From NCBI RefSeq assembly GCF_006345805.1, contig NC_043014.1, positions 14,694,001-14,758,000 on the forward strand: DNA of 64,000 bases, read 5' to 3'. Positions within the stretch are counted from its first letter, which is position 1, and each line of letters opens with the position of its first letter. The position numbers and the translations under genes were made by a program. The DNA comes from Octopus sinensis (lineage: Eukaryota). The notes beneath the pieces were generated by a model. The model did no database searches and was not told the origin of the DNA. It saw only the letters and a list, made by a program, of their open reading frames with translations. Below are positions 1 through 64,000 of this stretch, one piece after another.

Positions 1-236
1 CACAAAATTGTTTTCATCTGACAAATATTTTCACATATAACAGTTTTACTGTAAAAATATCAGTGTATGTTTTCACAAGGTGAGTTTTACACAGACACCA
101 AAAGAAAAAGAAAAAACAAAGGAGAGAGAGAACCACATTGTACTAAAAAGTTGTATAGAAAATTTTTTGCATAAACAAAGTTTTTGTATATAACCGTAAC
201 CAAAAGAATATTCACAGAAAGAAAATTACATACATT

Positions 237-287
<51 letters not shown>

Positions 288-539
288 ATCCAAACATGGA
301 AACACAAAGAGAAAACACAACAACGTGAGGACATGGAACAAACAAGTATAGTATTATTGGATGCTCAGGAAAGAAGGAGGGTTTAATGTTTCGAGCGGAG
401 CATTTTGTCAGAAATATAGGAAAAGGAAAGATCCAAAGAAGGGAAGACTCAGGAAAAAGAAAAAACAAATCCCTAACGGTACACATGCGGTCACAGTAAA
501 TAAATGGAGTTGAATGCAGGTGTTATTCAAATTCTTTTA

Positions 540-625
540 CTTTCGACATATGTTTCGAAGACAACATTGGTTTTATTCCAAAGGAATAAACGGTGTAAAA
601 TAATGTAATCTTCTCATCAGGAAAG
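540..625 (-). ncRNA. Type I hammerhead ribozyme, apparently intact, in a Penelope-like repeat
   Basis: Minus strand reads CTTTC-CTGATGA-GAAGA...TCTTC-GAAA-CATATG-TC-GAAAG. Stem III is the palindrome ACATATGT; GUC site between 545 and 544. Confidence 0.78.
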
Positions 626-1208
626 AAAGAGAACCTATCTCAACAAGACATTATAACAATTTTGATGACTGCATAAATGATAAACAGAATGCTATATATA
701 TATATATATATATATATATGTTTCTATTTCTTTCTTTCTTTCTTCCTCTCTTCTTTTGGTTTGTCTGTCTATATTTGTGTATATATTTCGCTTAGGCATT
801 GTGAGACTAATAAACTGGTGTAGAACTCAATATATGTTTGTTTTAGAACAAAGTGTTGGCTGAGTACAGAGCAGTGATACGAAAGAAAGATGACAAAGGA
901 ATGAATTATTATCTTATCAACTTCATTAGATTACAGCTGATTCTGCTATAAGATGGACTTGAGACTTTTGCATCGTTGGTGTTGTTTTTTATATAGGCAC
1001 AAATGTAATTCTTTCCCAAATAAATTGCACTTCATATTCAAGGCCCCAGTGAAGATATAAGGTGTTACTCCATCACTCAGATATGAGTGCATTGCATCTT
1101 ATTGCAGAAACAGCTGTAAGCTAATGGAATTCATAAGATAATAATTTATTTCCTCTTTTTCTTAAGTGTGTGTACACATGCATACACATATATATGCATG
1201 TGTGTGTG

Positions 1209-1287
<79 letters not shown>

Positions 1288-1314
1288 TGTGTGTATATAT
1301 ATATATAGTGTGTG

Positions 1315-1351
<37 letters not shown>

Positions 1352-1382
1352 TGTGTGTATGTATATATATACACACATGTGA

Positions 1383-1420
<38 letters not shown>

Positions 1421-1717
1421 CTACAAAATTAGAAAATGGAGAAACATACTTAAATCAATAAAACATCAACCATCAGATGATACCCAATCAATACTTTATT
1501 ACACCATTACATAACAGTAAAGGCATTATACAAAATATATTGTAAATATAAATAGACAAGGAAATATAAATATACAATATAAAATATAATATGTAATTAT
1601 ATCATATCTGACAGCTGTTTCGGCAGTAAGGGCAATCATGCCTCATTTAACCTATAAGCCATAAAGGCAGGTAGTTATCCCATGGTGGGTTGAATTTTCA
1701 ACCCCTATCTCATTTTA

Positions 1718-1780
<63 letters not shown>

Positions 1781-3332
1781 ATATATATATATACATGTAT
1801 ATATATATATATATAATTTAAATTTACAGGAAAATGAAAGACAAAGACAGGTGTATAAACAACAAGCTGGTGTGTCAGTTTGGTGCTCTGGAAGGTGAGA
1901 AAGTCTTATACATATATATATATAATAGCTAGAAACTTGGGTCCGTGTGTATCACATCTTTTGTCATTGCTTCAGTTTGACCTGAGCATTTGTGAGTAGA
2001 ATTGAGCAGCAGAAATAAAAAGTATTCAGAAACACACACAAGTGAGTATTTGATGTCTTTAACGTTGCCCTCTTTTCACCTGACACTGTAATCTAGGGAA
2101 ATATTTTACAAACTTTTAATAATTGGCATTAGATAATTGAAATGAGATTATTTAGGTATTTAATCTAGTGTTTAGTGTTGAAAAATGTATCTACTCTATA
2201 TTTTAATCAATTTGATTACTGATAGGCATGTGGTGTCTGTCATGTAAACTTAATGTAAAATATTTTCCTCATTTGTTCAATATATGTTCAGTGTAATGGA
2301 CCGTATTAGTAAATCAATGCATCAGTCTTGTCAAAGATAGTGAGAAACTGGGGATATTTTTTAGAGTACAAGTATCTGTAAATATTCAATCATTTACACT
2401 ACAAATTAACAAGCCCTGCTTGGAAACAGTTTAGAGTTGGTGAGTACAGAGCGAAAATCTGCTGAAAGTTAAGTGCCAATACTCTTTACTCTTTTACTTG
2501 TTTCAGTCATGTGACTGTGGCCATGCTGGAGCACCGCCTTTAGTTGAGCAAATCAACCCCAGGACTTATTCGTTGGAAGCCTAGTACTTATTCTATGACT
2601 CTCTTTTGCCGAACCGCTAAGAGACGGGGACATAAACACACCACCATTTGTTGTCAAGTGATGCTGGGGGGACAAACACAGACACACAAACATACACACA
2701 CATACATATATACAACAGGCTTCTTTCAGTTTCCGTCTACCAAATCCACTCACAAGGCTTTGGTCGGCCCGAGGCTATAGTAGAAGACACTTGCCCAAGG
2801 TGCTACGCAGTGGGAATGAACCCGGAACCATGTGGTTGGTAAGCAAGCTACTTACCACACAGCCACTCCTGCGCCTATGCATAAAACTTCAAAATTTTTT
2901 CAGTCTGATGCAACAAGTGCCACAAACCCAATTGTCAGGATGCAGGATTTGAACAGAGTCATCTTCTTTTAGATGAATAACACAAGAGCTGAAGAGCCCT
3001 ATCTGCCCTGGGTCCACTGGGGTGTTTGTGACAATGACCTTCATCTGGAGGCTTTTTCTATAGCTGGGACTTTCATAGGGACTATAACTCTGGCTCAGCT
3101 CTGGGAACAATTATAGCTAAGAGGTGGTTCCACACTCCTCAAAACCTGGACTACCCAAACCAGAGCACTATAAGAGGGTGCAGTTTAAAGGCATACGTGG
3201 GTTGCAGCTATATACTCTCACTTACCTGAAGTGAACATTTAAGTTCGAGGGTCCGCATACACACAAATGTAGGAGAAACAAAATAATGAAAACAAAGCAG
3301 ATTTGATTATAAAAACAGACAACTCTACTCAC

Positions 3333-3503
3333 TTTTAGTGTGTCTACATTTTTGATGATGCTTTCACTGGAACCAAGAATCATGCCAAAAGTAAGTTTTT
3401 CTGGTTTGGTGTTTGGTGGTAATTGAAGCAATGAGTTTATCTCTACCCAATGACTGGCAGTGAATTGGTCCCCTCTGACCCATTTCAGTATAGGCAAAAC
3501 ATT
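3333..3503 (-). CDS. DYNC2H1: Dynein-2 heavy chain exon 11: NVLPILKWVRGDQFTASHWVEINSLLQLPPNTKPEKLTFGMILGSSESIIKNVDTLK
   Basis: Matches recalled IVIPILKYVRGEHLSPDHWLDLFRLLGLPRGTSLEKLLFGDLL (DHC_N2 region). Acceptor ttttccag, donor gtgagt, 171 nt. The 11 exons total 1778 nt and stay in frame. Confidence 0.94.
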
Positions 3504-4384
3504 CTGGAAAAGTTAAAGCAAGAAATCAAAGACATAATTTCCACCAACTGACAAAGAAAGCCATTAAATTTTTATTTTTAAGAAGACCTATGTTCGTTGA
3601 TACAAACAGGAAAACAGAACTCAAAACATGAGTTTATAAACATTTTTAGAATGGTGGGTCAAGGAAGGAGATAAATAATAGCTTCTATAATATTGCTATA
3701 GTGACCTGAAACTTTGTCTGGGACAAAAGTGTATAAAAAAAAAAAAAAACCCTCCAAAAAAACGCCTCCTCCCCAAAAAAACCTTGCACCACTTGCTTGC
3801 GATTTTTCATTCTTTGATACACAACAGCAGACAAAAATCAGCCATCTTTGTCATTGTAATCTTTTAATGTTTCATTCTTTTACTTGCCTCAAAGGGTTTT
3901 AGTCCAAGAAATCAACCGCAAAACTTATTCTTTGTAAGCCTAGTACTTATTCTATTGGCCCCTTTTGCTGAACTGCTAAGTTACGAGGATGGAAACACAC
4001 CAGCATTGATTGTCAAATGATAGCAGGGAAACAAACACAGACACACACGTAAATATATACATACATACATACATATATATACATATGATGGGCTTCTTTC
4101 AGTTTCTGTCTAACAAATCCACTCACAAGGCTTTGGTCGACCTAAGGCTAGAATAGAGGAAACTTGCCCAAGGTACCATGCAGTGGGACTGAACCTGGAA
4201 CTATGTGGTTGTGAAGCAAGCTTCTTACCACAAAGCCACACCTGCACCTATTGTATGAGTACACTTATTTTGTTTTTCTCTTTCTTTCTGCAGGATCTTT
4301 ATCCTCAGATGCCTTTTCTATGACCAACTGATTTACAGCATGACCACAGAGCATTTTAGTGAACTAGAGAGGTTTGTTTCCAAC

Positions 4385-4600
4385 AAGATATATATGGATC
4401 AAGATACTTTGCATATGGATGAAGACAGCTGCATCAAAGAAAGCCAATCTCTAATTGTGGAGGTAATGCATGTAAGGGGTAGACCCAGGATATTGTGGGA
4501 TGAAGTGGTGAGAAAGGATTTTCAGCTGTGGGGCCTCACAGAGGTGACGACAAAGGACCGAAACGTCTGGTGGTTTGCTGTGCTTGGGAAGTTAAGTAAA
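4385..4600 (+). mobile_element. RTE-type LINE reverse-transcriptase C-terminal fragment; similar fragment at ~24250-24400
   Basis: RGRPRILWDEVVRKDFQLWGLTEVTTKDRNVWWFAV matches the RGRP-x-W...D-R-x-x-W terminus of RTE-clade ORFs. Confidence 0.7.
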
Positions 4601-4651
4601 ATTATGGTTGTCCTTCCATACAGGCATTTCCCCAGCATCCTTCTTCAGCTG

Positions 4652-4961
4652 GTGGAGGCACATGGCCTAGTGGTTAGAGCAGCGGACTCACGGTCAACGG
4701 ATCGCAGGTTCGAATCTCAGACCGGGTGATGTGTGTGTTTATGAGCGAAAACACCTAAGTACCACGTGGCTCTGGCAGAGGGTAATGGCGAACTTCTGCT
4801 GACTCTTTTGCCACAACTTTCTCTCACTCTTTCTTCCTGTATCTTGCAGCTCACCTGTGACAGACCGGCGTACCATCCAGGTGGGGAATCTATATGCCAA
4901 GGAAACCGGGAAACCGGCCCTTATGAGCCAGGCATAGCTCGAGAAGGAACAACAAAAAAAA
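4652..4961 (+). mobile_element. tRNA-derived SINE with 16-bp TSD; family copies at ~15545-15842 (-), 50905-51207 (-, 12-bp TSD), ~54975-55279 (-)
   Basis: A box TGGCCTAGTGG, B box GTTCGAATC, (AAC)/A-rich tail. TSD CATCCTTCTTCAGCTG at 4636-4651 and 4962-4977. Confidence 0.9.
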
Positions 4962-5174
4962 CATCCTTCTTCAGCTGAGCAATACTAATCTTGTAGACTC
5001 ATAGGTGCTGGTGCCACTTAAAAAGCACCCGTGTCAGTGTCATGAGAAGGCACTCATACTGATGCTGTGAAAAAGCATCTAGTACACACTGTAAAGTGGT
5101 TGGTGTTAGGAAGGGCATCCAGGTGTAAAAACCATGCCAAAATGGACATGGAGCCCAGGCAGCTCTTCAGTTAG

Positions 5175-5402
5175 CTAGCCCCTATTGTTGTTGTTGTCGT
5201 TGTTAAGCAACAAGATGGGTAAGGGTGATTAGGTGATGGTCTAGGGCTTAGGGGCAGGAGACCCCAGAACTTGGAAGCAAAAACAAAAAACTTTGGTAGT
5301 CTTGTTGTAGTCGAGGGCTCTTCGTTGACACCTGACACCACTAGGAGGTGGCCCTCGAAGTCGCTGGAAATGGAGATCTCCAGGTCCAAATTCTTGAACG
5401 GC
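5175..5402 (-). repeat. LINE-like 3' fragment with (AAC)n tail; inverted family copy at ~47175-47390
   Basis: Both copies give the same pseudo-ORF DLEISISSDFEGHL.VVSGVN.EPSTT. Confidence 0.7.
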
Positions 5403-6504
5403 AGCTAGCTCCTATCAAAAAGTCCAGCCCATACCAGTATGGAAAACGGATATTAAATTATGATGATGGTGATGATTATGAAGAGTTGACCCAAAGTCAT
5501 ATCCATGAAACACTAGCAGAGATAGAATCAGAGATAAATAATATTAAAACCTAATATCATTCTATGGTGTTTATAGTTAGTAAGCAGCATTACAAGGTCT
5601 GCCGGTGTCCATAACCTACAAACACCTTATGTCATTGATAGCTTCACTTACAGTTTTATATAGATGTACACATATGTACATATATGTGTATGTGTGGGTG
5701 TGCGTGTAAGAGTATGTATTTGTGTATATATATATGTATATATTTATAGATGTGTGTATAAATATATATATGCATACACACACATAGATATGCATATATA
5801 CGTACATGCACATATATATATGTACACACACATATATATACATACACACATATATATATATGTACACACACACACACACATGTATATATACATACATATA
5901 CACATACACATATATAAATATATATATGTACATATATATATATATATATATATACATATTATATTATATTATATTATATTATATTATATTATATTATATT
6001 ATTTTATATTACATTGAATTATGTGTGTGTATACATACATATACACACACATAATTTAACTGCTGTTATGATAAATACCTCCAGCAATTTTTGACTTGAA
6101 AGGCTTCCAAAAGACAGAAGAAGCAATATTAGAGAAAATGAAGAATATATACATCATATATATATATATATATATATCATCCTCAACATCTTCATCATCA
6201 TTTAACATTCTCCTAAAATGCTGGCATGGGTTGAACCGTTTGACAAGTGCTGGCAAGTCAGAAGAATCTGTGCCAAGCTCTACTGACTGCTTTGACAAAG
6301 CTTCTACCACCGGGTATCCTTCTTAATGCCAGCCATTTTACAGAGGGTACTGGATGCTTCTTACATGGCACCGGCAATAGTGAGGCCACCATGTAACTTG
6401 TGAGACAAGATCCCATGAGTGAAGGGGAGAGTGGCTTTGTGCCAGGTGATAAGAAGTTAGGGGATGAATAAAGGGGGAGATATAGGTGTCTTGCAAGGGT
6501 TCCT

Positions 6505-6810
6505 CAGTTGGAGAGGGAGGGGGAGAGAGAGGAGAAAGAGAAGAGAGAGAGGGGGAGAGAAAGGGAGAGGGAGGAGAGAAAGGGAGAAGGGGAGAGAGGG
6601 GAGAAAGAGAGGAGGGAGGAGAGAGAGGGAGAGAGAAGAGAAAGAGAACAGAGGGAGGAGAGAGAGGGAGAGAGAGGAGAGGGAGGAGAGAGAGGAGAAA
6701 GAGAAGAGAGAGGAGAAAGAGGAGGGAGGAGAAAGAGAAGAGAGAGGGAGGAGGGAGAGGGAGGAGAGAGAGGAGAGGGAGGAGAAAGAGAAGAGAGAGG
6801 GAGAGAGAAA
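6505..6810. repeat. Polypurine (GA-rich) low-complexity tract
   Basis: About 300 bp almost exclusively G/A on the + strand. Confidence 0.9.
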
Positions 6811-6861
6811 CAAACAGACAGATAAATGTGAGCCTGTGTATATACATATATATGTATATAT

Positions 6862-6893
<32 letters not shown>

Positions 6894-6979
6894 TTGTATG
6901 TATAATAGACCCTCACACACTCTAGAAAGCCAGAAAGCCAGCATCACAATAAATGATTTTTTTACTAAAGGAAACTTAC

Positions 6980-7091
6980 CCTGTATCTGTCGATGTCGTT
7001 TACCAAACGTGCAATCAAAGTATTGACTGTCAAAGTTTGCAACTTCTCAAACCATTTGTTGATAAATTCTTCAAAGGAATGCAGTTTCTTT
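6980..7091 (-). CDS. DYNC2H1: Dynein-2 heavy chain exon 10: KKLHSFEEFINKWFEKLQTLTVNTLIARLVNDIDRYR
   Basis: Matches recalled TKTYLFEEFLMNWHDRLRK...KLQSEVDKYK. Acceptor ccaatcag, donor gtaagt, 112 nt. Confidence 0.92.
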
Positions 7092-7453
7092 CTGATTGGA
7101 GATGAAGAAAAATATGAAAAATAAATAAACAAAAAAAAATTTGAGAAAACAAACATGAAATAGTAAAATAAAACTAAATATTAAGATGGTCTAACATTTG
7201 AACCGGTATAGTTGGTGACATAAACAGCAACCCTTAACATTGGTGTACCAATGAGGACTTCTTTTACGTAGAAAAATTCAAGGTAAGATGGACTGAAATG
7301 TCTCTGTTTCTTATTGTTTCCTCATTAACCTTTTTCATCCTAAACTGTTTGAGACCATCCTTGATTTTACGACAAAAACTTCCTGACTGAATTAAAATAT
7401 TCTTTTATTAAAATTTAATTTTAATTTGACATCCAAACATTTATTAAGAAAAT

Positions 7454-7894
7454 ATGTCTTCATCATCTCTGTTTTGTTGTCGGTTCCTTCGGCTGTCACA
7501 TTATCTTCGATGCTCTAATTCTTTCGTCGGCAATCGCTTCAAGTCATTATTGCAATTCACTCCTGGGATCCGTACTTCTTCACAACTTCAAGGAACTCCT
7601 GCCAACCTTAAGAGAGCAACTAATTTTGATAAACGCATTTTGGTTTGGCATAAGAAATATAAATCTGTTGAAGATGTCCCCGAATACATTTCGATATCAG
7701 TGATCAACAAAGCCAAAGACTTGAGCCGTGTCTATGTCAGCCTCTGCATGGTTGCTGTCACCATTGTCCTTTGCATCATTGTGATGTACAGCGGGAGACA
7801 GGCTGCAAAACGGGGTGAAGGAGTGTCAAAGACCAACATGGAGTGGCACCGCCAATATAATAAAGAAAAGAATGGAGATGACACCAAGAACTAA
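7454..7894 (+). CDS. FAM162: FAM162 / UPF0389 (HGTD-P-like) mitochondrial membrane protein, 146 aa, intronless ORF antisense within a DYNC2H1 intron
   Basis: Motif TNFDKRILVWHKKYKSVEDVPEYIS...KAKDLSRV, one TM helix (VYVSLCMVAVTIVLCIIVMYSG) and GRQAAKRGE...NMEWH match the FAM162/DUF1075 pattern as I recall it. The Arg/Ser/Leu-rich N-terminus resembles a mitochondrial presequence. Confidence 0.85.
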   Translation: MSSSSLFCCRFLRLSHYLRCSNSFVGNRFKSLLQFTPGIRTSSQLQGTPANLKRATNFDKRILVWHKKYKSVEDVPEYISISVINKAKDLSRVYVSLCMVAVTIVLCIIVMYSGRQAAKRGEGVSKTNMEWHRQYNKEKNGDDTKN

Positions 7895-7914
7895 GACATA
7901 TTGCTTCTTCCTCT

Positions 7915-7948
<34 letters not shown>

Positions 7949-8389
7949 CACACAGTCTCTGCACACAGTTTCATGTAGAGGCATGTATACACAAACAAGC
8001 ACATGCCCTTACACATACACATTAACACCTACACACTCACATAAACCACCCCATGACAATCAATATAGACTAACACACCCACAAATACATGCACACACAC
8101 GCATGCACGCACGTGCATACTTAATCATGCAAACACGTTTTCATTCTTGTTCCCCAAACAACCCTGCATATATACACCTAAACCGTGTGCTCCTTCTTCC
8201 TCCCACCACACACACATACATGCACACACACACACACAAAGGCAGTGTCCCATACACATATATATATATCATGTGATTGAGCAGACTGTTGAATGCTGTT
8301 ATACATCGCTAGCCACAATGCACTTTGCATCATTTTAGCTTTCTAATGAGGCCACCCTACTGACTAAGTCAGCAGGCCAAAATACATAC

Positions 8390-8436
<47 letters not shown>

Positions 8437-8633
8437 TACACATACACACACATACATACATATACATACATACAGGATGAGCCAAAAGTCAAGCACAAAA
8501 TTCAATATGTTCTAGAATTGTCTATGACATGTTTCAGTTTTTCTAAAATTGAATAAAACAATATTGAACACATACGTACTTGTACACGTTGAACAAAATG
8601 AATAATAATAATAACAACAATAATAATAATAAC

Positions 8634-8796
8634 TACACTCACGGAGTGGTTGGCGTTAGGAAGGGCATCCAGCTGTAGAAACACTGCCAGATCAGACTGG
8701 GCCTTGTGCAGCCTTCTGGCTTCCCAGACCCCAGTTGAACCGTCCAACCCATGCTAGCATGGAAAGCGGACGTTAAACGATGATGATGATGATGAT
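8634..8796 (+). mobile_element. LINE/SINE 3' tail family (GGAGTGGTTGGCGTTAGGAAGGGCATCCAGCTGTAGAAAC...CGGACGTTAAAC(GAT)n); copies at ~13375-13520, ~23978-24135 (-), ~24555-24745, ~28850-29020, ~58760-58945, ~63840-64000
   Basis: Multi-copy similarity with (GAT)n microsatellite tails, typical of RTE-clade retroposons. Confidence 0.8.
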
Positions 8797-9548
8797 GTTT
8801 CAAACACCTATCTTAATAATGATTTTAAATTTTGCTACAGCTTGGGGGGGGGGGATTAAGTCAATTACATTGAATCCAGTGCATAACTGGTATTTATTTA
8901 ATTGACCTCAAAAGGATGAAAAGTAAAGTCAACCTCAGCAGAATTTGTACTTAGAAGACAGCAAGCTGGCGGAAAGGTTAGCACGCTGGGCGAAATGCTT
9001 AGTGGTATTTCATCTGCTGTTACATTCTGAGTTCAAATTTCGCCAAGGTCAACTTTGCCTTTCATCCTTTCAGGGTTGATAAAATAAGTACCAGTTACGC
9101 ACTGGGGTTGATATAATCGATTTAATCTATTTGTCTGTCCTTGTTTGTCCTCTCTGTGTTTAGCCCCCTGTGGGTAGTAAAGAAATAGGTATTTCATCTG
9201 CCGCTACGTTCTGAGTTCAAATTCCGCCGAGATCAACTTTGCCTTTCATTCTTTCGGGGTCGATGAATTAAGTACCAGTTATGCACTGGGGTCGATGTAA
9301 TCGATTTAGTCCCTTTGTCCGTCCTTGTTTGACTCCTGTATGTTTAGCTCCTTGTGGGCAATGAAGAAATAAGAATTTGGACTCAATGTAAAGACAGACG
9401 AAATACTGCTAAGCATTTTGCCTGGTGTGCTAACGATTCTGCCAGCTCGCCACCTTAAACACTATCTTAATAATAGTCAAGTTATTTTGTTAAATTCATT
9501 GTTATTTTCCAGATTAATTGAAACATAGACTGTGTATTTTAACAGACA

Positions 9549-11545
9549 CTAACTCAATGACCCGGCGTTGCCTGAGTTACTGCTGTTCTTATTCAGATTA
9601 GAAAACAATAAATATAAAGATATATTCTCATAATTATTTCAAAATATCTATATTTTATTAAAATAATATCCAAATTGTAATGATAATAGAATTTTGAACT
9701 GAAAGTCTGTCAATGTTGAATCACCTCAGAGTAAACAATATTCACTGTATAATTTTTTGTTAGTGTCGAAATGAATAAATTCTTGCTGCTTCCAAGTCAT
9801 GAGGAAGCAACATAGGGTTGGCCATGGGAGAAGTATGTAGTAGAGAGATCAATACAACTACATTGAGGGATTGACCCTGACATTTGTTAATTGAAATGCC
9901 AAAACTTAATTTGATTGGACACTGAAGCCTCTTAAATTCAAATGTGGTATGAGAGGAAATTTGATTGGACACTGAAGCCTCTTAAATTCATCTGTGGTAT
10001 GAGAGGAAATTTTGATATAAAGACATTTTCTTGTTTGTGACTAACTGTTATGATTGTTGCCTGTAGGACATGGGGCTTCATAGAAGTAATTAAGCGAGTT
10101 CCATTACACTGGCGAGATGGGTCAAGATTCCTAAGCAACAATAATGGGGCACCCAGTTTTAGTGTTAAGTTATGCAGTGGTATCCCAGTGGGTTTAAGTA
10201 TGTTCAGAAATTCAACAGGGTATTGAACAACCTGATCTTGATCGACTGTTGTCAATAAATCAAAAAGTCATTTCTGATGCATCTGTTAAATTTTGAAGAA
10301 GTTCATGATTCAGTTTACCAACCATTTCATTAGTTGTAGCCAGTATGGCTCTTTCACATAACCAGTTTACATCAGTCTAATTGACCGATAAATTAGGAAA
10401 TACTTTATCCATAAGATCCCAAAGAGAAAGTCTCATTTGACCGCATGTAATTTCATGTAGCTGAAGTCTTGAGTTGAAAGTCAAAACCCCATTATCAGTC
10501 TTGGGCAGCTTGTATGATCATCTTACTCTTATGTCGCTTGTAAGATGAAGTTTTTTCACTTGTCTCCAAAAGTACAATTTTTGTAAGAATGTACTGACCT
10601 CATCAGCTTTGATCCTTTGGCAACATTTGATGTAAATCTCTTCCAAAAAGAACTGTTACTCCTCCCACGAGCATGCTATTGTTTTTTATGTCTTGGAGGC
10701 TACAGCCAACTACCTCCAGTGCTCTATGATGTGACATAGTGCACTGATCCCAAACAATGAGGCAAGTTTGTTGGAGAACTGTTGCCATTGCAGAGTTTTG
10801 GAAATGATGCACATTTGAGATTCTTTCATTGCAAGGTTTACAGCGAGTCTGAACATGGAATGAGCAGTCCTACCCCTATTGAGGAGGGTAGCTGCAATAC
10901 CAGAAGATACAACACTGGAAGAAGGTTAGATTTTATTTCCTCCCATTTAGGATTGCAGGTGAGAGTGACAAAAAGGTCTGGTTTTCCATATGTCCTGACA
11001 TATGTCATAACATCTTGTGTTCGTTCATGCATATATCAAGGACTGCATGTGAATGATGATGGAAGGATTATACATTGCCCCATGTTTCAAATATCACCAG
11101 CTGTCTTCAGAGCATCTTGGAGATGGACATAATTTTTAGTCCTTAACTTTTTTTGATTGTTACAAATGTAGAGGAGACACTCAATCTCAACTTTAGCGTA
11201 CATATCAACAAGGTATTACTGAAATAGATCACAATACATGTGTAATTGAGTTGATTGTTCTGGTCTTAACATCAGTTGATAAGAATAGAAGTCATTTGAC
11301 AACACCTTTTTGATTATAACTGGCTCTCCTGTAGCAGGTTCAATCTGTGGAATATTGAAATGAAACCCATTCTGTTCATTCCACAAAATAAGAGGATACT
11401 GGAGAACATCATAAGAGGGACGAGTCTCTGAAACATATTTGTTATCTCCAGCACGAATGAGAATATCATGATTTTCGTGGGGATCACCTACCATAAGGAT
11501 AGCTACTTCATTAGATGTGGGCTCAATAAAATACTGTTAAAGGCA
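9549..11545 (-). mobile_element. Degenerate, internally deleted Helitron (Rep-helicase) relic
   Basis: Frameshifted fragments YGKPDLFVTLTCNPKWEEI (Rep region), LIVWDQCTM...GGVTVLFGRDLHQMLP and QYPVEFLN...LLLLRNLDPSRQCNGTRL (PIF1-like helicase). 3' end GCAACGCCGGG...TTAG near 9549; 48-bp tandem duplication at ~9909-10004. Confidence 0.88.
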
Positions 11546-12309
11546 TAACGAATGGGGAAACACACACACACACTCACAGACACATACACACTCATACACA
11601 TATGTAGATATGGTGGTATAAAATGTCATTTACGATAGTTTACTTATAGAAAGATTGTAATCTTAAATTTTTACAATGCAAATATGTAAATGAAAATAAA
11701 GTTTATTTGGTAGCTGAAAGATTACTGAATCTTTTGATACCCCATACGGCAAAATCAGCAACTAAGTTTTCGAATACATAAGGGACATAGACACATACAC
11801 ACACAAACTCTGCTCTCACAGGCTGAAATAAATACACACATGCAACGGGCTTCTTTCAGTTTCTGTCAACTAAATCCACTCACAAATCTGTGACTGGCGG
11901 AAGACAAACTTGTCCTATGTGCCACACTGTGGGACTGAACCTAGAACCATTTTGTTTGGAAGCAACCGCCTTACCACACAGCCAAGCTTGTCGGTAATAT
12001 GTGAATGATTCAAGTATTGTTTTGATTATGCTCGTTTGCTTATGGAGACAGACATGCTGGTTACTGTGCTTAATTAATCAGCTACTCATGTGTCTTTTAA
12101 ACTGTAAGTTATTGTATAAAGAAATATTCAAATTGCAGTTTGTATGGTTGCAGATCTGATGACAGGGAGTCTCAAGTCATTAATCCTTGCTTCATTATAT
12201 GCCCTCTGGCATACAACGGGGAAAGAACAAGATGCTTTCATGACTTTGCAGCAGAAACTAAGTGGAAAGATAACTAAAATAAAATGGCCAAAGAATTACA
12301 AAGACAATA

Positions 12310-12950
12310 ATGTCACCAATACTACCACCACTACCACCACCACCACAACCCACAGTTATGACAACTACATCTAGTACCACTACCACCACCACCACCCCAC
12401 CCACAACTATGGCAACTACATCTAGCACCACTACTACCACCACTGTCACCACCACCACCTCCACTCACAACTATGACAACTATATCTAGTACCACCACCA
12501 CCACCACCACCACCACCACACACAACTGTGACAGCTACATCTGGCACCACTACCACCACAACTGCCACCACCACCACCATGACCACAACCCACAACTATG
12601 ACAACTACATCTAGCACCACTACCACCACCACTGTCACCACCACCACCCCACCCACAACTATGGCAACTACATCTAGCACCACTACTACCACCACTGTCA
12701 CCACCACCACCTCCACTCACAACTATGACAACTATATCTAGTACCACCACCACCACCACCACCACCACCACACACAACTGTGACAGCTACATCTGGCACC
12801 ACTACCACCACAACTGCCACCACCACCACCATGACCACAACCCACAACTATGACAACTACATCTAGCACCACTACCACCACCACCACCACCACCACCACC
12901 CACAACTATGGCAACTACATCTAGCACCACAATCACTACTGCCACCATCA
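12310..12950. repeat. (ACC)n-based compound minisatellite with ~240-bp higher-order duplication
   Basis: Monomer CACAACTATGACAACTACATCTAGCACCACTACC(ACC)n occurs about 11 times; block ~12359-12600 is repeated at ~12601-12850. Confidence 0.85.
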
Positions 12951-15900
12951 TCAGAAGTCTACAGAGCAACAAGAGAGCCTGAGCTATGAAAGAAACTTGA
13001 ATGCATTCAAACAGCGTGCTTGATATAGTAGCCAAATCTTCCTCAAATAATGCTCTACTGTTTTATAAGAAAAGGACACATTGGATAATGTATTTCTAGA
13101 GAACCTCTGAAAGACAGAAGAGTCTCAGCAGGAATGCCTTTGATCGTACATAAGTCTTCCCAGTCATCAGGGCTGGCCTGGGGCTAAACAGCATCACTAT
13201 GACTATCACCACCACCACTATTAGTACTACTACACTTCATCATGAAACAAGATAAGATAAACAAACAAAAAACAACAAAATACAGGTTACCACAGAGAAA
13301 AGATAAATGGTTAGTCTTCAGTAAATAATCAACTTTCGTGTTTCTCACTAATTTTGTTATTTAAATACATTTCGGTGTTAGGAAGGGCATCCAGCTATAG
13401 AAACTCTGCCAGATCAGATTGGAGTCTGGTGCAGCCATCTGGTTCGCCAGACCTCAGTCAAATCGTCCAACCCATGCTAGCATGAAAAGCGGACATTAAA
13501 CGATGATGATGATGATGATTTCCTCTCAAATCCCCTCAAAAGGCTCTGTTTATCCCTTTAGCATTCAGTTTACCCAGGCAAAAATCTAATATTTATTTAC
13601 TCATGTTGTTTTGAATGGATCATGCATTATCTCATAGCTTTGAGATTTTGATGACGTGACTGTTTATTTTTAGAATGGCATTGCATGGTAGGTGTGAAAG
13701 ACCAGAACGGGTCAATTTGGACATGGCTAGTTTAACCCTTTAGTATTTGAACAGGCCACATCTGACCGAAATATTCTACCTGCTTTATGTGCAAACTGGC
13801 CAGATCTGGCCTCTCACACATACCCTGCAATGTCATTCAAAAATAAACAATTACATCTTCAAAATCTTAAAGCTATGAAATAATATAGCTATGAATAAAT
13901 AACTATTACATTTTACAAAGTAAGTTGAATGCTAAAGGTTTCAGGTATACAATATTCCCCTTGTGTTTGGCTCCTTAGAATGCTCAGACCACCCTGACAG
14001 AGTTTATAATTTGTGATTTCTGTCTGTCAAATAACAGCAGCTGATCTTTAGAATACTAATTATTAATTCATGTGTTAATAAATCAGTGAAGTCACTTTAC
14101 TGTACTTAATTGCTCTGCTGCTCAATGTAGTTGAAGAAGCCAAACTTGCTGAGACAGCAAGACTTCAACTACATATGACATGAAAGAGCAGAAGTGTTCA
14201 GAGATTCTAAATCTTAGAATGTTTAGCTGGTGATGATCATGACTGGAATGCAACAAGGTTTTGTTGATCTGTACCCTTCATAACAGAGTCAAGCAAAGCT
14301 GGCCGAGGTTACTTGAGAAGATGAAGAAGAGGATGATGAAGGAGATGAAGAAGAGGACGAAGAAGTAGAAGACAGAGAAGAAGAAGAAGAAAAAGAAGAA
14401 AAAGAAGAAAAAGAAGAAGAAGAAGAAGAAGAAGAACAACAACAACAACACCACCACCACCACCAACAACAACAACAACCCTTTTCACTACCTACAGGTA
14501 TGAGGCCTGAAATTTTTTGAAGAGGGTGGCTAGTCATAAATATTGACCCCAGTGCTCAACTGGTACTTAATTCATTGACCCCCAAGAGGATGAAATGCAA
14601 AGTCAACTTCAGCAGGATTTGAACACAGAATGTAAAGACAGATGAAATGCTGTTAAGCACATTGTCCAGAGTAGTAACGATTCAGTCGGCTTACTGCCTT
14701 AACGACAACAACAACCACCACCATAATAATGGTTTCAAATTTTGCCACAAGGGCAGCAATTTTTGTGGGGGAGGAGACTAGTCGATCACACTGACCCCAG
14801 TGCTCAACTGGTACTTATTCTATCAACCCCAAAAGGATGAAAGACTAAGCTAACCTTGGCAGAAACTGAATTCAGAACGTAGCAAAAGGGAAAATATCGT
14901 TGAGCATTTCATCTGGCATGCTAACAATTCTTATTTCTTTATTGCCTACCGGGGGCTAAATATAGAGGGTACAAACAAGGACAATAAGAGAAAGGAATGA
15001 AAACTTAGATTTAGAGTTAAATCAGGTTACCCATTTAAATAAAGAGTTGGATTGTTGATAATTAAAGACAGGTAAATAATTAAAAATGTAGAACATTAGT
15101 GGGAACAGTCTCAAAATTCACATGATATTTCTAATTTCTAATTTAAATTATTTCTAATTTATAATTCACTAACTTACAGCTTATATATAGAAAGTTAATA
15201 GATTTGAATACAACAATAAGCCCATCAATCATTAAGATGCCAAAGTATAAAGAATTTTACGCTTAAACTTGATCAAATTGAACTAAATTTGAAAAAAAAA
15301 TTTTTATTGTTTTATTAAGGCAAGTTGATTTTCATAAGTTCAGATTCTATCCTATTTACTTCTTAAAAAACTTAAACATAGCTAAATACATATATATATA
15401 TGTATTTGATTTATATTATATTTTGTTCATATAGAGCACTAATTAGGTAGCCTCCCCTCTCCACGCCACCGATGTTATCCAAGGGAAAGGCAAAGGCCAA
15501 TACAGCTTGGCACCAGTGACGTCACAGCTCATTTATTAACGTGCAAGTGGCTGAGCATTCCACAGACACATGTACCCTTAACGTAGTTCTCAGGGAGATT
15601 CAGCATGACACAGAGTGTGACAAGGCTGGCCCTTTGAAATACAGGTACAACAGAAACAGGAAGAAAGAGTGAGAGAAAGTTGTGGTGAAAGAGTACAGCA
15701 GGGTTCACTACAACCCCCAGCTGGAGCCTCGTGGAGCATGAGGTGTTTTCGCTCAATAAACACTCACAATGCCCGGTCTGGGAATCAAAACTGTGATCCT
15801 ATGACCGCGAGTCCTAACCACTGGGCCATTGTGCCTCCACTTATGGTTTTACGCTTTGTATACTTCCTTATGTTTTTTTCTGTTTTGTTGCTTTTTTTCT

Positions 15901-16794
15901 GTATTGTTACCTTTAACCATGTTTTTTCTTGTGCTTGTGCATATATAGACGTATGTATGAACTTTTACGGTGTGCGTGTGTGTGTATGAGTTTGTATATA
16001 TATGTGTATATATTTGGCGAAAAATGCAAGTGAAGATGGATACGTTTTCATAGTGACGTATATGTACGCACGTGGGTGCGCGAGCGCACATGTGTGCGTA
16101 TGAGTAGGCATGATTATGTGTTTACTATGAACTTTTAACCTTATTTTAATTAGCGGTCATTGGATTAGTGCTTTTATATAAGTAGCGGAATTATAACATA
16201 GTAATTTCCCTTTGTATAACAGTCTTTTTTCATAGCGTTTTTCAGATGGCCAGATAACCGAAGAGATGGTGTTGTGGATTTCCACCTCGGCATCTGAAAC
16301 TCAGAGTTTTATCTTGGCTATTGAATAATTGTCACATATTATTTTACAGATATATATATATATTTAGGGAATGGAGCAGTTAAAATCTGGGCTACATATG
16401 TTTCTGCTCACTAGGAAACATATGTAACCTTTTTTCAGCTAATCAAACTTCAATATGGGAAAAATTTACAATCTTCTATGTCAATAAATCACTATTGTTC
16501 CTGAAAGTTGTTTTTTATACCTTCTATAGACTGTTCAAAACTTAGTAACTTCCTACACCTGGATCCATGGATCTTACATTTACTAATCATTATATAAAAG
16601 AACACAAATGGGATTTGAAATTTATGACAGCAGTTTTGGTAGAATTTTATTGATGTAGTCATAGATTACATCATAGTATATAAACCACCATCTTCAGGCA
16701 TACTACGTGCTGATGTGCTAGATTCTAATGAATCCTATAACTAACTAATCCGTCTGTCTATCTATCTATCTATTTCTATCTATCTACCTACCTA

Positions 16795-16835
<41 letters not shown>

Positions 16836-16945
16836 ATTATACATTAGATAATGTGGTTAAATTAATGTCTGAAGCAAAAACAAAAACAGGATGATCACAG
16901 CTGAAATTGAAACTGACCTCTAGCTCAACAACAACATCAACTTAC

Positions 16946-17101
16946 CCAAAGGATATCCACTCTTCTTTTGTTAAGTCTTCCAGTTCATTCTTGTAGTCAT
17001 TGTAGACAATAACTATGCCTTCAAAGCCGGCCAGTTTATCTCTTAGTTCAGTAATCTGGTTTGAATCGGGTGGTGGAAGATGAAACTTATCACAGGCTTG
17101 C
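16946..17101 (-). CDS. DYNC2H1: Dynein-2 heavy chain exon 9: QACDKFHLPPPDSNQITELRDKLAGFEGIVIVYNDYKNELEDLTKEEWISF(G)
   Basis: Manual translation is collinear with recalled DDCHHFRLEEPNF...EMANEDWITFR. Acceptor gttttatag, donor gtaagt, 156 nt; phases fit both neighbours. Confidence 0.9.
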
Positions 17102-18105
17102 CTATAAAACAAAACAGATTCACCACATCAGTAAACAATGTCAAATACTGTTCGGGGCTGTATGACAAGGGCCACATAAGAGTAACTCACTTCAGTTAGA
17201 AAGGAACAAGCAAAGTCTTAGTTGTAGTTTACATTAAGGTGTTCCTAAGGCTACATGGTTAACAAATTTGCTCTGTAACTATGTCATTTCAGGTTCAATC
17301 CCACTGAACAATACTTGAGGTAAAAGTGTCTTCTGCCATATCTTTGAGTTGAGCGAAATTTGCAAGATGGAAACTGCTTTAGCCCTCACATGTCTCTGAC
17401 AGCCTCTTCCCTTCCTCTAACCAGCAAGTCTTAGTGGTGGTCCTGAGAAGTGCTATAAATGCTCTCCTTCCTCCTCTTACTAAGTTACTAACTTCTCTCC
17501 TCTAGATGAATCACCATCAATACATTGCTAGAACTTACTTTATCAAAGTTGAAATTTGGTAGAAACAAACTTTGTGGAAGATCATCAATGGAACTGCTTC
17601 TGTCTTTGAATGGTAGAATTAATCTGGTGAATGAATGATTTTTAGTGGAGTCAAATCTTTCATAAGCAATTTGACTAAATCTCTATTTGCAAATAGGCTT
17701 CTTCCTTTATCCCACTAGCCTTGGAGGTCCTAGAAAGGATCATAAGCACTGACTGCCCTCCTCCAATTATGCAGTTAAAATATGACGAGCTTCTTTTAGT
17801 TTCCGTCTGCCAAATCCACTCACAAGGCTTTGGTCAGCCAAAGGATATAGTAGAAGACACTTGCTCAAGGTGCTACACAGTGGGACTGAACCCAGAACCA
17901 TGTGGTAAGGAAGCTACTTACCACACGGCTTTCATTATGCATAAATTTATTCCATATATTTTTCCTCGTTCAGAGATTTATTTTTCCTTGTTCAGAGATT
18001 TATTATTGCTTGTTTACAATTTTTCAAGATCAGTGACGAAAAGTCATTGGAAAAAGGATATATGTATTTGCATTGGGACCCTTCCATCAAAAACCGGTGA
18101 TTGTC

Positions 18106-18150
18106 ATGCACTGATGATGGATCAATACCCAGAAACTGCAGTCCGTGCAT
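18106..18150 (+). ncRNA. Hammerhead-like motif with damaged stem I
   Basis: ATGCA-CTGATGA-TGG-ATCAATAC-CCA-GAAA-CTGCAG-TC-CG-TGCAT. Stem III is the palindrome ACTGCAGT; 2 nt are unpaired next to the cleavage site. Confidence 0.6.
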
Positions 18151-18353
18151 ATCACTTAGGTTGACGAGGGAAGGATGACCTCCCTTTGCAAATGCCGATA
18201 GGGCACAGAAAGTGTGTCAATAGCCGGCTGGAGAAGATGTACTCCTGGGGCTACAAGCTACAGTAACATCCATCCTTAGTGGTTAGCCATATTTAGATGG
18301 CAAATATACTTCACATTGTCATGCAGTTACTGTCTATACCTCGTTCAGAGATT

Positions 18354-18392
<39 letters not shown>

Positions 18393-19211
18393 GCTTTGGT
18401 CAGCCTGAGGCTATAGTAGAAGAAACCTACCCAAGGTGTCATGCAGTGGGACTGAACCCCGAAACTTTGTGGTTGGGAAGCAAGCTTCCTACCATAATAT
18501 GTTTAAAATATATTTAAAGCCAAAACAATACAAATTAAATAATTTAAAAGTACAGGTTGATGGCTCATACTATTTCTTGGTATTTCAGTAATTCAGGTGA
18601 TCCCTTCTTCAGGAAAATTACACAGAAAAAGGTGCTGATGCCTAAGTTTTCTGCTCTGTATTGTAGATGTATGAATAGTTGTTTTGTGTTGCTATTGTAG
18701 CCTATTGCCTGCAAGCAGTTCTGATCTGCTTTTTTCATTCATGGGCTGAACATGTTAATTAAAATAGCTTTTTTTATTCTCAACTTCCCAATGTTTCTTT
18801 CTGTAATTTCAACAGAAAATTGGATGTCTCAGGTGTGACATTTCTACAGGTCTTGTTTCATGGAAGAATCACTAGGATAGAGGTGTTCATTGACTACAGA
18901 GCAGAGTAATTAACTATGAACACCTTTCTGCCACAGATTTCATGAAGAAGGGGTACTAAGCCTGAAATATTAAAATACCAGGTAATAGTACCAAAAATGA
19001 ACCTGTATTTTTGATTTTTTTTAACTTGCATTGTTTTGGCTTTAAAAAAAATATTTTAAATATCTATAAATAGGTGCAGGCACGACTGTGTTGTAAGAAA
19101 TTTGTTTCTCAACCACATGATTCCGGGTAGGGGTTTTCTACTATAGTCTCAGGCCGACCAAACCCTTGTCAATGGATTTGATAGATGGAAACTGAAAGAA
19201 GCCTGTTGTAT

Positions 19212-19261
<50 letters not shown>

Positions 19262-19265
<4 letters not shown>

Positions 19266-19490
19266 GTAAATATATGTGACAATTATTCAGTAGCCATGAT
19301 AAAACTCCGAGTTTTGGATGTCGGGGTGGAAACCCAAGCCACCATCTCTTCAGTTATCGGGCCATAAAAAAAACGCTATTGTTTTGATGGCTCGATAACT
19401 GAAGAGATGCCAGCATGGGTTTCTGCCCCGACATCCAAAACTCAGAGTTTTATCATGTCAACCGAATAATTATCACATATATTTACAGAT
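19262..19490. repeat. Inverted pair of Penelope-like repeat segments, each with a decayed hammerhead
   Basis: 19262-19364 versus 19390-19490 are reverse complements. Each arm reads GATAA-CTGAAGA-GATG...CATCC-AAAAC-TC(G/A)GA-GTT-TTATC. Confidence 0.8.
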
Positions 19491-19568
19491 AAATTCCTCT
19501 ATTTACATAATATCGAGGTTTCTTTCATTCTTTTGTAGTCTTACCATTTGTATTAATATATATATATA

Positions 19569-20074
19569 CTAGCAGTATCGCCCGGCGCTGCTCGGGTTTG
19601 TAAGGGAAATAACTATATAAGCATTTTTAGAGAGTTACTTCCCTTATAAATTCAGGCTTTCTTAGCCATTTTTGTTTTGGTATCTTCAAGCCATGAAGTC
19701 GTTGTTCTAAAAGAACGCTGGTTTCCTTCACAACGCATTACGACATTGATTTCTTTACACTCCCTTCCCCACAGCTTCACGAGGGAGGGAAGGGGGAGAA
19801 GCAAACAGGTGCAGCTGTGAGCGTGGACGCCAACTCCGCCGCCATCGACACACGATGCATTTTATGCATTAAAATGGAATAAAAAATGATGTTAAATTAT
19901 TTTTAAAATCGTAGACTCATCGTTGACGCGCGCTAATAGTCAGACGGGCTCGATATTAATCATGACTATAAGATACCCGAATTTGGTTAAACTGCACCGC
20001 AAAATGTGGGAGGAGTTAGGAATCTAAATCGAAGGGGACAGACACTCACACAACTAGAGTTTTATATATATAGA
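19569..20074 (-). mobile_element. Complete non-autonomous Helitron (506 bp)
   Basis: Minus strand begins TC (TCTATATATATAAAAC) after an A and ends CCCG-AGCAGCGC-CGGG hairpin + 8 nt + CTAG before a T. No TSD. Confidence 0.85.
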
Positions 20075-20077
20075 TAT

Positions 20078-20120
<43 letters not shown>

Positions 20121-20784
20121 CTATGTGTGTGTGCTTCTGTGTCTGTGTTTGTCCCCCACCTCCACTTGACAACCAGTGTTAGTATGTTTACCCCACCCCC
20201 CACTACCTTAGCAGTTCAACAAAGAGACAGATAGAATAAGTACTAGGCTTCAAAACATAACTCCTAGGATCGAGTTGTTCAACTAAAAACCCTTCAAGGT
20301 GGTGCCCCAGCATGACCGCAGTCAAGTGACTGAAACAAGTAAAAGATAAAAGATGTAAAGATATATATGAGACAATGCTTCATGAAAACTTTACTACTAC
20401 TACTATGCGCATGCACACACACACACACACATCAGCTCATCATTTCATGTCTGTCTCCCAAGCCAGCATTGGGTTGGATGGTTTCCCAGGAGCTGCTAAG
20501 CCAGAGGATGGTGCCAAGCTCCGCTGTTGGCATGATTTTTATGGACGGATGCCTTTCCTTAATGCTAATGGCTTTACAGAGCGGAAAAGGTGGTTTTTAC
20601 ACCCCCATCTACCCACACACACATATATATATGAAGGCCTTTTATCTGCATGAATCAGTCTCAGTACTGCTTTCGAAAGCCTGGTACTTATTCTATCAGT
20701 TGCTTTTGCCACACCACTAAGTTACAGTGGTGTAAACAAACCAAACTGGTTGACAAGCAGTGATGGGGGACATGCATACATACA

Positions 20785-20818
<34 letters not shown>

Positions 20819-21151
20819 ATATATATATATATATATATTATATATTATATGTATATATATATATAAAATATCAAAGGATAATCAGAAATATTAAAAAATT
20901 CCATTACCACTGGTCTAGCGTGTAAAAATTTAGTCAATAGACATGCTAGGCCACCGGTAATAGAAATTTCTAATATTTCTGATTACATTTTGATATTATT
21001 AATTATTAATAATTTCTTTTTCTGGATAATTTTCAAATTGAAAAGCCAGCATTATCATCTTCTGCCGACAAGGAGCTGTGCTTGCGTGGTAGACTTGAAA
21101 AATTAGAATGTATAAGCATGGGGGATATACTGAATTGCCTTGTGTATATAT

Positions 21152-21253
21152 ATTTAATCTAAGGCGTACCTGCTGAAGAAGACTTCGCCTAGCAAATTAT
21201 TTTATTTGCTAAAAAGTGTCTGAAACCATTGGTCCAGGAGTTAGATGGTAAAT
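21152..21253 (+). ncRNA. Type I hammerhead ribozyme, apparently intact
   Basis: Stem I CCTG/CAGG, extended by ATCTAA/TTAGAT and ATTTA/TAAAT across an internal loop. Core CTGAAGA at 21173-79; stem II AGAC/GTCT with inner TAGCAAAT/ATTTGCTA hairpin; GAAA at 21222-25; stem III ACC-ATT-GGT; GUC site after 21234. Confidence 0.8.
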
Positions 21254-21440
21254 GTTTTTATTTTTCAATTCCTTCAAAATTTTATCCCTTAATAATGGTT
21301 TGGAATTATATATATATATATATATTCAAAAAGCAATAAAGATTCAAGTTAATTTAAATGAATTTACTTGAATAAGGTACCTAACTTAGATGCACCAAAA
21401 AGAACTATACTGTTTTAACAATACAGTAATGTGGTGTGAT

Positions 21441-21782
21441 TATAAGCGAGAAAGAAGCAACAAGAAGGATAGGTTTTTAGTACAATCGTTCATACAAGGA
21501 CAGGCTTTATTAAAAGTTGTAAAAATTACAGCATATAAACGTGTCCCGTACTCATCAGCAAAATAACATGTGAGTTCTCTAGACCTCCTAGTGGTTGAGG
21601 CTATACTCATGAAGTAATAGCCTCAACCACTAGGATGTCTAGAGAACTCACATGTATTTTAGCTGATGAGTACGGGACACGTTTATATGCTGTAATTTTA
21701 CAACTTTTAATAAAGCCTGTCCTTGTATGAAACGATGTGTACTAAAAACCTATCCATTCTTGTTGCTTCTTTCTCGCGTATA
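21441..21782. repeat. Near-perfect long palindrome (arms ~164 bp, 12-nt loop)
   Basis: 21441-21604 is the reverse complement of 21617-21782 apart from a few indels. Confidence 0.92.
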
Positions 21783-21786
21783 TATA

Positions 21787-22027
21787 ATATATAAAAAAGG
21801 AAATGAAGAAAATGCTGACAAATAATTGAAGTAATTTAAGTAATTTAATTAGGTGAAAGTTCTTTTTACCGGTTGCGCATTTGTTATGCTTATCAAAATA
21901 TGATAAGCATAACATATTTTGATAAGCATAACAAATGCGCAACCGGTTAAAAGAACTTTCACCTAATTAAATTACTTAAATTACTTCAATTATTGTCAGC
22001 ATTTTCTTCATTTCCTTTTTTATATAT
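21787..22027. repeat. Second near-perfect palindrome (arms ~115 bp, 10-nt loop), directly adjacent to the first
   Basis: 21787-21902 is the reverse complement of 21913-22027. Confidence 0.92.
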
Positions 22028-22797
22028 CACCACTCGTGTTCGACATCTCCTTTTTTCTAAATAAATATATATTATATATATATATATATATACACACATA
22101 TATATATATTCAACAGGGTTCTTTCAGTTCTCATTTACCAAATCCACTCACAAGGATTTGGTTGGCCCAGGGCCATGGAAGAAGACACCTGCCCTAGGTG
22201 CCATGCAGTGGGACTGAACCTGGGACTGTAAGGTCAGGAATCAAACTTCTTATCACACAGCCACTCCTGTGTACATGTGTGTACGCAATTATTAACTACA
22301 CTCTTTAATGATACGCATAATCTTGCTACAATGTCCACGAGAAATAAACTTAAAACAAATATGCTTATGTAAAGTTTCAAAAGTGGAGATAAATTGGTTT
22401 GCTGTGAAGAAGAAGAAGAAGAAGAAGAGGAAATAACTAATAGATATATACACACACATTTACACACAATGCTTTCTTTTGACTCACATATACAAACAAG
22501 TGTAAATTATACATACATTAAATATACATATGTACTAAACACAGTATAACTTTTCTTTTGAGGAAAATTGCAATGCTCTAAACTATTTGCAAATCTCCCA
22601 CCTCTCTCTACCTGTGTGTGTGTGTGTGTTGCACGCACTTGCATGTGTGTGTGTATGTTGTATATATATATATATGCTTACATATATTTTCACTTCTCTT
22701 TCACTCTCTATCCTATCTAATTATTTATCAATCTAAAAACACACACACAAACACACACTTCTTTCTCTCTCTGTCTATCTATTTATCAATCTATATA

Positions 22798-22830
<33 letters not shown>

Positions 22831-23227
22831 CTGTCTGTCTGTCTCTCTCTCTCTGTCTCACTCGGTAATCATGTCTCAGAGACATTCTAACAGAAGGTAA
22901 GTTAGGAGAGCTGAGAAGCGAGTCTATTTAATGAAAAGTTAATTACAACAGACAAGATGTAAGGCCACACACACACACATGTTTAGAACTTATTCAAAGC
23001 CACCATTTCGTATTGCTGAAAACGTTAGCACATTTTTCTATACAACTCTGAGAAAATTGCTTCCTAATGAATCACAAATTGGATGTAACATTTAAGAGGC
23101 TTCTAAGTGGTCTGTTTCACTGATAGAAAGATTTTTTTTTTAATTCAATAAATCACTAAGAATATGTAGAGTAATGGATATAAGAAATGATATTTCTTTG
23201 ATAATAATGATGATAATAATAATAATG

Positions 23228-23257
<30 letters not shown>

Positions 23258-23260
<3 letters not shown>

Positions 23261-23700
23261 TACATGTTTTGTCTGGGTATAAAAGATGGGCTACAGCAAA
23301 TATTCTGCTCAATACTACAGATTTGCTTGTCAGATCCTGGTCACATTGTGAAATGTCCCCTTGGTGGTGGACAATATGTGCATCTCTGTGTTGAGAGGAA
23401 TTCTTTGGGGTTTGAATAATTTACCCTTGGAAACATGGATGTTTCATTTAACATCCTTAAACAAACCTTATTCAGGGTCCTTTTGAGCAGGATGGGCTAC
23501 TTGGTCTAAAGAAAATTCTGACTGGGCCCCACCTGCAAGATCATGCACTGTTTATCTTGATATGAGATCACCATGTCACACACATATGCTTGTGATGCAT
23601 GTGCTTCGTGTACCCTTATCAGATGGGTAGTCATGATGGGTGTTCCGAGGCTTGTATATTGGTACCCATGTGTCACTTTGATGGCATGCACTGCTCTATC
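23258..23700. repeat. Interspersed repeat; inverted family copy at ~54163-54560
   Basis: About 300 bp are reverse-complement similar (e.g. CTACAGCAAATATTCTGCTCAATAC / GTATTGAGCAGAATATTTGCTGTAG). Confidence 0.75.
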
Positions 23701-24141
23701 GCACAATAATAATAATAATAATAGTAATAAAGCATGATCAGTAAACAAGTGTCACCTTAATCTGCTGGCTGAAGCAATGTCACTACATGTGTGCTGTTGG
23801 CAATTTCTTCTTTACCATATTTGGTCTTACCTTCTTTGGTCTTTCTCATTTCCAAGGAAGACCGATGCTCAAAATGTCAAACTCTCTCCTTTCACCAAGT
23901 GTCAAGCTAATACATTCCTTGTGCACATCCTCACATTTGTTTTTTTTTATTTGAATTGACTATATATATATATATATCATCATCATCATCGTTTAACGTC
24001 CGCTTTCCATGCTAGCATGGGTTGGACGGTTCAACTGGGGTCTGGGAAGCCCGAAGGCTGCACCAGGCCAGTCAGATCTGCCAGTGCATCTACAGCTGGA
24101 TGCCCTTCCTAACGCCAACCACTCCGTGAGTGTAGTATATG

Positions 24142-24177
<36 letters not shown>

Positions 24178-24778
24178 GCTTGTATGTTGCTTTTGTGCGA
24201 ACTGCCATGCTACACGACTGTGCTGGTATGGTCTTGTGTTATGTATGGATGAGGACAGCTGTGAGGAAGTGCCACTCCCAGGAAGACATGGCATGAGATA
24301 GTGAAGCATGACCTTCGAACAGTGGGCCTCACAGAGGCAATGACAGGAGACCATGACCTTTGGAGATATGCTGTGATTGAGAAGATCCGGCAACTAAAGT
24401 GAGATGGCAGCTATGGCCAATGCCAATGTTGCATGTCCAGCCCATTTAAGAGTACCCTTGATGCGTTGGGTGAGATAATATGCTTGAGAAGACCTGTTGA
24501 GTCAAGTAAACCCAAAATTGCAGCTGTGGCTAGTGCCCCCTGACTGGCTCCCGTGCTGGTGGTACATAAAAAGCACCTACTACACTCTCGGAGTAGTTGC
24601 ATTATGAAGGGCATCCAGCTGTAGAAACATTGCCAGATCAGATTGGAGCCTGGTGCAGCCACTGGCTCTATAGACCTCAGTCAAACTGTCCAACCCATGC
24701 CATCATGGGAAACAGACGTTAAACAATGATGATGATGATGATGATAATAATATATATATATATATATATATATAAAGA

Positions 24779-25062
24779 TTATTTGCCAACATAATGTGGC
24801 AGTCTTAGTTAGGACGAATGTTACTGTTATTTATCCCCAGGAAGCATCGTCTACAGCTGGCTATACAACACTCTATCTGCATCCTTATATTTTTGAACAA
24901 GGGAGTTTAGCATCCGCACTATGTGGGAATGCTAAACTCCCTTGTTTGAAAACAAAGGAAGCAGATAACATATCGTATAGCCAGTTCGAGATGATTTTTC
25001 CTGGGGCTAAATAACAGTAACATTCGTCCTAACCAGGACTGCCACATTATGTTGGCAAATAA
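24779..25062. mobile_element. Fold-back MITE-like element (284 bp, palindromic throughout)
   Basis: Ends TTATTTGCCAACATAATGTGGCAGTC / GACTGCCACATTATGTTGGCAAATAA; centre AACAAGGGAGTTTAGCAT / ATGCTAAACTCCCTTGTT. Confidence 0.85.
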
Positions 25063-25179
25063 TTTTTACTCTAGAGCACTGTTACTGAATGTCTTCTCTT
25101 GTTGAGAGATTTAGAAATAATAATTTATATATATATAAAAAAGTTTTTGTCCGTCTTGAGGCTGATAGAGGTTCCTTGT

Positions 25180-25262
25180 CTTTCCTGATGAGAAGACGGC
25201 ATAATGCACCCTTTATTCCTTCGGAATTAAGAATATGCAGTCTTCGAAACATGTGTTGAAAG
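25180..25262 (+). ncRNA. Type I hammerhead ribozyme, same family as 540-625, GUU cleavage triplet
   Basis: CTTTC-CTGATGA-GAAGAC...GTCTTC-GAAA-CATGTG-TT-GAAAG, with an inner TTTATTCC/GGAAT hairpin as in the 540-625 copy. Confidence 0.72.
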
Positions 25263-25957
25263 TAAAGGTATTTTGTTAAAATCTTCGTTCGACTCCATTC
25301 TTTCATTTATTCTTTTTAAAAAAAAAAATATATATATATATGTATGTATGTATGTATATACATATTTCACTTTCATTTAACCAAATTCACTTACAAGGCT
25401 TTGGTCAGCCCAAAGCTATTGTAGAAGACATTAGCCCAAGTTGCCATGCTGTAGGATTGAATCCAAAAGCATATGGTTAGGGTGCATACTTCGTACCACA
25501 CAGCCATGCCTGCACCTTCCTGTGAAACCAAGCGTTACCCTAGCAAGAATTCAATGCCACAGGCCATTGTTTCTTTTAGAAGAATTCACGTTACCTGCCG
25601 TGAACTATTGCTTCACCTGTTGGTCAGCTCTTTGATCACAAATTCACAAAGTTTGTACCCAGCTCTCTTACTCTCTCTCTCTTTTACTGTTTTACTTGTT
25701 TCAGTCATGTGACCATGGCCATGCTGGAGCACCGTCTTTAGTCAAGCAAATCGACCCCAGGACTTATTCTTTGGAAGCCTAGTACTTATTCTATTGGTCT
25801 CTTTTTTTTGAACTGCTAAGTTACAGGGACGTAAACACACCAGCATCGGTTGTCAAGCGAATAATAAATAATAAATAACATTTACACGAATAAATGAATA
25901 ATAAAAAAAACATTTACACAAAAATAAAAATGCAACAAGAAAAAAAAGAATAATTAC

Positions 25958-26157
25958 TTGAGACTTTCACCAGTTTCACACAACTTATTAAAATCCTCGA
26001 GCTTCTCTTTAACAATCTCAAGATCCTGGTCACATTGTGAAATGTCCCCATCAAAAGATAGGTTCTGCTCTGCTTGTTCCCATCTATCAGCGAATTTCTG
26101 AACAGCAGTGTGGAAGGATGCAACATCAGATTCCAAATTGTTTCTCATAACATCCAT
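25958..26157 (-). CDS. DYNC2H1: Dynein-2 heavy chain exon 8: MDVMRNNLESDVASFHTAVQKFADRWEQAEQNLSFDGDISQCDQDLEIVKEKLEDFNKLCETGESL(K)
   Basis: Collinear with recalled IEVMKGNVKSRLQIYYQELEKFKARWDQLKP. Acceptor ctctttcag, donor gtaatt, 200 nt. Confidence 0.9.
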
Positions 26158-26579
26158 CTGAAAGAGAAATAAATAGGTAATCAGAAAGACGGATATCTTT
26201 TAATCTTCGTCTTCTATTTTTTACTTGTGTCAGTCATTAGTCTGTAGCCATGTTGGGGCACTACTCTGAAGAATTTTAGTCAATCAAATCGATTCCGGTA
26301 CTTATTTTTTTAAAGCCTGGTACTTACTCCATTGGTCTCTTTTGCCAAATGACTAAGTCATGGGGTCATAAATATACAAGTTGTCAAGTGGTGGTGAGAG
26401 ACAAACACATATACAAAGACACACACAAACACATATAACAAATGAAAGTAAGAAAAAATGGAATTTATGATGACATCAGGTACCCAAAGACAGTGGACAT
26501 GCTTTAAATGGCATAGTACCAAGTGTATACCTACATTTGAAATAATCACTATGTGTATATATACATATAGATATATATA

Positions 26580-26754
26580 CTGTTGTCTCTGGGGAGAGTC
26601 ATTTTCATTTTGTGCCTTATAATGTAACACACTCACTGGTAAAATTTCCACTTATTCCTTATTTTTATTTTCCTAAAATTTTTGTTGCGTCTTGCAACCT
26701 TTTCAATAGTCTTATAAGGCACAAAAAGAAAATGACTCTCCCCAGACACAACAG
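26580..26754. mobile_element. MITE with ~43-bp terminal inverted repeats
   Basis: CTGTTGTCTCTGGGGAGAGTCATTTTC...GCCTTATAA / TTATAAGGC...GAAAATGACTCTCCCCAGACACAACAG. Confidence 0.75.
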
Positions 26755-27187
26755 AATATGCTTCAACACACGAACTCATATAAAGAATCTTGCAAACCAA
26801 ATCTCAAAACGAAATACATATATATATATATAAATAAAAACTTACTTGGAGAAGCGAAATGAAGAGAAACGACGCGTGCGTTCGGTCATATAATAATATA
26901 ATAAATAAATAAAATATATGCATATATACATACATATATGTACATACTTACATCTACATGTATATATACAAGCATATATATATATATATATATGAGTACA
27001 GGACACCACAAATAAACATAGAACACAACAAGAAACGAAAACAAAATCAAACAAGGAAACGGACTTTATTTAACAACGAAAAAACAGAGTACAGGACAAA
27101 CAATACAAGGAAAATTCCCCTTCATCAGTTGTCCCTGGTTTGGCTCAATGCATGTTCTAAGATATATATATATATAATATATATATA

Positions 27188-28478
27188 CAGGGTGCAGTGA
27201 ATAAACACTAAATTATGCAAAAACGAAAATAACACTGACATCTTATTTTAACAGTTATATTTACCAAAATTACATTAAAATATCTTGAAATACTAAAAAG
27301 TAATTTTATTCAGTAAAATCGCCATTAGCTTCAACCACAGCCTCCAGACAACTTCTGAATCTCCTGCAACTCTTCAGGACGGTCTCCTTGTTTAAGTTGG
27401 TGAATGCTGCCATAATCCTTGGCTTCAGTTCATCTTTGGTGTTACAAGGAGTTTTGTTGGTCTCTCGCTCAATTGCACCCCACACATAATAATCAAGTGG
27501 GTTGCAGTCTGGAGAGTTAGGTGGCCAGATGTTGGGGGTGATGTGGTTGCAGAAATCGTGTGACAGCCATGACTGGGTCCTCTTGCTTGTGTGGCATGGT
27601 GCAGAGTCTTGTTGCCAGACTCAGGGCGGGACTACCTTCGCCAAGAACTTGATGTAGGCCTCCATGTTGAGTCTGAGGATGTGTGGGAAGATAATGGAGG
27701 CATAATGTCACTATCATTCATGATCACTCCAAACATCATGAGTGTTTTGAGGGGATGTTAGATTTTTATCACTCTTAATACATGTCCTTAGATTGCACTG
27801 TCTTCAGCCTGACACCCAAACACTCTGAAATGTTCATATTGGAATGATCACATATCTCAGCCCTTTGTCATCTCCTTCATAAGGTCCAGCATTTTTTGAG
27901 ATTAGCTTTCAACATTTTATCCATATGATTCCATATAGATAAAGACTATAACTGTGGCCTATGCCAGTGCCTCAGAATTCCTAACCTTGATTCCTGCAAT
28001 GGACCAGCATCTTGTTTAGAGAAAGTATTATGATGTCAGTCACTTATACACCATAAAAACCAGGAAACCAGCCTTATGAGTTTGAGGAATGAAGAAAAAT
28101 TATTATAAAAAAAGTGGCTATGTGGTAAGAAGTTTGCCTCTCAAACACATGGTTCCAGGTTCAGTCCCACTGTGTGGCTCTTTAGGCAAGTGTCTCCTAC
28201 TACAGACCTGATCCAACCAAAGCCTTCTGAGTAGATTTTGCAGACAGAAATTGAAAGAAGCCTATCATATACAGGCGTAGTGGGTAAATTGTCACTATTT
28301 TATATTTTTAATTTCATGCATGTGTATTGTTTGTTTTTGATTTTGTTGACTACACAGTATAGTAGGGTCAGCTGGGCACTGTTTGTCAGAAAAACAGTAC
28401 CATGATGCAATTCACTCTACCAGAAATTTGGAAATGACATACTATAACTGCTTGGTACTCACACCAGAAGTTCCAATA
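27188..28478 (-). mobile_element. maT-like element of the same family as 39809-40963, split by an inversion
   Basis: The 3' part is on the minus strand at 27188-27844 and the 5' part on the plus strand at 28272-28478. Both align by eye to the 39809 copy. Confidence 0.75.
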
Positions 28479-29762
28479 AGCCCATTTAAGAGTACCCTTC
28501 GATTACTAGACAATATACTACGCTTGTGAAGATCTGTTGTGAAATTGTTGTCGTGGCCAATGACAGTACAGCCTGATTGGCATCTGTGCCACTGGAGTGT
28601 TAAAAGCACCATTCGAGTGCGATCATTGCCAGGGCTGCTGACTGGATCCTGTGCCGGTGGCACGTAAAAAGCATCATTCGAGCGTGATCGTTGCCAGTGT
28701 CGCCTGACTGGCTCCTGTCCTAGTAGCATGTTAAAACCACCATTTGAGTGTAGTCGTTCTCAGTGCTGCCGGACTGTCTCCTGTGCAGGTGGCACGTAAA
28801 AAGCACCATTTGAGCACAGCCAATGCCAGTACTGCCTGACTGGCCCCGTGCCGGTGGCACATAAAAGCACCTACTACACTCTCAGAGTGGTTGGTGTTAG
28901 GAAGGGCATCCAACTATAGAAACTTTGCCAGATCAGATTGGAGCCTGGTGCAGCCTTCTGGCTCGCCAGCCCTCAGTCAAACCATCCAACCCATGCCAGC
29001 TTGGAAAGCGGACGTGAAACAACAACCATAATGATGATGATGATGAAAGACATGTATATAAACATAATTACATGTAGATAAAACAATCCATGCATACGCA
29101 ACACTACAATGACCCAATAAAACAAGATAACCCATACAGCACATATATAACACTGTTTAGTACAAGCACTCACAGGGTCAGTTACCTGATTTCTATTGCA
29201 TGTAAGTGATCAAGGTCATAAGATTCTTCCTAAACAGGATGCTAGTCTGCCACAGAGATATCCATTTACAGCTGAGTGGGCCGGAGCAATGTGAAATGAA
29301 GATTTTCATTCAAGAACACGAAGTACTGACCAGTCAGGGAATCGAAACCACAATCTTGCGATCATGACTGCAACACTGTAACCACTAGGCCACGTGCTCT
29401 CACATGCTGCACTATCGCCGTCCAATGAACAAAGCGACTCGCACAGAATATATTCTATCCAATGATCTTGCAGTATGACGTAAAACAATTCACACATCAT
29501 ACATTCTATACAGCAAACAGATGAAACATTAAACTAATGCCAGAGACAACAAAACACTTACTCTGTACCTGAAGAAAGAAAAGGGCACTTGTGTAAACAA
29601 ATAAGCTGGAATAATAGCTTGTGTTCAGATGTAAACAGACCACCAACATGTTATAAAGAAAGCATTTTGTTTGTTTAGCTTGACCACATGTACAGCTTTT
29701 AAGCCATCCATTAAGAGGAAGCAATAAATACAGATGGAATACAGACAGGCTTGTATACTTAC

Positions 29763-29912
29763 TCTTTTAGTAATCATAGAATTATGGCTGTCCAAAACAA
29801 GCTCAAAACTGTCCCAGTGGGAAGCAAGCTTCATGACGTTGTCCAGTTCTTGGCCGGCAAAGGAACGCAATAATTTGTTTTTCGCCTGAGCCTTTTCAAA
29901 CAAGTCTTTGAT
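29763..29912 (-). CDS. DYNC2H1: Dynein-2 heavy chain exon 7: IKDLFEKAQAKNKLLRSFAGQELDNVMKLASHWDSFELVLDSHNSMITKR
   Basis: Matches recalled EAEDKNRLLRTVAGGGLETISNLKAKWDKFELMMESHQLMIKDQ. Acceptor cctttcag, donor gtaagt, 150 nt. Follows an 18,349-nt intron. Confidence 0.94.
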
Positions 29913-31963
29913 CTGAAAGGGGGAACGAAATTGGAAATTATATTTAAAGCACAGCCACAACACTGTAAAAGCAATTTCGGTTTTGTTACGCTGATAAAAC
30001 GTGAGCACCACACAAACTTCAGTTCTAATAAAGAATGACATTTCTCAGGAGCGCCAACAGTAATTACCAATTCTTTTTCATTGCCAATCTATTTTTTCAT
30101 TACCAAAAAAAAAAAAATAAATAAATAAATAAAACAAAATTAAAATAAAATAAAAATAAAACATACAAAAACAATCCATTCTCTCTTTCTTCTGCGTAGA
30201 TGGACTTCATTAAAAAGCAAATTACAATTGATATCATTATTCTCTTTGTTGTATATGCACAGTTTCCTTCGTCGCCTTTCTTGTCACAGTTGTCATCATC
30301 GTCATCATCATCATCATCATCATCATCCTCACCATCATAATTGGTAGTGGTGGTATCATCATCTTCATTGCCATCATTACATTATTAAACACGATCATCA
30401 TCACCATCTCAGTGATGATGATGATAGCAGTGGTGGTGATGATTATGGTGGTGGTGATGATTATGGTGGTAGTGATGATTATGGTGGTAGTGATGATGAT
30501 AATGTTTATCATCAACATCATCGCCTTTGTCATCATCATCAGCAGCAGCAGTAGCAGCACCATCACCTCCACTGGTGTCACCTCATCAAAGTTGTTTCAT
30601 TTCTTACGTTTTTCTCTTCTTACGTAGACTTTTATTCTAATTTAATTAATTAGTAAATGATAGCTTCTTCACTTACATCACCACCATTATTTGTTTTTTG
30701 TTTGTTTGTTTTTGCCCATTTATTTTTCATTTTTTTTTTTTGCATTTGAATTATTACGTTTCTATTGATAAACAGTCGCAAGCATTGAGTGTTTGACGGT
30801 CACATACATCGGCCGTTCCGGAATCAGAAGACTGACAACCAAGATAGTCGACATGGACCAAATGTATAAACAACATTTACTTCCACCTCTGTCATGTCAA
30901 AGTTTAAAGACTTCCATACTTGACATTCTCTTTCATCCTCCTGGTGGTTGAAAAAGAAACCATTCACCTTGATTAGCCAATCAGAAAGCAGCTGATGAAG
31001 ATAATTAGATCTACATGAAAACTCTACAGCTTGCCAAATATTTAATAACTTACCTAAGTCAGAAATCACAATAAGAATCTTTTCATATTTTATTTTCTAT
31101 CTTTTACTTGTTTCAGTCATTGGACAGCAGCCATGCTGGGACACCACCTTGAAGGGTTTTAGTTGAACAAATCAATCCCAGTAGTTATGTTCTTATCTTA
31201 AGAGTGATAATTATTCTATCAGTCTCTTTTGCCAAGCTGCTGGGTTTCAGGGACATAACCCTTTAGTATTTAAACCAGCCATATCTGGCCTGAATATTCT
31301 ACATGTTTTATATTTGAACTAGCCATATCTGGCCTCTTACACCTAACCTATTCTTTCTTTCATTCTTTCTTTTATTCTTTTACTTGTTTCAGTCATTTGA
31401 CTGCGACCATACTGGAGCACCGCCTTTAATCGAGCAACTCGACACCGGGACTTATTCTTTTGTAAGCCCAGTACTTATTCTATCGGTCTCTTTTACCGAA
31501 CCGCTAGATAACGGGGACATAAACACACCAGCATCGGTTGTCATGCAATGCTAGGGGGACAAACATACACACGCATATATATACATATATACGATGGGCT
31601 TCTTTCAGTTTCCATCTACCAAATCCACTCACAAGGCTTTGGTCGGCCCGAGTAGAAGACACTTGCCCAAGGTGTCATGCAGTGGGACTGAACCCGGGAC
31701 CATGTGGTTGGTAAACAAGCTACTTACCACACAGCCACTCCTGCGCCTATATTGACATTCTAAAAATAAATAATCACATCATTGAGATTTCAAAGCCATG
31801 AGATAATGCATGATTAATTCAAAACAATTTGAGGGAAAAGGCATTACATTTAACAGAGTAATCTGAACACTAAAAGGATAAACAAACCAACATTGGTTAT
31901 CAAGCAGTGGGGGAGCACAAACACAGACACACACATGCACATTCATACATACATACATATGTA

Positions 31964-32000
<37 letters not shown>

Positions 32001-32009
<9 letters not shown>

Positions 32010-32548
32010 AAATCCGTTCTGTCTGTCTGTGTGTGTGTCTTCCAGGATCTCGGGCATCCTCCATCCGATTGTGCTCAAATTTGATATGCAGATACCGATG
32101 GTATCAGGGCATGTATAAGTCTTGAAAAAATTACAAAAATCGATTCCAGGTGAGAATGCGATTGATAAAGCCTGGGAATGTGCATTTGTACATGCAAGTA
32201 CATCAGCTGTTGCGATCGATACTACACGTATGCGAGAAAAATGCACATGCATTTTGCACAAAAAAAGCCAGCTGGCTTGAAATAATGCCACAAAATACAG
32301 TATATTTAAGAGACCAAAAATGTAAGATGCAAAAGAGATATTTTCTTCAAACTTGGCATGAAGGAAGGAAAGACTATTTGGTTTCTCAAGAAGTTTTTTT
32401 TTTTGCCTTAAATTCGTTTAGCAAAACCAAAAATTTTATTGAAATAAAGGCATGCTTAATTATTTTTTAATGAAAAGAAAACACTGATTGCTTTTTATTC
32501 AGCAGATATGATTCAGCACCATCCATTGGACGGGGAGTGTTTTGCTCG
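32001..32548 (+). mobile_element. Non-autonomous Helitron-like element
   Basis: Starts in (TA)n with TATATAAAATCCGTTCTGTCTGTCTG; ends CCATTGGACGGGGAGTGTTTTGCTCG-T (degenerate CTAG). The start is approximate. Confidence 0.6.
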
Positions 32549-32920
32549 TGTATATATATATATATATATATAAATTTAAGTCACAATATATGGATTAACG
32601 TAATCTGGTAGTATTCATCAAAAAAGCTCCTTAGTGTATCATTCTCCAAAATATAAGATATATAGTACAATACAAGAGAAAACGATAAGGAATGTATAGT
32701 CATAAATGACAGAAATAGTTTGAAGACCATTTTGCATTAATGCAGGCATGTAAGTAATTTATTTATTATTGAATATAATAATATAAATCATTTACAAGAT
32801 GTTAAGTTATGAAACAATTTGTCATGATATATGAATTTTCCTACTGTTAACTAAAATTTCATCAAACTATTTTTTTGTCATGAATGATTTTGTCACTTGT
32901 AGAAAACGACTGTCTCTACA

Positions 32921-32960
32921 TAAACCTGATGATTGCACAACACATGAAAGTACTAGTTTA
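32921..32960 (+). ncRNA. Minimal hammerhead motif with decayed stem II
   Basis: TAAAC-CTGATGA-TTGCACAACACAT-GAAA-GTAC-TA-GTTTA. Stem I is perfect, stem III is the palindrome AGTACT, CUA site. Confidence 0.55.
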
Positions 32961-33119
32961 TTTCAATATTATAAAATTGTAAAAACATAAATTGCAAGTA
33001 ATAAAACATAAAAAAAAACAAAGTCAGAATTTCAATGATAAATATATCCTTCAATACACAATCATACAAACTCACACACACACATATCTATCTATCTGTC
33101 TATCTACATACATACATAC

Positions 33120-33163
<44 letters not shown>

Positions 33164-33796
33164 TTCTCTTTAGTCATGAATGACTATGGGGTTGTACACA
33201 GAAAATTCCCTTTTGAGGTACGAGTCTGGGCAAAGTTGTTAGTGGAAGACCTGCAATCACTCATGCATATCGATCTCCCTTCTCCACATCACTGATACTG
33301 TCCAAGAGAAAGGCAAAGGCCAGGACAATTTGGCACCAGTGATGTTGCAACCCTTTTCTACAGTTGAGTGACCTGAAGAAATCTGAAATAAAGTATCTTG
33401 CTGAAGAACACAACACACAGGCCAGTCCAGGAATTGAACTCACAACCCCATGATCGTAAACCTGATGCTCTAACCAGTGAGCCATGTGCCTTCAGACACA
33501 TACACACACACATCTATCTATCTATCTATCTATCTCTATCTATCTATCTATCTATCTCTCTCTCTCTCTATCTCTATATATATATATATATATATATATA
33601 AATATATATATGTGTGTAAGGCAATTACTAGGAATACAGAGATCAGTGATACAGTATATTTGGTTTAAAGTTGTCCAGCACACATCTCTGCTGCATAGTA
33701 AACCAGCAATTACATTTCATTCAGTTATTTTCAACTGGTTAGCAGTCTATACAACTTTAGTCAAGAACCATCCACAGATGAGATCCAAAACGAACT

Positions 33797-34011
33797 AAGT
33801 GTATATGTGCTTTGCTAATGTGGTTTTGCTAGGTTTTCATAGCTTTTGAGAGGAAAGAATGTGAGGGGGAGATTTAGAAATTTGATATGGCTATAAAACC
33901 GTATGATAGTTTTTATAGCCACATCAAGTTTCCAAATCTCCCCTTCACATTTTTTCTCTCAAAAACTATAAAAACCTAGCAGAATAACATTAATCAAACC
34001 TACATACACTT
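33797..34011. repeat. Fold-back element (~215 bp)
   Basis: AATGTGAGGGGGAGATTT...GGCTATAAAA / TTTTATAGCC...AAATCTCCCCTTCACATT, extending to AAGTGTAT/ATACACTT. Confidence 0.8.
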
Positions 34012-36136
34012 ACTTTGCATTGGACACATCAGTGGATGGTCCTTCAATAAAGTTGCAAAGACTGCTAACTAGCAAAAAATTGTGGGATGCAAATAGGATT
34101 GCTAGTTTCCTATGAAGTAGAAATGTGCATTGGGCACATTTAAATCAAATGTGCTGTGTAATTACTCTCTTTACCCCTTACTCTTTTACTTGTTTCAGTC
34201 ATTTGACTGCGGCCATGCTGGAGCACCTCCTTTAATCGAGTAAATCAACCCTAGGACTTATTCTTTGTAAGCCTAGTACTTATTCTATCGGTCTCTTTCG
34301 CCGAACCGCTAAGTTACGGGGACGAAAATACACCAGCATCGGTTATCAAGCGATGTTGGGGAGACAAACACAGACACACAAACATATACACACGCATACA
34401 TATATATATATATATACACATATATACGATGGGCTTATTTCAGTTTCCGTCTACCAAGGCTTTGGTTGGCCCGAGGCTATAGCAGAAGACACTTGCCCAA
34501 AGTGTCACGCTGTGGGAATGAACCCAGAACCATGTGCTTGGTAAGCAAGCTACTTACCACACAGCCACTCCTGTTACTATGACTGTAGAAATGAGAAAAA
34601 TACACAGATGTATTAATCTTTGTATTTATTTTAATTGTCTTGGATACACACTCGGTAAAATATTTGTAATCCAGTGAAGTGAACCCAGGATTTCTCTATA
34701 GGATGAATTACAGTAGGATCGCTTACCTTAAGTAATCCTAGGTGCTCCTAACAAATTGATGCAGTTGACCAGAACCCAGAATACAACTGAGTGCTCTTAT
34801 GGTACCCGCCTCAATAATAAATCCCTATCTATATTTATTCACCATACATACACACACACATGTAAAAACGGTGCTTTTACACATTTTCCTGTATTTTTGC
34901 CCATAGCACTGTTTTTTCTTGTATGTGTGCATATAGATGTATGATCATTTTTGTGTGTGTGTGTGTGTGTGTGTGCGTGCATAGACGTGTGCGTGTGCAT
35001 AAGGATATGTGCATATATAGATGTGGTTTACTCTTTGTATACTCCCTTGTGCCTTTTTCTGTATTGCTAACCTTAACCCTGTTTTTTCTTGTCTTTGTGC
35101 ATATATAGACGTGTGTATGAACCTTTATGGTGCGCATGTGTGTGTGAGTTTGTATGTATATATATATATACATTTAATGAAGGATGAGAGTGAGGATGTG
35201 TATGTTTCAAGTGAGGGTGGATGAATGTATACTCTTAGGTGCACGCATGTGGGTGTGTGGGCGCACATGTGTAGGTATAAACAGGCGCGCTTACGTGATT
35301 ACTATGAACTTTTTTTACCCCCTTACTTTACTCCCTCTCCTTACTTAGCGGTCATTCGAATAGCTCTTTTGTCTTAATAACAGTCAATCACACAGTAATT
35401 TCCCTTTGTATAACGCTCATTTTTCATAGCATTTTTCCGATGGCCAGATAACTAAAGAGATGGCAGTGTGAATTTCCACTTTGGCATCCGAAAGTCGAAG
35501 TTTTATCATGGCTACCAAATAATTATCACACATTACATTTAGAGATAAATTCCTCTATTTATGTAATATCGAGGTCTCTTTCTTTCTTTTGTTGTCTTAC
35601 CATTTTTATCAATATATATATATATATATATAATATATAGTTGATCCAAACATGAAAACACAAAGAGAAAACACAAGAACGCAAGGACGTGGAACAAGTA
35701 TAGTATTATTGAATGCTCAGGAAAGAAGGAGGGTTTAACGTTTCAAGTGGAGCTCTTTGTCAGAAACATAGGAAAAGGAAAGATCCAAAGAAGGGAAGAT
35801 GGAGGAAAAAAAAATCGCCAATGGTACACATGCGGTCACATTTTGAATGACCGGAAGGGAATGGGTGAAGAAAAATTTCTTTCAAAGACAGGAGAGTGCA
35901 AGAGGAGGTGTGTAAGTGTGGATATGTGCATGCGTGCAGGTCTGTGTGTGTGTGGTTGTGGCTGTTAATCTATGTGTATGGTAGGGCTTAGTATCGTTTA
36001 AGGTTAAGGAAAAATGAAGTAGGAGTGGCTCTTGTGCCTACCTACCCATGTGCGTTGAAGAATGGTCAGTGAAAGGTACTGGTAGTTTGAAGTATGTGTG
36101 TGTGTGTGTATGTGTATGTATTGTGTGTAGTGTGTT

Positions 36137-36171
<35 letters not shown>

Positions 36172-36918
36172 GTGTTCATGTGTGCATGCATAGAGGTTGT
36201 GTGTGTAGGGAATAACTGTGCTTTACTTTGTGCATATGTGTGTGTGTGCTTGAATGTGCGTGTGTATACATGCATGTATAATTGTGTGTGTGTTTGTATG
36301 AGTGTATGGGAGGTATGTGTGGGTTCATTTGTGTGTGTGCGTGCGTGTCGTATGTGCGTGCGTGTCATATGTGCATGTATGTGTGCGTGTGTATGTGTGT
36401 GCGTGTATGCGTATGTGGGTGTATATACGTGTATCCGTGGCGTTGTGAGTCTTAGGTGTGCGCATTCGTGTGTGTGTGCGCGCGTATGTGTGCACATGTT
36501 TGTGTGTGCGTGTGTGTGTCTATATGTGTATACATAATCATATAAATATGTGTACGTATATATGTTCATTCCCTCAAATTTGAATAACACTTGCATTTAA
36601 CTCCATTTATATATATATTGGTATAGGTATGGCTTAAGAACTGGTATTGGTGTGTTTACTTAGCTATTCAGCAAAAGTGACTGAGAAAATAAGCACCAGT
36701 CACAAAAAAAAAAAGTAACTACTGGGGTTGATTCCTTCAACTAAAATTCTTCAAGGTGGTGCTCCAGCATGGCCGCAGTGTAATGAATCAAACAAGCAAA
36801 CGATAAAAGATAAAAGATACAAAGGGCTTCCACACAGTTTCCGTCTACCAAATTCACTCACAAGGCACTGATCAGCCCGGGGATAGGATATTGTAGAAAA
36901 CACTTATCCAAGAATGCT

Positions 36919-37327
36919 GGCGCAGGAGTGGCTGTGTGGTAAGTAGCTTGCCTACCAACCACATGGTTCTGGGTTCAGTCCCACTGCGTGGCATCTTGGG
37001 CAAGTGTCTTCTGCTATAGCCCCGGGCCGACCAATGCCTTGTGAGTGGATTTGGTAGACGGAAACTGAAACAAGCCTGTCGTATATATGTATATATATAT
37101 GTATGTATGTGTGTGTATGTGTTTGTGTGTCTGTGTTTGTCCCCTAGCATTGCTTGACAACCGATGCTGGTGAGTTTACGTCCCTGTCACTTAGCGGTTC
37201 GGCAAAAGAGACCGATAGAATAAGTACTGGGCTTACAAAGAATAAGTCCCGGGGTCGATTTGCTTGACTAAAGGCGGTGCTCCAGCATGGCCGCAGTCAA
37301 ATGACTGAAAGAGAGTAAAAGAGAGTG
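36919..37327 (+). mobile_element. Abundant ~400-bp SINE (head GGAGTGGCTGTGTGGTAAG, internal TA/TG microsatellite); near-full copies also at 2481-2876, ~3880-4248, ~31370-31748, ~34175-34574 (all -), ~38530-38930 (+), plus many fragments
   Basis: Direct multi-copy similarity within the window, a tRNA-like head with GGTTCAGTCCC B box, and an (AGTAAAAG)-like tail. Confidence 0.88.
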
Positions 37328-37669
37328 GGACTGAACCCGAAACCACATGGTTGTACAATGAGCTTCTTAACCACACAGCCAAGTCTACACCATGCCTAGC
37401 TGTCTGCTCAATCTAGGCAAATCAATATCTTTTGGTCACAATGGACCAAACTATCTTTGTCTGACCTTCAGTTTCATACATAATTCGAGGAAGTTACCAC
37501 TCTAGCTAGTGTCTCTGTTGCTTCTAAAGCAATTACAGTGTTCATTGCTGGAACAAAAGACTAGTTTGTTTTGCTTTTGGTCTGCTTTCTCTGTTTTTTT
37601 TGTTTTTTTGTTTTTTTGTTTTTTATAGCACCATCTGTGAAACATCAAATGAATGCAATTAATTTTAAA

Positions 37670-37707
<38 letters not shown>

Positions 37708-37849
37708 GAAGAAGAAGAATGTCATAATTTAGCAATGAACAGTGTGTGTGTATGTGTGTGTGTGAAGGTGTAAATGAACACATTAGTTGGAGCACCAAAA
37801 TTTTTCCTCTTCAGCCTCCTCGTCATTATCGCTGCAACTGTTGCTGCAA

Positions 37850-38330
37850 GCACTTGTCACCATTGTCATCATTCTCATCATCATCGTAAACATCATCAGG
37901 ACCATCACCACCACCACCTCCACCACCACTACCAACATCACCACCACCATCACCACCACCACAACCATCACCAATACCACCACCACCATCAACACCACCA
38001 CAACCATCACCACCACCACCTCCGCCACCACCACCGCCGCCACCACCATCACCACCACCACCAACATCACCACCACCATCAACCACCACCACCACCATCA
38101 ACACCACCACCACCATCAACACCACCACAACCATCACCACCACCACCTCCGCCACCACCACCGCCGCCACCACCATCACCACCACCACTACCAACATCAC
38201 CACCACCATCACCCCCACCACCACAACCATCACCAATACCACCACCACCACCATCAACATCAACACCACCACAACCATCACCACTACCACCACCACCATC
38301 ATCATCATCGACAGCATCAATAACAACAAA
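37850..38330. repeat. (ACC/CAT)n compound microsatellite; similar tracts at ~14320-14480, ~30290-30570 and ~59745-60240
   Basis: Direct inspection. These tracts are the source of the His/Thr/Pro/Val-rich pseudo-ORFs. Confidence 0.9.
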
Positions 38331-39439
38331 GATGAAGTTGATGGTTTCTTCATATAATTGAGCGATGTAAAGCCAACAAGGGAGCGTCTATAAAATGAAT
38401 TTTGTCTGCAAGAAATAGTAACCAAATCCCTCTCAAATTATATCCAGCAGTCTTAGAAAAAAAAGAAAAAGAAACGAAAACAATGCACTGGGTGGTTCAA
38501 AGTATATTGGAAAATAAAAGGTGATAGGTATAGGTGTGGCTGTGTGGGAAGAAGCTTGCTTCCTAACCACATGGTTGTGGGTTCAGTCCCACTGTGTGAC
38601 ACTTTGGTCAAGTATCTTCTACTATAACCTTGTGATGGCCAGACCCTTGTAAGTTGATTTGGTAGATGGAAACTGAAAGAAGCCTATTGTATATAGTTAT
38701 CCATAAATATCTACATGTGTGTGTCTTTGAGTGTGTCTTTGTCCCCACATCACTGGTGTTGGTGTGTTTGCATCCCCATAACTTAGTGGTTCAGCAAAAG
38801 TGATCGAAACAATAAATGCTAGGCTTAAAAAAAGTCCTGGGGTTGATGATTTGTTAGACTAAAAACTTGCAAGGCGGTGCCCCAGCATGGCCACGGTCAG
38901 ATGAGTGAAACAAGTAAAAGATAAAAGAGAAAAGATGGTTAGCATGGCTTTAGATTTAGGGTTTACTCAATCAGTACTAGTGCTAATGGATAATAGTAGT
39001 GTGGGTATAATAGCTAATCCCACCAAATATTATGTAGACATGATTACCTCCCTTATACACACTAACCACCAGAGAACCCCAAGATTGATTGTGTGGAAAG
39101 ACAGTTGCTTCCCAACCATGTGATACGGGTAAAGCCAGAAAGTAAAATGGCATGATCAGGCACAAACTTCGATCATGTGACCACAACAGTACCAACTATA
39201 AGCATGCATGCACAGAAGGCAGCGTGACAATAACAAAGATATGTTATGGCAAAAGTACGGATAATTTTTGTTTTCCCCTCATATATATACATGAGGGGAA
39301 GTAAAAAATATATATATATTATAAATATATATATATAAGTAAAATATATATATATGTATATATTCTAGCAAAAAAACTGTCTTGATGAACGGCAACGAGA
39401 AACTCAGAGTAACAGATTTGGTTGAATTTTCTGCTGCTT

Positions 39440-39469
39440 AAAATAAAGTATATGTAGTATATAATATAT

Positions 39470-39521
<52 letters not shown>

Positions 39522-39647
39522 TATAATGTATATATATATATGTATATATATGTATATATGTATATATATGTATAATATATATATTATATATATGTATATA
39601 TATGTATATGTATATATATATATATGTATATATATATATTATATATG

Positions 39648-39686
<39 letters not shown>

Positions 39687-39714
39687 GTATATATATATGT
39701 ATATATATAATATA

Positions 39715-39797
<83 letters not shown>

Positions 39798-39800
39798 CAT
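39440..39800. repeat. Long (TA)n/(TATG)n microsatellite; other large tracts at ~1185-1418, ~5650-6050, ~36090-36560 (TG) and ~53515-53740 (TTA)
   Basis: Direct inspection. Confidence 0.95.
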
Positions 39801-39808
39801 ACATATAC

Positions 39809-40963
39809 ACAAGGTGCGATGGGTAAATGTTGCCTTTTTTAATTTTTTTTATTTCCCGCATGCACATTGATTTTAATTTTGCTGACAACACAATATAGTA
39901 GGGTCAGTCGGGTACTGTCTGTGAGAAAAATAGCATCTTGATGCAATTCACTCTGTTAGAAATTTGGAAGTGACATGCTATACTGATTGGCATTCATGCC
40001 GGAAGCTCCAATATGAACATTTCAGAGTGTTTGGGTGTCAATCTGAGGACAGTGCAGAGTGCAGAGGATTTGGAAAGCGTTGGATGAGTCTAATGGTGAC
40101 TTCAAAGGTACTGCAGCTCAAAGAACTCACTCTGATCATTCTGATAAGAAAAGAACTCCTGAATTTGTTGGTGAGATCCAGGCCATGATTGTAAATGATC
40201 CCTCCAAGTCAATCAGGTCCATCGCCAAGACATGGGAGTGTCAGAGTTTCTTAACATGCAGGTAGTGCATGAAGACATTCAGCATTCCTCATACAGATGA
40301 GGGCCAATTTTTATCCCAAGCCATCAAGGACAAGACGAAAGACCGTACTGCGAAGTTTTTGAGCAAACTCAAGCATCCCCTCCAACAAAACATGCTTTGG
40401 TTTTTCTCAGGTAAGAAAAATTTCTGCCAGGATCAGATAGTGAACACACAGAACATCCAGTCAACATCATAGTGTTTGGAGTGATCACTAGTGATGGCAA
40501 CGTTATGCCTCCATTCATCTTCCTACATGACCTAAGGCTCAACACAGAGGTCTTCATCAAAAGTCCGGAGAAGGTAGTGCTGCCCAGGATCAACAGGGTG
40601 GCTGCTGGAAGACCCTATGTCTGGCAACAGGATTCTGCACCATGTCACACAATCAGGAAGACCCAGTCATGGCCGTCAGACAATTTCTGTGACCACATCA
40701 CCCCTAACATCTGGCTGCCTAACTTCCTAGACTGCAACTCCCTTGATTATTATGTGTGGAGTTTAGTTCAGAAGAGTTGCTGGAGATTCTGAAGTCATCT
40801 GGAGACCATGGTTGAAGCAAATGGTAATTTTATTGAATAAATTTACTCTTTAGTATTTCAAGAATTTTTTATCTAATTTTGGTAAAAATATCTGTTAAAA
40901 TGAGAGGTCAGTGTTATTTTCATTTTTGCATAACTTAGATGACAATCTATTCACCACACCCTG
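39809..40963 (+). mobile_element. Tc1/mariner-superfamily maT (DD37D)-like element, degenerate
   Basis: TIR-like ends CAAGGTGCGATGGGTAAAT / ATTCACCACACCCTG-TA. Fragment MFGVITSDGNVMPPFIF...YVWQQDSAPCHT...CNSLDYYVW. Confidence 0.85.
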
Positions 40964-43273
40964 TATGTGTGTGTGCGTGCATCTGTGTGTATGCATGTGT
41001 GTGTGTGATCACTGCTTGACAACCAGTGTTGCTGTGTTTATATACCCATAACTTCGCGGTTCAGGAAAAGAAACTGAGAGAATAAGTACTGGGCTTCAAA
41101 TGTAAGTCCTGGGGTCAATTTGTGGCATTAAAACCCTTGAAGGCAGTGCTCCAGCTTGGCCACAGTAAAATGACAAACAAATACAAGAATAAAAGTATAC
41201 CTACATGCACGTATGTATATATGTATGTATGTATGTAAAATGTATGTATGTATGTATGTATGTATGTATGTATGTATGTATGTGTGTTTGTTTGTGTTTC
41301 CATATATGATTGCTGTAAATGGATCTAATTCATTTCTAATATTCTGCTAAAACCTGTCTGACCAAAGGGAAATATTACCTTGCTTGGAAACAGATGTACT
41401 GAGTCACAATATAGATATTAAATTTCTAAATTTCTAAATTTAAAATTCATAATAAAAAAGATGTCAGACATACCTTAACCAATTGGGCATTACCAGAGGT
41501 TGAATAACAATTATTCATTAGTAATTGCTTTATTACAGGAGAATTAGTCGAAACAATTGTGGTTATGTAGAGACAGACGATGTAAACAAACTTCATTAAC
41601 CTGTTAGGTTAATGGAATCTTACTGAAAGACTAAATATATTTATGTTTTGCATCTAATTATTAATTCATTGTACTTATCTATTAGACTATCTTTATGCTT
41701 GAAGATTTCTAGTGCTGCTAGTGAGCATAAGTTGCATTTACTTCTCCCATCTATGTCGGGAGAAGTCACTGTAAACATAAACCAAGGTGTTTGCAGTTCT
41801 TTTATTATTTACTTGTTTCAGGCATTTGACTGTGGCCATACTGGGGCAATACCTTGAAGAATTTTAGTCAAATAAATTGACACTAAGACTTATATTTTTA
41901 AGCCTGGTACTTATTTTATCAGTCTCTTTTGCCAAACAGCTAAGTTATGGGGATGTAAATACAGCAACAATGGCTGCCAGGTGAAGGTGGAGGACAAACA
42001 CACATAAATATACATATGTATATGACAGGCTTCTTTCAGTTTTTGTCTACCAAATCTATTCACAAGACTTTGGTCAGCCTGAGGTTTTAGTAGCAGACAC
42101 TTGCCCAAGCTACCACACAGTGTGACTGAACCTGGAACCATGTAATTTGGAAACAAACTTCTTACAACACAGCCACACCTTGATTTCTTTTTCCATTCCT
42201 TTCTTCAATTCTTTAAATTCTGTATTAATTCAGCCAATGAGACATTATTCTGCTTTTGTGGGTTCTTGAAAAAGGGGGCAACATCCTCATCCTCATTTAA
42301 TGTCCTTTCTTCATGCTAGCATGGGTTGGACAATTTGACAGAAGCTGACATGTAACTGGCACCCACAACACTCTCAGAGTGGTTAGTGATAGGAAGCTGT
42401 ATCCAGCTGTAGAAACCAAGCCAAAATCAGACTGGAACATGGTGCAGCTCTCCAGTTTACCAGTTCCAATCAAACCGTCTAACCCAAGGTGGCAAGTTGG
42501 CAGAAATGTTAGCGCGCCAGGCAAGATGCTTAGCAGTATTTCGTCAGCTGTTACGTTCTGAGTTCAAATTACGCCACGGTCGACTTTGCCTTTCATCTTT
42601 TTGGGGTTGATAAACTGAGTACCAGTTACACACTGGGGCTGATGTAATCGACTTAATCCCTTTGTCTGTCCTTGTTTGTCCCCTCTATGTTTAACCCCTT
42701 GCGGGCAATAAAGAAATAAGTAACCGTCTAACTCATGCCAACATGGAAAGCAGATGTTAAATGATGATGCTGATAACGATATATCTGGGTGTGTGTCATT
42801 CTAGATACCACCACCACCACCACCACCACCGCCACCACCATTGGACAACCAATATCAGTTTTCTTTATGCCCACCCCCCATAACATAGTGGTTCTGTAAA
42901 AGAGACTTAAACCAAAATATGTACAGGGGTTGCTTTATCTGACTAAACCAGCCAAAGCAATGATCCAGCATGGCCAGTGACTGAAGCGAGTAAAAGATAT
43001 GGATAAAAGACACAAGTAACACTGAAATTTCCTCTGTCTAGTAGATAAATGTTTTCTGGAAAAAATAACCACAGCCATTATAAGATACTCAGTAAGCATT
43101 CTGCTAAATTGTACACTAAATTTTCCAGCAGAAAAAGCAAATATTAATAGCAAAAATGTGGCACTGAAGCAGAGTTTAATTAATATATCCTCTCTGTATC
43201 CTAATATAAATACAGAGTCAAAGATCAAGTTACTGCTGTGTGTGTGTGTGGGTGTATGTGTGTGTCTGTTTAT

Positions 43274-43324
<51 letters not shown>

Positions 43325-43407
43325 TATATATATTGGATTTTGGAATGGTCATTTTTTTGTCAAATGCCAAATCTTGCAACACAAATTCATAAACATATAT
43401 ATCTATG

Positions 43408-43441
<34 letters not shown>

Positions 43442-44503
43442 AATGATAATATTATCATTTATATATATTATGTGTGTGTGTGTGTATGCATATATAGTAG
43501 AACAAGAAATAGGAAGACCTTGGTACAGTATTATATATTCAAAAAGATAAATAGAAAAGACTTTTCTGATAATTTTAATTATTAAAGTGGAAAAATTATC
43601 AGAAAAGCCATTTCTATTCAATTTTTCAAGTATATATATATATATATATATATCTGCATATATACATACATATATGTACATACCTACATATATATGTATA
43701 TATACATGCATATATGGGTACAGGACATAGAAAAAATGTAGACAAAAGGAGAAACAAGAACATAAAAAACAAAAAAATAGAAAATGAAAATTTTTCAAAC
43801 AATGAAAGACACAAACAGAGAAACGAGACAAGCAACATAAAGAAATTCCCTTCATCAGTTGTCCCCTATTTTATCTACTCCGTGCTTCGAAGGTAGGGAC
43901 AAGACACAACTTCGTTAAAATAATCCTTCCCGCAAAGCAAATTAAATAAAATCTGGGTTTTTTTCCGGAGGGTGAAAGTGGTAAGAAAAACAGGACAGTG
44001 AGAACAAAACAGTAAAAACCAAACAGTGAGGGCTGATAAGCCAAGACGATGTGAAGTGGTGAACGCTGGAAAAACGAGCTTTGAGAAGAGACAAGTAAAA
44101 TCACATCTTGTCTTTAGGAAGGAAGTGGAAGAAAGAAAGATATATGGCCGTTGGTCACGTGTGAGCAACGAGAGAGTCAAGGAGGAAGTGAGAGAGAGAG
44201 AGAGGGAACAGTAAAGGGGAGAATATACATATATATTTACATATAAATATACATACATACACATATATTATTCTCAACCAGGAATCTTGTTGACAGTGAC
44301 TTCAAAGGGTTGATCAGTTGACCCATCATTCAACAATGGCTTAGTTAGCTGAAACTTTGAAGTCACTGTCAACAAGATTCTTGTTTAAGAATAATAAATT
44401 TGTACTCTACAAAAATATAGAGTACCCCACAAGATTAAAGTAAAATTGTTTTTATTGTAACTGAATATAAAAACAAACATTAATATAAATATCAATATAT
44501 ATA

Positions 44504-45429
44504 TAGGGTCATCCCATAAATAATGCAGTTTTTTCAATTGCATGAACTAAAAGTCGGAGGGGGATGTGATAAACTACCTGCATCAACTTACTGTAAAAGC
44601 AGGTAGTAATTTTACCTTGTTCTAATTCTTAGTGCAAGTTTTGAAGAGAGCAGTTCAATTTTAACAGTTTTATTTTTTTCAAAGCTATAATGGAAGTGAC
44701 AAAGGAGCATATTTGGCATATTTTGCTTTATGAATTCAATAAAGGCAATAATGCAAGAGAAAGTGTGAGGAATATTAATGCAGTATATGAGGGTAGGATA
44801 ATAAGTGTAAGCCGGTGTCAACAGTGGTTCCAGAAATTCCAAGCCGGAAACTACACCCTAGAAGATAAGCCTCATCCTGGAAGATCTGTACAGCTCAACG
44901 AGGACATCCTGTAAAAACCTGGTGAAACAAAATCTCCTTGTAACTGTTGAAGAACTAACAGAGAAGATTGGATTTGGTGAGTCAAACCATTCACTGACAC
45001 CTGCGCTAGGAAGAAAACGACCATCTTTGGTTTCAAGACGGAAGGTGTTCTTCCATCAGGATAATGCTTGGCCACATACAGCGAGGATGACATTACAAAG
45101 GCTGGAGAAGTTTAAATGGGAAACGATGCCCCACCCACCATGTTTGCCAGACATTTTCCCATCTGATTATCATTTATTCCTCAGTCTTCAAAATCATTTG
45201 GACAGAAAAATATGAATTCTGTAGATGAGGTCACAATAGTACTGGAGGAGTATTTTTCCTCACAAATTAGTGAATTTTGGAAGAGGGGCCTTGTAAGACT
45301 ACCAGATTGATGGAAGGGCATTGTAGAAAATGAAGGAGACTATATTTTAGATTAGAAAAGAACTTTGTTTATCTTAATTTTGAAAAATAAAAGAAGTGTA
45401 AAAAAAAAATGCATTAATAGGATGACCCA

Positions 45430-45430
<1 letters not shown>
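44504..45430 (+). mobile_element. Internally deleted mariner element
   Basis: TIRs GGGTCATCCCATAAATAATGC / GCATTAATAGGATGACCC. Fragments HIWHILLYEFNKGNNARES...LEDKPHPGRS and VFFHQDNAWPH...PDIFPSDYHLFLSLQNHL. Confidence 0.88.
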
Positions 45431-45479
<49 letters not shown>

Positions 45480-48261
45480 AGAGAGAGAGAGGGGTTTGTT
45501 GATAGACCATTTACTCAGCATTGACTTGAACCAACGTCTCTCATGGATTTGCTGTGTTAAAAACATAATGAATATCAGACAAATGAAAATTCATCCAATA
45601 GTGACCAATGTAAGCACCAAATGCATCTCAACCTTCAGGAGCCTTTTTGAGGACAAACACTGCAGTAACTGGACAATCAACACTGCATATACATTATGTA
45701 TCATATGTAGATGGCTATGTTAATATCAAAAACCTCAGACTGCAAACTGTTTTAAATGTTTCTTGTCTGTGCAGCTATTTCAACCTCATAAAATGTCCTT
45801 TAGATAATTTATGACTTTTGAATTCCATAGCTCTGCGTGTAAATTTATTCCTAGCAAATTACAGAATTTCTAAAGAATATGATGGACTGAATGTGAATCT
45901 TTTGAAATTAATTTATAATCGGCATAGGCATACTTTTAGAGATCTTGGAAGTCGTTCTGATACAATATTATCTAAATATATTTGAAATTTGAAAAATAAT
46001 ATTAGAAACCTTAAAATTATTTCAAATGTATCAGAATATACGAAACCTTATACTCCAAGAACAATGGCTGCAGTCTTTGTATTCTATCTAAACTAACATG
46101 TTTTTGTTGTTATAAACTGAAAATTACATTCATATATTTCAAAATGCTTATGTTCAAATGTCATTTAGTAATGTATAATTCTGTTTAATGCTTCTAACTT
46201 ATCAAATGTCTTTCTTTTGTTCACATACAGGTTACGTTCAATATTTGTTTATTTTGTACAGAAATAAATTTTTTTGTCTTTCTCTTTCATTTTTACCATT
46301 GCTAAAGAATTGATGACAAGAAACTAAGAGCTGCATTTTGAGAAGTTTCAACTTCGAATAAGTATCCAGTTTCTGCACAATACACTCTATTCTGTGGAAT
46401 AACATCAGCTTACAAGATTGTAAAACCATTTCTGTACTAGACATTTATTGCTAAGTTTCCTATAACAGACAAAATATATTATCCAACAGTAGGCAATTTG
46501 TCATTTTCCTCTCCATAGTGCTATAGAAAATGGAGTTATTCTTTATCTCTATTGGAACTACAGCAGTTCATTAATTGTTACACTAAACATCATCACCACA
46601 GCAACAACACTTCTGTGTTGGAGCTGAATAGTTGTTAAATTTGTTTGAGACAAATTGGATCCGTGTATGAGAGTATGGGAGCCTTCACAAAACATTACAA
46701 TTTTCATTGTGACAATACATGTATAACATTGCCAAAATAGGCGGCGAGCTGGTAGAAACGTTAGCACTCCGGGCGAAATACTTAGCAGTATTACTTAGCA
46801 GTATTTCACCTGCGGTTACGTTCTGAGTTCAAATTCCGCCGAGGTCGACTTTGCCTTTCATCCTTTCGGGGTCGATTAAATAAGTACCAGTTACGCACTG
46901 GAGTCGATATAATCGACTTAATCCGTTTGTCCCCTCTGTGTTTAGCCCCTTGTGGGTAGTAAAGAAAGAGTATAACATTGCCAGAATTGTGGCCCACAGA
47001 GTAATCTTGCTCTTTCTCTCTCTCAACCCTTCTTGCTTTCTCTCTCTCCTTCTCCCCCTCTCTCTCAACCGTTTTTCCTTTCTCTCTCCCTCTCTCTCAA
47101 CCTTCCAACTTTTTCTCTTTCCTTCTCCCCTACTTCCTCTTCTAAGTCACCCAAATGCTTCAGCAGTGATCAATGCCATTCAAGAATTTGGACCTGGAGA
47201 TCTCCATTTCCAGTGACTTCGAGGGCCACCTCCCAGTGGTGTCGGGCGTCAACAAAGAGCCCTCGACTACAAGACGACCAAAGTTTTTTCTTTTTTCCAA
47301 GGTCTGGGGTATCCAGCCCCTAAGCCCTAGACCATCACCTAATCACCCTTACCCATCTTGTTGCTTAACAACAACAACAGCAATCAATTACTGACCTACA
47401 AAGCTCAGTTATTTTCCCCACATTGGTGTAACTATCACTTATTTGAAACATGGATCAGTCTGCTTCACACATACAAATTTATCCATATTGGCCAAAATGT
47501 TAAAAAAAAAACCCAACAAAAACAAACAAGGCTATAAAGCTGATTGGTAAATATTCACCAAGACAAGAAGAGAGCCATAAACTTATAACTCAGCCTCTTG
47601 GTAACAACAGTCCAATACCCTCAAATCACAAACTTACCATCTTAAAAAAGCAAAGGATACACTGAATATCCAGCTTTATGCTTAAGAGTTCAAATACTGC
47701 CGAGGCCAACATTACCTTTCATCCTTTCACGGTCAATAAAATAAGTCCTAGTCAAGCACTGGGCTTGATGTAATCAACTAGCCCCCTCCCCCAGATTTAC
47801 AGGCCTTGTGCCTATACGAGAAAGGATTATTATTATTGTTGTTCTGAGTTCAAATTCCACTGAGATCTACTTTGCCTTTCATCCTTTCAGGGTTTACAAA
47901 ATAAGTCCCAGTCAAGCACTGTTGATGTAATTGACTAGCTCTCTCCATGCCAAAACAGACAGTAGAACTGAATGTAGTCCTTTAGCTCACCAGCAGCTGT
48001 CAAAATATTCAACCTATGCCAGTATGGAAAGCAGATGTTAAAAAATTGGTGATGATGATGATTATCATGACATAGGCCTGACAATGGGAACCCGTTGTTT
48101 GTCTGTCATAATTGGCTGTTTATAATGCCTAATATCATATAAAAGACTTGTTCTTTGCAGTGTGGAGTGGTGATTTGATAGTGCTGAGGGACATCCTCAG
48201 AGGTCTAGACTGATAAAAAAAGGACCAAGATAGCAACAACATCAAATATATTACACTCTAC

Positions 48262-48505
48262 CTCTTTCTTCTTCTCAGCATATTCCACGTGGCAAGCATT
48301 GGCAGCAGTAATTTCTTCCAGAGTATTAGGTTGAGTAGACAGTTTTTCAATGGCTTCAGTGAGGAATGTGTCAATGTGCTTAACATCGAGACTGATCTTA
48401 CGTTGGAGGCAGTTGACGAGGGCATCAAACAGCTGTTGGATGAGTTCATCAATGACAATCTTCACCGGAGATGTGTTGACAGTGATGCAGCCAACTTTTA
48501 CCTGG
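48262..48505 (-). CDS. DYNC2H1: Dynein-2 heavy chain exon 6: QVKVGCITVNTSPVKIVIDELIQQLFDALVNCLQRKISLDVKHIDTFLTEAIEKLSTQPNTLEEITAANACHVEYAEKKKE
   Basis: Matches recalled VKVDCLNINCNPVKTVIDDLIQKLFDLLV...PQSVEEIGDAN. Acceptor ttcttcag, donor gtagag, 244 nt. Confidence 0.94.
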
Positions 48506-49977
48506 CTGAAGAAATCAGAAGAAAATAAATAAATTAATTAATTTACAAATAAATAAACAAACAATAGTGTGGTTGTGTGGTAAGAAGCTTGCTTTCCAAC
48601 CACATGGTTCTGGGTTCAGTCCCACTGTGTGGAACCTTGAGCAAGTGTAATCAAAGTCTTGTGAGTGGATTTGGTAGACAGAAACTGAAAGAAGCCTGTT
48701 ATATATATGTGTGTGTGTGTGTGATCATCATCATCATTATTTTAACATATGTGCTTAATGCTGGCATGGGTTGGTAGTTTGGCAAGGACTTAATGGGGCT
48801 GAAGGACTTCATCGTGCTCCAGTGTCTACTTTGGCATGATTTGTATGACAGGATGACCTTCCTAATGCCAACCATTTCAGAATGCGGACTGGGTGCTTTT
48901 CTTGAGCAACTAACACAAGTGAGGTTGCCATGCAGCTCACAAGCCTACAAAAGCCAAGAGGTGAGGCTTTATGCTAGTAGATGAGGACTAAAGCATAGCA
49001 AAAAGGTAGAGAAGAGCAGGTCCTAGTAGGGGACTTACATGGCTACTCAGATTTAAGAGGCATTGTGTAATAGCTGCTAAGAGATACATAGTGGTGATGA
49101 GGTGTCCAGGTGGTACCCTAAGGACCAAGTGAGTAGATATAAATAGTGGTTTCTGTCACAGGTAGAAGGCCTCAAATTTGGGCAAGGGTATATTCGATTA
49201 AATCAAGCTAAGCAGTTGACTTGACTGTTAAATTATAAATATCAGTTTCCAATTTTGGCACAAGGCCAGCAATTTCTGAGGTGGTAGTAAGTTAATTATA
49301 TCAACTCCAGTTCTCAACTGGTACTTATTCTGTCGACTCTGAAAGGATGAAAGGGAAAGTAGTGCCCAGTGGTATTTGAACTGAGAACATAAAGTTGGAA
49401 GAAATTCTGCTGCTTTGTAAAGACACCACTTCAGTCATGAATGACCGTGGGATTGCACCTAGAAAGTTCCCCTTTGAGGCACAAAACCAGGCAAGGTATG
49501 CATGGGTGACTGCAGGAAGACCAGCAATCCCCCATGCATACACGTCTCCCTTCTCCACACCATTATATGTATATAGGGTAAAGAGTAAAGACCCCCTTTG
49601 GTCATGAATGGCCATGGGATTGCACCAAGAAAGTTCCCCTCCAAGGTACAAGTCCAAGCAAGGTTGTTTATGGAAGACCAGCAGTCGTCCATGCATACCA
49701 GTCTCCCCTGTCCGTGACACTGATGTTATCCAAGGGAAAGGGCAAAGGCCGATACAGCTTGGCACCTGTGATGTCACAACTCATTTCTATAGCTGAGTGA
49801 ACTGGAGCAATGTGAAATAAAGTGTCTTGCTCAAGAACACAACACTCAGCTTGGTCTGGGAATTGAACTCATTACCTCATAATTATGAGCCTGGCACTCT
49901 AACTACTGAGCCATGTGCCTTGTACATTTCAAATATCAATCAGAGAATAATAATTAATGCAAATTTAGAAAGATTAC

Positions 49978-50105
49978 TTTGGTAGTTTATCTGCATTCCG
50001 GCTACGAATCTTCAATGCCTTTATATTTCGTTCCCAGTCAGTAATATCTACGAGACATTGGTCTGCAAGCTCATTTATGTCAATAGTTCCAAGAGCAACC
50101 CAATC
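49978..50105 (-). CDS. DYNC2H1: Dynein-2 heavy chain exon 5: DWVALGTIDINELADQCLVDITDWERNIKALKIRSRNADKLP(N)
   Basis: Manual translation matches recalled EWIVIGQVDMEALVEKHLFTVHDWEKNFKALKIKGKEVERLP. Acceptor ttttctag, donor gtaatc, 128 nt. Confidence 0.92.
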
Positions 50106-50315
50106 CTAGAAAACAATAGAAGAAGAAATATTAACAATACAGTTATTAACCAGAAAGAGTTGCTGTCGTTTCAATCTAAACTAAATCTGGTGAAGCAGTC
50201 CTAAGCTCAACAGCCTCCCTGTTGTGATTATCCTGAATGTTTTTAAAAGTATTACTGAATGCATCCCTTCATTATTTAACACATTACAGCAGTGGTCTCA
50301 ACCATCATCCATATA

Positions 50316-50526
50316 TGAGGTGGTGCTGAAAAGTTCCTGCCTTTGGGAAAAAAGAAAATACAGGAGTTAATTATGATTTTATTCAACATATTCCCCTCTC
50401 AGATTCACACACTTATTGCAGTGGTCCTTCAGTTTTCTTAAGCCTTGTAAAACAACTCAAAAGTTGGGCCTCCAGCCAGGCCTTTCTTGACACCCTTAAA
50501 GCCAGGAATTGTTCAGCACCCCCTCA
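50316..50526. mobile_element. Mariner-derived MITE (~211 bp); truncated second copy at ~56785-56985
   Basis: TIRs TGAGGTGGTGCTGAAAAGTTCCTG / CAGGAATTGTTCAGCACCCCCTCA with TA duplication. Confidence 0.75.
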
Positions 50527-51284
50527 TAAGATTCTTTTGAGGTCCATATAAGCAAAATAGTGAATTGGGGGTCCATGGTAGTATTTTAGTGGCCCAAGAC
50601 AAAATTTTGCTTTAGTTGGGTTTGTTTCTTTAACATTTTACGTAGTTCACCACCCATGTTGTGACTTGTTAAAGCGCCTGTGGGGAACCTATACGCCAAG
50701 GAAACCGGGAAACCGGCCCTTATGAGGTAGGCATGGCTCGAGAAGGAACAAACAATTACATTTGTTAAAGAGAGAAAACTCCCAAAAGGGATGTAACTCA
50801 TGTGATCTAAGCCATCCAATGAAGAGAGATCAATATCAATATGTGTCAAAGTAATACTGTATTGTATGTCAGTATAATATTGAAGAAATGTCCTTGAAGA
50901 CATTGTTTGTTCCTTCTTGAGCCATGCCTGGCTCATAAGGGCCGGTTTTCTGGTTTCCTTGGCGTATAGGTTCCCCACCTGGACAGGATGCCGGTCCATT
51001 GCAGGTGAGCTGCAAGATGCAGGAGGAAAGAGTGAGAGAAAGTTGTGGCGAAAGAGTCAGCAGAAGTTTGCCATTTCCTTCTGCTGGAGCCACGTGGAGC
51101 TTAGGTGTTTCGCTCATAAACACACACATCTCTCGGTCTGAGATTTGAACCCACAATCCCTCGACCGCAAGTCCGCTTCTCTAACCACTAGGCCATGCAC
51201 CTCCACTCTTGAAGACATTACTAAAGTATGGCCACAACACAAAGACTGAAATCACTAAATGAGAAAGAAATTTTTAAAAATCAC

Positions 51285-51513
51285 CTTAAATTGTTCATAA
51301 ACTGATTTGAGCTGTTTAAAAAGGGTATCCATATTTCTGTAGCAGGTTACAAACCCACGCACATTCCTGTCAACGATCGTTCGAAATATCATAGTACGGT
51401 TTTTATCGGACACACCTTGGAAGTTGTATGGAATGCTCAGGAATTTCTTCATTTCTCGTGAGTACCTCTGTTTGGTTTGCTCAAATGATGGAGAAAACTG
51501 TAGTTTCTGGTGC
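51285..51513 (-). CDS. DYNC2H1: Dynein-2 heavy chain exon 4: HQKLQFSPSFEQTKQRYSREMKKFLSIPYNFQGVSDKNRTMIFRTIVDRNVRGFVTCYRNMDTLFKQLKSVYEQFK
   Basis: Matches recalled LQFRPPFEEIRAKYYREMKRFIGIPNQFKGV. Acceptor atttttcag, donor gtgatt, 229 nt. Confidence 0.93.
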
Positions 51514-51544
51514 CTGAAAAATAGCATTACTGTAATTTATTATA

Positions 51545-52283
51545 CTGTAAATCCTCAAGTATAGTTCCCCCTTGAGTATAATATGCAGGGGATTTTTAGG
51601 GGGGTGTACCTCTGAAAAACCTAAACCTTGTGCATAATATGCACCCCTTCTCTAACTTGAGTCAAGGAGGTCTATATAACGTCCTTGGTTTGTAAAACTG
51701 TATATGGTAACATCCTTTATTATTATTGTATATATAACATAATGCAAACGTGTAGCATTTTTGTGCATTTTGTTTGCAGAAAATAAAGAAATATCAGTAA
51801 TACCTATTTCTTTATTACCCACAAGGGGCTAAACACAGAGGGGACAAACAAGGACAGACATAGGTATTAAGTCGATTACATCGACCCCAGTGCGTAACTG
51901 GTACTTAATTTATCGACCCCGAAAGGATGAAAGGCAAAGTCGACCTCGGCGGAATTTGAACTCACAACATAACACAGACGAAATACCGCTAAGCATTTCG
52001 CCCGGCGTGCTAACGTTTCTGCCAGCTCGCCGTTTAATAAATGTTGCTTACTGCAAGTTATGGATGATTCTTTTATGACTTCATTGCTTTCAGGCTTAGC
52101 TTAAGGTATTTTCATGCATGACATCACAAAATACGTCTGAATAAACATTGCCAGACAGCAAATAGAGACGCAGACATTGTTTAGAAAATAATTTTTATTT
52201 TTAACCTCGTATATAGTACGCACTAGGGATTTTGACCTTTAAAGTTTGGGAAAAAAATGTGTATTATACTTGAGGATTTACGG
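51545..52283. mobile_element. Tigger/pogo-like non-autonomous element interrupted by a SINE (~51810-52031)
   Basis: TIRs CTGTAAATCCTCAAGTATA / TATACTTGAGGATTTACGG, flanked by TA. Confidence 0.75.
51810..52031 (-). mobile_element. SINE with central CTTTGCCTTTCATCCTTTCGGGGTCGATAAATTAAGTACCAG domain; copies at ~8964-9455 (cluster), ~14540-14930, ~42500-42720, ~46740-46965, ~53400-54140
   Basis: Multi-copy similarity. Head GGCGGCGAGCTGGCAGAAACGTTAGC, B box GAGTTCAAATTCC. Confidence 0.85.
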
Positions 52284-53631
52284 TAACTGCCTGCTGTGAC
52301 TAAATGATTAAGCTGCTTGGCTATGGAATATAAATGGTCCAGTAACTCTCTTTAGAACCCTTTCATTACCATTTTCCTGTTGAAATACACTGCATTTCTT
52401 TCAATTAATTTTGAAAATAACAAAGAATTTAGTAAAATAAATTTATTATTATTTTTAAGCTAGCATTTAGAACATAAATCATCATGAAATTTTAAAGGAA
52501 GGATTTAATTTGGATCACTTTAAAAAAGGAAGTTAGTATGACAGAACGAGAGGTAATCTCAGGCAAGTTGGTATCAAAAGGGTTAAAGTTGCTGGTTCAC
52601 AGCAGATCGTTCTGTTAATACATGAAGGAAAGGAGATGGTAACTCTCTTGATAGTTCTAAAGCTAAGGTGCTGCTGGGCTATTCGGATATAATATAATTG
52701 TATTAATTTCAATAATTATGGTTTCTGTGGCAAATTGGTTTGATTATAGCATTAATGTACTGACAAATTTCATTAGTTCTAGCAAAAGAAAATTTGGTTG
52801 ACTAAATGGTAAAAGTGCTGAATTATTGCTAGAAATTCACGAAATCAATTAGAAGATTCCATTAAGCAAAGCTAAAACCAAAAACACTGAACTTTGTTGT
52901 ATAAATACTGAAGTATTTGTTTTGTAGCATTTGATCTTTATTTTATCAACAGTGACCGGATAACAATGTTATGAGGAGGCTATTAACTGCAATCTAAGAT
53001 AGAATTATGAAAGATTATGATGAAATTAAATTTTACTACTTTATTACTAAAGAGATTTCATTTTAATAATTAATTAATAGGTTCTGCAGCAGAAAGTAGC
53101 TTTTGAATACTTTGAGTGAACTACATGTTGCATTAGTAATTCACAGTCCTAAATTTATGCAAGCAAGGCAGTATGATTAACAAGATTACTTCATATAAGG
53201 AGGCTTCAGCCCTGCCTTCATCTTGTTGGGGTCAATAAAATAAAGAACTAGTCAAGTACTGGGATCAATATATGTCCCTAAATCTTTCCCTTAAATTGCT
53301 GGCCTTGTGCCTGTATTAAAACAATCATAATTATTATAAACATCATCATCATCACCATTACTATTATTATTGTAGTTGTTATTATTATTTCTGCCAAGGT
53401 CAACTTTGCCTTTCATCTTTTTGGAGTTGATAAATTAATACCAGTGAAATACTGAGGTTGATGTAATCAACCTGTTCCCTCCCCAAATTTCAGGCCTTGT
53501 GCCTATAGTAAAAAGTATTATTATTATTATTACTATTATTATTAGTAGTAGTGCTAGTATTATTATTATTATATTATTATTATTATTATTATTACTACTA
53601 CTATTATTATTATTACTATTATTATTATTAC

Positions 53632-53667
<36 letters not shown>

Positions 53668-53700
53668 TATTACTATTACTATTATTATTATTATTATTAC

Positions 53701-53737
<37 letters not shown>

Positions 53738-54566
53738 AGGTAGATGAGCTGACAGAATTCTGACTGCATGAAAAAAATGCTTAGCGGCATTTCTTCTGAC
53801 TTTAGACTCTGAGTTCAAATTCTGCCGAGATTGATTTTTGTTTTTAATCCTTTCAGGGTCGAAAAATTAAGTACCAGTGAAACACTAGGATCAATGTAAT
53901 TGACTAGTCTCCCTTCCCAAAAATTTCAGGCTGTGTGCCTTTAGTAGAAAGAATTATTATTATTATTGTTGTTGTTAAGATGAGCTGTTAGACCCATTAA
54001 CATGCTGGGCAAGAAGCTTAGTAGCATTTTGACCATTTCTGTGTACTGAGTTCAAATTCTGCCGTGGTTGACCTTGCCTTTCATCCTTTCAGGGTCAATA
54101 GAATAAGTACCAGTTGAGCACTGGGGTTGATTTAATCGACTTGGCTCCTTCTCCTAAACTATCAAGATAAACAGTGCATGACCTTGCAGATGGGTCCCAC
54201 TTGGAATTTTCTTCAGGTCGGGTAGCTCACCCTGTTCAAAACATCCCTGAATAAGGATTGTTTAAGGATGTTGAACGAAACACCCATGTTTCCAGAGGTG
54301 AATTATTCAAACCCCATAGAATCCCTCTCAATACATGGCTATGATGCTCCCCTACTACTTCTGCTTGTGATCAGAGATGCATATATCATCAGCCATAAGG
54401 GTCAACTGGTTAAGGTCAAGCAACTGACAAGCAAATCTGTGGTATTGAGCAGAATATTTGCTGTAGCCTATCTTTTATACCAAGACAAAACAATGTACAT
54501 GGTAACACTTCCAATCAGTTGAAATCAGAAGCCATGAGAGCCACTGCATCAGGGCATATATTATTA

Positions 54567-54597
<31 letters not shown>

Positions 54598-55293
54598 TAT
54601 TATTTGCACAACTGTTTTGCTAAAAACTGGTTTCTCTTTTGAGTACTTATATCACATTCCTGGCAGTAGTCTTAGTCAATCACACCTCCAAACCTATTGA
54701 AATGTATTCAAAAAAAAAAAAAGACTAGTTCTTTTGCAGGGTACTGAATACCAGAATTTGAAGTAAAAAATGGCAAGAAAGAGGTTTCTGTCAATGCAAG
54801 AAATTAACCAGATAAACTGAGTTAGATAAACAGCAGCTTGTTCAGAAACATGACAGGCATGCAGCAGGATTGAACTCACAAAGCATGACTTTATATTAAA
54901 ATACCTTATCCATTTGGTTATTTTACACACATCCTTTCCCACCTCTGATCCATATGACTTTCTAAACGATAAACGTCGCCCTTTTCAAGCCTAGCCAGGC
55001 TCATGGGCTCGGTTTCCTGGTTTCTGTGGCGTATGTGTTCCCCCCAGCTGGACGGGACGCCAGTCCATCGCAGCGTTACTCAAGAAACAGGAAGAGAAAG
55101 TGAGAGAAAGTTGTGGTGAAAGAGTACAACAGGGGTCGCCACCACCCCCTGCCGGAGCCTCGTGGAGTTTTTAGGTGTTTTCGTTCAATAGACACACACA
55201 ATGCCCGGTTTAGGAATTGAAACTGCGATCCTCCGACCGCGAGTTCGCTGCCCTAACCACTGGGCCATTGCGCCTCCACAATGACTTACTAAC

Positions 55294-55433
55294 CTGAATA
55301 CAAGTTCCACTTTAATTTCTGCAATATTCGTGTTTAGAGCCTCCAAACCACTCTGGTATTGGTGTTCCAGACTTTTGTACAGTTGGTAGTCCCAGTGTCG
55401 GCGCCAGCCAACCATCAATTCAAAGGAGTAACC
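55294..55433 (-). CDS. DYNC2H1: Dynein-2 heavy chain exon 3: GYSFELMVGWRRHWDYQLYKSLEHQYQSGLEALNTNIAEIKVELVF(R)
   Basis: Matches recalled WKQHWNHQLYKALEHQYQMGLEALNENLPEINIDL. Acceptor cactcag, donor gttagt, 140 nt; the phase fits the next exon. Confidence 0.93.
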
Positions 55434-56405
55434 CTGAGTGATAGAAGCAGGAGTACCAATAACAATAATAATAATAATGACAAGGCAAAAAGAATAATCA
55501 TAGGACTATATTATAAATAAACAAGACACAGTAATAAGGACGAAAATTTTAACAATTCTACCATATTTCCCAGCATATGAACCAATGTAATATTTAGTAT
55601 AAACATGTATTGCAAATATTCAAACATTATTACTATCTTTTCCATTTCTGCTAATTTTACATGGAACTTTTGGTCCTCTGAAGTTGTCTTGGTGTATAAG
55701 TTTCTCTACCTTTTTTTTTCATCATCATCATCATTTAACGTCCATCTTCCATACTGGCATGGGTTGGACAGTTTGACAGGAGCTTCTATGTCTTTTTTGA
55801 CAGGGTTTTTTTATGGCTGGATGCCCTTCCTAATACCAACCACCCAGCAGAATGGACTGAGTGATTTTTACATGGTACTAGCACAGGTGAGGTCAGTTTT
55901 GGCATTGTTTTTACCGCTGGATGCCTTTCCAAATGCCAACCACTTCACAGCGTGGACTGGATGTTTTGTATGTGGCACCAGCACTGGCAGGATCACCAAG
56001 TAACTTGCAAGACAAGGAATTTTGAGAGGGGAGGGGGGCATTAGAAGAGGTGATCTTGTGTCAGATGATGAAAGGTTAGAGTGTGACAGAGAGGCAGAAA
56101 CAAGTAAATATTTGTCTGAAAAATATGGTGATTTAATTTTTACTTCTAATTGTTCAGACGGATCACGTGTTTAAAATAGAGTTCATCAACTGTTCAGAGA
56201 GACAATACAACATCTGTTCAGAAACACAGTATAACATCTGTTGAGAGACACAACACAATATCTATTTAGAGACAGCACGACACCTGTTGTGAGACAATAC
56301 AAAATGCATTGTTAAAGGTAATTGGAATCTTGAATCTTGAGGGTATATATCTGTTTTCCACAGAAAAAAAGGCTTCAGTAAAATTAAGGAAAACTATGAA
56401 AATAC

Positions 56406-56504
56406 CTGATTAGAAACAGCTGTTAGCACATGTTTGATATCCATGTAACAATCTTTCCACTGTTGATGTTTGCGCAGTAGATCAAGATGCATCAACTGTT
56501 GGAC
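56406..56504 (-). CDS. DYNC2H1: Dynein-2 heavy chain exon 2: VQQLMHLDLLRKHQQWKDCYMDIKHVLTAVSNQ
   Basis: Matches recalled VVVLMNIDLLRQQQRWKDGLQELRTGLATVEAQ. Acceptor tttgtccag, donor gtatt, 99 nt, phase 0/0. Confidence 0.92.
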
Positions 56505-57045
56505 CTGGACAAAATAGACACCAAAGAACAACAATTTATAAAATAAAGGTCTTGTGTTAACATTGATATATTTATCATGATAGGTTAATGGGCAGCAAAA
56601 ACAAGTTTTACACCAGAGAAATAGCTTTGTGATGTTTAAAATCTCATGAAAGTCAATTTTGCCATTTATCCTTATGGAGTGGGTAAAGAAATAATTACCA
56701 GCCAAATACTGGGACTGATTTAATTGGCTCTATTTATTCTGAATATGTGTGGCTTTGTATCTGTGTCAAAAATAATTATTACATACGAGAGGATGCTGAA
56801 AAGTTCCTGGCTTTGGGTAAAAGAAAACACAAGAGGATCAGTTAACTATCATTTTATTTAACATATTCCCCTCTCAGATTCACATACTTATTGCAGTGGT
56901 CCTTTAGTTTATCTAAGCCCTGTAAAAAAACTTGGAATGTTGGGCCTCCAACCAGGCCTTTCCTGATACCCTTAAAACCAGGAACTAATATGACTTTAGC
57001 AATGCCACTTCTGCTACTAGAAGAATCTTGTCTGCCGCTGATATA

Positions 57046-58282
57046 TCAGGTTGAGTAAAAAGTAAGCAATGTTTTGAACCATAAAGAATTTGTACCAGAT
57101 TTTTGCAGAGTTTTGAAATTTTTTAAACATTTTATTTGCAATTGTCTGATAATACAAACATAGACTTAAATATATCAATAAATTAACATTGATAGTTTTT
57201 TCACTATCGTTAAGTCATCTGAAATGGAACTGTCAAAGCGCAATATTCAAGTAATTTTGCTATTTAGCTTCAAAAAAGGTTGTAAAGCAGCTGAAACTGC
57301 TTGCAATTTCAACAAAACATTTGGTGAGGAAATGACCAGTGAGTGGTCAGCTTGAAAATGGTTTAAATGATTTTGCAGTGGAGAATTGAGCCTTGAAGAT
57401 CATGAGCATAGTGGACGCCAATCTGTCATTGAGAAAGATCCACATAAAACCACTTGAGACCTGGTAAAAGAACTTCAAGTTAGCCAGAAAGCTGCCTGCA
57501 ACCATTTGCAGGTGATCAGAAAATCAGAAAAGCTCAACAAATGGGTACCGCATGATTTGAATGAAAATCAAAAAATGCACAAATATGAAATTTGCTTGTT
57601 GCTTCTTCTTTGTAATCAGACCAATCCATTTCTCAACCGTATTGTAATTTGCAATGACAAGTGGATTCTGTACAATAATAAAAAACATTCTTTGCAGTGG
57701 TTGGACCAAAACGAAGCACTAAAAACCTTCCCTAAACCTGAGCGCTTTAAAAAGAAGGTTAAGGTCACTGTTTGGTGGTGTACTGCTGGATTCATTCACA
57801 ATAACTTCTTAAAACCCTGAAAAACCATTACTGTAGAAACATATTGCCATGAAATTGCTAAAAATGAACAAAAAGCTGCTACTCTGGTCAACAGAAAGGA
57901 GCCAATAATTCTTTATGACAATGCTTGACCACATGTTTCACTATGCTCCAGAAGTTGAGGGAACTTGGCTACAAAGTTCTTCCCTATCCAGCTTATTACC
58001 CAGACCTTTCTCCTACCGATTGCCACTTTTTCAAGCACCCTGATGGTTTCCTGCAAGAGAAGGAGTTCAAAAATCAAACTGATGCTGTAAGTGCATTCAA
58101 GGAATTCATCAGCTCCAGAACTCCAGATTTTTATGTTACCTGAATAAACAAACTTGTAGCTCGGCAAAAATGTGTTGATTGTAATGGAAACATACATGGA
58201 TGAATAAAACTTCTGCATTGTTGAAATATATTGTGACGAATTTCATTTTTTCAAACCGTTGCTTACTTTTTACTCAGCCTGA
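57046..58282 (+). mobile_element. Full-length mariner (DD34D) element with inactivated transposase
   Basis: TIRs TCAGGTTGAGTAAAAAGTAAGCAA / TTGCTTACTTTTTACTCAGCCTGA with TA on both sides. Fragments KWVPHDLNENQK, RIVICNDKWILYNN, YPAYYPDLSPTDCHFFK, with stops and frameshifts. Confidence 0.92.
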
Positions 58283-60243
58283 TATTTCTATGTCTTTTAA
58301 CACTATACATCCATAAAAGATGCTAACTCAAGATGAATACTGTAGCTTATTAGGCGTTCACTAACGTATCTCTACTTTAAGTATGATACACAGATTGATA
58401 CAGATATATATGCATATGTGTGTGTTTTTATATATATGTGTACACACACACACTGTCATATATAAATATATACATACATATATACATACATACATATATA
58501 TATATATATTCTGTTACTTGTGTCAGTCATTAGACTGTGGCCATGCTGGAGTACCACCTTAAAGGGTTTTAGTCACAGAAATTGACCCCAGGACTTATTC
58601 TTTGTAAGTCCAGTACTTATTCTATTGGTCTCTTTTGTTGAACCAAGTTACAGGAACATAAACACAAAAACATTGGTTATCAAGCAAAGGCTGGAAGACA
58701 AACCCAGACACAAGCACATACATTTATATGTACATACATACATATATATTTATACATGGCCTGTGCCGGTGGCATGTAAAAAGCACCCACTACACTCACG
58801 GAGTGGTTGATGTTAGGAAGGGCATCCAGCTGTAGAAACACTGCCTGATCAGACTGGAGCCTGGTTTAGCCTTCTGGCTTCCCAGACCCTGGTCGAACTG
58901 TCTAAACCATGCTAGCATGGAAAACGGATGTTAAACGATGATGATATATAGTTTCCATCTACCAGATCCACTCACAAGGTTTTGGTCAGCCTGAGGCTAT
59001 AGTAGAAGACACTTGCCCTAGGTGCCACACAATGGAACTGAAGCAGGAACCATGCAGTTGGGAAGCAATTACACCATAAGGTCAGTTTTCTGGTTTCTTT
59101 TGTGTAGATATTCCTCCCCTGGATGGCAAGCCAGTCCATCGCAGGATTACTCACTTTTACCAGCTGAGTGGACTGGAGTAATGTGAAATGAAGCGTCTTG
59201 CCCAAGAACACAATACATTACCAGGTGCAGGAATTGAAACCGCAATTGAGTCCAGCACCCTAACTACTAAGCCATGAGGCCCCACTTGTATCTGACACAT
59301 ATTATATATATATCATCATCATCATCCTCTTCCTCATCATCATCATTACTGCCACTACCATCATTACCATTATTATCTCACTGTCATTGTTATCACCATC
59401 ACCATCAGCATCCTCATCTGCATCATCATTATATTCATTTTCATCATCTCAAATGCTAAGCATGACACATATGTTAATCTTTGAAATGATAAACTCAGAA
59501 CAGCTATTTATTATGTTAATTAAGATGACAGGACGCTGTCCATCCATTTAATTAACCATCACTCTCCTCTTTCTCTTCCTCATCATTATCATCATAGCCA
59601 TCATCATTAACTCACTGTTACACATATGAGCCAACATTAAAGCCATCAGTGAGACACATATGCTAGCATCATCATCATCATCATCATCCCCGTGGTCAAC
59701 AGACTACTCTACCACCAATCACGCCCACTGTCATTAATCCATACACCCATCACTGCTACTACCACCACCACCACCACCACCACCACCTCGACCATCACCA
59801 CTACTACTACCACCACCACTAACACCATAACTACTACTACTACTACTACTAGCACCACCACCATTACTACTACCACTCGTACTATTGCTACCACCACCAC
59901 CACCACCACCACCACCACTACTACTACCAACACTACCACCACCACTACTACTACCAACACCACCATCACTTCAACTACTACTACTACAACTGCTACAATT
60001 ACTACTACTGCAGTCATCACCATCAGCTACCAACACCACCACAACTACTATTACTATCACAACCATGACCCCAGTAACCACAACCATCACCACAACTATA
60101 GCAAACATGACCACCACAAATGACAACCCGCACCCCACCTTATGGCAACTGCCACCACTACTACTACCATCACCACGACAACCACCACTGCCATCTGCCG
60201 CTGCCACCCCCCACCCCCACCACCATCTCCAGCATCATCCCAC

Positions 60244-60392
60244 CTTCTCACAGATGTTCTTATGGTACTGGCGCAACATTCGATTTTCGGACGTCAGCTT
60301 CTTGGCAGCTTCCTGCAGTCTCTTGATGTAGCTCTCCAGTTCTTCAGGGTTATCCCACGTCACCTTGGTGATACCATGATGTCCTTTTGTAT
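60244..60392 (-). CDS. DYNC2H1: Dynein-2 heavy chain internal exon 1 of 11 in window: (D)TKGHHGITKVTWDNPEELESYIKRLQEAAKKLTSENRMLRQYHKNICEK
   Basis: Manual translation matches the recalled DYNC2H1 segment ITWDNPKELEGYIQKLQNAAERLATENRKLRKWH. Acceptor ccctag, donor gtggga, 149 nt. Not in the ORF track because it has no ATG. Confidence 0.92.
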
Positions 60393-60842
60393 CTAGGGAA
60401 AAAAATAAAAACAAAAAAAATAAATTAAAACAAGGGAAATGAGAGACTAACAGACAGACATGCTGATTGTATCATTTTTTATTTAAGATGTTAGTTTTTT
60501 TTTGTTTGTATTGTGTTTATGTGTTTTTATCCTTATTTATTTTCATGTTTATTTTATGATTATTGTTTTTTTTTTCCTCCATTGTTACTACCACTGCCAC
60601 TGGGAACAAAACAAAACCATCAACAATTGGGTCCGCAAAAATTTGAAAAGTAAAAGCATGCACAGACATAGGCACAGGCGTGGCTGTGTGGTAAGAAGCT
60701 TGCTTCCCAATGGCATGGTTCTGGGTTCAGTCCCACTGCACAGCACTTTGGGCAAGTGTTTTCTACTATAGCCTTGGGCTGACAAAAGCCTTGTGAGTGG
60801 ATTTAGTAGATGGAAACTTAAAGAAGCCCATCGTGTATATAT

Positions 60843-63800
60843 ATCTGTTGAGGCAAGTGAAAATCAAATCAAAACAAATCAAAATAGATGAACATCAGTG
60901 GAATTGTATTCTTTGTGGTACCAGTGCCGGTGGCACACAAGAAAACCACCCAAACGTGGCCGTAGCCAGTACCGCATCGACTGGCCTCCATGCTGTGGGC
61001 ACAACAAACACCATCCGACCGTGGCCGTTCGCCAGCCTCATCTGGCACCTGTGTCGGTGGCACATAAAGACACCATCCGAAGACCCGGCGACGTAGTCAG
61101 TCCACCTGTGCATACCTTCCCTCTTATGACACTTGTGAAGACCTGTTGAGGCAAGTGTGTGACACTTGTGAAGACCTGTTGAGGCAGAGGCAAGTGTGTG
61201 ACACTTGTGGAGACCTGTTGAGGCAAGTGTGTGACACTTGTGAAGACCTGTTGAGGCAAGTGAAAATCAAACCAAATCAAAATAGATGAACATCAATGGA
61301 ATTTGTATCTTTGTGGTTCCAGTACCGGTGGCACACAAGAAAACCATCCGAACGTGGCCGTAGCCAGTACCGCATCGACTGGCCTCCGTGCTGTGGGCAC
61401 AACAAACACCATCTGATCGTGGCCGTTCGCCAGCCTCATCTGGCACCTGTGTCGGTGGCACATAAAAACACCATCCGAAGACCCGGCGACGTAGTCAGTC
61501 CACCTGTGCATACCTTCCCTCTTATGACACTTGTGAAGACCTGTTGAGGCAAGTGTGTGACACTTGTGAAGACCTGTTGAGGCAGAGGCAAGTGTGTGAC
61601 ACTTTGTGAAGACCTGTTGAGGCAGAGGCAAGTGTGTGACACTTGTGGAGACCTGTTGAGGCAAGTGTGTGACACGTGTGACACTTGTGAAGACCTGTTG
61701 AGGCAAGTGAAAATCAAACCAAATCAAAATAGATGAACATCAATGGAATTTGTATCTTTGTGGTTACAGTACCGGTGGCACACAAGAAAACCATCCGAAC
61801 GTGGCCGTAGCCAGTACCGCATCGACTGGCCTCCGTGCTGTGGGCACAACAAACACCATCTGATCGTGGCCGTTCGCCAGCCTCATCTGGCACTGCGTCG
61901 GTGGCACATAAAAACACCATCCGAAGAACCGGCGACGTAGTCAGTCCACCTGTGCATACCTTCCTACTTATGACACTTGTGAAGACCTGTTGAGGCAAGT
62001 GTGTGACACTTGTGTAGACCTGTTGAGGCAAGTGAAAATCAAATCAAATCAAATCAAACCAAATCAAAATAGATGAACATCAATGGAATTTGTATCTTTG
62101 TGGTACCAGTACCGGTGGCACACAAGAAAACCATCCGAACGTGGCCGTAGCCAGTACCGCATCGACTGGCCTCCGTGCTGTGGGCACAACAAACACCATC
62201 TGATCGTGGCCGTTCGCCAGCCTCATCTGGCACCTGTGTCGGTGGCACATAAAAACACCATCCGAAGACCGGCGACGTAGTCAGTCCACCTGTGCATACC
62301 TTCCCTCTTATGACACTTGTGAAGACCTGTTGAGGCAAGTGTGTGACACTTGTGAAGACCTGTTGAGGCAGAGGCAAGTGTGTGACACTTTGTGAAGACC
62401 TGTTGAGGCAGAGGCAAGTGTGTGACACTTGTGGAGACCTGTTGAGGCAAGTGTGTGACACGTGTGACACTTGTGAAGACCTGTTGAGGCAAGTGAAAAT
62501 CAAACCAAATCAAAATAGATGAACATCAATGGAATTTGTATCTTTGTGGTTACAGTACCGGTGGCACACAAGAAAACCATCCGAACGTGGCCGTAGCCAG
62601 TACCGCATCGACTGGCCTCCGTGCTGTGGGCACAACAAACACCATCTGATCGTGGCCGTTCGCCAGCCTCATCTGGCACCTGCGTCGGTGGCACATAAAA
62701 ACACCATCCGAAGAACCGGCGACGTAGTCAGTCCACCTGTGCATACCTTCCTACTTATGACACTTGTGAAGACCTGTTGAGGCAAGTGTGTGACACTTGT
62801 GTAGACCTGTTGAGGCAAGTGAAAATCAAATCAAATCAATCAAACCAAATCAAAATAGATGAACATCAATGGAATTTGTATCTTTGTGGTACCAGTACCG
62901 GTGGCACACAAGAAAACCATCCGAACGTGGCCGTAGCCAGTACCGCATCAACTGGCCTCTGTGATGTGGGCACATAACAAACACCATCCGATCGTGGCCG
63001 TCCGCCAGCCTCATCTGGCACCTGTGTCGGTGGCACATAAAAACACCAACCGAAGACCCGGCAAGACTAGTCAGGCCATAACCCGTGGCCCCTACTTGGG
63101 ATGTAGTCAGTCCACCTGTGCATACCTTCCTTCCTTCTTGTGACACTTGTGAAGACCTGTGAAGACCTGTTGAGGCAAGTGAAAATCAAATCAAATCAAA
63201 TCAAAATAGATGAACATCAATGGAATTTTATCTTTGTGGTACCAGTGCCGGTGGCACACAAGAAAACCATCCGAACGTGGCCGTAGCCAGTACCGCATCG
63301 ACTGGCCTCCGTGCTGTGGGCACGTAAAAACACCATCCGATCGTGGCCGTTTGCCAGCCTCATCTGGCACCTGTGTCGGTGGCACATAAAAAGACCATCC
63401 GAAGACCCGGCAAGACTAGTCAGGCCATAACCCGTGGCCCCTACCTGGGACGTAGTCAGTCCACCTGTGCATACCTTCCTTCTTGTGACACTTGTGAAGA
63501 CCTGTTGAGGCAAGTGAAAATCAAATCAAAACAAATCAAAATAGATGAACATCAATGGAATTTGTATTTTGTGGTACCAGTGCCGGTGGCACACAAGAAA
63601 ATCATCCGAACGTGGCCGTAGCCAGTACCGCAGACTGGCCTCCGTGCTTTGGGGACGTAACAAACACCATCCGATCGTGGCCGTCCGCCAGCCTCATCTG
63701 GCACCTGTGTCGGTGGCACATAAAAACACCATCCGAGCGTGGCCGTCTGCCAGCCTCGTCTGGCACCTGTGTCGGTGGCACATAAAAACACCATCCGAGC

Positions 63801-63850
63801 GTGGCCGTTCGCCAGCCTCGTCTTGCACCTGTGTTGGTGGCACATAAAAT
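60843..63850 (+). repeat. ~3-kb tandem array of 8 units (about 325-460 bp) with nested ~30-bp subrepeats and a dimeric higher-order repeat
   Basis: Each unit starts GTGAAAATCAAA(T/C)CAAA at ~60857, 61260, 61707, 62033, 62493, 62819, 63179 and 63514. The subrepeat GACACTTGTGAAGACCTGTTGAGGCAAGTGTGT occurs 1-5 times per unit. Confidence 0.95.
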
Positions 63851-64000
63851 CACCCACTACACTCTCGGAGTGGTTGGCGTTAGGAAGGGCATCCAGCTGT
63901 AGAAACACTGCCAGATCTGACTGGCCTGGTGCAGCCTTCGGGCTCCCCAGACCCCAGTTGAACCGTCCAACCCATGCTAGCATGGAAAACGGACGCTAAA

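What the first reader, a model, noticed from the sequence alone, without database searches (positions are those of the whole stretch)
540..625. Intact hammerhead on the same strand as the dynein pre-mRNA
The minus strand gives a complete type I hammerhead: stem I CUUUC/GAAAG (extendable to about 13 nt with two mismatches), core CUGAUGA, stem II GAAGA/UCUUC with an inner UUUAUUCC/GGAAUAAA hairpin, GAAA, palindromic stem III ACAUAUGU, and GUC. It lies downstream of exon 3333-3503 in the direction of DYNC2H1 transcription, so it is presumably transcribed as intron. Inference: a cis-active ribozyme here could cut the nascent transcript. A dimer requirement would explain why the host tolerates it.
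Basis: partly seen in the sequence, partly recalled or inferred. Interest (0 to 1): 0.75.

Follow-up and report, generated by a model that had tools for sequence, protein, structure and literature searches.

The report
Transposon-borne hammerhead ribozyme in dynein intron
The sequence is a complete hammerhead self-cutting RNA motif, but it rides on a short repeated mobile-element fragment that landed in an intron of the dynein-2 gene, a known and fairly ordinary situation in animal genomes and probably of little consequence for the gene.

Summary
The minus strand 635..530 carries every conserved hammerhead core base, three helices in type I topology, and a cleavage site between 545 and 544. 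A descriptor scan found three hammerheads in the window and none in 300 dinucleotide shuffles. It is not a lone motif. A homologous copy (about 76% identical over about 140 bp) lies on the plus strand at 25156-25324. Its core is intact (GUU instead of GUC), with three compensatory pair changes and the same 54-57 nt helix II domain. An unrelated second hammerhead family sits in a palindrome at 21440-21780. The exon at 3503..3333 is DYNC2H1 on the minus strand, so copy A is sense and intronic. My best reading is a solo copy of a hammerhead-bearing retroelement, of the Penelope-like element or retrozyme lineage, inserted at a (TA)n microsatellite. The two-base-pair palindromic helix III fits a ribozyme built to act in tandem copies. 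As a single intronic copy it is predicted to fold into the active form rarely. Published work shows that slow intronic ribozymes do not disturb splicing. No Rfam hammerhead model matches any of the three. No reverse transcriptase was found nearby, so the element class is inferred. This is a new member of a known kind, of modest interest.

The parts
530..635 (-). Hammerhead ribozyme motif, copy A, type I (helix I open), sense to DYNC2H1
   Evidence: Direct reading. Descriptor hit, with 0 hits in 300 shuffles. Own covariance model scores 127 bits.
621..635 (-). Helix I, 5' strand (GGUUCUCUUUCUUUC)
   Evidence: Pairs with 544..530. 13 of 15 positions pair, including 2 G-U pairs.
614..620 (-). Core box CUGAUGA (C3 to A9)
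   Evidence: Identical in copy B.
557..613 (-). Extended helix II domain, 57 nt: 6-bp helix GAAGAU/GUCUUC, a 1x1 mismatch, 5-bp helix ACAUU/AAUGU, an internal loop, and the terminal hairpin 590..572
   Evidence: RNAfold gives the same architecture for copies A and B. There are two compensatory pair changes and one one-sided change in this domain.
553..556 (-). Core box GAAA (G12, A13, A14, A15.1)
546..553 (-). Helix III: A15.1-U16.1 and C-G around the loop AUAU. The 8-nt stretch ACAUAUGU is a palindrome.
   Evidence: The self-duplex is predicted at -7.0 kcal/mol, and the full double-hammerhead dimer is predicted as the cofold minimum.
544..545 (-). Predicted cleavage site: 3' of C17 (545), before G1.1 (544)
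   Evidence: Position of H17 in the descriptor hit. Cleavage itself was not tested.
530..544 (-). Helix I, 3' strand (GAAAGUAAAAGAAUU)
496..649 (-). Whole repeat unit carrying copy A, about 150 bp
   Evidence: The nhmmer profile of A plus B matches 649..496.
25156..25324 (+). Copy B of the same repeat, antisense to DYNC2H1. Hammerhead at 25170-25272, CUGAUGA at 25185-25191, cleavage triplet GUU with U17 at 25257. Followed by A11 and (TA)n.
   Evidence: 118.7 bits.
693..718 (.). (TA)n microsatellite 51 bp upstream (in RNA sense) of repeat unit A
240..495 (-). A separate repeat abutting the 3' end of unit A and ending in (TA)22. It is not part of the hammerhead element.
   Evidence: It is 87% identical to 35612-35840, where no hammerhead precedes it.
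3333..3503 (-). DYNC2H1 exon (57 codons, phase 0) upstream of copy A in the direction of transcription
   Evidence: Translation. Matches PDB 4rh7/6rla dynein-2 heavy chain at E 2e-7. Colinear with the ORF at 26199..25957.

Best explanation
Positions 635..530 (minus strand) encode a genuine type I hammerhead ribozyme motif. It is the cargo of a roughly 150-bp interspersed repeat. It is most likely a solo or truncated copy of a hammerhead-bearing retroelement of the Penelope-like element (PLE) or non-LTR retrozyme lineage, inserted at a (TA)n microsatellite inside a DYNC2H1 intron.

In the parent element, the ribozyme would serve to cut multimeric element transcripts. Its helix III has only two base pairs around a palindromic loop. 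Two neighbouring copies can therefore swap strands and form an 8-bp helix III, the 'double hammerhead'.

Here a single sense copy is transcribed passively as intron RNA. No partner lies on the same strand within at least 63 kb. The copy is therefore expected to reach the active fold rarely, and to cut slowly or not at all. Any slow cutting of an intron is tolerated, so it has no host function.

Shown here:
- the motif and its non-random nature;
- membership of a repeat family;
- sense, intronic location;
- the structure-preserving pattern of substitutions;
- the lack of a tandem partner.

Inferred:
- the class of the parent element;
- low activity in place;
- neutrality for the gene.
For: - The full core and three helices sit at the stated coordinates.
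- The descriptor scan gave 3 hits versus 0 in 300 shuffles.
- A second family copy lies at 25156-25324 on the other strand. Only these two copies exist in the window, even with an unfiltered covariance-model scan.
- Substitutions between the copies avoid the core: 12 of 13 core bases are identical, and the one change is an allowed H17 C/U. Helix I and helix III columns are 83% identical, the helix II domain as a whole 70% and the flanks 60%.
- Of 34 pairs, 27 are unchanged, 3 are compensatory, 1 is one-sided and 3 are broken. 95.6% of cells pair, against 34-50% when the partners are slid.
- Helix III is ACAUAUGU. The cofold minimum is the strand-swapped double hammerhead, at -47.6 versus 2 x -20.1 kcal/mol.
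- The predicted occupancy of the monomer active fold is 0.8% in isolation and about 1e-5 to 1e-6 with flanks.
- Copy B has (TA)n tracts of 6 or more repeats within 60 bp of both ends, which holds for 0.6% of random 140-bp segments. Copy A has one such tract upstream.
- A second, unrelated hammerhead family lies in a head-to-head palindrome at 21440-21780. This arrangement is described for PLEs.
- Literature:
  - Metazoan PLE hammerheads have a small palindromic helix III, a large helix II, a short helix I and a G10.1-C11.1 pair. They occur mostly as dispersed single motifs, and show no detectable cleavage as single motifs and low activity as dimers (PMC4209133).
  - PLEs favour microsatellite targets (PMC8557442).
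  - Retrozymes appear to derive from PLE pseudo-LTRs, and 44% of Xenopus copies are intronic (10.64898/2026.07.22.740005).
  - Slow intronic hammerheads do not affect splicing (PMC2995048, PMC10919898).
Against: - No reverse transcriptase or GIY-YIG endonuclease ORF was seen near either copy or among the long ORFs of the window. No tandem copy exists. The PLE/retrozyme assignment therefore rests on the style of the ribozyme and on its target site.
- The unpaired base between A9 and G10.1 that is typical of PLE mini-hammerheads is absent.
- No Rfam hammerhead model matches.
- Only two family members could be compared. The shuffle control for covariation is weak: 61 of 500 shuffles reach the observed value.
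- Invertebrate hammerheads with a 2-bp helix III plus tetraloop can cut as monomers; the mussel ribozyme has kobs of about 0.1 per min (PMC7229834). Activity in place therefore cannot be excluded.
- Nearest-neighbour energies ignore the tertiary stabilisation of the hammerhead core.
- (TA)n tracts are common in this window, and other repeats also end in them.
Confidence: 0.68

Rival explanations
1. One reading: the single intronic copy is catalytically active in cis as a monomer. It cuts the nascent DYNC2H1 pre-mRNA often enough to matter, lowering or modulating splicing of the flanking exons.
For: - The core is intact, with GUC, a G10.1-C11.1 pair and stable helices I and II.
- Invertebrate-type helix III (2 bp plus tetraloop) supports monomer cleavage in mussel and coral retrozymes (PMC7229834).
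- Intronic ribozymes can tune expression, as shown for the Cpeb3 ribozyme (PMC10919898).
Against: - No recognisable loop 1 / loop 2 for the tertiary contact that gives fast cleavage at physiological Mg2+. Helix I and helix II continue as long helices.
- The active fold is predicted to be rare, especially in context.
- PLE-type hammerheads showed no detectable cleavage as single motifs (PMC4209133).
- Slow intronic hammerheads do not reduce splicing (PMC2995048).
- A paralogous copy in antisense orientation shows that the motif is there by transposition.
Confidence: 0.15
2. Domesticated regulator: a transposon-derived hammerhead kept by selection in this intron, like the amniote intronic hammerheads in RECK and CTCL, for alternative processing of DYNC2H1.
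For: - Sense orientation and a fully intact core, despite about 24% divergence from its paralogue.
- The sense arm of the other hammerhead family (21465-21574, minus strand) has a broken core, while copy A does not.
- A precedent exists for domesticated intronic hammerheads (PMC6155905).
Against: - The antisense copy B is equally intact, so intactness is a property of the family and not of the locus.
- No orthologous sequence could be examined.
- The location is deep in an intron, between a microsatellite and another repeat.
Confidence: 0.05
3. The carrier is a different kind of mobile element, for instance a SINE-like short retroposon with its own hammerhead (as Sm-alpha of Schistosoma), rather than a PLE or retrozyme fragment. 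The consequences for the host are the same.
For: - Both copies share nearly the same short unit of about 140-165 bp, with similar 5' ends.
- Copy B ends in A11.
- No PLE coding sequence was seen in the ORFs inspected: those of 60 aa or more at 1-4 kb and 17-28.5 kb, and ten of the longest ORFs elsewhere.
Against: - No A-box/B-box pair or tRNA-like head lies in the shared unit. Only a GGTTC pentamer is present (direct reading).
- With two copies, the unit ends cannot be fixed.
Confidence: 0.12
4. Chance resemblance: an AT-rich intron happens to spell a hammerhead.
For: Rfam hammerhead models do not match. The fold z-score of the region is only -1.24.
Against: 0 of 300 shuffles give any descriptor hit, against 3 observed. 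A homologous second copy has a conserved core and compensatory changes.
Confidence: 0.01

Closest known systems
Hammerheads of Penelope-like elements (Cervera and de la Pena 2014, PMC4209133)
   Same: - Type I topology.
- Tiny palindromic helix III.
- Larger than usual helix II, and a short helix I with an ill-defined loop 1.
- G10.1-C11.1 pair.
- Occurrence mostly as dispersed single motifs, sometimes as close inverted pairs.
- Families with compensatory changes.
- Neighbourhood of microsatellites.
   Different: - No unpaired base between A9 and G10.1.
- Helix II carries a 54-57 nt three-part domain, much longer than the 6-8 bp described.
- No PLE ORF or pseudo-LTR could be shown in the window.
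Metazoan non-LTR retrozymes (PMC7229834; 10.64898/2026.07.22.740005)
   Same: - Type I hammerhead with a 2-bp helix III capped by a palindromic tetraloop, the invertebrate style.
- Low G+C.
- Monomer copies scattered through the genome, many in introns.
   Different: - Not in a tandem array: two copies, on opposite strands, 24.6 kb apart.
- No canonical 6-bp helix I / 4-bp helix II with interacting loops.
- The unit shared by the two copies is only about 150 bp.
Newt satellite 2 and avocado sunblotch viroid 'double hammerheads'
   Same: Helix III is too weak for a stable single hammerhead, and a palindromic sequence lets two copies form an extended helix III. The same strand-swapped dimer is the predicted cofold minimum here.
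   Different: Those act within multimeric transcripts of tandem or rolling-circle origin. Here only one sense copy is available in the transcript.
Amniote intronic hammerheads HH9 (RECK) and HH10 (CTCL) (PMC6155905)
   Same: Type I hammerhead in sense orientation in an intron of a protein-coding gene, thought to descend from retroelement ribozymes.
   Different: Those are conserved across orders of animals and match Rfam models RF02275 and RF02277. This one matches neither, has a paralogue elsewhere in the same gene, and its conservation could not be tested.
Sm-alpha SINE hammerhead of Schistosoma
   Same: A short interspersed element carrying a type I hammerhead.
   Different: Sm-alpha has a Pol III promoter and a compact ribozyme with loop-loop contacts that cleaves well as a monomer. 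Neither feature is seen here.

Membership tests
Hammerhead ribozyme, type I | Conserved core: C3 U4 G5 A6 N7 G8 A9, G12 A13 A14, A15.1-U16.1, H17 | tested here: met
   CUGAUGA at 620..614, GAAA at 556..553, U16.1 at 546, C17 at 545.
Hammerhead ribozyme, type I | Three helices around the core, with helix I open and helices II and III closed | tested here: met
   Helix I has 13 pairs in 15 positions. Helix II has 6+5+8 pairs. Helix III has 2 pairs plus a tetraloop.
Hammerhead ribozyme, type I | Loop 1 / loop 2 tertiary contact needed for fast cleavage at physiological Mg2+ | tested here: inconclusive
   No canonical loops are present. Only a conserved U-U mismatch in helix I and a 1x1 mismatch in helix II could play that part.
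Hammerhead ribozyme, type I | Match to the curated covariance models (Rfam RF00163, RF02275, RF02277 and relatives) | tested here: not met
   No hit at gathering score in the window. No hit at E up to 10 around copy A, or around copies B and C. The long helix II insert is the likely reason, but this was not tested.
Hammerhead ribozyme, type I | Self-cleavage 3' of H17, giving 2',3'-cyclic phosphate and 5'-OH ends | not testable with these tools
   Needs transcription and cleavage assays.
Penelope-like element pseudo-LTR hammerhead | Lies in the direct repeats flanking an RT plus GIY-YIG ORF | tested here: not met
   No such ORF among ORFs of 60 aa or more at 1-4 kb and 17-28.5 kb, or among ten of the longest ORFs elsewhere. 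Most genomic PLE hammerheads are solo copies, so this does not exclude descent from a PLE (PMC4209133).
Penelope-like element pseudo-LTR hammerhead | Ribozyme style: minimal palindromic helix III, enlarged helix II, short helix I, G10.1-C11.1, extra base between A9 and G10.1 | tested here: inconclusive
   Four of the five traits are present. The extra base is absent.
Penelope-like element pseudo-LTR hammerhead | Insertion bias for microsatellites | tested here: inconclusive
   Copy B is flanked by (TA)n on both sides, which holds for 0.6% of random segments. Copy A has it on one side, which holds for 9%. Other repeats in this window also end in (TA)n.
Non-LTR retrozyme | Head-to-tail tandem repeats of about 170-400 bp, each with one hammerhead on the same strand | tested here: not met
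   Only two copies, on opposite strands, 24.6 kb apart. No tandem repeat was reported at either hammerhead locus; 1-30000 was scanned.
Non-LTR retrozyme | Expression as small circular RNAs | not testable with these tools
   No transcriptome data are available.
Domesticated intronic hammerhead (HH9/HH10 type) | Sense orientation within an intron of a host gene | tested here: met
Domesticated intronic hammerhead (HH9/HH10 type) | Conservation at the orthologous position across distant species | not testable with these tools
   No eukaryotic genome collection was at hand. The metagenome scans gave only an unrelated bacterial hit.

The most novel reading that the evidence does not exclude
The two copies represent an undescribed hammerhead class. 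In it, a conserved 54-57 nt three-part helix II domain stands in for the usual loop-loop contact, which would explain why every Rfam hammerhead model misses it. Under this reading the sense copy in the DYNC2H1 intron is active as a monomer and modulates processing of the dynein-2 pre-mRNA.
Probability: 0.06. Interest if true: 0.6.

Novelty: new member of a known kind. Interest (0 to 1): 0.3.

Why it matters
It adds one more case to the well-documented link between hammerhead ribozymes and animal retroelements. It also shows in practice that curated covariance models can miss complete hammerheads when helix II carries a long insert: all three hammerheads in this window escaped Rfam. If the family proved abundant in the source genome, it would be a useful marker of Penelope-like element or retrozyme activity there. 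A sense-oriented intact copy in a long ciliary dynein gene would be a convenient natural test of how much intronic self-cleavage a gene tolerates. As it stands, nothing indicates an effect on the gene.

Tried and rejected
- Rfam scans, at gathering score on the whole window and at E up to 10 on 300-900 and 21400-25400, gave no hammerhead family. I judge this a limit of the models, because the descriptor and the paralogue are unambiguous.
- I searched for more family members. The nhmmer profile and an unfiltered covariance model found only copies A and B in the window. The remaining model hits are generic palindromes that score on both strands.
- Two exact-pattern scans of metagenome contigs gave nothing, then one unrelated hit upstream of a bacterial gene that appears to be triosephosphate isomerase, L001.
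- Protein-word searches gave nothing, both with the exon peptide and with a spurious ORF lying across copy B, which I tried as a way to reach other assemblies. The source species and orthologous loci could therefore not be examined.
- I looked for PLE coding remnants. None appeared in ORFs of 60 aa or more near the copies, or in ten of the longest ORFs elsewhere.
- I tested whether the repeat at 495..255 belongs to the hammerhead element. It does not. It recurs at 35612-35840 without a hammerhead.
- I tested whether family C (21440-21780) is related to A/B. It is not alignable outside the core and scores only 12.8 bits with the A/B model.
- The pair GGGACAA-CUGAUGA-AGGG at 27128 and 43858 (minus strand) lacks a GAAA box and is not a hammerhead.

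Full report
**The observation.** I read the minus strand from 640 to 530. It gives:
- helix I 5' strand GGUUCUCUUUCUUUC (635..621);
- CUGAUGA (620..614);
- a 57-nt helix II domain (613..557), closed by GAAGAU/GUCUUC and containing the hairpin UUUAUUCC-UUU-GGAAUAAA (590..572);
- GAAA (556..553);
- helix III A-C/G-U around AUAU (553..546, the palindrome ACAUAUGU);
- C17 at 545;
- helix I 3' strand GAAAGUAAAAGAAUU (544..530).

Every base of the hammerhead core is present, together with the G10.1-C11.1 pair. RNAfold forms helices I and II spontaneously.

**Chance.** I wrote a descriptor requiring the full core, helix I of at least 5 bp, helix II of at least 4 bp with a span up to 70 nt, and helix III of at least 2 bp. 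It gave three hits on the two strands of the window and none in 300 dinucleotide-preserving shuffles. The three hits are:
- the finding itself (copy A);
- a homologous copy on the plus strand with CUGAUGA at 25185 (copy B);
- an unrelated hammerhead at 21663-21741 (family C).

Rfam does not recognise any of them, at gathering score or at E up to 10. I attribute this to the long helix II inserts, but I could not test that directly.

**A repeat family, not a lone motif.** Copies A (649..496, minus) and B (25156-25324, plus) align over about 140-165 bp at roughly 76% identity. An nhmmer profile and an unfiltered covariance model built from both find no third copy in the 64 kb.

The differences between the copies are not spread evenly:

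| Region | Identity between A and B |
|---|---|
| Helix I and helix III columns | 83% |
| Helix II domain | 70% |
| Flanks | 60% |

Of the 34 base pairs of the hammerhead fold, 27 are unchanged, 3 changed on both sides with pairing kept, 1 changed on one side with pairing kept, and 3 are broken in B. In all, 95.6% of cells pair, against 34-50% when the partners are slid by 1-3 columns. The compensatory changes are one U-A to C-G in helix I, and A-U to G-C and U-A to A-U in the second helix of the helix II domain.

With two sequences the shuffle control is weak: 61 of 500 shuffles reach the observed value. I take this as supportive, not conclusive. The helix II domain folds into the same three-part shape in both copies: 6 bp, a 1x1 mismatch, 5 bp, an internal loop and a terminal hairpin.

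**Gene context.** The minus-strand exon at 3503..3333 has 57 codons, an AG acceptor and a GTGAGT donor. It matches the human dynein-2 heavy chain at E 2e-7. A minus-strand ORF at 26199..25957 matches the same protein about 160 residues earlier. The gene therefore runs from high to low coordinates, and only about a quarter of the way along a protein of about 4,300 residues has been reached. No dynein-like ORF of 40 aa or more lies between 3225 and 1. Copy A is therefore sense and about 2.7 kb into an intron that continues past the window edge. Copy B is in an upstream intron in antisense orientation.

**What the element is.** Copy B is bracketed by (TA)n tracts and followed by A11. Copy A has a (TA)13 tract 51 bp upstream. 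Downstream it abuts a different repeat (495..255) that itself ends in (TA)22 and recurs at 35612-35840 without any hammerhead. Only 0.6% of random 140-bp segments of the window have (TA) tracts within 60 bp of both ends, and 9% within 60 bp of one end.

Family C sits in an almost perfect palindrome, 21440-21604 against 21617-21780. Its hammerhead is intact on the plus arm, and one A of the GAAA box is lost on the minus arm.

These traits match published descriptions of Penelope-like element hammerheads:
- a small palindromic helix III, an enlarged helix II and a short helix I with no clear loop 1;
- a G10.1-C11.1 pair;
- families with compensatory changes;
- mostly solo copies, and occasional close inverted pairs (PMC4209133);
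- a microsatellite target bias (PMC8557442).

A recent preprint also derives animal retrozymes from PLE pseudo-LTRs (10.64898/2026.07.22.740005).

Against full membership:
- I found no reverse transcriptase or GIY-YIG ORF.
- There is no tandem array.
- The extra base between A9 and G10.1 is missing.

I therefore file the element as a hammerhead-bearing retroelement fragment of that lineage by inference. A SINE-like carrier remains a live alternative.

**How it most likely works.** Helix III is only two pairs around a tetraloop. The 8-nt palindrome lets two copies pair. The predicted minimum for two molecules is the classical strand-swapped double hammerhead, at -47.6 kcal/mol against 2 x -20.1. 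That gain of about 7 kcal/mol corresponds to a micromolar dissociation constant. This is adequate for neighbouring copies in one transcript and far too weak for two separate nascent pre-mRNAs.

For the monomer, the ensemble share of the active secondary structure is about 0.8% for the bare motif and 1e-5 to 1e-6 with 100-300 nt of flanks. Tertiary stabilisation is not modelled in these figures. There are no canonical loops 1 and 2 for the contact that gives fast cleavage.

PLE-type hammerheads showed no detectable cleavage as single motifs and low activity as dimers (PMC4209133). On the other hand, mussel retrozyme hammerheads with the same kind of helix III cut as monomers at about 0.1 per min (PMC7229834). 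Some activity therefore cannot be ruled out.

Whatever the rate, tolerance by the host does not need a dimer requirement. Hammerheads placed in introns leave splicing intact unless cleavage is very fast (Dye et al. 2006 and Fong et al. 2009, as summarised in PMC2995048 and PMC10919898). Some 44% of Xenopus retrozyme copies are intronic (10.64898/2026.07.22.740005).

**Comparison and novelty.** The closest known things are:
- the hammerheads of Penelope-like elements;
- the metazoan non-LTR retrozymes;
- the double hammerheads of newt satellite 2 and avocado sunblotch viroid;
- by location, the domesticated intronic hammerheads of amniotes (PMC6155905).

The finding is a new member of a known kind. 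Its one unusual feature is the long, structurally conserved helix II domain that hides it from Rfam. A full-text search found no paper reporting hammerheads in octopus genomes themselves. The only relevant paper holding both terms is the Penelope-like element study, which merely lists Octopus among its host species. My impression that the window is cephalopod rests on a SINE-like repeat recognised from memory and is unverified.

**Verdict.** It is a real hammerhead, sense and intronic. It is there because a mobile element put it there, and it probably does little. Interest 0.3.

Noticed in passing
window 21440-21780: A second, unrelated hammerhead family sits in a near-perfect head-to-head palindrome, with arms 21440-21604 and 21617-21780 and a 12-nt spacer. 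The plus arm has a complete type I hammerhead: CUGAUGA at 21663, cleavage triplet GUA, A17 at 21741, and a long helix II. The minus arm, which is sense to DYNC2H1, has lost one A of the GAAA box. In the pre-mRNA this palindrome would form a hairpin of about 165 bp.
   Followed up: partly
window 21787-22027: Another long inverted repeat lies immediately downstream of the hammerhead palindrome. Its arms (about 120 nt in all) are 98-100% complementary and 4 nt apart.
   Followed up: no
window 2480-2879 and more than 15 other places (e.g. 37323-36919, 31371-31750, 34172-34581, 3898-4251): A repeat of about 400 bp is scattered through the window in both orientations at 70-87% identity. It is by far the most abundant element here. 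It looks SINE-like, and its class was not determined.
   Followed up: no
window 9004-9378: Two tandem units of 184 bp, 84% matching. From memory their sequence resembles cephalopod SINEs. This is the only hint of the source organism, and it is unverified.
   Followed up: no
window about 9900-11540, minus strand: Broken ORFs with Pif1-like helicase domains: PF05970 at E 8e-10 and PF21530 at E 7e-14. They are probably a decayed Helitron-type transposon inside the dynein gene.
   Followed up: partly
window 27309-27620, minus strand: A 104-aa ORF with a weak match to the DDE_3 transposase family (E 2e-4, below Pfam's cut-off). It looks like a Tc1/mariner remnant.
   Followed up: partly
window 255-495 and 35612-35840: A repeat of about 230 bp, 87% identical between its two copies. 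It starts with TGTGACCGCATGTGTACC and ends in a (TA)n tract at both sites. It abuts hammerhead copy A but is independent of it.
   Followed up: partly
window 12314-12930: A complex tandem array with periods of 9, 64 and 252 bp, rich in ACC/CAC triplets.
   Followed up: no
window 27128 and 43858, minus strand: Two related sequences read GGGACAA-CUGAUGA-AGGG(G)AAUUU. They contain the first hammerhead box but have no GAAA box, so they are not hammerheads. They are probably part of another repeat.
   Followed up: no
L001 2280-2333 (metagenome contig Ga0308173_10052518): The only exact match to the relaxed pattern in metagenome contigs lies just upstream of a bacterial gene that appears to encode triosephosphate isomerase. 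It is unrelated to the family and is a chance match.
   Followed up: yes
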